Assembly (NCBI RefSeq): GCF_009914755.1
Contig: NC_060947.1
Strand: one strand, 5' to 3'
DNA: 64,000 nucleotides
From: the human T2T-CHM13v2.0 reference genome, Homo sapiens
Below the pieces are notes generated by a model. That model made no database searches and was not told the DNA's origin. It saw only the letters and a program-made list of their open reading frames with translations. Every line of letters starts with the position of its first letter. Within the stretch, counting starts at the first letter, position 1. Position numbers and translations under genes: made by a program. Shown piece after piece: positions 1-64,000 of this stretch.

Positions 1-393
1 GCTAAAGACACGAGTTAAAAATATAAATATATTGTTTTCTGGAAATACTGTACTTGAAACACGTCTCAAAATACTAGTTATTTTTACCTTTTGTTTTAAA
101 CATATGGTTTTGCTTGTCTCTCTGTTACTTCTAATTGCCATATGGATGCCTATAGTAGGTACAAAAAATGCTAAGGAAAAATACATTTACTCTTACACAC
201 AAGGAAGACCCAGAATTCATGTTTCTCTGTAGTCAGGTACAATGTATTTTGTGGGATGACAACTCCAGGTTAAATCGAGCGTTTGCTTAGAAAAGCTGCA
301 TCCACGCTAGTCAATTACACTTCCTCCGCTGCCTTCGACGGTAAGTAAAGTAGCTGCACTTGTGCACATGTAAGTACCAGCCGTCCGTCCGTG

Positions 394-647
394 GGCTGGC
401 CGCGGTGGCTCACACTTCTAATTCCAGCACTTTGGGAGGCTGAGGTGGGTGGATCACCTGGGGTGAGGAGTTTGAGACCACTTCCCTTTCCTCCTCGCCT
501 TTCTCCTCCTCCTTCTCTGAACCCCAGTCAGCCTGACCAACATAGTGAAACCCCATCTTTACTAAAAATACAAAATTAGCAGGGTGTGGTGGCACATGCC
601 TGTAATCCCAGCTACTTGGGAGGCTGAGGCGGGAGAATCACTGGAAC
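394..647 (+). mobile_element. AluS, 3'-truncated, with a ~50 bp foreign insert at 481-530
   Basis: Left arm GGCTGGCCGCGGTGGCTCAC...GAGACCA, then non-Alu pyrimidine-rich sequence, then GCCTGACCAAC...TACTAAAAATACAAAA. The right arm stops at GGAGAATCACTGGAAC. Confidence 0.9.
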
Positions 648-785
648 TTGTAAATACATTTACAAGAAAAACACTTGCCAAAATACTGCTTACAGAAACA
701 TTTTCTAGACATTGTGCTTTGAACTGTAAAAGTTTCTTCTCCCAAATTTCTCCACAAGGTTTATAGCAGTACTGGTTCATCTCTC

Positions 786-1079
<294 letters not shown>

Positions 1080-1249
1080 CAATTCATCTCTTAAGAGTTG
1101 CCCAGACTGAAAATATCGTGTGGCTTACATAACACACACGTAAATCCTGTCACTGAATCCTACCATTTTTTTTATTTGAGCTAGTTTTTTCTTTCTTATT
1201 TATACAGCTATTTGCTTCTGACCCTGAAAATAAGCTTTACAGGAAAAGA

Positions 1250-1787
1250 CAGAGAATAATCAAAATAAAACAGTGAAAAGTCCCAAAATCTTGGAGCATG
1301 CATAGTTGGTCCCTGCTTCCGGTCAGGGTGATAAGAAAGTCCGGGCACCTTTTCCTTTGATGCCAGCAGGAAATTTAAAACTAGCAAATCTACAGCCGCA
1401 TGACTCTGCTTTTGGCTGTAGTGGGAAATTTAAAACTTGTGATTCTCCAGCCTGCCTCCTTCTTTGGCATTGGTGGGAAATTTAAAACTGGCAACAAAAA
1501 TTGGTGCAGTTGAGAAATTTAAAACTTGCAAATCTACAGCCTGTGCGGCATTTTCACCAGCCCCACTTCCTAGATGCTATAAAGGCCCATCCAACTTCCT
1601 CTGCCTCTGAAACCAGCCCAGACCTGTTTGCAGCACCCAGCCCTCCCTCACTTACCCCCACTAGTCCCCAGGGTAATAAAATTTCTCTCAAATTCTCTTG
1701 TCATATCTAGTGTCACGAGTGTCCACATCCAACCTAAAATTACGAGGAGGAATGGTCAAACTGCCTCAGCAGGATGACCAGAAAACA
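1250..1787 (+). mobile_element. Old solo LTR (ERVL class, MER54/MER73/MER74/LTR53-like; family uncertain)
   Basis: TATAAA ~1578, AATAAA ~1675, end ...GGATGACCAGAAAACA resembling recalled ERVL LTR ends, and four internal GAAATTTAAAACT repeats. The 5' boundary is approximate. Confidence 0.5.
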
Positions 1788-2465
1788 CTTATACACCCAA
1801 ATTTCAATCTAACTTATTCTTTTTTTCGTGAAAAATACAGCCAAGAAGACCAGCGGGCTCTGGTCAGTTGACTGTTTGCAGACTCTGGTCAGCAAATTTT
1901 CTATCAAGATGAAAATTTGAGAAACTAAATAATAACAATAATTAAAAGGATGTCTGGTGAGAATGGAATTAACACATGGGAAATTGTTTGGGTGATTTTT
2001 AACTGTTCTTAAAACTCTTCCCCAGGCTTCTAGAAAACCACTCTATATTGGTTCTCTTGACTGGCTGGCCGTACGTTCTTTTTTATTTTTCAGCACTTCC
2101 AGTAAATGAGGGCTTACTCCTGTATAGGTTTTTCTGACAATTTTAAAAATTGAGACAAATTTACATGAAAAAAATCTACCATTTTGAAGTGTACAATAGA
2201 GTGATTTCTTATATATATTTACAGTATTGTGCAACCATCACTGCTATCTAATTCCAGAACATTTTCATTACCTCCCACCAAAAAACCTGCAAACCTATTA
2301 GTAGCCACTCCTAATTTCCTCCTATTTGTATCCTCTCACCAATCATTAATTAACGTTTTTTATCTATGGATTTGCCTATTCTGGATATCACATATAAATG
2401 TAATCATACAGTATGTAGTTTTTCATGTCTAGCTTCTTTCATTCACTATAATGTTTCTGAAGTAG

Positions 2466-2891
<426 letters not shown>

Positions 2892-3004
2892 TGATATTTC
2901 ATTGTACAAACATATCACTTTCTGTTTATCCATTCTTCAGTTGATGGACGTTTGGGTTGTTTCTGCTTTTGGGCTGTTATAAATAATGTAGCCATGAATA
3001 TCAG

Positions 3005-3372
3005 TGTATTAGTCTGTTCTCACACTGCTCTTAAGATATTACCTGAGATTGGGTGATTTATACACAAAGGAGATTTAATTGACTCACAGTTCCGCATGGC
3101 TGGGAAAGCCTCATGAAACTTATACCATGAAGGAAGAGAAAGCAGGCACCCTCTTTACAAGGTGGCAGGAGAGAGAAAGAGTGTGTGTAGGAGGAAATGT
3201 CAAACACTTATAAAACCATCAGATCTTGTGAGAACTCACTCATTATCATGAGAACAGCATGGGAGAAACTGCCCCTATGATCTAATCACCTCCCACCAGG
3301 TCTCTCCCTCAAAACCTGGGGATTACAATTCAAGATGAGATTTGGGTGGGGACACGAAGTCTAACCATATCA
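3005..3372 (-). mobile_element. MaLR solo LTR (THE1D/MSTA-like)
   Basis: TGTATTAGTC...AACCATATCA termini and internal AAAACCATCAGATCTTGTGAGAACTCACT. Confidence 0.9.
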
Positions 3373-3387
3373 ACTGGTGTACAAGAA

Positions 3388-3686
<299 letters not shown>

Positions 3687-3777
3687 GGTGTACAAGATTT
3701 TTAAAAAAGCTTTATGAAGATAAAGTTCACATAAGGTACAATTTATGCACTTAAGTGTGCAATTCAGTGGTTTTTAG

Positions 3778-4218
<441 letters not shown>

Positions 4219-5019
4219 CTACACAACTACTAGTCTACCTTTTGTCTGTGCAGATTTCCCTGTTCTTTATATTTCATATAAATGGAAGTATATAATATGC
4301 TGTCTTTTGTGACTGGCTTCTTTCCCTTAGCATAATGTTTTCAAGGTTCACTCACGTTGTAGCATGTGCTTATTTCCTTTTTATGGCTGAATAATATTCC
4401 ATTGCATGGCTATAGTATATTTTGTTTATTCATTTGTCAGTTGATGAACATTTGTGTTGTTTCCACTTTTGGGCTATTATGAATATTCCTGTGCAAATAT
4501 TTGGGTGAAAATATATTTTCAATTCTCTTTGTTATATAACTAGGAGTGTAATTGCTAAGCAATATGATAACTATAATTAACTTTTTGATGGACTGTTAAA
4601 CTTTTTCACCATGGCTGCACAGTTTTTCATTCCCACTAGGATTTATTATGATTCCAATTTCTCCACAAACTCACCAACACTTGCTATTTTCCATTTTTGT
4701 TTTTCTTATTTTGGTTATAGCCATCCTAATGAGTGTAAAGTAGTACCATGGTTTCTGCTGGCTTCTGATCTCAGAATTTCTGCCACTTCCTACAGTCAGT
4801 CCACTGGTCCCGGGTTTTACCCTTTGATCTGCTGTGGTGGGCCCACTTGTTCTCCATTCAACATCCGTGTTACACAGGAACTGGGAACAAGTCAGGGAAA
4901 CTAAACCTCAGATCTGCCATCTGCCTGAGCCTGAGGCATTTTCATTTTTATTTTGATATCACTGTGCTTTAGGATGGTACACAGAAGCCCAATAAACAGC
5001 CTCTTTCTAGAGCAAGATG

Positions 5020-5150
5020 GCATGGGTGAGGAGTTGGAGGAGGTAAAGGAAGAGAGGGGTTGGAGAGGACGGAGGAGAGGACGGGGGATGAGGATGAGAA
5101 GGGATAGAAGGAAGGAGAAGAGATAAGAAAGGATGGAGAGGAAGGGAGAA
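5020..5150 (+). repeat. Purine-rich (GA) low-complexity tract
   Basis: GGAGGAGG/GGAGAG/GAAGG runs. Confidence 0.8.
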
Positions 5151-5603
5151 TTATCCATGACCTGAAAAAGTTGAACCCCTTCCTCTAGTTACATTTCCAG
5201 TTTCTTTCCTGGCCTGAATTTGGGTGGAGCCTGATGCCCAAGGCAGGTGTTTTGTGTACATCTAGCAGCTATAATGTTACCAAGCACAGAGAAGTTTGAA
5301 GCAAGTCACATAGGAATATTTATTGGGCTTCCCAGGCAGCATCATGAAGTGGGCTGACAGATTGTGTTTTCAATTTACTCTACGTATTATTATTAAAAAG
5401 TCCTTAAGATTGTTGTTTTGTTTTCCTTTTTCTCAGTATGAGTATGGATCCTCAGTGGCTTTTGGTCAACTCATTCTCCTTCTGAATATGGAGACAGTTT
5501 GGAAGCAAATACACGAAGTGCTGAACCCCTAGTCATATGCCCTCAAAAGTGACATTGGCAAAATGTTAAAACTAACTCTTGTTATCTTTCTTTTAAATAT
5601 CTT

Positions 5604-5903
5604 GGTCAGGCGTGGTGGCTCATGCCTGTAATCCCAGCAGTTTGGGAGGGCAAGGTGGGAGGACCCTGAAGTCAGGAGTTTTGAGACCAGCCTGGCCAAC
5701 ATGGTGAAACCCTGTCTCTATTAAAAATACAAAAATTAGCTGGGCATGATGGTGGGTGCCTGTAATCTCAGCTACTTGGGAGGCTGAGGCAGGAGAATCA
5801 CTCGAACTGGGAGGTGGAGGTTGCAGTGAGCTGAAATGGCACCACTGCATTCCAGCCTGGGTGACAGAGTGAGACTCCATCTCAAATAAATAAATAAATA
5901 AAT
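5604..5903 (+). mobile_element. AluS with (AAAT)n tail
   Basis: Full dimer, TSD-like AAATATC. Confidence 0.95.
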
Positions 5904-6789
5904 ATCCCTTCCCATCTGGCATCCAAGAGCACATATCACTTCCCCACATTCTGCCTATCCACGTAAACTCCAAGTCCCCTAAACTCTCGTTGGCTGGAAT
6001 CTAAAAGTCTAAAAGTGCTAGAGTTTCCCCCTACTCACGTTAGAAGAGCTGACTATAGATATCTCTTCTTGACTTGTTCAGTTATGTCACGTTGGTAGGT
6101 TGAAACTTGCCATGATGAAAGTATTAACACCACAGGAAATCAACAAACACTACTAATGAGAGCTGGATTACCAGCATAAACCCCTGGTTGAATTCTATGG
6201 CTTCAGTCTCTATGGCCTAATGCTTAAGTAAAGGTGCCTCAGAAAGCTCCTCATATTCTTTTAAACCAAAGCAGCAATTCCATGTTTACATTTTGAGCTT
6301 CTACCTAATATTTTTTTGAAGAAAAGTTTCCACTGATATGAAATAAATGATAAACATTTGAAAGCTATTGTTCTAGGCCAAGCCACCAGTTTTGAAGATG
6401 TGTTCATGGAAACCTAGAAAGGTTAAAATAGTTATTCAACATCACACAAGGGACAAGAGAAAAAAGTCAGGGCAAGTACTGGGACCTAGGTTTCCTTAAT
6501 CCCAGTCCAGTGCTCTTCCCATCTGTACTTAATAATACTGCATTAAAATGTTTCCTGTTCTGTTTCTCATCCCATCAAAAATGGGTTTGTCAAATAGTCT
6601 GTCTAATAAAATAATCAACGTTCCCAGGAACGTATGTTTATTATGAGTGGGGCCTTCTAGAGAAAATGCCCCCTCAGAACACTTTAGTGAATGGAAGATA
6701 TTCACTTTAGTGAATGAAAGGAAAGAAAATAGGCAGGAGTAGAGATACCAGATATACACAAATGACAAAAATTGTGGATAAAAATTATA

Positions 6790-7010
6790 CAGCACTTATT
6801 GTGTGCAAAGCACTGTTCTCAGTACTTTATAAATATGAATTATTTCATACAACAACTCTATCAGTAAAGTACTCTTATTACCATCCCACTTTACAGATGG
6901 CACAGAGATATCAAATAAATTGTTGTCACAAAACTGGAAAGTGGTAAAACTAGGATTTTAACCCAGGCATTCTGGTTCTAGCATCTGGCATCTTAGCCAT
7001 TATGCTATCC
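6790..7010 (-). mobile_element. MIR
   Basis: Core motifs CCCACTTTACAGATG...GCACAGAGA and GGATTTTAACCCAGGCATTCTGG. Confidence 0.75.
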
Positions 7011-7135
7011 TGTCTCTTTAGGTGATCAATAAATATATGTCTCTTTAGGTGATCAAATAAATATAAATATATAGCTGATCAAAAAATATATATATATAAT
7101 TATACTATCCTGTCTCTTTAGGTGATCAATAAATA
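7001..7135 (+). repeat. 35 bp direct repeat flanking scrambled partial copies
   Basis: TAT(G/A)CTATCCTGTCTCTTTAGGTGATCAATAAATA at 7001-7035 and 7101-7135, with a third partial copy at ~7038. Confidence 0.9.
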
Positions 7136-8172
7136 AAGATAGTGAATGAATGAATAAGCATATAAATAGCATGAGACACCAAGATCGGAGGTTTTGGGGT
7201 GTGTTTTAAATAACAGAGGGAATATCACACCATGCTGTCTTCATGTAGAACCAAATATAAGTGAAATAGAGTAAGTAGCCAGTAGAATGTATCTCCCAGG
7301 AAGAAAAAGTCACTCCTATCAAAGGTTTGGTGGAAGAGATATGCTTAATCACCTGGGTCTCTAAGATTTCAATTAATGCCTTTCTATGCCTCTCACATTT
7401 CTGATTAAGCCACTTAGTGGTAGAGGACTCTTGAGCTAGTCCCAAGGATGATCAGGCCACTTATATAATTTCTAGGAAAAGAGAGTTTTCACACTCCTCT
7501 GGTAACTGTATACATAGATTGACTTAGCCTTTCAAAGCGAAAGGTTTAAATGTATGTAATCAGGACTTTGCATTATGCTATATGTCAGAGGAAAGGCACA
7601 AGTAAGTATGCAACATAGATGCTTCTCTTATGGCATTAACATCTGTTGGCAGGTTAGGCCCAAAACCCCAGAAATGATGAGTGAGCAATGCAAGAACATG
7701 TATAATCAACTATTAACTTTGTGTGGTTCAGACTGTCAAGTACAGAAAAAATTCACAGAAATGGAAAATTACAGCAGATGGAAGTAGACATGGAAGGCTT
7801 GCTCTTAAGCTTGAGTTTAGACCAAGCAGGATCTTGAAGGTTGAATACAATTTAATAAGGCAAAGAAGAGGCATTTCAGGTAAGAACAGTGACAGGAGAA
7901 AAGGTAAGGAGACAGAATTGAAAAGAATGCTTCTGTGAGACAATAATGGGACCAGTCTGATTAGAGGAAATGTTGTGTATGAGCAAGGCAGGAGAATGGG
8001 GTCTGGAGGCAGGGAACCTAAGGCCGTTTCCTGCTGACTTCCTAGAAATAAATTGAAAGGAAAACCCTAACTTTCCACGCCTAAGTAACAAGAGGACTAG
8101 AGGATACTCCCTTTGCAAACCTTTTCTGTGCAGCAGATGGAACATTGAAAGCACCTCTGATTGGTTGCTTTT

Positions 8173-8536
8173 TCTCAGGCCTCTGAGCCCAAGCCTGCAT
8201 GTATACATCCAGATGGCCTGAAGTAACTAAAGAATCACAAAAGAAGTGAAAATGGCCAGTTCCTGCCTTAACTGATGATATTACCTTGTGAAATTCCTTC
8301 TGGCTCAGAAGCTCCCCCACTGAGCACCTTGTGACCCCCGCCCCTGCCTGCTAGAGAACAACCTCCTTTGACTGTAATTTTCCGCTACCTGTCCAAATCC
8401 TGTAAAACTGCCCCACCCCTAACTCCCTTTTACTGACTCTCTTTTCGGACTCAGCCTGCCTGCACCCAGGTGATTAAAAAGCTTTATTGCTCACACAAAG
8501 CCTTTTGGTGGTCTCTTCACATGGACGCGCATGACA
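8173..8536 (+). mobile_element. HERV-H 5' LTR (LTR7 family, short ~365 bp form)
   Basis: TCTCAGGCCTCTGAGCCCAAGC...CGCATGACA; TATA box mutated to TGTAAAA (8401-8407); ATTAAA poly(A) signal. Confidence 0.95.
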
Positions 8537-8538
8537 TT

Positions 8539-8556
8539 TGGTGCCATGACTTGGAT
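8539..8556 (+). promoter_or_regulatory. Primer-binding site, tRNA-His
   Basis: TGGTGCCATGACTTGGAT versus canonical TGGTGCCGTGACTCGGAT: two CpG-type changes. Confidence 0.93.
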
Positions 8557-9079
8557 TGGGGGACCTCCCTTGGGAGATCAATCCCCTGTCCTCCTGCTCT
8601 TTGCTCCGTGACAAAGATCTGCCTACGATCTTGGGTCCTCAGACCAACCAGCCCAAAGAACATCTCACCAATTTTAAATTGGGTAAGTGGCCTCTTTTTA
8701 CTCTCTTCTCCAACCTCTCTCACTATCCCTCTACCTCTTTCTTCTTTCAATCTTGGCACCACCCTTCAGTCTCTCCCTTCTCTTAATTTCAGTTCCTTTC
8801 CTTTTCTGGTAGAGACAGAGGAGATGCTTTTTATCCATGAACCCAAAACTCCGGCGCCAGCCACAGACTCGGGAAGACAGGCTTCCCTTGGTGTTTAATC
8901 ACTGTGGGGATGCCTGCCTGATTATTCACCCATGTTTCAGAGGTGTCTGATCACCGTGGGGACACCTGCCTTGATCCTTCACCTTAGTGGCAAGTACCAC
9001 TTTCCTAGGGGGCAAGTACCCCCCCACCCCTTCTCTCCATGTCTCTACCCTCTCTTTTCTCTGGGCTTGTCTCCTTCAC

Positions 9080-10220
9080 TATAGGCAACTTTCCACCCTC
9101 CATTCCTCCTTCTTCTCCCTTAGCCTGTGTTCTCAAGAACTTAAAACTTCTTCAACTCACACCTGACCTAAAACCTAAATGCCTTATTTTCTTCTGCAAT
9201 GCCACTCGACCCCAATACAAACTCGACAATGGTTCCAAATAGCCAGAAAACAGCACTTTTGATTTCTCCATCCTACAAGATCTAGATAATTCTTGTTGTA
9301 AAATGGGCAAATGGTCTAAGGTGCCTGACGTCCAGGCATTCTTTTACACATTAGCCCCTCCCTAGTCTCTGTTTCCAAAGCAATTCATCCCAAATCTTTC
9401 TTCTTTCCCTCCCGCCTGTTCCCTCAGTACCAACCCCAAGCATCGCTGAGTCTTTTCAATCTTCCTTTTCTACTGACCCATCTGACCTCTCCCCTCCTCC
9501 CCAGGCTGCTCCTCACCAGGCCGAGCCAGGTCTCAATTCTTCCTCAGCCTCCACTCCTCCACCCTATAATCCTCTATCACCTCCCCTCCTCACACCTGGT
9601 CTGGCTTATAGTTTCATTCTGCAACTAGCCCTCCCCGACCTGCCCAACAATTTCCTCTTAAAGAGGTGGCTGGAGCTAAAGGCATAGTCAAGGTTAATGC
9701 TCCTTTTTCTTTATCTAACCTCTCCCAAATCAGTTAGCATTTAGGCTTTTTCATCAAATATAAAAACCCAGCCCAGTTCATGGCTAGTTTGGCAGCAACC
9801 CTGAGACGCTTTATAGCCCTAGACCCTGAAAGGTCAGAAGGCTGTCTTATTCTCAATATGCGTTTTATTACCCAATCCGCTCTTGACATTAGAAAAAGCC
9901 CCAAAAATTAGATTCCAGCCCTCAAACCCCACAAACAAGACTTAATTAACCTCGCCTTCAAGGTGTACCATAATAGAAAAGAGTTACAATTACTTGCCTC
10001 TGCTGTGAGACAAAACCCAGCCACATCTCCAGCACACAAGAACTTCAGAACGCCTAAGCAACAGTGACCAGGCATTCCTCCAGGACCTCCTCCATCAGGA
10101 TCTTGCTTCAAGTGCCAGAAATCTGGCCACTGGGCCAAGGAATGCCTGCAGCCCAGGATTCCTCCTAAGCCATGTCCCATCTGTGTGGGACCCCACTGGA
10201 AATCGGACTGTCCAACTCAC
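9080..10220 (+). pseudogene. gag: HERV-H gag, decayed
   Basis: Matrix-like GNFPPSIPPSSPLACVLKNL in ORF 9039-9242; nucleocapsid [14 protein letters not shown]...[13 protein letters not shown] at ~10104-10211; several stops and frameshifts. Confidence 0.88.
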
Positions 10221-10628
10221 CAATCAAGCAAGTAATTACACTGAACCCCCTTGGGCGCTCTCTAATTGGATGTCCTGGGTCCTCCCAATTCCTAGTCCTT
10301 TAATACCTGTCTTTCTCCTTCTCTTATTCGGACCTTGTGTCTTCTGTTTAGTTTCTCAATTCATACAAAACTGTATCCAGGCCACCACCAATCATTCTAT
10401 ATGACAAATGTTTCTTCTAACAACCTCACAATATCACCCCTTACCACAAAATCTTCCTTCAGCTTAATGTCTCCCACTCTAGGTACCCACACTGCCCCTA
10501 ATCTTGCTTGAAGAAGCCCTGAGAAACATCGCCCATTATCTCTCCATACCACCCCCACAAATTTTTGCCACCCCAACACTTTACCACTATTTCTTTTTAT
10601 TTTTCTTATTAATATAAGAAGACAGGAA
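10221..10628 (+). pseudogene. env: HERV-H env TM C-terminal remnant and 3' UTR/PPT
   Basis: WMSWVLPIPSPLIPVFLLLLFGPCVFCLVSQFIQNCIQA (ORF 10183-10404), a gammaretroviral TM anchor. Confidence 0.85.
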
Positions 10629-10993
10629 TGTCAGGCCTCTGAGCCCAAGCCTGCACATATACATCCAGATGGCCTGAAGTAACTGAAGAATCACAAAAGA
10701 AGTGAAAATGGCCAGTCCTGCATTAACTGATGATATTACCTTGTGAAATTCCTTCTCCTGGCTCAGAAGCACCCCCACTGAGCACCTTATGACCCCCGCC
10801 CCTGCCCGCCAGAGAACAACCCCCTTTGACTGTAATTTTCCACTACCTACCCAAATCCTATAAAACTGCCCCACCCCTAACTCCCTTTGCTGACTCTCTT
10901 TTTGGACTCAGCCTGCCTGCACCCAGGTGATTAAAAAGTTTTATTGCCCACACAAAGCCTATTGGTGGTCTTTTCACACGGACACGCATGACA
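10629..10993 (+). mobile_element. HERV-H 3' LTR
   Basis: TGTCAGGCCTCTGAGCCCAAGC...CGCATGACA; intact TATAAAA 10859-10865; ~22 substitutions and 3 indels versus the 5' LTR. Confidence 0.96.
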
Positions 10994-11337
10994 CTTTCTG
11001 TAACCAATCAGACGTTTGCACAGGAGTGTGATCTTTGTAATTTCACTTCAGCCTCTGATTGTGGGCCACCACTCATTTATGAGGTACCAAGTGGCCAATG
11101 GGAAACCTCTAGCGGGTATTTGGACCTGAGAAGATTCTGTATCTGGGGCCCTTGAGCCACTGCTCAGGCCCGCTCCCACACTGTGGAGTGTACTTTCATT
11201 TTCAATAAATCTCTGCTTTTGTTCTGTAGTTGCTTCATTCTTTCCTTCCTTTGCTGTGCATTTTGTCTAATTCTTTGTTCAAAACGCCAAGAACCCTGGA
11301 CAACCTGCAGTCAAGACCCTCTACCAGTAACATATTT

Positions 11338-11355
11338 TGGCAAGCTGGCCAGGAG
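11338..11355 (+). promoter_or_regulatory. Primer-binding site, tRNA-Arg
   Basis: TGGCAAGCTGGCCAGGAG versus tRNA-Arg(ACG) complement TGGCGAGCCAGCCAGGAG (3 mismatches), 5 nt after the LTR end. Confidence 0.8.
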
Positions 11356-12378
11356 AAAGCAGGTCCAAAGTTTGGGATTTATTTTTCTCCTTTCCCCTTT
11401 TACATACAGGGAAATCTTTCTGTCTCTCTCTTTTCCTTTCTAACTCAGGACCCTCAGTAGGCAGCACCTAAGAATGCAGACAACTGCAACTTTCTGGCCA
11501 GGTCCACTCTCTGGTGAAACTGAAAGTCTTCCATGTGGAAGTGCCTGACCACCACCGCCTGGTTTGGGTAAGGGACCTGAGTCCTTTTCCTTGTTTTCGT
11601 TTTTCTGAGTCCTATTCCTTTCTTCCTTTTTCTGAGTTTTCTTTTTTCATTTTTCAGTCTTTCAGCGGCCTTTTCCTAGTAGCTCCTTGGTAATTGAGGG
11701 GAACTGGTTGGGTCCACTCTCCGTTGTTGTCTGAAGGCCAAGGAGAAAGCAGGGATGGCTGCCCTTCTCAGAAGGGGGAAAGACTCTTTTCTATCCTTTT
11801 CAGTGATAGTCCCTGATCCCTATGTGTGAAGCAATTGGCAGTGGCAGTTCATCCAGGGTGAACTCACACATGTTTCAGGCGACTTAAACCTCCTTTTCTT
11901 ATGCTAAATTCTTCCCTTCCCCCACTCGACTGGCTAAGGACAGAAAACCCACCTAGCTATGCCAAAAAAAAAAAAAAAAGGGTTATACTAGTCAGAGGGT
12001 CTGGGATTGTCCCAGGTAGTCTGTGGGGGGTGGGGAGGTTAATTCATGAAAGGGAATTTATTATTGCCTCAATTGAGAGTTAAAGGGTTGCTTTCAGTGG
12101 GATAGAAAATCCTTAAGGAAAGAAAGTTCACAATAGGTCCTCAGTGGTAGAGGGAACCATTCCAAAGTGGTGCTGCCATACATCTAAGGTCAGATATCTG
12201 ACAGGCTAAGTCAGGGCCTTTAAGGAGGGACGCCCTCAGGGAACCCAGCCTGGGCCCAGAATTTTTCCAAGGGGACACCCGGGCAAAATTTGGGTCACCT
12301 AGTGAGCCCTCCACTTTTCAAAGTCCTCTTTTCCAGACCACTAAGGGCAACTGTCAGTCTATTCCACCTGATTCCACT

Positions 12379-13884
12379 GTGGGCAACTCTCCACATATTC
12401 CACCTGATTCCCTGCTTGGTTACATCATCTACCATCGGAATCTATTTGACAATCTAAAGAGAAAATGTATACTTTTTTCTGCAATACTGTCTAGCCCCAT
12501 TATAAGCTGCCCAGCCCAGAACAATGGGCAGTCAATGGTAGCTTAATTATGACATTATCCTGCAATTAGACCTATTTTGCAAGGGGTAGGGCAAATGGTC
12601 AGAAATCCCATATGTAAAGGCTTTCATGACCCTATTCCACACCTAACCATCTGTGAAACTCCCAGAACCCACTCCCATAAAGGAAAGTTCTAAGGCAGAA
12701 CTAGATACTATAGATGACCCCCTTTTACAAGGGCCACTTGTCTGTCAGGGTGAACAGTGACCACCCCCATATGGCCCCTTGCCAAGTGCTCCTGAGGCTA
12801 AAACCCAGGAGCAAACACCGGAGACCCTACTAAGTCCCCCTCACACTCAGAGAGGAACACCGTATTTAACTCTCAACCCTGCTACCTTTTAGGGAATTAG
12901 CAGGAGCTAAGGGGTCAGTCCTAGTGCAGGTCCCCTTCTCTATAATTGATATACAATAATATAAGGAAAAGCTGGGAAGCTATTCCGAGAATCCTAGGAA
13001 ATTTGCAGATGGGTTCCAAACTTTGACCTTAGCCTTTGATCTCTCATGGAGAGATGTTCAATTCATTCTAGCAACCTGTTGCACTCCTTCAGAAAAGGAA
13101 GGAGTCATTGAGGCCACCCACCAGGAAGCAGACGAATTATTTGCCCAAAACCCTCAGGGCAATTGCTCAGGCCCAGACACAGTTTCCATTACTGATCCTA
13201 ACTGGGAATATAACACCCCTGTGGGAATGAACAACCGGGTTAAATTTCTTGAGGCTTTCCTTTGAGGAATGAGAAAGGGAATAACTAAGACAGTAAATTA
13301 TGATAAAGTAAGGGAGATTATGCAAGGCAGGGAGGAAAACCCAGCCATGTTTTGTGGCAGGCTGGAGGAAGCCTTTAAAAAGTACACTAATCTGGACCCT
13401 TCCTTTTCCAAAGGCAAAATATTAATGGCACAGCATTTCATTAGCCAATCTGCCCCAGACATTAGACATAAGCTCCGAAAGCTACAAATGGGGCCACAAA
13501 CTAATCAAAATCAGCTTCCTGATACCACCTTTATGGTGTATAACAATTGTGACCTGGAGGAAGGAAAAAAGGGAACAGAATGAAGAAAAATGGCAAGCCA
13601 GAATTACGGCAGCCATCATTGGCGATGCCTTGAATGCTCAAAGAGCATCTAAGGGAAATCCAAAGGGCAATAAGGATAATGCCAGCAAAGGCTCTTGCTT
13701 CAAATGCAAGAAAAATGGGCACTGGGCAAAGGAATGTAGTAAGCCCCTGCCAGGCCCCTACTGTCAATGCGAAGGCACCAGTTGTGGCCCCTGGCACTAG
13801 AGAATTGACTGTCCCTTCTCCCACCAAGGGTCTCAGTCAGGCAAAACTCTAGTTTTGCGAAAGGAGGAATTAGATGAAGACTGA
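12379..13884 (+). pseudogene. gag: ERV1 gag, decayed
   Basis: Capsid fragments (FDLSWRDVQFIL; MHR-like QGREENPAMFCGRLEEAF; FISQSAPDIRHKL), CCHC knuckle CFKCKKNGHWAKEC, and TGA at 13882-13884 in frame with pro. Confidence 0.92.
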
Positions 13885-14220
13885 AGGGGCCTGGATTCTT
13901 CCTCACTGCCCCTGCCCAGGAACATTTTAATTACTACTGAGGAGCCTCAGGTAACTCTGGACATCACAGGCACCCAAATTCAGTTTCTTTTCGATACAGG
14001 GGCAAATTACTCTGTTCTTACTGCTTATGCAGGAAAACTTTCCTCCCAGTCCATGAGTGTTATGGGAATGAAAGGGAAGCCACAGACAAGATTTTTTATT
14101 CCTCCTTTGATTTTTCAATTTGAGAGACAAATCTTCCAGCAGGAATTCCTAGTAGTACCAAGCTGCCCAATCCCCCTCTTGGGAAGAGATATTGTGGTTA
14201 GAACAAGGGCACTACAATAA
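13885..14220 (+). pseudogene. pro: ERV1 protease
   Basis: EEPQVTLDITGTQIQFLFDTGANYS (catalytic Asp codon at 13993) and ...CPIPLLGRD. Confidence 0.92.
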
Positions 14221-17730
<3,510 letters not shown>

Positions 17731-18174
17731 TACTGTAGACTGGATAATAGTAGCCATTTATTTTTAACTATTGCAGTTTAATTGCCTTCTTCCAAATGGA
17801 TGGAATCACTACCTTTGTAGTAATTAAGCAGAATGTTTTTAATACAATTCTGCAACAAACATTCCTGACAGCATAGGTATCCACCCCCAAAGTTCCCATT
17901 AAATCTTTTAACCAAATTCATTTCCTCTCACATAGAGGCCATCAAAGTTCAGATGCTTGTGTGACAAGGTTTCCAGACAGTTCCAGGTGAAGACACCACC
18001 CCCAGCCATCAAGAAGCCACCCGGTCTCCACTAGACAGAGTAGGGCAAAAGTTCCGTGATCTCCAACAGATAGGGACTATGCCCCAAGTCAGCAGGAAGC
18101 AGTTACAGAAGAAAGACCGTCAGGCCCTCTGCCTCCTCTAGAGATTTATGGGGATCACATCTTTCGGGGGGAGA

Positions 18175-18689
18175 TGAGGCAGAATAGGTTCTGGAGGCAG
18201 GGAACCTGAGGCCATTTCCCACTGACTTCCTAGTAATAAATTGAAAGGAAAACTCTAACTTTCCATGCCTAAGTAACGAAAGGACCAGAGGCTACTCCCT
18301 TTGCAAACCCCTACCTTTTCTGCTCAGCAGACGGAAAATTGAAAGCACTTTCTGCAACCAATCAGACGTTTGCACAGGAGTGTGACCTTTGTAACTTCAC
18401 TTCAGCCTCTGATCGCAGGCCACCACTTCATTTACGAGGTGAGCACCAAGTGGCCAATGGGAAACCTCTAGAGGGTATTTGGACCTGAGAAGATTGTGTA
18501 TCTGGGGCCCTTGAGCCGATGCTCGGCCCACTCCCACACTGTGGAGTATACTTTCATTTTCAATAAATCTCTGCTTTCATTCTTTCATTGCTTCATTCTT
18601 TCCTTCCTTTGCTGTGCTTTTTGTCCAATTCTTTGTTCAAAACGACAAGAACCTGGACAACTTGCAGTCAAGACCCTCCACTGGTAACA
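18175..18689 (+). mobile_element. 3' LTR (MER51-type)
   Basis: TGAGGCAGAATAGG...GGTAACA, preceded by PPT GGGGGGAGA; AATAAA ~18562. Confidence 0.93.
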
Positions 18690-19074
18690 CAAGTGTTATG
18701 GGAAATGAGTTTAAATACTTATTCATTTATTCATGTACATAATCATCCATGAAGCAAATGTTTATTGAGCACCATGTCACATGTTGGGAATACTGAGATA
18801 AATGGGACACAGTCTCTGCCTTCAAATTGGTTACATTCAAGTGGTGAAAACAGGTTCACAAACATAAAAGTACTATGATAAAAGTAAGCTACAGGTGGCC
18901 TCCTGCCTCAGCCTGGACTGAGTCATATTTCATTTAAATGCTGTGATTTCACTTCTGCTACATCTACCTTCTTGGACTCATATTTCAGGACCTGCATTAT
19001 GAATTGGTTTCTTTCAGGATAAATTAGACACCAAAGGTCCATGATACCATCTGAAGAAGAACCTTAATTGGTAG

Positions 19075-19402
<328 letters not shown>

Positions 19403-19978
19403 ACAAAAGCAGTTTTGTATTTCCATATAGTGTAGCACTTTTTTTTGAGAGTCCTTCCTCTTTTTTTTCTAAGAGCAAAAATGGGAATATTAAACGGGTG
19501 AATTTTGAAATGTAAAAAAGAAATTATAAATCTATTTTACTATATATCCTCAAGCAAGTATAGCCAAAGGAGGAGGGGTAGGTAACAGTAAATATTTTAT
19601 CTCCTAACAATGTATCTATAAACCATTCTGCTGAAGAATCTGACAGATTACTAACTGTGAGAAAAGAAAGGTTAACAACTCTGATAATACATAAACTCAG
19701 ATCAGATATAGGCCCAATTTTTGTTGTAATCATCCATCCATAACCTGTTCAGATGACAAGCCCTGTTGTTAATAAAGCATACTGTACTACGAGTACATTG
19801 CTCTGTGCTCTGCTTATATTTGTAGAAACTGTAATTGTCTAAAACAATGGCCTCAGTGAAAAAATGTGATATGTTATTAGTTGTGTAAAGATTAAAATAA
19901 TTTAAACTTATAATAGTAGTTGTTTTGGAAGGATTAAGACATGAGTGATGCTGTATAGAGTTAATAACTCAGCATTGG

Positions 19979-20281
19979 GTTTTTTTGTTTGTTTATTTTG
20001 ACAAGGAGTCTCACTCTGTTGCCCAGGCTGGAGTGCAGTGGTGCCATTTTGGCTCACTGCAGTCTCTGCCTCCTGGGTTCAAGTGATTCTCCTGCTTCAG
20101 CCTCCTGAGTAGCTGGGATTACAGGTGTCCGCCACCATGCCCAGCTATTTTTTGTATTTGTAGTAGAGTTGGGGTTTTGCCATGTTGGCCAGGCTCGTCT
20201 CTAACTCCTGACCTCAGGTGATCCACCCACCTTGGCCTCCCAAAGTGTTGGGATTACAGGCATGAACCACCGTGCCTCGCC
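19979..20281 (-). mobile_element. AluS
   Basis: Full dimer, TSD-like AGCATTG. Confidence 0.93.
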
Positions 20282-20774
20282 AGCATTGTTGTTAAGTTTG
20301 TTTCCATTCTGGTCCTTGTGAGAGAGCCATAAATTTCAAGCCACATCTTGTGGGAGAGACAAAGTTACCCCAACAGAATGCAAGTTCCATGAAGGCATGG
20401 AACCATGGCTCATTTACCAATATCTACCAAAGACATAGTGATTGGAATAGAGTTTAATATTTGTTGAATGAATAAATAAATGAATGGGAGTATTCAAAAG
20501 AAATGGAACAAGTTTCAGATTCAAGCCAAGTCATTTTTAGAGTTCCTCCAGGATGGGGCACAGAAAATTAGAGTGGAATCCAATCTCCATAGGATTGGGA
20601 CTGTCAGGGAGCAGGGGAGAGGGGATGGAAGCAGACCCCAGACAAGTGGCTGAGGATACCACATGGTATTTTGCATCCTAGAGTGGGACAGAGAATCCTT
20701 GTGTACAGAATCCTGGAAGTAAACAATAAAGCATGCTTCTGGTCCTTGCCTTCCCACCCCTACTACTGCCTCAC

Positions 20775-20820
20775 CTAATAGGATTCGAAAGTGTTCTTGC
20801 ATCTTTAAATCTGGATTCTC
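20775..20820 (-). other. Candidate 46-nt internal exon
   Basis: Minus strand CTGATGCTCTTTCCTTTTTTCCAG | GAGAAT...CCTATTAG | GTGAGG. Two frames are open (ENPDLKMQEHFRILL; ESRFKDARTLSNPI). Confidence 0.35.
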
Positions 20821-21129
20821 CTGGAAAAAAGGAAAGAGCATCAGATCTCTTCTGATTATCACTAATGGAGTGACAAGTAGAACAGGATGCAGGTGTGGTT
20901 CAGGGACCTGTGTGAGGGGCTAGGACAAGAACAGGGTCAAGGATCTATGAGGTAGAGAGATAGAGCCCTAGGTCTTAAAATGAAAGGGGGATTACCACTC
21001 CTCTTGAGATACTAAAGAATCTGGGTGAAGATAGACCAATTTAAAGGTGATAAAGAGGGGTAGGTACAGAAACATTTTGCAGTTGGGGGAGTATGTACAA
21101 TTATGGTTTAAGAGGAGGAGAAAGAGGGT

Positions 21130-21402
21130 GAAAAGATTTGTTAGGTTCTAAGCCACAGCCATTTTTCCTTATTTATTTCTGGCAAAATTTGGTGTTGTTT
21201 GGAGCCTACCCTACCACATGCTCTGGGAAAGTGATGAGGCGTGGATTTGATTAGTTTCATTCTCCTTAGGAATTAGTTTAGGATAGATGTGTGACACAAT
21301 TTTGCCTAATGGGACCCAAGGAAAATTCTGCTAGAGGTCTCTGGAAAGGACTTTTCTTCCTTTGTTGAGAGATAGAGATAGAGACAGAAATAGAGATAGA
21401 TA

Positions 21403-21433
<31 letters not shown>

Positions 21434-21742
21434 ATGAATCGTAGGTATAGAAGATAGTATCCCTTTTCTTTGCTAGGTGCTCCCATTTGTATCTGACACC
21501 AAGCAATGCTGAAGCCATGTTACAGCGCTGACAGGAGGTAAGAGGAATATTACCCACACACTGTAGGTGGCAGAGCGGAAAGAAAATTCACTTGGGTCCT
21601 TGATGACATCCTTGGTTTACTCGATTGACCTACCATGGAACCATCTTTCCCCAAACTTATTTTATAAGATAATAAATAATTATTTTTAAAATAAATACTT
21701 ATTTAAAAAATAAGTCATCTCTGGTTAGGTCTTCTGTTACAT
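21130..21742 (+). mobile_element. Old MaLR LTR (MLT1-like) with a (GA)n tract at ~21368-21432
   Basis: CTTGGGTCCTTGATGACATC and GGTCTTCTGTTACA motifs; boundaries approximate. Confidence 0.6.
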
Positions 21743-22291
21743 CTTGCACTTGTGTTGATGCCTCCATCTTTTCTAGTAAGGTAGGAAGAAAGAGCATGTG
21801 TTATAAATATGAAGTGTGGGATTTGAAAAGTTGGAAACAGATATTTCAGTTTTCATCAGTTTTCAGCTATAGCCCCATCTTCCTCTTTCTTCCCCAACCC
21901 CATCCCCACCCCATCTCCCGTAAGACTCAGACGAGGGCCAGGAGACACAGGACTGGACTCAGAGAATCTCTCTCTTCTGATGACCTAATCTTTGTTTTTG
22001 GTTCAAGCTCATTGTGTTTAGCTCCTTCTTCCTTGAAGACATTCTTTCCCAGGAGGCTCTCCAATCACTGGAGTAAACAGACTTCTGGGATATTGCCTCT
22101 CAGACATGTCTAAACTCTAAGCTGTAGCTTAGGATCAAGTGGGAAACCCCAACTACAGTGCTATTTTGTGCCTGTATCTAGCAATACTCTGCTGCCTTTG
22201 AGCATGAATACAGAAATAATAAAAATGGCTCAGACTCAGCATTGGAAACTGCTTCAGGCATTATTGGGACCTGATTTCAATGGGCACCAGA

Positions 22292-23408
22292 TATCAGGGA
22301 AACCAGCCCCCAGTATTTCAATGTAGGTTCTTTTCTATTTTCCCTAAGTGTCAGCTGGTCTGAGAAATAAAGATAAAGAGTACAAAGAGAGAAATTTTAT
22401 AGCTGGGCCTCCAGGGGTGCCATCACATATTGGTAGGACAATGACAGCGACCCCAAGCCACAAAACCAGCAAGTTTTTATTAGGGATTTCAAAAGGGGAG
22501 GGGTGTACGAATAGGGAGTGGGTCACAGAGATCACATGCTTCAAAGAGCAATAAAAGATCACAAGGCAAGGGCGAAATTAGAATTACTGATGAGGGTCCA
22601 TGTCCCGCTGGGCATGCATTGTCTTGATAAACATCTTAACAGGAAACAGGGTTCGAGAGCAGACAACCAGTCTGACTAAAATTCACCAGGCCGGAGTTTC
22701 CCAATCCTGGTAAGCCTGAGGGCACTGCAGGAGACCAGGGCGTATTTCATCCCTTATGTCAATCGCATAAGACAGACACTCCCAGAGCGGCCATTCATAG
22801 ACCTACCCATGGGAATGCATTTCTTCCCCAGGGTTATCAATTATTAATATTCCTTGGTGGGAAAAGAATTCAGTGATATTTCTCCTACTCACACATCCGT
22901 TTATAGGCTCCCTGCAAGAAGAAAAATATGGCTCTATTCTGCCCAACCCTGCAGGCAGTCAGACCTTATGGTTATCTTTCCTTGTTCCCTAAAAATCGCT
23001 GTTACTCTGTTCTTTTTCAGGGTGCCCTGATTTCATGTTGTTCAAACACCCATGTTTTACAATCAGATTTCATATTGTTCGAACACACATGTTTTACAAA
23101 CAATTTGTACAGTTAATGCAATCATCACAGGGTCCTGAGGTGACGTACATCCTCAGCTTACAAAGATGACGGGATTAAGAGATTAAAGACAGGCATAGGA
23201 AGTTATAAGAGTATTGACTGGGGAAGTGATAAATGTCCATGAAATCTTCACAATTTATGTTCAGAGACTGCACTAAAGACAGGTGTAAGAAATTATAAAA
23301 GTATTAATTTTGGGAACTAATAACTGTCCATGAAATCTTCACAATTTATGTTCTTCTGCCACGGCTTCAGCCAGTCCCTCTGTTGGGGGTCCCTGATTTC
23401 CCGCAACA
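22292..23408 (-). mobile_element. MER11 solo LTR (HERV-K11/HML-8)
   Basis: Minus strand begins TGTTGCGGGAAATCAGGGACCCC...GGCAGAAGAACATAAATTGTGAAGATTTCATGGAC and ends GGCTGGTTTCCCTGATA; ~1.1 kb. Confidence 0.9.
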
Positions 23409-24323
23409 AGACATAGGAGAAGGTCAGATTATGCTGCAGTGTGCGTGACTCCAGTAGACTACAACTCCCATAAAAGCCACGTAGCATACAGCACAGAATG
23501 CAGCATATACAGAGTTAGTTCTCAACAAATGTGTACTGAGTTTAGTTGAAATGATTGGTTTCTGGAATGAAGGTCAAATGGCTTCCTTTTACTGAATCTT
23601 CCATTCAGAGAGTGCATTTCATCTTCTATCCCTTTAACTCCCAAAACAAAACCTTTAGTATTTTCACCTCAGTTGTTTAAGTTTCTTTTTACAACATACT
23701 TGTGACGTAGGGAGTGGTGAGAATAGTTTTATTTAATTTACTAGGAAGAAAGAAAGACAAAGAGATGATCTGATTTAGCATAAGTACCAGAGGGTGTCTG
23801 TGGCAGAGCTGGGATGGCCCATTAAATCTCTCGAGCCATTGTTCTGATGTCCGTGTGTAGTGGTTTTGATAGCACTTTCTTCTTTCTGTCTTACTAGGCT
23901 GCTAATTATGCATGCCAATTATATTCAGGAACACCATGGGCCTAAGGGTCAGCCACGATCTCAGGAGGATGTAATTCAAGTGAGAAAATAAGGCACAATA
24001 CAGTATTTCCCTCCTTCTGATGTGCATATTAATTGTGGCCTTATAAGTTTGAAAACTTGTGCAGGAGAGTGGTGCTGGTTTTATTCCCCTCCAGATATAA
24101 AAAGAAAAATATATAAGTGCTCTGAATGGACCACAGCTGAAAATCAAGTGAGAAACCCACCAGCTTGATATCCTCTTAATAGAGAACACTCAAGAATGTG
24201 GAAAGAGTTCTCCACCAGTCTCTAAAAAAAATCAAGATGGATACTCATTTTCTTCCTCCTTATTGAGGCACTTCTAGGGCATCACTCTACATGCAGTCTT
24301 TTAAGAAAGCCTGAAGATGGTGG

Positions 24324-24443
24324 AAGATTTAGTATAAACGTTGACAAAAATGCTAAGATTTAGTATAAACTTTGACAAAAATGCTAATTGCTATTTGCAA
24401 AAAATGCTAATTAGCTAAAGAATTAGCTAATTGCTAATTCTAA
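24324..24443 (+). repeat. 31 bp tandem duplication followed by a GCTAAT/ATTAGC patchwork
   Basis: AAGATTTAGTATAAAC(G/T)TTGACAAAAATGCT at 24324 and 24355. Confidence 0.9.
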
Positions 24444-24854
24444 CCAACACTGGCATTTTTCCTAATTTATTTTCACTTTAGAAAGCAATAGCAAGGTGTT
24501 CAGAAGACAAGATCCAAACCTGGAGAAGGTCCAAAGGAGAACGCGGGGCAAGAGAGAATGCAGGATGAAAAGGGAACATGTGTGGGAGTTGAGGCTATTT
24601 GGGTGAGGCGATTGTTAACTAGCCCTAGGCTAAAGTCCTGCCACTCATCCTCGCAGACAAAGGCTCTGATGCCCTGGACTTCATGCTGTGCTGGACCACT
24701 GTCCCTTCTCTGGGGCTGTGGGTGCCACCTAGACCCTGGGGGCAGAGAGATGCAGGTGGACTTGACCCTAGCTCTTCTCTTGGGGCCAGACAGGAGTATT
24801 TCACTCACCTAGGAAAATAGTATTCTACCATTATGTATGATACTCTTTTATCAT

Positions 24855-26042
<1,188 letters not shown>

Positions 26043-26114
26043 AGACACAGGTCTTTTGGGAACTCACCATCTAACAGCAAAAACTTGTGTAACAAATAAT
26101 TATAATTGTATAAT

Positions 26115-26375
26115 CTTATTTACTTGAAATGGCCAGAAAAAGAAAATCTATAGACACAGAAAGTAGATTAGTGGTTATCCGGAGTTGGAGGTGGATATGG
26201 GCATTAACTGTAAATAGAGCCTGAGGGATTTTATTAAAGAGAAGAAAATATTTTAAAACTTGATTATGGTGATGGTTGCACATTTTGGTAAATTTACTAA
26301 GAGTGATTGAATTGTACACTTGAAATGGGTGAATTTTATGATGTGTAGTTTGTACATCAATGAAGCTGGAAAAAC
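26115..26375 (+). mobile_element. L1MB-type 3' end
   Basis: ATCTATAGACACAGAAAGTAGATTAGTGGTT...GTGATGGTTGCAC...GGGTGAATTTTATG. Confidence 0.8.
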
Positions 26376-26674
26376 AAATAATAAGGATATAATATGAATA
26401 AATGCAACAGTAAAACGATGTAGTTGTCTTAGCCCCCTCTAACTGCCAAGGAAACAGAGGACTAGTTATTATAGGGTTAGCATATGAATCTAGTCCTATT
26501 GTGCCAAGATTAGTCATCAGCTGAGGCAATAATAAGAGACATAGAGGTATATGCCAGGAAATAGATATCCTTCCTACAAGTGGAGGTTATTCCTCTTTCA
26601 GAATGGTCCTCACCCAGTGGCGCAGAGATTACCCTGAGTGGTGATTCCACACACATACTGCTAGCTGTACAAGC

Positions 26675-27200
26675 CAGTTAGCCTCTGGCAGACGCTTTGG
26701 CTTGATCAGCGTTCTTAGTTTCAAGCAACAAATACCAATTCTGAGTGATTGAGGTGGGAAAGAAATTGGACAGCTCACAGAATCTTGTGAAGGTTGAGAA
26801 CAAAACTCAAAGCTCTGTAGCCAGGAATGTTGCCCAAAACCATGCTGTAGATTCAGTCCAGTGAGAAGACTGCTTTAACTAATGCTACTGAGTGTCCTGG
26901 ACTCTGCCCCTTCCTCTCCACCACTACTGCTCTGGGAGATCAATTTGCCCACGACTGTGGCTGTTGCAAGACAGAGAACTCACTACTATCCTAGCTTTTA
27001 TGTGACTAGCTCCTTACTCAAATTCCTATGCAGGTTTTTTGATTGGTGGGGTGTAGGCCACACAACTACATCCAGGCTGTGTGGGAGGCTGGTAAAGTGA
27101 GTATTTGATACCTTCTATCAGCTTCCATAGTGTGAACCAGGCTGAACTTTTCCTCAAGACTCATATGTTGGTTAATTCCCTAGACGCAGAGAGTGAGTTC
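26675..27200 (-). mobile_element. Old MaLR LTR (MLT1-like)
   Basis: TTCTTAGTTTCAAGCAACA...; GGGAGGCTGGTAAAGTGAGTATTTG. Boundaries approximate. Confidence 0.55.
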
Positions 27201-27259
27201 CGATATTGGACCGTAAATACACACACACACACATATACACACACACACCCCTTTCCACT

Positions 27260-27432
27260 GCAGCCTTGCTCAAACTGTAGTAGTCCACAGACCAGCAGGT
27301 TTGGCACCAATGGGAAGCTTGTCAGAAATGCAGAAACTCTGGTCCTGCTCTAGATTTTCAAAATCAGAATATGCTTTTTAACATGCACCTCAGATAATTT
27401 GCATGTACACAAAAGTTTAGAAGTGCTGCTCT
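27260..27432. mobile_element. MER5-like hAT MITE
   Basis: CTCAAACTGTAGT...GGAAGCTTGTCAGAAATGCAGA...AATCAGAAT...AAAGTTTAGAAGTGCTG. Confidence 0.7.
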
Positions 27433-27507
27433 ACTTTATACAATATGTAGTCCTTTTTAATTTTCAAAGATCAGTCACCACTACTCTCTACTGATCCACA
27501 GGGTTGC

Positions 27508-27618
27508 TAGAGTTACCAAATAAAAATACAAGACTCCCAGTTAAATTTGATTTTCAAAATAAACAGCGAATCATTTTTTTGGTATAAGTATGTTCTGTAT
27601 TTTATCTGGCAACCCTAC
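27508..27618. mobile_element. MER53-like hAT MITE, internally deleted
   Basis: TAGAGTTACCAAATAAAAATACAAGACTCCCAGTTAAATTTGA...CTGTATTTTATCTGGCAACCCTA terminal inverted repeats. Confidence 0.7.
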
Positions 27619-28749
27619 TTATCCACATACCCCTCCCCCCATGATTAACAAAATGAACAAAAAGAAACAGAAATAGACAAAACAGCCTACAGGAATGCAT
27701 GCACACCAGTTTTCTATTTTGGCATAGGAGATTATAAACAGCATGTCAGCAGAACATGTACACTCTATACACTTTCAAGCACACTGAGTTCTGCATAAGC
27801 ATTCCATGCCTGAGGTCCCTATAATTTGAAGGGTGAGTCACTTCCTCTATTAACTCTTCCATAGGTTAAGGTCGTTTCTGTTTTTCAAAAATATACCTAT
27901 TAATTGCAATTACTTTTACTTAATGAATTTTGACCAAAAGTACTTTTATCCCACAGACTTTAGTTTCATTCCTTCAAAACAGGAATAAACTGGATCTTAA
28001 AATAAATACAGAGAGTATGTGTAAATAAAATATGAAAAAATATGTGCTGGCTTCCCTCTGGAGAATGCTTCAGTTTTTCCTAAAGAAAAGAGTTGTCATC
28101 CATGTCCAGGAGTCTTAGAAAAATAGCTTTCAAATATTCTAGCTAGGAAAGAGGCAGATTGCATGATGTATCAATTAGAATTAGAAGTATCACGTGCAAA
28201 AATTAAAGAAAACTTTCAGTACTCCAAAATACCTGCCAATTGCCTTTATTCATAAGGTGGCTCAATTCACCCTAATATTTTAGCTAATACAAATATTGCT
28301 AACCAAAGCAACCAAATAGGTAGTTTTGAGTGGTTGGGAGAGAATGACTTTCTGTTTACAATTCTTAAGAGTAAGGAAGTAATTTTCTAGATAGCAACTT
28401 CTTGCACAGGTGAACAAGAAATAAGCCACCTTCAATGAAGCCTACCAACAAAAATCTTTCAGTAATCATATTCTCATAAAGTCTTATCCTCTTGACTGAT
28501 GATGAAATGTCCAGGAATTGTCAGAGGGATTATAGTTTCAAGAAGCAGAATATCCTTAGGGGCTAATGAGTATCAGGGATTAAATATATACATATCCTCC
28601 CTCACCACAAAGAGGTTTTATTTCATGTCTGTTACCATCTTTTAATTCATTGTTTGTAAGCCCCATTTTAGAGGCAGATGTCTCTAATAGGCAAATGATA
28701 TACCCTAGTTTATTTTATGTGCCAGGCCATAAATGAGCCAATTGACTAG

Positions 28750-31130
28750 GCTTTCGTTAAACATTAAATAGAATTGAGGTAAGATATTACAAGATACTCC
28801 TGGAACATCCTGTCATACCAGAAATTAAGTACCAAAGACCACTGAATCATGTCAAAAAGGACTCAAGGGCCAACTTGAAGATTCAAAGAGAGGACAACTT
28901 GAATATTAATTAGTACAATAACTATAATGAATTAGAACATATCAAATCTATTTCAATGCATTTGTTCAGATTGATATTCTAAAACAATGCTAGGGAATCA
29001 GCTTATTATTTTGAAGACTACAAAATAAAAGAGAATGAAACAAGTAATTATTCCACCTTTCATATGCATGATGTACCTCAGATTAATCATAGTTACTAAA
29101 AGGACATTTCTCTTCACAGAAGTATTCCAAATAATACGTGAAGAAGAAACGATAGAAATTATTATCCCCAATGAAACAGTGTGGATGGAAAGAATCTGCA
29201 ATGGTGGTTAACTTCACAACAACAGACAAGCAGGTATTATTGCCCTGATGGCACATATACAACACCACATATGAAGTATTCTTGCAAAAATTCAAACTAA
29301 ACTCTGATCAAGCCTTTAAATGTACATAATAATTTACAGAAAATACAGAGGATAAATAACACATTAAATGATAATTTTTTTAAACCTAGACTATGGAAAA
29401 TTCTATAGGACAGACATTCTAGTATTGCCTCAACACATAAATTGAAAGAGAAGGAGGGAGGCATTCTAGATTCAAAGATGCTTAACACATATTAAACAAA
29501 CATAGTGTGTGGTACTTATTTGGATCTCAATTTGAACACATCAACTGTAACAAAATTATTCATGATACAGCTGGGGGAAATCTGAACACTGACTGTTGAT
29601 GTTATTAAAAATTATAAAAATTATAGGTATATTAATGGTATTATTGTTATTTTTTAGAGGTGTCCTTATCTTTTAGATATGTATGTGAAATATTTATGGA
29701 TAAAATTGTTACCAGATCTTTAGGGTATTAATTTTCTTCCCAGAAACCTCTGTGACTGGTGGCACCTTTGCCCGAATTCTTGACCTGTGTCCAGGAAGAA
29801 TGAGGTATGCAGACAAGTGAAGGGTGAATAAGATGAAGAGGAGCTTTATTTAGTGTTAGAACAACTCAGAGGAGACCCGCAGTGGGCAGATCCTCTCTAG
29901 GCAGGTCATCCTGTGGAGTGTTCAGCTCTCAACAGAGAAGAGGCCCTGGAGAAGCTGGCTCCTCTCTGCTGGCAGGTCATTCAGAGGTCTCTGCGGGTCT
30001 CTGAAGCTCTCAGCAGAGAGGGTAGCTCCTCTCTGCCACTGGTCATTCCATCATCTCTCTGTCCTCTGCCCTGCTCTGGCTGAGCCTGGGCTTTTATGGA
30101 ACTCAGAGGGGAGGAAGTTCATACCGATTGGTCCATGGGCGGCCATGGGCAGCCTGGAAGAGGCACCACAAGACCCCACTCTGGTCAGCAGGTCTGGCAG
30201 GCTGGCCTCCAGCCTTCAGGTTCTCCCTGGCCTGAAGTTGGGGCCTTACCCGGGACCCATCCCTTCCTGCCCAGGAGCCTGTCTGCTTCCTGCTGCTGCC
30301 TATGGCGCCCAGACCGCTAGAGCCAAGGGGCACCTGCAGGCCAGTGCTGAGCTGCCCCCAGCCCCATCTTGGCCTCCCTCTTGTGCTCATTGGTGCCTAA
30401 AGTTTGGAGGGTCCCAGACAGCAGGGGGCCTGCGTGTCAACACTGCACCGAGCCTGTGCACACCAGTCCAGGGCGGGACAGAGCAGGAGCTCAGCCCCAA
30501 CCCGGCTCCAAGATTAGAGGGAGTACTGGGAGCAGAGAGAAGCCAGGCAGCAGCAGAAAACACGCACGAGCCTGCGGGGACACAGGGGGCTAGGGCCTTC
30601 CAGACCCTCGAGGGTGCAGGTTGCAGAGCCGCCAGGGTTCTGCACCTAGGAGCATGGCTGCAGCTGCATCCAGGGAGCTCCAGTCCAGCCAATTCAGAAG
30701 GGGCGGGACTTCCGCTTGTCCCCAACTACTGTCTGTGGAGTGGAGAGAGACGCCCGCGTTTACAACCACAGGTCAGGCAGCTGCAGCTGTATTTGAGAGG
30801 GCAGAGATCCTGCCTGCTCCTGGCACCCACCAAGAGCACAGGGAGGTTCAGATATACAGCTACAGTTTGGGCAGCTGCAGCCCTACCCAGGAGGGTGGGG
30901 CTCCTGCCTGCTCCATGGAGTGGGCAGCCCCAGCCACGCCTCCCTGCTGCAGCCGATACCATCAATATGAATTGATATCTGGGATTTGCTTCAAATTAAT
31001 CAAGAAGTAAGGAGAAGGCAAAATTGGCTGTGAGTTGAATATTTGTTGATCTAAATGGTAGGTACACAGAGGTTAATTATACTGCTGTATCCACATGATA
31101 AGGGTATAAATTTTTTCATATAATTAGGTT
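28750..31130 (+). mobile_element. L1ME-type 3' region, split by a MER52 LTR
   Basis: GTGTCCTTATCTTTTAGATATG...GAAATATTTATGGAT continues after the LTR as ATCTGGGATTTGCTTCAAA. Confidence 0.7.
29707..30964 (-). mobile_element. MER52-type solo LTR (ERV1), GC-rich
   Basis: TGTTACCAGATCTTTAGGG...GAAACCTCTGTG...CCAGGAAGAATGAGGTATGCAGACAAG...CCATCA; TSD-like AAAT/ATAT. Confidence 0.85.
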
Positions 31131-31188
31131 ATAAACTCGTACTTAAAATAAGATCTCATTTTCAGTTTTGAAATATATGCTATATGTG

Positions 31189-31216
31189 TACACACACACA
31201 CACACACACACACACA
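31189..31216. repeat. (CA)n microsatellite
   Basis: Pure CA run. Confidence 0.95.
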
Positions 31217-32406
31217 TTAGAAAGAAAAGAAAATATACCAAAAGTCCTTACTGGCTGTTTGGTGGGATTAGAAGTAAAACATAAGTTTTTATTGGTTTCT
31301 ATATTTCTCATTATGGAAAACATTTTTAATTGAGACATAAAATTCACACACCATAAGAGTAATCATTTTAAAGTATACAGTTCAGTCGTTTTTAGTATAT
31401 TCAAAATATTGTGCAACTGTCATCAATCTAATGCCGGAACATTTTAACCACCCTGAAGAGGAAACTTATACCCATTAAGTAGTAGATTACTAACCTCCTT
31501 TTCTTCCCCAGCTATAAGCAACCTCCATTCTTGATATTTCTATAGATTTGCCTATTCTGTACATTTTATATAAATGGAGTGGTACAATATGTAGTTTCTT
31601 GTCATTGGCTTATTTTACACACCATCATATTTTCAAGGTTTTCTGCAAAAAAGGGGGGGGCATTGGCATTTTGATAAATCTTGTGAGTATTGCCATCTTA
31701 ACAATATTAAATCTTCTAATTCATGGAACCAGATATCTTTGTACTTAAATCTTCTTTAATTCTTCTCTGTAATATTTTGTAGTTTTCAGTGTATTAATCT
31801 TGTACTTCCTTGGTTATATTTATTCCTAAGTACCTTATCCTTTATGAGACAAGTTTCAGTGCAATTGTTTCCTTAACTTTGGTTTTGGGTTATTCAATGA
31901 CAATATATAAAAGAGCAACCATTTTTAGATATGTATGCATTTTATTAAGATATAATTCATGTACCATAGAATTTACCCACACAAAGTCTATAATTCTATG
32001 TTTTTTATATAGTCACAGATACGTGCAAACATCACCACAGCCAATTATAGCACATTTTCATCACCTCAAATAGAAGCTGTGCACTTTATGTGTGATTCAG
32101 TGTCTCTCCATTATCCCAAAATGTGATCTACCACTAATCAACTTGCTGTCTCCCTAGATTTGCTTATTCTGTACATTTCATATAAGTGGAATTAAAGAAT
32201 ATGCAAGTTTCGTGTCTGGCTTTTTTCACTAAGCATAATGTTTTCAAGGTTTTTTTTTTTTTCATGTGGTAGCATGTAGCTATACTTCACTACTTTTTAT
32301 GGCTGTATAATATTCCATTTTATGGCTATATCTGATTTTGTTCATCCATTTATCAGATGATCATTTAGGTTGTTTTTACTTTTTGTCTATTAAGAATAAT
32401 ACTGCT

Positions 32407-32853
32407 TAGCAAAGACATGGAACCAACTCAAATATCTGCCAATGATAAACTGGATTAAAAAAATGTGATACATATTCACCATGGAATACTATGCAGCCAT
32501 AAAAAAGAATGAGATCATGTCCTTTGCAGGGACATGAATAGAGCTGGAGGCTATTATCCTTAGCAAGTTAATGCAGGAACAGAAAACCAAATACCACATG
32601 TTCTCACTGATAAGTGGGAGCTAAATGATGAGAACACATGGACACATAGAGGGGAACAACACAAACCAGGGCCTTTTGGAGGATGGAAGGTGGGAGGAGG
32701 GAGAGGATGACTAAAAATAATTAATGGATATTAGGCTTAATATCTGGGTGATGAAATAATCTGTACAGCAAACTCGCATGACACATGTTTACCTATGCAA
32801 CAAACCTGCACATCCTGCACATATACCCATGAACTTAAAATAAAAACTACAAA
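32407..32853 (+). mobile_element. 5'-truncated primate L1 (old L1PA/L1PB) 3' end
   Basis: GGAATACTATGCAGCCATAAAAAAGAATGAGATCATG...; TSD AAGAATAAT(A/G)CTG. Confidence 0.9.
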
Positions 32854-33218
32854 AAGAATAATGCTGTTATGAACATTTGTGGATGCATTATTGTTTGAAA
32901 ATTTTTTTTAATTCTCTTGGGTGTATACCTAGGAAGTGAACTGATGAGTCACATAGTAACTCTATGCTAAACTTTGCAAAAAACTGTAAAAAATTGTTTT
33001 CCACATCAGCTGTACTACAGAATGTTCTCACCACCCTCGTATTAGGGCTCCAATACTCCACATCCTTGCAAATACTAGTGTTGTTAAAAAATTTTAATAA
33101 TAACTACCATAGTGGATGTGAAGTGGTATCTCATTATGGTTTTGATGTGTATATCCCTAATGACTAATGATGTTGAGCACCCCTTCATGTGCTTATTGGC
33201 CATTGGTTTATCTTTTTT

Positions 33219-33505
33219 GAACAATGAGAACACATGGACACAGGGAGGGGAACATCACACACCGGGGCCTGTTGGGGGGTGGGGGTCAAGGAGAGGGAGA
33301 GCATTAGGACAGATACCTAACGCATGTGGGGCTTAAAACCTAGATAACGGGTTGATAGGTGCAGCAAACCACCATGGCACATATACACCTATGTAACAAA
33401 CCTGCACGTTCTGCACATGTATCCCAGAACTTAAAGTAAAATAAAAAATAAATAATAAATAAATAAATAAATAAATAAAGGAATCTGAACTTGAAAAAAA
33501 GAAAA
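33219..33505 (+). mobile_element. L1PA 3' end with (AAAT)n tail
   Basis: GAACAATGAGAACACATGGACACAGGGAGGGGAACATCACAC...CCCAGAACTTAAAGTA. Confidence 0.9.
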
Positions 33506-36496
33506 AATGTCTATTCAAGTCCTTTGCCCATTTTTTTCTGAAGTTGCCCATTTTTTTATTAAGTTACAAGTGTTTTTATGTATTCTGGATACTACAACTT
33601 TATGAAATATGTGTCTTGCATATATTTTCTCCATCCACTAAGTTGTCTTGTTACCTTCTTGATAGTTTCCTAGAGGCACAGAACTTTTACAATTTGATGA
33701 AATCCAATTTATCTATTTTTTCTTTTGTTGTTTGTGATTTCAATGTTATATTAAAGAAATCATTGCCTAATACAAGTTCATGGGGATTCACACCTGTGTT
33801 ACTTTCTAAGAATTTTAGAGTGTTTAGGTCTTACATTTGAGATCTTTGATCCATTTTGAGTTAATTTTTGAACACAGTATGAGGTAGAGGCCAAATACAT
33901 TCTTTTGCACATGGATATCCAGTTTTCCCAGAATCATTTTTTGAAAAGATTATATTTTCTCTATTGAATTGTCATGGTAACAAAATTTAAAATCAATGTA
34001 CCATAAATGCATGGGCTTTTTCCTGGACTCTCACTATATGTCACTGCTTTGTTTTTCTTTTTAATCCCATGGCATGACCACAGTGTTTCGATTACTGCAG
34101 GTTGATAATATTTTGGAATTGAGAATAATAAGTTCTACTTTGTTATTCTTTCTCAAGATTGTTTTTATTCTTCAGGATGCTTTTCAATTACATATACATT
34201 TTAAGATCAGGTCATCTATTTCTGCATAAAAACCAGATCATATTTTGATAAACCTTGAATTCAAACTGTAAATAAATTTGGGAAATATTGGCATTTTAAC
34301 AATAGTAAGCCTTTTAGTCCATAAAAATAGATGTCTTTTCAGTTAATTATGCCTTCTTGAATTTCTTTCAACAATATTTTGTAGTTTTCAGTGTACAAGT
34401 CTTGTACTCCCTTGGTTAAAATGATTCCTAAGCAGTGTACCTTTTTAGAAACTAATTTATTTTTAATGCTTTTTAAATATATTTTTTAAAAATTTATTTT
34501 TAATTTTGTGGGTACACAGTAGATGTATATATTTATGGGGTACATGAGATATTTTGGTACGGGCATGCAATAGATAGTGACAATATCATGGAAAATGGGG
34601 TATCATCACCTCAAGCATTTATCCTTTGTGTTACAAATAATCCAATTACACTCTTCTACTTACTTTAAAATGTACAATTAAATTATTATTGACTATAGTT
34701 CCTTTGTTGTGCTGTCAAATACTAGGTCTTACTCATTCTTTCTAACTATTTTTTTGTACCCATTAACTATTCTTACCTCCCACCCCCTCCCACTACCCTT
34801 CCCAGCCTCTGGTAACCATCCTTCTCTATCTCCAGGAGTTTAATCGTTTTGATTTTTAGAGCCCACAAATAAGTGAGAACATGTGATGTTTGTCTTTCTG
34901 TGCCTGGCTTATTCACTTAAAATAATGACCTCCAGTTCCATCCATGTTGTTGCAAATGACTGGATCTCAATCCTTTTTATGGCTGAATAGTACTCCATTG
35001 TGTATATGTACTACATTTTCTTTATCTATTCATCTGTTGATGGACACTTAGGTTGCTTCCAAATCTTAGCTATTGTGAACAGTGCTGCAATAAACATGGG
35101 AGTGCAGATATCTCTTTAATATACTGATTTACTTTCATTTGGTATATACCCAGCAGTGGGATTGCAGGATTGTATCATAGCTCTATTTTTAGTTTTTCTG
35201 AGGCCCCTCCAAACTATTCTCACTTCTTCCTATTTTCAAATTTACTTTCATAGGGGAGGACTTTTTCCTGAAGATGTATGTATGATGTTGTTTCGGTAGG
35301 GTACTTCAGCTTTGATTCTGGGTACATGCAGTAGTGTAGTCTTTGTATGATTTATTTGGCTGTCAACAGTGTTAGTAATACCCGTGATTTTCTTGGTGGG
35401 TAAGAGTGTGATTATTAGTGGAGGCTGTGGTGAAGTTGTGCTGGGGACTGAGATGGCAGGCGGGCCAGTCTTCAGGGCCCAGTGGTGGCGGTAGCGGGCT
35501 GAGTGAACTTATCTTTGTGCTGCAGGGCAGAGTGCACTGGAACCTTTGTTGGCAGTCTGGCAGGTCTATTCTTTTGCCTTAGCATGGCTTGATCAGATGC
35601 CAGTACTGGAAGCAGTGGACTGGGCAAGTTGGCGAGTTCTCAGGTTTCTGGGCAGCTGGTGTGGTTTGGACAATAAGAGTAGCAATGGTGAAATGATTCT
35701 CTGGGTCACAAAGTGTGTGGATTGATATTGGTGGTGGCTGCAATTGGCTTGGTAGGACAGTCTCCAGGCCTGCAGGGGGTAGTGCCTGCAGGTAGGTGCC
35801 AGCTGAAGTGGTAGCAGCTGGGAGTTTAAACCCAACGTCAGGCACCCAGGAGGAGTGCTCAGGTGTCCAAGGTATTGGATTGAGTTTGGCAATTCCTGGG
35901 ACCCCAGGCTATGTCCTCTGTCTTGTGGGGATTGAGGGAGAACCTGGGCTAAGAAGGTTGTACTCAGGTCCCCCAGTGGTGAGAGTAGGCATCAGCCATG
36001 GAGGGCAGGGGCAGGAAGTTCCTCAGGCCCCATCTGTAGTGCTTGAGTGAGGGGTGGTAGCAGCTATGCAGAGGCTCTGCTACTGGAGAGGATGGGGCCT
36101 CCCTTAGTGGTCATAGCCTGGGCTGAGGAATAGGGAATGTGTATTTCCTTCACACCCAAGTCCCTGTGGGGCTTAACCACCCCCCCATTCCCCTATCCCT
36201 GGCTGTAGGAGCCCACTGTCAGCTTGTGATCAAGTCCCAGCAGCAACTTATGTCCTGCTTATGTCCCTGTCTTAGATTCCAGCACCAGCTGCTGCTGCCT
36301 GGGTGTTGGTCACTTCCTAACCCTGGCTGCAGGAGTGCTTCCAGCTCACTCCCACATCTCAGCAGTGATAGCCCAAGTTTCCATAACACCTCAGTTCCGG
36401 TGTTTCTAGGACTTATTATTTTCTTAATTTTTGTTTCAGGTTGTTCAATGCCAGTATATAGAAATATTACTGTCTTAAAAAAAAAAAACAGCTTTG

Positions 36497-37143
<647 letters not shown>

Positions 37144-37865
37144 CAGTTGTATTGGCATCTAAATCAAATATACACACATTTGACGCATTTAAACTATAAA
37201 ATTTAATTGTTTTTGCCTAGTTGCAGATATACTACCATAACCACACGCAGTTGTCAGAGACTAGTTTTCAAAACGGTGCCTGACTGTAGCTGCTTAGGTC
37301 TCAGCAAGGGTATGGGACCCAGTGTGATCTCCCTCCCTGGAACAATTCTGACCCACAGTCTCCCAGCAGCTTCCTATGTTAGTTTCAGAGGTTGGGAGGG
37401 ACAAGGATTTCTGTGGCCAGGATTGCATGGTTCCATGTTGGGGATGTGGGTCACTGGTAGACTCTTACTCACCCCTTCTCTGCATTGGGAAGTCACTCCT
37501 GGCTCCCAGCCAATCCTGGCCAGGGAGGCTGCCTCTCCTCCTTCTCCTTTCCTACTTTTGGTATTTTCCTTGATATTGTCTTTGAGGCCTAGAGTTTTTT
37601 CTTTTGAAGAATGCTAATCATCTAGTTTTTCTTTTGTTCCTTGTGATTTTGTTATATTGAAGAAACTGTTGCCTAATCCAAGATCATGAAGATTTACACC
37701 ATGTTTCCTTCGAAGATTTCCATATTTTCAGGCCTTACATTTAACTCTTTGATCTATTTTGAGTTAATTTCTGTATGTAGTCTGAAGTAGGGACCATGTC
37801 ATTCTTTTGCATGTATTTATCCAGTTGTCTTAGCACCATTTGTTGAGGAGACTATATTTTCCAGA

Positions 37866-38170
37866 TTATATTTTCTTTTCTCTTTTTTTGAGATGGAGTT
37901 TCACTCTTTGCCCACGCTAGAATACAATGGTGCAATCTTGGCTCACTGCAACCTCCACCTCCCGGGTTCAAATAATTCTCCTGCCTCAGCCTCCTGAGTA
38001 ACTGGGATTACAGGCATGCGCCATCACACCCGGCTAATTTTTTGTATGTAGTAGAGACGGGGTTTCACCATGTTGGTCAGGCTGGTCTCGAACTCCTGAC
38101 CCCAGGTGATCCACCCACCTCAGCCCCACAAAGTGCTGGGATTACAGGCGTGAGCTCCTGTGTCCGGCCC
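37866..38170 (-). mobile_element. AluS
   Basis: TSD CAGATTA(T/A)ATTTT. Confidence 0.93.
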
Positions 38171-38646
38171 AGATTAAATTTTCATGGAAACCTCATCCAT
38201 CAAAAGTATTTGACTACATATGTATGGGTTTATTCTTGGACAATCATAGTATCCCACCAGTCTGTTTATTTTTTATCCTTATGTCAGGACCACAGTGTTT
38301 TGATTATTGCAGCTTTCAGGTACACTTTAAAATTAGAAAGTGTATCCTCGTACATTGTTTCTCTTTTTCTAGATTTTTGGCTGTTCAGTGATCTTCACAA
38401 TTCCATGCAAATTTTAGTATCAGCTCACCCATTTCTGCAAAAAGGCTGGTGATATTTTTATAGACCTTGCATTCAATATGTAGACATATTTTGGAATATT
38501 GCCATCTTAATATTAATTCTTCTAGTCCCAAGAAGAAACCACAATGTGTTTCTCCTTATGTGGGTCTTCTTTTCTTTAAAAAAAATATTTGCACCTCTCT
38601 ATGTACAAGCCTTGTACTTCCTTGGTTGATGGTATCCATTTAGGTA

Positions 38647-38938
38647 CTTTTTTTTTAGATGGAGTGTTGCTCTGTCACCTAGGCTGGAGTGCAGTGACGC
38701 AATCTCGGCTCACTGCAACTTCCGCCTCCCAAGTTCAAGCAGTTCTCCCTGCCTCAGCCTCCTGAGTAGCTGGAATTACAGACACCCGCCACCACACCCG
38801 GCTAATTTTTGTATATTTGGTAGAGACGGGGTTTCACCATGTTGACCAGGCTGATCTCGAACTCTTGACCTCAGGTGATCTGCCCGCCTCAGCCTCCCGA
38901 AGTGCTGGGATTACAGGCATGAGCCACCATGACCAGGC
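38647..38938 (-). mobile_element. AluS
   Basis: Full dimer. Confidence 0.93.
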
Positions 38939-39491
38939 CCTATTCCATTTTTAGTTAAGTGAAATTATTTTCTTAATTTTTGTTTCAGGTTGTTCAATGC
39001 CACTATATAGAAATGCTACTGGCTTAAAGACAGCTTTATTGGCATATAAATCAAATACACACATTTGACACATTTAAGCTGTAAAATTTAATTGCTTTTG
39101 TTTAGTTCCAAATATACTACCATAACCACAGTTTTTTTATGGCACCATTCAATTGCTTCAAAAGAAACCCCATGTATTTTAGGTATCATTGCCCTCTTCT
39201 TCCATTCCACAGCTCTACTGAATCACAAATCTATTTCTTGTCTCTATAGATTTGTTTATTCCAGACATTCCTTATAAATGACATCACAAAATGCATAGGT
39301 TTTTGTACCTGGCTTCCTTCACTTAACAGATTGTTTTCAGGGTTTACCCTTGTTGGTAGCATTAGCAGTCCTTCATTCCTTTTTATAGCTGTATAATATT
39401 CTATTATATGAGTATATCTCATTTTGTTCATTCATTCATCAATTGATGAACATTTGGGTTGTTGCCACTTTTTCTGTATTGAGAATAATGC

Positions 39492-39802
39492 TGGTGGCTC
39501 ATGCCTCTAATCTCAGCAGTTTGAGAGGCCGAGGTGGGAGGATCATTTGAGTCTAGGAGTTTGAGACCAGCCTGGGCAACATAGGGAGACCTTGTCTCTA
39601 CAACAGAAAAAAAAGAAAGAAAGACAGAAAGAAAAAAAGCTAGCCAGCTGTAATGGCATGTGTCTGTAGTCCCAGCTACTCTGGAGGCTGAGGTGGGGGT
39701 ATGACTTGAGCCCAGGAGTTTGAGGCTGCAGAGAGCTGTGACTGTACAATACCACTGTGCTTCAGCCTAGGCAACAGAGCAAAACTCTGTCTCAAAAAAA
39801 AA
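39492..39802 (+). mobile_element. AluJ
   Basis: CCTGGGCAACATAGGGAGACC and GAGCCCAGGAGTTTGAGGCTGCAG; TSD AATAATGCT. Confidence 0.9.
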
Positions 39803-40186
39803 TAATGCTTCTATGAACATCAGTATATAAGTTATTGTGTAAACATGTTTTTAATTCTCTTGGGTATATACCTAAGAGTGGAATTTCTGGGTCACATGGT
39901 AAATCTATGTTTAACTTTGTGAGGAATTGCCACATGTGTTCCACATCACTTGTACCATTTTATATTCCTCACAGGATTGTAGGATGGCTCAAAACATTCC
40001 ACATCTTAGCTAACACTTGTTTTATTTCCTTTTAAATTATAGCTATCCTAGTGGGTGTGAAGTGGCATCTCACTGCAGTTTCTATTCACATTTCCCTATT
40101 GACTAATGGTGTTGATTATATTTTCATGTATCTATTTGCCATTTTTATGTCTTCTTTGGAATAGTGTCTAATTGGGTCCTCCACCC

Positions 40187-40487
<301 letters not shown>

Positions 40488-40829
40488 CCTCCACCCATTT
40501 TATACAGGGCTGTTTTTCTTTTTGTGTTTGAGTTGAGAGATTTCTTTATGTATTCTCATAGTAGAGTCTTATGAGACTTAGAATTTGCAAACATTTTCTC
40601 CCTCTATATGGGTCGTATTTTCACTTTGTTGATAATATTTTTTGAGGCACAAATATTTTTACTTTTAATTAAGTCCAATTCATGTGTTTTTTCTTTTGTT
40701 GCTTCAGCATTGGGTATCACACTTGAGAAATTGTTGCCTAATCCACAATCATAATTATTTACATTTATGCTCCTTTTAAAGAATTTTTTAAAAACTTCTA
40801 TTATTTAAAAAATAATAATAGTAGTAAAA

Positions 40830-40870
40830 ACAGAGCAAGCTCTTATTCCCTGTCCCTGCTCCAAAAATCC
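40830..40870 (-). pseudogene. RNU2: U2 snRNA internal fragment (nt ~97-137: Sm site and stem-loop III)
   Basis: Minus strand GGATTTTTGGAGCAGGGACAGGGAATAAGAGCTTGCTCTGT versus U2 GGATTTTTGGAGCAGGGAGATGGAATAGGAGCTTGCTCCGT, 37/41 identical. Confidence 0.88.
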
Positions 40871-40872
40871 CC

Positions 40873-40978
40873 AAAATACAGAATGTTTCACAAATTATCG
40901 TGTCATCCTTGCTCAAGGGCCATGCTAATCTTCTCTGCATCGTTCCAATTTTAATATATGTGCTCCCGAAGTGAGCAC
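40873..40978 (-). pseudogene. RNU6: Full-length U6 snRNA retrocopy
   Basis: GTGCTCACTTCGGGAGCACATAT...GATTAGCATGGCCC...GTATTTT; 13 mismatches in 106 nt versus U6; ACAGAGA box changed to GCAGAGA; no upstream U6 promoter (flank is L1). Confidence 0.97.
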
Positions 40979-41612
40979 TCTTTTAAATAATTTTCTGGTT
41001 GTAGATCCCACATTTAGTTCTTTGATCCATTTTGAGTTAATTTTTCTATATAGTATGAGATAGGGGCCAAATGCATTCTTCACATGTGGATATTCAGTTG
41101 TTCCAGAACCATTGGTTGAAAAGACTTTTTCCCTATTGAATGATTGTGGCATCCTTATAAAAATCAGCTTTCCATTGATGTATGGGCTGATTTCTGGACC
41201 CTTGTTCTGTTCTACCACTGTATATTTCTATGCTTATGGCAGGACTATAAGGTTGTGATTACTGTAGTTTTGTAGAGGTGTTGTGTTGTAAGTTTTGAAA
41301 TCAGAAACTGTGAGTTCTTCTACTTCGTTCTTTTCCCAGACTTTTTTTTTTTTTTTTCGGACATTCAGGGTCCATTGCAATTCCACATGAATTTTAGGAT
41401 CAGTTAGTTCATTTCTGCCAAAAACAGCATCTTGTATTTTTATACACCTTGCATTTCAACTGTAGATCAATGAGGACTATTGCTATCCTAACAATGTTAA
41501 GTATTGTTGTTCATGAAACTGGTATGGTTTTCCACTTATATAGGTCTCCTTTAATTGCTTTAGATAGTATTTGTTAGTTTTCAAAGTACTAGTCTTGCAC
41601 TTTCATGGTTAA

Positions 41613-42033
<421 letters not shown>

Positions 42034-42271
42034 AAACCATTGCCTTATCCAAGGTCACGATGATTTACGTCTATATTTCCTTTTAAGATTTCTAGAGTTT
42101 TAAGTCTTATAGTTAGATATTGAATCCTCTTTATGTTAATTTTTGATTATGGTATGAGGTAGGGGACAAAATTCTCCTTTTGCTTTTGAATACCACAGCC
42201 ATTTGTTGAAAAGACTTTTTTTTTCCTCATTCAGTGGTTATGACACCCTCATCAAAAGTCAATTGACCATA

Positions 42272-42599
<328 letters not shown>

Positions 42600-42643
42600 T
42601 CATTGTATTCCACTTCTCTATGTTTCTATCCTATGCTTTGTAA

Positions 42644-43290
<647 letters not shown>

Positions 43291-43970
43291 TGTGATAAAA
43301 TTTGAAATTAAGAAGGCTGTGTTCTTTTACATTGTTCTTTCTCAACACTGTTTTTGCTCTTTAGGGTACTCTTCAGTTTCATATGGATTTTAGGATCAGT
43401 TCATCTATGTTTGGGAGAAAAGGCAGATTTGAAAGGTCTTGTATTCTATCTGTAAATCAATTTGGGGAGTTTGCCATCTTAATAATATTACATTCTCTAG
43501 CCCATGAAACTGGGATGGTGCTCCATTTACTTATATCTTCTTTAATTTATTTCAACATATTGTAGTTTTTAGTGTACAAGTTTCACAATTTCTTGGTGAA
43601 ATTTATGCCTAAGTGTTTTATTAGTTTTGATTCTGTTTGAAATGCAATTCTTTTCTTAGTTTTGCTTTTGGTTATTTTATGCTAGTATATAGGAATACAA
43701 CTGTTTTTCAAATAGCTTTGTTTGAAAAGTCACCTGTTTAAACTCTGCAATTCAATGGTTTTTAGTATATTCACAGATATGTGCACCATCACCACAGTTG
43801 ATTATGACATATTTTCATTGCCTCAGTCAGAAATCCCGTAGTCTTTAGTCATCATTTTTCTATCCTACATAACCTTTAATCATAATCACCCACTAGTTTA
43901 CTTGCTGTCTGTTAAATTTGCCTTTTCTGCATATAAATGGACTCATAGAATAAGTTGTCTTTGTGTGTGA

Positions 43971-44292
<322 letters not shown>

Positions 44293-45512
44293 TGTGTGAC
44301 TTCTTTACCTAGCATAATGTTTTCAGTGTTTGTCTATGTGATAGTATATGTCAATTCTTCATTCCTTTTTTAGGCTATACAGTATTCCATTGTATGGATA
44401 TATCCCATTTTGTTTAGAATTCATCAATTGATGGACATTTGGGTTTTTCTGCTTTTGGCTATTATTAATAATACTGAACATTCATGAAAATTTGTGGACA
44501 AGTATTATGTAAGCATGTTTTCAATTCTTTTGGGTATACACCTGGAAGTGGATTGTTTGGTCATATGGTAACTCCATGTTTAGCTTTGTGAGGAACTGCA
44601 GAACTGTTTTCCCCAGGGACTGATCCATTTTAGATTCCCATCCACTGTGTATGATGGTTTCCATTTGTCTGCATTTTTCCTAATACTTGTTTTTTAACTT
44701 TAAAAAAACTGTAGCTTTCCAGTGGATGTGAAGTAATATCTCATTATGATTTAGAAGAGCATTTCTATAATGACTAATGAATTGCCTATCTTTTAATTTG
44801 CATATTTATTTTGTGTATCTTTGGAAAAATGTCTGTTCAAGTTCTTTGTCTACTTTTAAAGTGGGCTGTTGTGAGAGAATCCTTTATATATTCTGGATAC
44901 CACCTTCTTATGAGTTATATTATTTGCAAATATTTTCTCCCTTTCCGTGGATTGTCTGGTCAACTTTCTTGATAGTGTCCTTCAAGGTACAAACATTGTT
45001 AATTTTAATGAAGCCCAATTCATCTACTTTTTATTTTCATACTTGTACTTTTGGTATCATAATTAAGAAACCATTGCCTAATTCAAGGTCATAAAGATTT
45101 AGTATGTGTTTTCTTCTACAGTTTCATAGCTTTAGGCTGTATTTAGGTCTTTGATCCATTTTGAGTGATTTTTTTTTTGTCTATGGTATGGGATAGAGAC
45201 CAAATACATTATTTTTCACATGAATATCCAGTTGTCACAGAACTATTTGTTGAAAACACTATTGTTTCCCATTGAATCAGTGTAGCACCTTTGCTGAAAA
45301 TCAATTGACCATAAATTTATAGGTTTATATCTAGACTCTTATTCTATTCCATTGCTGTATATTTCTTTTTTATGACAGATCTACACTGTTTTGATTTCTG
45401 CAGCTTTGTAGTAAGTTGTTTAATTCAGTAGTGTGGGTTCTTCCCCATTGTTCTTTTCCAAAATTGTTTTGGCTATTCGAGGATTTTTGGAATTACACGT
45501 GAATTTTAGGAT

Positions 45513-45565
45513 AGACTTGTCTATTTCTGCAAAAAAGGCAGACTTGTCTATTTCTGTAAAAAAGG
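45513..45565 (+). repeat. 27 bp tandem duplication
   Basis: AGACTTGTCTATTTCTG(C/T)AAAAAAGG x2. Confidence 0.9.
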
Positions 45566-46209
45566 TATTTTGGTAGGTCATGCATTCAAATTGCAGACAA
45601 ACTTGGGGAGAATCGCCATCTCAAAAATATTAGCTTTCTAGTTCATGAAACTAGATTGGTTTTCCACTTATTTAGGTCTTCTAAAATTTTGTTCAAGAAT
45701 AGCTTGTATTTTCCAGTGTATGAGTCTTTCATTTTCTTGGTTAAATACGTTCTCTAATATTTTTATCCTTTTTGATGCTACTTTTTTGGGGGTGGTAATG
45801 GATTTTTAAACAGCCTTATTGAACTATAATTCACAAACAATACAAATCATCCATTTAAAGAGTACAGTGCAATGGTTTTTGTATATTACATTATTTTTAA
45901 AAAACAACTTGTGGCAAAATATGTGTAATATAAAAATTGCAAATTTTGCATCTTAACAATTTTAAGGTTACAATTGAGTGGCATTAAATGCATTCCCATT
46001 GTAGTATAACCATCACCACTATCAATTTCATAATTTTTTCATCTCCCCAAACAGAAAGTGTAACTATTGAGCTCCCCATTACCCTTGTCCTCCAGCACCT
46101 AGTAACCTCTATTATACTTCCCCTATATATACATTTGTTTATAAAGGATACCTCATATAAGTGGAATCATGCAATATTTGCCTTTTTGTGTCTGGCTTAT
46201 TTCACTTAG

Positions 46210-46578
<369 letters not shown>

Positions 46579-47526
46579 TAATATTTCATTGTGCCATATT
46601 TTATTGATCCATTAATCTATCAATGGGTACTTAGGTTGCTTCCACCTTTTGGTTATTGTGAATAACCACTGTTATAACTATGGGTATAAAAATACCTGTT
46701 TGAGTCCCTGCTACCAATACTTTTGGGTAAATATCCAGAAATGAAATTGGTAGATCATGTGGTAATTATACATTTGACTTGAGAAACTGCCAAGCTGTTT
46801 TCCACAGCAGCTACACTATTTTACTTCCCCACCAGTAATGCACAAGGGTTCCAATTTCTTTACATTCTCCCCAACACTTGTTATTTTCTCCTTTTTTTCT
46901 GAATAGCCATAATAGTAGCTGTGAAGTGGCATTTCATGTGGTTTTGATTTGCATTAGAATGATGTTGAGCATCTTTTCATGTGTTTATAGGAAATTTGAT
47001 ATCCTTTTTGCAGTAGTATCTGTTCAAGTCTTTGTCCATTTTTAAACTAGGCTTTTTATCTTTTTGTTGTTGAGTTGGGGACATTATTTCTATATTCTGA
47101 ACACTAGAACCACATGAGATGTATCATTTTCAAATATTTTCTCCCATTCTGTGAGTTGTCTCCTCATTTTCTTATTACTTACTGGGTACATAGTACATCA
47201 CCCCTTTGATGATGAAAGGATTTGAGGTGGTGGTTGCACAGCATTGTGAAAGTAGTAGATGCCGCTGAATTGAACCCTTGTAAATGGTGAATTGTATGTT
47301 AGGTGAAATTTCACCTTAATAAGAATAAACAAGAATACCAGCAAGGTTTAGGGAAATCCTTGTATCTACCAATGTTAAAAGAGTAAATGTAAACAAATGT
47401 TCTGCCAGGAACCCCCAGAAGTGGGAAATTCTTTCCAGCTGTTAGAGGAGAATAATGAGAGTTCAACTGTGATTGGTGTGTGATTACCTGAAGGGTTTGA
47501 TTGTTATTAAACTAATTTTTCCATCA

Positions 47527-47970
<444 letters not shown>

Positions 47971-48139
47971 TCAAATGATTGGTAAATTTCATTCCAGCTC
48001 CCATTTTTTGAGTGTCTAACTTATTAGCTGAATAGTGTAGAAAGATGCCTGGCAGCCCCAATCTTCAAGGAATTCACAGTATAATGAGAAAGAAGGAAGT
48101 ATAAAATATTCTGGGCAATAATAGACATGAAAAATTTCA

Positions 48140-48441
<302 letters not shown>

Positions 48442-48680
48442 TCACTAGTCAGTCCCACTGCAGGAGCTGTCATGACTGAGGATTTGGGCAGATGGCTATT
48501 TCTTCCTCTAAGTCAGTATGTTTGGGAAGGGTAAGAAGCTGACTCTCCATTATTCTTAAAAATAGGCATGAATCAGATTAGATTACATGTCTCCTCCTTT
48601 TCTCAGGATTTCCCTATAGCTCTGCCACTGAGCTGTGGAATCTTACCACTGGGATGAGGCCTTAAAAGTTATCTAATCCT

Positions 48681-48991
48681 GGCCAGGCGCAGTGGCTCAT
48701 GCCTGTAATCCTAGCACTTTGGGAGGCCGAGGTGAGTGGACCGCCTGAGGTCTGGGGTTCGAGACCAGCCTGGCCAACAAGGCGAAACCCCGTTTCTACT
48801 AAAAATACAAAAATAAAATAGAATAAAATAAATTTAGCTGAGCATGGTGGCATGTACCTGCAGTCCCAGCTACTCAGGAGGCTAAGGCAGGAGAATTGCT
48901 TGAACCTGGCGGGGGCAGAGGTTGCAGTTAGCTGAGATAGCACCACTTCACTCCAGCCTGGGCGAACTCCAGTTTTCTGAAACTCTGTCTC
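48681..48991 (+). mobile_element. AluS lacking a poly(A) tail
   Basis: Perfect TSD AAGTTATCTAATCCT directly abuts ...CTCTGTCTC. Confidence 0.92.
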
Positions 48992-49897
48992 AAGTTATCT
49001 AATCCTTCTGTTCATTTCATACTTGGGTCTTTGTTACCAAAAATGACCAATGGGCTTGTGTCAATTAGAAATACTAAATTACAAGTAAGAGAAAAGTCAA
49101 ATCCCTCTGGCCTAACCAATAAAAGTAGAACTGGGTTTAGAAACTATTTGTTTCAGAGGTTCAAAAATGGCACCAAAGTTAGATTTCTTTCTGCCTATGT
49201 TTTCTTGATGTCTGCTTTATTTTAACTTGGCTCTCCTTGTGGCTGAGATATGGCTGCCCACAGCTCCAAGTCTCCTCGTTTCTTTGAGCACATGAAGAGA
49301 GGGTTGCCTTTGAAATTCCTCCCAAATATGAAAGAAAAACTATTCCCAAAGTCCTGACAAAATCAACCAATGGCAGGGAATGGGACTATGCTGATTGATT
49401 TAAATAGGAATTATGCTAATTTGCTTATTTTAGAATTATAGTTCCAGGGGCGAGCCAGTGCAGGGATGTGACACTAAAGGACATGGGGCGGCCACCAAGA
49501 AAAGAGAGGTGAATATTGGGGTGGCTACCACAGGGTCTTGGCTTAGCCATTGACAACATCATGGAAACTCCCACCCTCAAAATACAATTGCCTTCCCCTG
49601 CTGGACAACTCTGTTGGTAAAGAAATATTTTCATATTTTCCATGGAATCCAACTCTGAGTTCCAATAGCTCTTCTTGACATGCTATTGCCCTCAGATAGT
49701 GGCTACTTCCTTTAATTTATTACTTTGGATGTGCCTTGCCTTCTTTCTTAGCAGTGTCTCTTCTGCCTGAGCCTTATAGATGTTTACAGCATCCAGTGAC
49801 CCCAAAACTGACTGGCTGTCACTGGAGAAATCCTTACTTTCATCCCCGAATTGAACGGAACCAAAATTTAATTGTCTTGTCTTCTCTATTGCACTTG

Positions 49898-50708
49898 AGA
49901 GGCTTCAGAGGGTGCAAGCCCCAAGCTTTGGCAGCTTCCATGTGGTGTTGAGCCTGCAAGTGCACAGAAGTCAAGAACTGGAGTTTGGGAACCTCTGCCT
50001 AGATTTCAGAGGATGTATGGAAACACCTGGATGCCCAGGCAGAAGTTTGCTGCAGGGGTAGGGCCCTCATGGAGAACCTCTGCTAGGGCAGTGCAGAAGG
50101 GAAATGTGGGGTTGGAGGCCCCACACAGAGTTGCTACTGTGGCACTGCCTAGTGGAGCTGTGAGAAGAGGGCCACCGTCCTCCAGACCTCAGAATGGTAG
50201 ATCCACTGACAGCTTGCATTGTATGCCTGGAAAAGCCGCAGACAGTCAATGCCAGCCCATGAAAGCAGCTGGGAGGGAGTCTGTACCCTGCAAAGCTACA
50301 GGGGCAGAACTGCCCAAGACCATGGGAACCCACCTCTTGTATCAGCGTGACCTGGATGTGAGACATGGAGTCAAAGGAGATCATTTTGGAGCTTTAAGAT
50401 TTGACTGCCCTGCTGAATTTTGGACCTGCATGGGCCCTGTAGCCCCTTTGTTTTGGCTAATTTCTCCCATTTGGAATAGCTGTATTTACCCAATGCCTAT
50501 ACCCCCATTATATCTATGAAGTAACGAACTTGCTTTTTATTTTGCAGGCTCATAGGTAGAAGGGATTTGCCTTGTCTCAGGTGAGACTTTGGACTGTGGA
50601 CTTTTGAGCTAATACTGAAATGAGTTAAGACTTTGGGAGACTGTTAGGAAGGCATGATTGGTTTTGAAATGTGAGGACATTTGAGATTTGGAGGGGCCAG
50701 GGGTGGAA
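49898..50708 (+). mobile_element. THE1 internal region, 3' half only
   Basis: GCTTCAGAGGGTGCAAGCCCCAAGC...; ORF 50013-50519 MYGNTWMPRQKFAAG is the MaLR internal frame; ends in PPT GAGGGGCCAGGGGTGGAA. Confidence 0.9.
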
Positions 50709-51052
50709 TGATATGGTTTGGCTGCATACTCACCCAAATCTCATCTTGAACTCCCACGTGTTGTAGGAGGGACCTGGTGAGAGGTAATTGAATCATGGGG
50801 GCAGGTCTTTCCCATGCTCTTCTTGTGAAAGTGAATAAGTCTCATGAGATCTGAGTTTTATGTAAGGGGGAGTTTCCCTGCACAAGTTCTCTTTTTGCCT
50901 ACTGCCATCCATGTAAGATGTGACTTTGCTCCTCCTTTCCACCATGATTGTGAGGCCTCCTCAGCCACGTGGAACTGTAAGTCCATTAAACCTCTTTTTC
51001 TTCCCAGTCTTGGGTTATGTCTTTATCAGCAGCATGAAAATGGACTAATACA
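50709..51052 (+). mobile_element. THE1 LTR (THE1A/B-like)
   Basis: TGATATGGTTTGG...GGACTAATACA. Confidence 0.92.
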
Positions 51053-51169
51053 CTTTCTGTTTATTTATAACTAATCTACTCCATTGTTAAACATTTATCG
51101 TATTTATGTACTTTGTTTTTCTAGCTTTTAAAAACTCACAATTTTTTCTTTTATTTCCTAGAGTAGTTG

Positions 51170-52770
51170 CTAGAATTTTTAAACTGATACATAATAATTG
51201 TACATATTTATGGGATGCATGTGATATTTTGATACATATATCCATCACCTCAAATATTTATCATTTCTTTATGTTGAGAACATTTATTCCAAATCTTTTT
51301 TAGACATTTTGAAATATACAATAAATTATTGGTAACTGTCGTCACTCTACTGTGCTATGGAACATTTGGACTTGTTCTTTCTAACTGCATTTTTTGTATC
51401 CATTAACCAACCTCTCTTCATCCCCCTTCCCTTCTCCCATTCTCAGACTCTGATAATCACCATTCTACCTTCTACCACCATGAGATTAATTTATTTAACT
51501 CCCACATATGCATGAGAACATGCAATATTTGTCTTTCTGTTCCTGGCTTATTTCACACTAGTCTGCCATCTTCTCTGTTTGCTGGGTCGTCACCGTTCTT
51601 GCTCTAACTTCTTGTCTGTTGGCATATGAGCTGTTGTGTAGTGAACAAAATGAGTTTGGACTTGGTTACAGTTCTGTGAAAAGTTACAAATCAATTTTGA
51701 TTCAAAACCATGCTGGGAACTCTTACAAGTCTTAGAGTGAAGGTCCAGATTCATTTCCAGATTCATTCATATTGCTTCAAATGACAGGATTTCATTCTTT
51801 TTTTTAATGGCTGAATAACATTCCATTGTGTATATAATATATACCACATTTTCATTATCTATTCATCTGTTGATGGGCACTTAGGTTGGTTACACATCTT
51901 GGCTATTGAGAATAATGCTGCAATCAACATGGGAGTGCAGATATCTTTTCAATATACTGATTTTCTTTCTTTTGGCGATATACCCACCAGTGGAATTGCT
52001 GGATCATATGGTTGTTCTATTTTTAGTTGTTGAGGAACCTCCATTCTGTTTTTCATAATGGCTGTGCTAATTTTCACTCCCACTGACAGTGTATGAGAGT
52101 TCCTCCTCCTCTGTACCCTCACCACCATCTGTTATTTCTTATTTTTTTGATAATAGCCATTTTGACCTGGGTGAGATGACCTCGTTGTGGCTTTGATTTG
52201 CATTTTTCTGCTGATTAATGATCTTGAACATGTTTTTATATACCTGTTGGCCATTTGTATGTCTTCTTTTGAAAATATCTATTCAAATCATTTGCCCATT
52301 TAAAAATGGGATTATTTGGGGTTTTTTTTCTGCTGTTGAGTTGAGTTCTTTATGTATTGTGGTTATTAATCCTTTCTCAGATGGATAGTTTGCAAATCTT
52401 TTCTCGCATTCTGTAGGTTGTCTCTTCAATCTGTTGATTGTTTCCTTTGCTGTGCAGAAATTTTTTAGCTTGATGTAATTCCATTTGTTTATTTTTGTTT
52501 TTATTGCTTGTGCTTTTGTGGTCTTACCTCAAATCTTTGCTCAGACCGGTGTGCTGAAGCATTTCCCCAATGTTCTCTTAAAGCAGTTTCAGTTTCAGGT
52601 CTACAGTTAAGTCTTTACTTTTGAGTTATTTTTGAGTTATTTTTGTATATGGTGAGAGATAGGGGTCTAGTTTAATTGTTTTGCAGATGAATATCCAGTT
52701 TTCCCCAGTATCACTTATTGAAGAGATTGTCCTTTCCCCAATGTATGTTCTTGGCACCTTTGTTGAAAAT
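51170..52770 (-). mobile_element. L1MA-type 3' region containing a ~180 bp templated insert
   Basis: TGATACATAATAATTGTACATATTTATGGG tail; ORF2 end. Confidence 0.88.
51556..51735 (+). repeat. Dispersed copy of 53699-53888 (LTR end plus unique flank)
   Basis: Both read ...TGCCATCTTCTC(T/C)GTTTGCTGGGTC...GGTTACAGTTCTGTGAAAAGTTACAAATC(A/T)ATTTTGATTCAAAACCATGCTGGGAACTCTTACAAGTCTTAG. Confidence 0.95.
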
Positions 52771-52936
52771 GTAAAAACTCATAATGTTTAGTAAACATTC
52801 CAGAAGCAAGGTCCATTTTATCTCATAAGGAAGATGTGAGAATTAAATGGAGGACACTTTAAAAAGTGTTTAGCATAATATCTGTATAATTTATTACATG
52901 CTCTATACATGTTCGTTCTCTTTTTACTTCTGTTTA

Positions 52937-53823
<887 letters not shown>

Positions 53824-53964
53824 GTTCTGTGAAAAGTTACAAATCTATTTTGATTCAAAACCATGCTGGGAACTCTTACAAGTCTTAGGTTTTCCCTTGG
53901 AGAGGCACCTGTTTTGAATTTCTAGAGTGTGTCTTTCCTGAACAAGATGATGGACCTGTTGTCA

Positions 53965-54081
53965 TTTTTTAGAGATGAGGTCTTGCTCTGTTGCCCAGGC
54001 TGGAGTGCAGTGTCACAATCATAGCTCATCGTAGCCTTGAACTCCTGGGCTCATACAATTCCTGTTATTGCCTCAGCCTCC
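53965..54081 (-). mobile_element. Alu monomer/fragment (FLAM/AluJ)
   Basis: TSD TGTT(G/A)TCATTTTT. Confidence 0.8.
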
Positions 54082-54883
54082 GTGTTATCATTTTTATGTT
54101 CAACAAGAGGTTCTGTACATCAGGAAAATTAAACTCTATTTGTAAAATTGGAGTCACTGGAAAAGTTCACTGCATTAAAAAATCTTGAGATTTGGAAATT
54201 ATTAGGGGAAAATTGGGGCAACCTAGATTTTTGTGACTGAATGCAGATTGTTAGAGAGAGGATGCTTCATTTCCTGAAATCTGTTTAAAAGGTGGGAGGT
54301 TGAGGAGAAATCTACCTGACAGGGTAGTTATGAGACCTAAATAAGTCAAGAGTTTAGCGTGATATATAATGGTTAGCTTCTTCTTGAACTTGAACCTACT
54401 ATAGAAAAAAAAATAAATTTTAAAAAGTTAGCTTCATTTGTAATGTACTTTTGTTTTCATATATTCTAACATTTTTATTTTGAGAATAGCAAGCTTGAAA
54501 TTATTTCTCTCAACATATTGAACTGATACTTAAACCCATATATATCCAGTGCTGTCTAACTGCAATAATGATTTTAAAGTGGTTAGTATGTAATAATGTG
54601 CTGATTTTTTTTGCACGAAACACAGCATATTCTTGGTGTGTAGTATAGGCAATTATTTAGTGATTATGCAATTATATACCAGTTGTCTTGAACCAAAAAT
54701 CTTTCTGCACTTATGATAATGCTACATCTCATTGTGTTTACTTTCCTGTTTCCTCGTCGTGCATATATTATTTTTAATTTCTCACCAACCATGACTTCCT
54801 CCCTTAGATAATATTTCGTCTCTTCCTAAGTTGGAGTCTTGTACTCTAACTTTTGGATGTCTGTACTCTTGTTCTTGGGCTGT

Positions 54884-55282
54884 TGTATTAGTCCTCTCTC
54901 ATGCTGCTAATAATGGTCTCACGCTGCTAATAAAGACATACCTGAGACTGGGTAAATTATAAAGGAAAGAGGTTTAATTTATTCACAATTTAGCATGGCT
55001 GAGGAAGCCTCAGGAAACTTACAATCATGACAGAAGGGGAAGGAAACACGTTCTTCTTCACATGGCGGCAGCAAAGAGAAGTGCTGAGCAAAAGCTGGGA
55101 AAGCCCCTTATAAAACCGTTAGATCTTGTGAGAACTCGCTCACTATCATGAGAACAGCAGCATGGGGGTAACTGCCCCCATGATTCAATCACCTCCCACC
55201 AGGTCCCTCCCATGACACATGGGGATTATGGGAACTACAATTCAATATGAAATTTGGGTGGAGACACAGCCAAACCATATCA
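54884..55282 (-). mobile_element. THE1 solo LTR (THE1C/D-like)
   Basis: TGTATTAGTC...AAACCATATCA, perfect 5 bp TSD GCTGT, small internal duplication TCTCA(T/C)GCTGCTAATAA. Confidence 0.93.
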
Positions 55283-55934
55283 GCTGTTCACATGGAAATC
55301 CTCTCCACCTTTATATTTTATTCGTAAAACATTTACTGAAATTCCACTATATTCTAGTCACTGGCACTAACTGGGCAAAAGAAAAATGATCCATTATCAT
55401 TCCCTGGGCAGAAGGAGTGCTCAGTCTCATGAAAAAGACAGATTATTGTACTATAGGATAATTAACACTATAATAGGGATGGCCCAAAACGTAGTAGAGG
55501 CACAGAAGTAGAAGCAACACTTGCTTATGAAACCTTCAAGGCATATTCCATGCCACTGAAAATGATAATCTATTGTGTAATACAAAAAGCAGAGGATTTA
55601 TGGTTGGAGACATCTCCCATTTCTCTCAAGTGAATTACTCTCTCTAGGCATTAGATTTCTCATATTTAGAGCAAAAGTCTTGAACAAGATCGTGGTTTTG
55701 AAATTGTTTCATAGACTATTACTAATATGCAAATAAAGAGCTTCATGGACAAATATACTTGTGTATTACTGGGTTAAACAAAATTAAATTTATTTGTTGT
55801 TGGATTTCTGAGTTTTAATAGGTTATTGCAAATTATAAACATTTACAAAAGGAATATACTTCTTCATATATTTTTTACACCATGGAATTCTTCTATATCA
55901 GTTAGGAATTTAGTTTGCTACATAACAGTCTCAA

Positions 55935-58478
55935 GAAATAGTTTTTAAACTCTTAACCTTTAGGTCTATGCTTCATTGAGATTTTATTTTTTATATGGCA
56001 TAAAATACGGGTCTAAGTTGTGTTTTTATTGCATGAGATTATTCAGAATTTTTTATATTTATTTATTTTTTTAGAGATAAGGGTCTCTCTATGTTGCCCA
56101 GGCTGGCCTCAAATTCCTGAGCAATCCTCCCACCTCAGCCTCCCAAGTAGCTGGGACTACAGGTGTATGTCAACGTGCCTGACAAGGTTATTGAATTTTG
56201 ACAGCATTATTTGTTGAAAATGTTTTTTCTCTCATTGAATTGCCTTGTCATCTCAGTTGAAAATAAGTTCACCTTATTTGTGGGTCAGTTTCTGGACCCT
56301 TTATCCTACTCCATTGATCTATGTATTTCTCCTTCTGTCAATGCTACTCTGTCTTGATTACCTTTATAATAAATCTTGAATCAAGTAGTGTAATTCTTTT
56401 AACTTTGTCATTCTTTTTCAAAATTTTTTTGTGTATTTCAGATCCTTTGCATATCAGTTAAGAATTTTAGAATCCGCTTGTGAGTTTTATAGGGAAGTTT
56501 CCTGGGATTTTGGTTGGTATTGTGTTGAATCTATTGATCAGTTTGAGAAGAATTGACATTTTCATACTATTGAGTCTTCCAAACCGTGAGTATAGTATAT
56601 CTTCCTATTTAAGTTTTCTTTAATTTCTCTTAGTAATCTTTTATAGTTTTCAATGTGCAGATCTTGCACATTTTGCGTCACATTTATCCCTAAATATTCT
56701 ATATGTCTGATGCTGTTTTAAATATTTTTAAAATTTAAAATGTCCAGTTATTCACGGCTAATATATAAAAGTACAATTGATTCTTGTGTATTGACTTTAT
56801 ATTCTGTGACCTTACTAAGCCCACTTATTAGTTGTAGATTATTTATACAACATTCTAGAAGCTTTTCTGTTTGGACAACATGTTATCCATGAATAATGAG
56901 AGTTTATTGTTTTCCCTTTCCAATCTGAATGCCTTTTTTTCTTGCCTTATTTCATTGACTAGAATTTCTTCTATTCAGTATCATACTGACTAGAATTTCT
57001 TCTATTCAGTATCATACTGAATAGAAGTGGGATGAATGGATAGCCTTGCCTTATTACTGATGTTAGGAGAAAAGCATTCAGCCTCTCATCAGAAAGTGTG
57101 ATGTTAGCTATAGGTCTTTTGTAGTTACCTTTCTTTAGCGTATTCTATTCTTAGTTTGCTTAGTGATTTAATCAGGAATGAATGATGCATTTTTGTGAAA
57201 TGTTTTCTCTGTGTTTATAAAAATGATTATATGTTTTTTATTTATTCTTTTATTCATATAGTGAATTACAGTGATTCATTTTTGATTGTTAAATCTACTT
57301 TATATTCTTCAGATAAACCCCCATGTAGTTATGATAAATCATCCTTTTTATATAGTGTTAGATTCAATTTGCTAAAATTTTAAGAATTTTTGAGTCTTTT
57401 TGAACTGTATTAGTCTTTAGTTTTCTTTCTTGTAATGTCTTTATCTGATTTTGGTGTCAGGGTATTCTGACCTTGTAGAATGATTTGGGAAGTATTCTAT
57501 TCTCTTCTATTTTCTGGAAGATTTCATATAGAATTGTAATTATTTCTTCATTAAATGTTTGGGAAAATTTGCCAGTGAAGTCTGGGACCAAAGTTTTCTT
57601 TGCGAGAAGGTTTTTAAACTACAAATTAATATTTGACTATTGTGATTATTGATTTATTCTTGAATGAACTTTGGCACTTTTTGTATTTTAGGAAATGTGT
57701 ACATTTGTCAATTTCACCAACATCGTCAAATTTTATTGGCATACAGTTTTTTCTATGATTTGAATATTTGTCCTCCCCAAAACTGATGTTGAAATTTAAT
57801 CCCCAATTTGGCAGTATCGAGAGGTGGGTCCTTTAAGAGTTCTTTATGTATTCGAGATACTAAACCATTATCATATATATAATTTGCAAATATTCCCTCC
57901 CATTCTGTGAGTTGTTTTTTCACTTTCTTGGTAGTGTCCTTTGAGGTCCATTTAAAAAAATTGATAAAGTTTAATTTATCTATTTTTTCTTTTTTATTTA
58001 TTGTTTATAATATTCCCTTATTATCCTTTTGATGTCTGGAGGATCCATGGTGATATCTCCTTTCTTATTTCTGATATTGGTAATTTGCATCTTCTTTCTT
58101 TCTCCTGATCATTCTGGATACAGATTTTTACATTTTATTGGTCTTTTCAAAGAACCAACTTTTGATTTAATTGCTTTATCTCTGTTTTTTCCTATTTCCT
58201 ATTTTATTGATTTTTTCCCCTTACCATTATTATTTCCTTTCTTCTGCTTACTTTAAGTTAAATTTGTTATTTTTTTTTTGTTTCGTTTTTTGTTTGTTTC
58301 TTAAGAGCAAAGCTGAGGTCATTGATTTGCGGGCTTTCAGCTTTTCTAATATAGGGATTTAGTGATTTGAATACTCTTCTGAGTACTGCTTGAGCTGCAT
58401 CCCACAGCTTTAATTATGTTGCTTTTTCATTTTTCTTTTAGTTTACAATACTTTATAGTTCCCCTTTCAATTTCTTGT
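55935..58478 (-). mobile_element. Old L1M ORF2 segment with a FLAM-like Alu monomer (~56060-56185) and other small insertions
   Basis: Continuous antisense ORF2 motifs (GAGAAGAATTGACAT, GAATAGAAGTGG, GGGAAGTATTC). Confidence 0.82.
56956..57027. repeat. Perfect 31 bp tandem duplication overlapping a perfect 14 bp-arm palindrome
   Basis: TGACTAGAATTTCTTCTATTCAGTATCATAC x2; CTTCTATTCAGTAT-C-ATACTGAATAGAAG at 56999-57027. Confidence 0.95.
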
Positions 58479-58608
58479 AGCAGTGAACTTCAGGGACATG
58501 TGTGGAATATCTGTGCCCAGTGAAGGCTGTTTCAAGTCTCAAGGTCTGAGGCTCTGATGGAATGCTTAGTCATATATGCACAACTGGCCATGGCAATTGA
58601 AACTCAGG

Positions 58609-58855
58609 AGGCTGGGCGCGGTGGCTCATGCCTGTAATCCCAGCACTTTGGGAGGCCGAGGCTGGCAGATCACTTGAGGTCAGGGGTTCGAGACCAGCCC
58701 GGCCAACATGGTGAAACCCTGTCTCTGTTAAAAATACAAAAATTAGCCAGGCGTGTTGGCATGTCCCTGTAATCCTAGATGCTCGGGAGGCTGAGGCAGG
58801 AGAATCACTTGAGCCCAGGAGGCAGAGGTTGCAGTGAGCCGAGACTGTGCCACTG
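58609..58855 (+). mobile_element. AluS, 3'-truncated
   Basis: Ends abruptly at GAGACTGTGCCACTG with no tail or TSD. Confidence 0.9.
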
Positions 58856-59319
58856 ATTGTGGTCAGGACTCCAACAACGAAACCAGGTTCACATACATCA
58901 ATCTTGATGTTTGGGCAAAGCAACCCTAACAAGATGCCATGGCATGGTGCGTTACTCCAGGTGTACAGAACAAAACAGTCAATCCATCAGTGACCTAAAG
59001 AACATGCTGAAGGCTACATTCCCAAGGGGTGGCTTGGAGACATGCAAGGAGTAAGCCACCAAACATACTGTGTTAACTCCTTCTTCACAACAACCAAACA
59101 GAAGAATTCTCTATTGCTAACCACTGCCACTCTGAGGTACAGGTTAGATATGGGAGTAAGGGATGGTTAGGGATTGGGCACCATTTTGTCTACTATTACA
59201 CAAAACCAGGAGTCACTTGTTTTAATGGAAGTTACTCTTTTTTTTTCATTTAAAAATATAAAGACTGGACACCTCTGCTTTGTGTGGGCTTGCTTTCCCC
59301 CGATCACGTCAACCTTTCC

Positions 59320-59812
59320 AGCTCTTGGAACAGAATCCAAAGTCCTTAGCATAATACACAGAGCCCCACCTGATCTCCCCACCCCCGGGGGACTCCCTGC
59401 CTTCATCTCCCACTGCCTTCCCCCTTCATGGCTCTGCTCCAGCCATGCTGGCGAACACACACCAGGCCCCTGCCTGCTTCAGGTCTTTGCCTGGAGTGTT
59501 CTTAGAAATCCTCATCACTGTCCCCTCATCTCCTGCATGCCTCTGCTCAAAGATCACTCCATTGGAGGCCTCCTGGCCACTGTAGCTAAAACAGCTGCCC
59601 CTGCCATTCTCTGCGCCCTTTCCTCACACCTGACAATATATCGTTAACCTGAATATTTAATTATTTTTTACCTGCTCCTCCTCCAACTCCCAATGAGACT
59701 GTCTGCACCATGGGGGCAGGGACTGTTTCTGGTTCGCTGGGAGGTCCTGAAGCCTAGCACCATGCCTGGCACAAAGTTGGGGCTCAGTAAGAGCCTAATG
59801 AATGAATGAATT
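59320..59812 (+). mobile_element. L2 3' fragment
   Basis: AATCCAAAGTCCTTAGCAT...; GGGCAGGGACTG...GCCTAGCACCATGCCTGGCACA...(TGAA)n end. Confidence 0.78.
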
Positions 59813-60270
59813 AGATATAGATAGACAGTAGGTGGAGGGGAAGAAGGAGGGTATTTGGAACACAGTAAGATATTTTATTTTCAGCTCTAGGCTATAGAGG
59901 AAATGCTCAACTAAATTCTTAACTTTTCTCTCAGGACTTAAGTTTCAAATGTTATATTTAATACCATAAAATTTATTTTATAAAGATGATTTGGTTTCCT
60001 CTTAGAGGCTAACCTTGTCTAATAAGTTTTTTCTTTCTTTCTTTTTCCCTGATGACAAGTCACACATTTATAGAAGAAAATTTAAATGATGCAGAAAGGA
60101 ATAAAGTAGAAAGTGAAAAGTCTACTAGACTGGAGGTTAGGGATAGCTGTGTCAGCAGGGCTTATCAAAATGTCCCTGTGGATAAAATGGCCACATCAAA
60201 CGGTCCTGCTCTGCTGTTTATGTTCTTTGCCTATTTTTAAAGGAAAATATCTTTGAGTGTTTGTACACTT

Positions 60271-60452
60271 AGAATCCAAAGTCCTTAGCATGATACACAG
60301 AGCCCCATCTGATCTCCCCACCCCTGGTACCTCCCTGATCTCATCTCTCACTGCCCTCCCCTCCCCTTTAATGTACTGTGAGCTTTACAAGTTTCTTTTT
60401 AAAAAAAACTTACAAGTTTCTTTTAACTTGTAAAGCTCACTGTATATTAAAG
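60271..60452. repeat. Composite templated insertion: copy of 59332-59424 plus a 28 bp inverted repeat
   Basis: AGAATCCAAAGTCCTTAGCAT(A/G)ATACACAGAGCCCCA(C/T)CTGATCTCCCCACCCC shared; arms 60366-60393 and 60425-60452 match 26/28. Confidence 0.92.
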
Positions 60453-60484
60453 ACAATAGCCTTTTGTCCATCAAATATGTAATC

Positions 60485-60782
60485 TTTTTTTTTTTTTTTT
60501 TTTGAGACAGTCTTGCTCTGTCGCCCAGGCTGGAGTGCAGTGGTGTGATCTCAGCTCACTGGAACCTCCGCCTCCCGGGTTCAAGTGATTCTCCTTCCCT
60601 TCCTCCCGAGTAGCTGGGATTACAGGTGTGTGCCACCATGCACAGCTAATTTTTGTATTTTTAGTAGAGACGGGGTTTTGCCATGTTGGCCAGACTGGTC
60701 TCGAACTCCTGACCTCAGTTGATCTGCCTGCCTCAGCCTCCCAAAGTGCTAGGATTACAGGCGTGAGCCACCGTGCCCTGCC
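60485..60782 (-). mobile_element. AluS
   Basis: Full dimer, poly(T). Confidence 0.95.
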
Positions 60783-61554
60783 TTTTTTTTTTTCCTCCAA
60801 TTTATTGCTTTTCGTCTAACTTGGTGGTGTTTTCTGCTGTTCAGAAGTGATTTTTCATTGAGTGGTCAGTTTTATTAATCCTTTGCTTTTACTGTCTCTA
60901 CCTTTTGTAGTGTGCTTAGAAAGGTCTTGCTCACCCCAGGGTTATAATAATACTGTTCACCTACATCTTCTTCTGGTACTTGTCATGGTTTGATTTTATT
61001 CTGTCATGTTTAAATTTTAAGGCACGCCCCTTTTTGGTGATAATAGACAGGTATTGAGTGCTTATGATGTGTCAGGCTCTGTTCCAGGTGCCTTATGTGA
61101 ATCAGCTCATTTGAATGCTCAGTAAGTCCAGAGATAGGTCTGGTAGATCCTTGTTTTCACAGGTGAGGAAACTTGAAGACAGGGTGATTGGATACTTATG
61201 CAAGACCACACAGCTAGCGAAACCTGTTCTGTCAAATGCTAAAGGCTACATAGGGTTGTTGTAAGGATTAGAGTTGTTGTACGTAAAGTCTCTGGAATAT
61301 AGTAGGCAGTCTATAGATGGTAGGTTTTATTAATTATTATTACATAGCTCCCATAAGCATAATTTCTGACGGCTGCATATTATTTGGAAAATTGTGTATT
61401 TCAAAGTAAGTACATTTCTAAAATATTATTCCTTTAAAAGCATGTTTAGAATTCCATGGGAACAAACAAAACTTTTATTTGAAGAAACAATTGTCATAAA
61501 AAGAAATCCCAGAAAGATTGCATTAACGTGTGTTTCACTGGGCAATGGGATTTT

Positions 61555-61587
61555 GTGTGTGTGTGTGTGTGTGTGTGTTGTGTGTGT
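61555..61587. repeat. (TG)n microsatellite
   Basis: Interrupted TG run just upstream of the SNURF retrocopy. Confidence 0.9.
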
Positions 61588-61600
61588 TTAAATCTTTGTT

Positions 61601-61935
61601 GGCAGAGCAGAGCGGCTGGCCGCTAGAGGTCTCTGATGCCCGAGGAGCTGTCAGTGGCGTGCTGGAGAGAGCAAGGGATCACTAACACCTGAGACGGACT
61701 ACAGACCAGCACGTGCCAGAGGTGGAAGTCCAAGTTAAACGCAAAAGGACCACCTCCTGAGAACCAAGAATGTCAGTTATACCCGAGGCTTCTCAGCAGC
61801 AGCAAGCACCTGTGGTGAATTTCCAGGCTGAACTGAGACAAGCATTCTTAACTGAGACATCAAGAAGTGGTTAAAGCCGTATTGGAACAGCAAGGAATCT
61901 GATTCCAAGGAAAAACCAGTCAATGTAATAAAGAT
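61601..61935 (+). pseudogene. SNURF: Processed pseudogene of SNURF (SNRPN upstream reading frame)
   Basis: Intronless 5' UTR and CDS 61662-61874: (CTG)ERARDH*HLRRTTDQHVPEVEVQVKRKRTT...SQQQQAPVVNFQAELRQAFLTETSRSG* versus SNURF MERARDRLHLRRTTEQHVPEVEVQVKRRRTAS...QAELRQAFLAETPRGG. ATG>CTG, stop at 61683, three 1-nt deletions, AATAAA 61927-61932. Confidence 0.93.
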
Positions 61936-62329
61936 GTAATCTGTAATTTTTCAATGTGATGTAGATTCATTTAGTCTGTCTTTTTATGTTTGCTGCTTTC
62001 ATTTTTTAGGAAAAGGCTATTACAAGGTTGATTTTGATTTATTACTTTTTTTTTTTCCTTTGGGATTTTTCTTTTTTTCGACTTTAAGATTAGAATGCTC
62101 TCATTTCTGAGGGTTTACTATTTACTTTTTATAAAATAAGAGCAGAGAGGAAGGCGGTTTATTGATAAATTCTCTTCTAGCTTTTCTTTATGTCTTTTTG
62201 CAATATTACCCCTCAACTTGAATTAATTAGGCCAATTTATGCCACCATTTTGAGTTTAAATCCAAGGAGACAAACAGGAAATTTCTGAGAAATTCTCCTT
62301 TGTTGAATCATTTATACCCAACATTTTCA

Positions 62330-62654
62330 GTTTTTTTTGTTTGTTTGTTTGTTTTTTGTTTTTTTTGTTTTGAGACAGGGTCTCACTCAGTCACCCAGGC
62401 TGGAGTACAGTGGCTTGATCTCGACTCACCTCAGCCTCCGCCTCCTGGGTTCAAGTGATTCTCCTGCCTCAGCCTCCCAAGTAGCTGGGATTACAGGTGC
62501 ATGCCACCATGCCTAGCTAATTTTTGTACTTTTAGTAGATATGGAGTTTTGTCATGTTGCCGAGGCTGGTATTGAACTCCTGACCTCAGGTGATCTGCCT
62601 GCCTTGGCCTCCCAAAGTGCTGGGATTACAGGCGTGATCCACTGCACCTGGCCA
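62330..62654 (-). mobile_element. AluS
   Basis: TSD TA(C/T)CCAACATTTTC. Confidence 0.95.
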
Positions 62655-62976
62655 GTATCCAACATTTTCTAGTAATTGCATGGGCTTGGTTGCAAGCAGA
62701 TGGTGGAATCTGATCATTGTCCCAAGCTCTTCCCCAAGAGTAAGACAATTTTTCATTGAATAGGTGGGTACGTTTGATTTTTTTTAACCTAGAAATTCTT
62801 TAGCTTATCAGTTCAGTTCACACATTCTTGTAAATTTCTAAGTATAATATTTAAATCATACATTATGGTCTGCAAGTAGGACCATTTAATTTTCTGATAT
62901 TTAATTATATCCTATTTTATTCTAGTCTCAACTGCTAGTTCTACCTAAACAATACTAGTTTAGGATTTCTTTAGAG

Positions 62977-63163
62977 CAGCGGTTGGTAACATATCTGGCC
63001 TGAAATTTTATTGGAACACAACCATGTTCACTTATTACATGTGATCTGTGGTTGCATTGGTGCTACAGTGGCAACTTTGAGTAGTTGTGACTGATCGAAT
63101 GACAGGTACAGCCTAAAATATTTAATGTCTTGCCATTTAAAAGAAAAAAATGGCTGAACTTTG
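62977..63163. mobile_element. MER58-like hAT MITE
   Basis: CAGCGGTTGGTAAC...GCCTAAAATATTTA...; 8 bp TSD CTTTAGAG/TTTTAGAG. Confidence 0.75.
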
Positions 63164-63517
63164 TTTTAGAGTAGCAGATTTAAAGAAGAAAACACCAGTG
63201 AGGCTACCGATAACGTTATAGAAGGTGATGAATAAAGGATTATAGACGTTTATATGAAGTATACATTACAGGGTAGAGAATCAGATGAATTTTTTGGGTA
63301 AGGGATGACTCGAAGAATCATGTTAAAACTTGCTATATAGGTAGATGGGTAGTTTTTAAAGACATTTAAACAATTGGTACCCTTTTTCATTATGAAAATA
63401 TAAGGCACATGATAGCCAGGAAAAATAGATAAATAAACCATTATGTTATGAATATCAGTTCAATTTTTGTTTGGTACCTAAAAATTTACTAGGATATGCA
63501 TCAAATTGGATACTTAC

Positions 63518-63618
63518 CCAATTGAGATGCAAGGTGTAAATATTAGTAATATTAGCATGACTTTTAAATGTTTTGTTACATTGTTTTCTAAAAGCATCAC
63601 TAGAAATATGGATTGCCA
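63518..63618 (-). other. Candidate 101-nt exon
   Basis: Branch CTAAT, ATTTTTAG acceptor, TGG|GTAAGT donor; two open frames in AT-rich DNA. Confidence 0.35.
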
Positions 63619-63794
63619 CTAAAAATTAATAGACCATTAGTTTCTTAGGACCATTCTTTTTATTCTGTTTTTTTTTTTGTTAAATAAATATTTCCAATAA
63701 AGGAAAAAAGTTGTCTATATTTCAGTTTTCATAAAACAGAATGTTTAAACATTTTTTCTGATCAGAAAAGTAGCCACAAAAACTGCTATATTTT

Positions 63795-64000
63795 TAAAAG
63801 GCTGTGATGAAACAATGCTGCCACTCTGGAAAACAGTTTGGCAGTTCTTTAAACAGTTGAACATAGAATTACCATATGATCCAGCAATTGCTCTCCTAGG
63901 TATATACCCCTAAAAATCGAAAGCAAAGACTCAAACAGATTCTTGTACACCAGTGTTCATAACATGTATAGTAGCCAAAATGTGGAAACAACCCAAATAT
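63795..64000 (+). mobile_element. L1M ORF2 C-terminal fragment (runs off window)
   Basis: CCACTCTGGAAAACAGTTTGGCAGTT...GAATTACCATATGATCCAGCAATT. Confidence 0.88.

What the first reader, a model, noticed from the sequence alone, without database searches (positions are those of the whole stretch)
40772..40994. Retrotransposed U6-U2 snRNA chimera inside one pair of TSDs
Seen (minus strand): full-length U6 (40978-40873) ending in exactly TTTT, then GG, then U2 nt ~97-137 (Sm site AUUUUUG plus stem-loop III, 37/41 identical), then ~42 nt of unrelated AT-rich sequence. The whole unit lies between 16 bp direct repeats (CCTTTTAAAGAATTTT 40772-40787; TCTTTTAAATAATTTT 40979-40994) in an old L1. Both parts are similarly diverged (~12% and ~10%), which fits one co-insertion. 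Known: U6 ends in a 2',3'-cyclic phosphate and can be ligated by RTCB to 5'-OH RNAs before L1-mediated retrotransposition. The described partners I recall are mainly L1, Alu and mRNA. The U2 start falls in the stable Sm-site fragment region (RNU2-1f/miR-1246). Inference: this is a germline fossil of U6 covalently joined to a cleaved U2 fragment, possibly favoured by U2/U6 proximity in the spliceosome and pointing to an snRNA turnover/ligation route.
Basis: partly seen in the sequence, partly recalled or inferred. Interest (0 to 1): 0.85.

Follow-up and report, generated by a model that had tools for sequence, protein, structure and literature searches.

The report
Fossil U6–U2 fragment chimeric retrocopy
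An ancient LINE-1-made DNA copy on human chrX joins a whole U6 snRNA to a 41-base piece of U2 snRNA and a short unidentified AT-rich tail, an unusual example of a known kind of chimeric pseudogene with no sign of function.

Summary
On the minus strand the unit reads:
- full-length U6 (Rfam 99.7 bits) ending in TTTT
- GG
- 41 nt matching human U2 nt 97-137 at 37/41 (0 of 2000 shuffles reach the score)
- a 42-nt AT-rich tail that matches nothing
- 16-nt direct repeats (14/16) around the whole unit

The host is a very old L1 ORF2. In 9 of 24 L1 paralogues both flank alignments reach the junction. In all 9 the flanks overlap by 15-21 nt, so the repeats are a true target-site duplication around one 191-bp block. 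No other direct repeat brackets a sub-part.

My reading is one L1-mediated insertion, roughly 45-115 Myr old, of a three-part template. The U2 piece is exactly the Sm site plus all of stem-loop III, which suggests a discrete decay fragment.

How the parts were joined is open. The two extra G at the U6/U2 joint and the third segment favour end-to-end template jumping by ORF2p with non-templated addition. The spliceosome-proximity argument is weak.

Anchor-pattern scans of the T2T genome found no second U6-to-U2 junction.

It is a new member of a known class, of moderate to low interest.

The parts
40979..40994 (-). 5' copy of the target-site duplication (minus strand AAAATTATTTAAAAGA)
   Evidence: 14/16 identical to the 3' copy. 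L1 paralogues carry this stretch once.
40873..40978 (-). Full-length U6 snRNA retrocopy (annotated RNU6-1130P) ending in four T
   Evidence: RF00026, 99.7 bits, E 5.4e-26, model 1-105/105; 13/106 differences from canonical U6, 3 of them CpG transitions.
40871..40872 (-). GG filler between U6 and U2, belonging to neither RNA
   Evidence: all 17 U2 copies that held the motif (of 19 loci examined) read ATGG before the Sm site; none of the 19 U6 copies has TTTTGG.
40830..40870 (-). U2 snRNA nt 97-137: the Sm site plus the whole of stem-loop III
   Evidence: 37/41 identity, 0 of 2000 shuffles reach the score; genome hits are U2 copies only; 8 unpaired nt, then an 8-bp hairpin, then 2 nt, the same fold as genuine U2 97-137.
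40788..40829 (-). 42-nt AT-rich tail of unknown origin that can form a 12-bp hairpin with one mismatch; ends in AA next to the TSD
   Evidence: no genome match; no similarity to U2 138-188; hairpin; 46 of 5000 dinucleotide shuffles form a stem as long.
40772..40787 (-). 3' copy of the target-site duplication (minus strand AAAATTCTTTAAAAGG)
40995..41400 (-). Upstream part of the host element, a very old L1 ORF2 (C-terminal third)
   Evidence: 1917 first-look candidates; the 39 other scored matches are 67-77% identical; an open stretch matches human L1 ORF2p structures 8c8j, 8uw3 and 9k6g, E 0.005-0.01, near ORF2p residues 946-978.
40570..40771 (-). Downstream continuation of the same old L1 ORF2
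   Evidence: it aligns to the same paralogues directly after, and overlapping by 15-21 nt, the point where the upstream flank ends.

Best explanation
This is a dead, single-event, LINE-1-mediated chimeric retrocopy made of three RNA segments in one orientation:
- a complete U6 snRNA
- a 41-nt U2 fragment, nt 97-137, which is the Sm site plus the whole of stem-loop III
- a 42-nt AU-rich segment of unknown source

**What is shown.** The L1 endonuclease nicked an old L1 ORF2 at a TTTT/C site. The whole 191-bp block lies between one 16-bp target-site duplication. It is old, about 45-115 Myr from 17/147 substitutions, depending on the rate assumed.

**What is inferred.**
1. Reverse transcription was primed on the A-run at the end of the AU-rich RNA.
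2. On reaching that RNA's 5' end, ORF2p jumped to the 3' end of a discrete U2 decay fragment and copied it to its 5' end at G97.
3. ORF2p added two non-templated C, which read GG in the sense strand.
4. It jumped to the 3' U-tract of U6, copied U6 to its 5' end, and the cDNA was joined to the target.

I put about 0.8 on one event carrying a genuine U2 fragment. I put about 0.5 on template jumping as the way the parts were joined. There is no evidence of any function.
For: **Identity of the parts**
- U6.
- U2 nt 97-137: 37/41 identity and 0 of 2000 shuffles; the genome search returns only U2 copies.

**One block within one TSD**
- 9 of 24 L1 paralogues had both flank alignments reaching the junction. 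In all 9 the two flanks overlap by 15-21 nt (15 four times, 16 twice, then 19, 20, 21), so the target is present once in uninterrupted copies.
- The TSD pair is the only direct-repeat family in 40730-41040.
- Divergence is equal in the U6 and U2 parts.

**Orientation and endonuclease site**
- The TSD starts AAAA on the insert-sense strand, so the bottom strand reads TTTT at the nick.

**A discrete fragment**
- The U2 piece begins 3 nt before the Sm heptamer and ends 2 nt after the hairpin.

**Joining by jumping**
- GG fits neither RNA.
- Purified ORF2p shows non-templated addition beyond the template's 5' end and template jumping that yields concatenated copies (passages of PMC10830420).
- Tripartite chimeras within one TSD are described in mouse and in a fungus (PMC2104539).
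Against: - No orthologous empty site could be examined, because no primate genomes are held. The single-event claim therefore rests on paralogues and on the absence of internal repeats.
- There is no clear poly(A) tail: only AA, or A6 if the first four A of the TSD are counted.
- The third segment is unidentified, so 'three RNAs' is an inference.
- The nick site reads TTTT/C today rather than the consensus TTTT/A.
- U6 ending in exactly four T is the form that Moldovan et al. found in true ligation products.
- A later GG-to-GGGG slippage could have hidden a precise joint.
- The boundary of the U2 piece is uncertain by 2-3 nt, because the next two bases could be C-to-T changes.
Confidence: 0.5

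Rival explanations
1. The chimeric RNA existed before reverse transcription. RtcB (RTCB) ligated the 2',3'-cyclic phosphate end of U6 to the 5'-OH of a cleaved U2 fragment. The fragment, if cut out by a cyclizing RNase, would carry its own 3' cyclic phosphate and could be ligated on to a third 5'-OH RNA. L1 then retrotransposed the concatenated RNA in trans.
For: - The U6 is full length and ends in exactly four T, the form seen in bona fide RtcB products (PMC6789731 passages).
- RtcB joins U6 to non-L1 RNAs such as GFP RNA.
- Both ends of the U2 piece follow a pyrimidine: U96|G97 and U137|C138. This would suit RNase A/T2-type cuts that leave a 5'-OH and a cyclic phosphate. That is my inference, and it is not statistically meaningful.
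- The piece looks like a discrete Sm-site/hairpin fragment.
Against: - Two G that belong to neither RNA sit at the joint. Moldovan et al. treated such untemplated nucleotides as reverse-transcriptase artefacts.
- Two separate ligations are needed.
- The product lacks an evident poly(A) tail for ORF2p to bind.
- No RNA-level data can be examined here.
Confidence: 0.3
2. Two sequential insertions at one spot. A U6 retrocopy arrived first with this TSD. The U2 piece plus tail was then inserted later between the U6 T-tract and the 3' TSD copy, or the two arrived in the opposite order.
For: - The joint between the U6 T-tract and the 3' TSD would have read TTTT/AAAA on the bottom strand. That is an ideal L1 endonuclease site at exactly this position (read).
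- The divergence data cannot separate two events that were close in time.
Against: - A second target-primed insertion there should leave its own duplication, an extra copy of the start of the TSD, between U6 and U2. None is present, and the only direct-repeat family is the outer TSD pair.
- It needs either an exact-boundary hit without a TSD or a hit exactly at the 5' end of a pre-existing fragment.
- Neither part has a poly(A) tail of its own.
Confidence: 0.08
3. Retrocopy of a read-through or host transcript from a source locus where a U6 gene or copy already lay upstream of a U2 fragment and the AT-rich stretch (a 3' transduction).
For: Four T is a weak Pol III terminator (general knowledge, recalled). 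The insert starts exactly at U6 nt 1.
Against: - No other locus in the T2T genome has the U6 anchor followed by the U2 Sm-site anchor. The exact scan gave 1 hit, this locus, with controls at 0. With up to 3 mismatches there were 109 hits against 30 in the controls; among the 100 listed, only this locus shows a U6 tail followed by U2.
- The 84-nt piece has no contiguous match elsewhere.
- The unit contains further T5-T6 runs that would stop Pol III.
Confidence: 0.03
4. The 41-mer is not derived from U2; it is a chance or low-complexity resemblance.
For: The Rfam U2 model scores only 14.7 bits (gathering score 46), E 0.32.
Against: - 37/41 identity with a score of 33, against a shuffle maximum of 17 (0 of 2000).
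- In a 3.1-Gb search, all 16 other hits are U2 copies at E about 1e-6.
- The hairpin is kept.
Confidence: 0.01

Closest known systems
U6/LINE-1 chimeric pseudogenes (Buzdin 2002/2003, recalled; Garcia-Perez 2007, recalled; Doucet 2015, PMC4476161; Moldovan 2019, PMC6789731)
   Same: - Full-length sense U6 at the 5' end, ending in a short T-tract.
- A second RNA follows in the same orientation.
- The whole unit is flanked by a 16-bp TSD at a T-rich nick site.
   Different: - The partner is not L1 but a doubly truncated U2 fragment followed by an unidentified AU-rich piece.
- Two extra G sit at the joint.
- There is no evident poly(A) tail.
Bipartite chimeric retrogenes of cellular RNAs fused directly to each other (criteria listed in the Background of PMC2104539)
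   Same: - The 5' part is a full-length cellular RNA.
- The next part is 5'-truncated.
- Orientation is the same throughout.
- Short flanking direct repeats are present.
- Small nuclear RNAs are named among known components.
   Different: - The second part is also 3'-truncated.
- The parts are not joined directly (GG filler).
- I could not find a U6-U2 combination named in any text I could read.
Tripartite chimeric retroelements: mouse B2-U6-L1 and fungal WEIRD-MgSINE-MGL (PMC2104539)
   Same: Three unrelated segments in one orientation within one TSD, explained there by two template switches in one reverse transcription.
   Different: - The 3' segment here is not a LINE and is unidentified.
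- That paper says the two human tripartite cases known in 2007 had no recognisable direct repeats, whereas this one has a clear TSD.
U2 processed pseudogenes (Doucet 2015, PMC4476161)
   Same: An L1-dependent DNA copy of U2 sequence without a poly(A) tail. That census reports poly(A)-ended forms as 0% for U2.
   Different: - Only nt 97-137 are present, cut at both ends.
- The piece is embedded behind U6.
- That census kept only U2 and U6 copies at least 97.5% identical, so it would not have seen this 88% copy.
Stable U2 Sm-site fragments (miR-1246 / RNU2-1f literature; abstract of PMC10073804)
   Same: The 5' end of the piece (G97) lies within 1-3 nt of the 5' ends of abundant U2-derived small RNAs. 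The mapping of miR-1246 onto U2 nt 94 onward is recalled, not tested.
   Different: Those fragments are about 17-22 nt, whereas this piece runs 41 nt through the whole of stem-loop III. No end chemistry is known.

Membership tests
LINE-1-mediated chimeric retrocopy (chimeric retrogene criteria of PMC2104539 Background) | The 5' part is a full-length copy of a cellular RNA | tested here: met
   U6 covers model positions 1-105 of 105, 99.7 bits.
LINE-1-mediated chimeric retrocopy (chimeric retrogene criteria of PMC2104539 Background) | The 3' part is a 5'-truncated copy of another RNA in the same orientation, joined directly | tested here: inconclusive
   U2 starts at nt 97 in the same orientation. 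However, a GG filler separates the parts, and U2 is also cut at nt 137 and followed by an unrelated 42 nt.
LINE-1-mediated chimeric retrocopy (chimeric retrogene criteria of PMC2104539 Background) | The whole unit is flanked by short direct repeats (target-site duplication) | tested here: met
   A 16-nt pair, 14/16 identical, is the only direct-repeat family in the region. The target is single-copy in L1 paralogues: 9 of 24 were informative, and all 9 overlap by 15-21 nt.
LINE-1-mediated chimeric retrocopy (chimeric retrogene criteria of PMC2104539 Background) | L1 endonuclease-type nick site (TTTT/A on the primed strand) | tested here: inconclusive
   The present-day sequence gives TTTT/C. 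The base beyond the nick differs between the 5' flank and the paralogues, so its ancestral state is unclear.
LINE-1-mediated chimeric retrocopy (chimeric retrogene criteria of PMC2104539 Background) | 3' poly(A) or A-rich tail | tested here: not met
   Only AA before the TSD, or A6 if the TSD's own four A are counted. Tail loss with age cannot be excluded.
LINE-1-mediated chimeric retrocopy (chimeric retrogene criteria of PMC2104539 Background) | Empty orthologous site in outgroup species | not testable with these tools
   No primate or other mammalian genomes are held (one search states that the genome has no relatives here). Paralogous empty sites were used instead.
U6 snRNA (Rfam RF00026) | Score above the family gathering threshold over the full model | tested here: met
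   99.7 bits against a threshold of 44.
U2 snRNA (Rfam RF00004) | Score above the family gathering threshold | tested here: not met
   14.7 bits against a threshold of 46, E 0.32. It is a 41-nt fragment, not a U2 gene. Derivation from U2 rests on 37/41 identity and on genome hits to U2 copies only.
RtcB-ligated U6 chimeric RNA (Moldovan 2019) | U6 ending in about 4-5 U joined precisely to the first base of the partner | tested here: inconclusive
   U6 ends in T4, but GG intervenes before U2 G97. Later slippage of GG to GGGG cannot be excluded.
RtcB-ligated U6 chimeric RNA (Moldovan 2019) | 2',3'-cyclic phosphate and 5'-OH ends, and RtcB dependence of the chimeric RNA | not testable with these tools
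   This needs RNA-level experiments or end-specific sequencing data.
Tripartite chimeric retroelement (double template switch) | Three segments from three different RNAs within one TSD | tested here: inconclusive
   Two segments are identified, U6 and U2. The third has no match, so it is not shown to be a separate RNA.

The most novel reading that the evidence does not exclude
The locus is a genomic fossil of a real snRNA-snRNA ligation product. In germline or early embryonic nuclei, the cyclic-phosphate end of U6 was ligated by RTCB to a discrete Sm-site/stem-loop III decay fragment of U2. Because that fragment would carry a 5'-OH and its own cyclic phosphate, it could act as a bridge to a further RNA. 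This would reveal a ligation branch of snRNA turnover that occasionally reaches the L1 machinery.
Probability: 0.25. Interest if true: 0.55.

Novelty: new member of a known kind. Interest (0 to 1): 0.35.

Why it matters
U6-headed chimeric retrocopies are the main natural record of how L1 reverse transcription, or prior RNA ligation, joins unrelated RNAs.

This copy differs from the usual ones in three ways:
- Its partner is another spliceosomal snRNA, cut at the edges of a structural domain.
- It has three parts.
- It has a clean TSD. According to PMC2104539, the human tripartite cases known in 2007 lacked one.

It therefore bears on two things. It is one more data point on the open question of template jumping against RtcB ligation. 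It also hints that a 41-nt U2 Sm-site/stem-loop III fragment existed as a discrete RNA.

It remains a single, old, non-functional locus. Anchor scans found no second case in the genome. Its value is as an example and as a reason to census the 3' flanks of old U6 copies, which published surveys excluded (at least 97.5% identity in PMC4476161) or did not target (LINE-1-adjacent only in PMC11838501).

Tried and rejected
1. **Extension of the U2 match into the tail.** A transition-tolerant alignment of the tail against U2 138-188 scored 14, against a shuffle mean of 13.7. 1055 of 2000 shuffles scored as well. Rejected.

2. **Tail as L1 or another repeat.**
   - No genome match at E up to 10.
   - The best local scores against the 24 L1 paralogue loci were 14-17 of 42.
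   - The genome tool skips very common words, so a very abundant repeat end is not fully excluded.

3. **Tail as an inverted copy of the target site.**
   - An exact 11-nt inverted match to the 5' TSD copy exists. 68 of 5000 dinucleotide shuffles do as well.
   - The matching base is the derived state of the 5' copy. The 3' copy and the paralogues have C there.
   - At the time of insertion the match would therefore have been interrupted. I regard it as chance.

4. **Other U6-to-U2 junctions in the genome.** I scanned with a U6 anchor, a gap and a U2 anchor.

   | U2 anchor (nt) | Hits | Control | Outcome |
   |---|---|---|---|
   | 101-114, exact | 1 | 0 | This locus only |
   | 101-114, up to 3 mismatches | 109 (100 listed) | 30 | Only this locus has a U6 tail plus U2; 9 hits unlisted |
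   | 15-28 | 137 (100 listed) | 19 | None of the listed has a U6 tail, judged by eye; 37 unlisted |
   | 71-84 | 0 | 1 | None |
   | 155-168 | 1 | 1 | That locus has no Rfam U6 or U2 at E up to 1 |

   Sensitivity is limited. Both anchors must survive with at most 3 mismatches.

5. **Whole-unit search.** The 39 other scored matches, of 793 candidates, cover only the U6 part.

6. **Pfam on the translated L1 flanks.** This failed because the frames hold stops. I used an open stretch against PDB sequences instead.

7. **Papers.** Buzdin 2003 (PMC169886) and Garcia-Perez 2007 (PMC1855177) are not held. The notes of earlier sessions were closed.

8. **Search for a printed U6-U2 retrocopy.** Searches found none. 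In one search, 182 papers held at least 3 of the 4 terms, and none of the 15 listed contains 'U6-U2'.
Full report
**What is there**

Read on the minus strand, the region has six consecutive parts.

| Part | Coordinates | Content |
|---|---|---|
| 5' target-site copy | 40994-40979 | AAAATTATTTAAAAGA |
| U6 | 40978-40873 | complete U6, ending in four T |
| Filler | 40872-40871 | GG |
| U2 piece | 40870-40830 | 41 nt of U2 |
| Tail | 40829-40788 | 42 nt, AT-rich |
| 3' target-site copy | 40787-40772 | AAAATTCTTTAAAAGG |

Evidence for each identification:
- **U6.** Rfam places U6 at 40978-40872 with 99.7 bits, E 5.4e-26, over model positions 1-105 of 105. It differs at 13 of 106 positions (12.3%) from the canonical human U6, and three of those are CpG transitions. 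The canonical form is the sequence shared by 8 of 19 fetched U6 copies.
- **U2 reference.** I did not rely on memory. I located the RNU2 array in the window's own genome with the Rfam U2 model and read one copy (L001 1501-1688).
- **U2 piece.** The 41-mer equals U2 nt 97-137 at 37 of 41 positions. Its local score is 33, and no shuffle out of 2000 exceeded 17.
- **Genome check.** A search with the 84 nt that follow U6 found 17 candidates, and all were scored. The 16 other than the locus itself are U2 genes or pseudogenes. They match only the first 41-42 nt at 90% identity, E 4.5e-7 to 5.5e-6.
- **Rfam U2 score.** The model alone gives just 14.7 bits, E 0.32. That is expected for a fragment.

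**The host and the target-site duplication**

The flanks belong to a very old L1.
- The 422 nt upstream have 1917 first-look candidates in the genome. The 39 other scored matches are 67-77% identical.
- An open stretch of the upstream flank matches human L1 ORF2p structures near residues 946-978, E 0.005-0.01.

No outgroup genomes are held, so I used paralogous L1 copies as stand-ins for the empty site.
- I aligned the upstream flank (ending with the 5' repeat) and the downstream flank (starting with the 3' repeat) separately to 24 paralogues.
- In 9 of 24 both alignments reached the junction. In the other 15, one or both alignments stopped short, so they say nothing either way.
- In all 9 the two flanks overlap in the paralogue by 15-21 nt: 15 four times, 16 twice, then 19, 20 and 21.
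- Uninterrupted copies therefore hold the target once, and the 191 bp between the repeats are an insertion.
- The repeat pair is the only direct-repeat family found in 40730-41040.
- The duplication starts with AAAA on the insert-sense strand. The primed strand thus ended in TTTT, an L1-endonuclease-like site that reads TTTT/C today.

**One event or two**

Three observations favour a single event.
- Nothing brackets U6 alone or the U2 piece plus tail alone.
- A second target-primed insertion between the U6 T-tract and the 3' repeat would be expected to leave an extra copy of the start of that repeat after U6. None is present.
- The divergence of the U6 and U2 parts is indistinguishable: 13/106 against 4/41, Fisher p 0.78, at low power.

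One caveat applies. The original joint of the U6 T-tract with the repeat would itself have been a perfect TTTT/AAAA nick site, so a second hit there is not absurd. I give it 0.08.

A source locus with U6 already upstream of this U2 piece is not present in the genome. I give that 0.03.

Pooling 17 changes in 147 nt gives about 45-115 Myr, depending on the rate assumed.

**Anatomy of the U2 piece and the tail**

- The U2 piece folds as 8 unpaired nucleotides that carry the Sm site, then an 8-bp hairpin, then 2 nt. Genuine U2 97-137 folds the same way.
- Its two ends therefore sit at the edges of a structural unit. This suggests a discrete trimmed fragment rather than two random breakpoints. That is an inference, and I cannot attach a probability to it.
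- The GG before it belongs to neither RNA. All 17 U2 copies that held the motif (of 19 loci examined) read ATGG there. None of the 19 U6 copies ends TTTTGG.
- The tail shows no similarity to U2 138-188: 1055 of 2000 shuffles do as well. It has no other genome match.
- The tail can form a 12-bp hairpin with one mismatch. 46 of 5000 dinucleotide shuffles give a stem as long, and the fold has a z-score of -2.4.
- It also holds an exact 11-nt inverted match to the 5' repeat; 68 of 5000 shuffles do as well. The matching base is the derived state of that repeat, so I regard this as chance.
- The origin of the tail is unexplained.

**Mechanism**

Both published routes to U6 chimeras could build this unit.

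*For RNA ligation:*
- U6 is full length and ends in four T, the form seen in true RtcB products.
- RtcB joins U6 to non-L1 RNA (PMC6789731, passages).
- A fragment cut out by a cyclizing RNase would carry a 5'-OH and a cyclic phosphate, and could bridge to a third RNA. That is my inference.

*For template jumping:*
- Two nucleotides that fit neither RNA sit at the joint. Moldovan et al. treated such untemplated nucleotides as a reverse-transcriptase signature.
- Purified ORF2p adds non-templated bases beyond the 5' end of a template. It also jumps to a new template and makes concatenated copies (PMC10830420, passages).
- Three-part units within one duplication have been explained by double jumps (PMC2104539).

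*The sequence of events I propose:*
1. Priming on the A-run of the AU-rich RNA.
2. A jump to the 3' end of the U2 fragment.
3. Copying of the fragment to G97.
4. Addition of CC.
5. A jump to the U6 3' end.

Every joint in this series is end-to-end. I put about 0.5 on this and 0.3 on ligation. A later GG-to-GGGG slippage would erase the distinction.

From textbook knowledge (recalled), the U6 3' region pairs with the U2 5' end, not with the Sm site.

**Comparison with what is known**

- The unit meets the published criteria for chimeric retrogenes on three points: a full-length 5' RNA, shared orientation and flanking repeats (PMC2104539 Background).
- It departs from them in having a filler, a doubly truncated middle part and no clear poly(A) tail.
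- That text names small nuclear RNAs among known components. I found no U6-U2 case in any text I could read.
- The most relevant table, in Buzdin 2003, is not held.
- The 2015 U6 census kept only copies at least 97.5% identical, so it excluded this one.
- The 2025 census looked only at sequences 5' of LINE-1.
- Anchor-pattern scans of the T2T genome found no second U6-to-U2 junction. Sensitivity is limited, and some hits went unlisted: 9 and 37.

**Verdict**

This is a real and well-delimited fossil of one L1-mediated insertion that joins U6, a U2 Sm-site/stem-loop III fragment and an unidentified AU-rich piece. It is a new member of a known class, with no sign of function.

The proposed ligation route and spliceosomal rationale are not shown, and the extra GG counts somewhat against them. 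Interest is moderate to low, 0.35. The ligation reading, if later shown at the RNA level, would deserve more.

Noticed in passing
window 40788-40829 (minus strand): The unidentified tail is a near-perfect hairpin: a 12-bp stem with one mismatch and an 8-nt loop. 46 of 5000 dinucleotide shuffles match it, and the fold z-score is -2.4. It also contains an 11-nt exact inverted copy of part of the 5' TSD, which I judged to be chance because it matches a derived base.
   Followed up: partly
window 40873-40876 / 40784-40787: Without the U2 piece and the tail, the U6 T-tract next to the 3' TSD copy would read TTTT/AAAA on the bottom strand. That is an ideal L1 endonuclease site exactly where the extra material lies, which is relevant to the sequential-insertion rival.
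   Followed up: partly
L016 and L017 (G000:C14:26399672-26400896): Two U6 copies with the canonical sequence lie about 1.1 kb apart in opposite orientation. Each has only four T, followed by a GC-rich flank. They are probably genuine U6 genes rather than retrocopies.
   Followed up: no
L010-L028 (3' flanks printed): In several of the best-matching U6 copies the T-tract is followed directly by what looks by eye like L1 ORF2 sequence, the typical U6/L1 chimera. L012 and L013 on C15 are identical, flanks included, and look like a segmental duplication. Neither point was tested.
   Followed up: no
window 39643-39795, 40204-40486, 41662-42035, 42273-42388: Weak Metazoa_SRP hits (27-57 bits, below the gathering score) and mir-1268, mir-3135 and mir-1285 hits on both strands. 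This is the usual signature of Alu elements inserted around and into the same old L1.
   Followed up: no
G000:C2:36874524-36874590 (L046): A U6 copy whose T-tract runs on into a long T/C-rich stretch, picked up by the mismatch-tolerant pattern scan. It has no U2 part.
   Followed up: no
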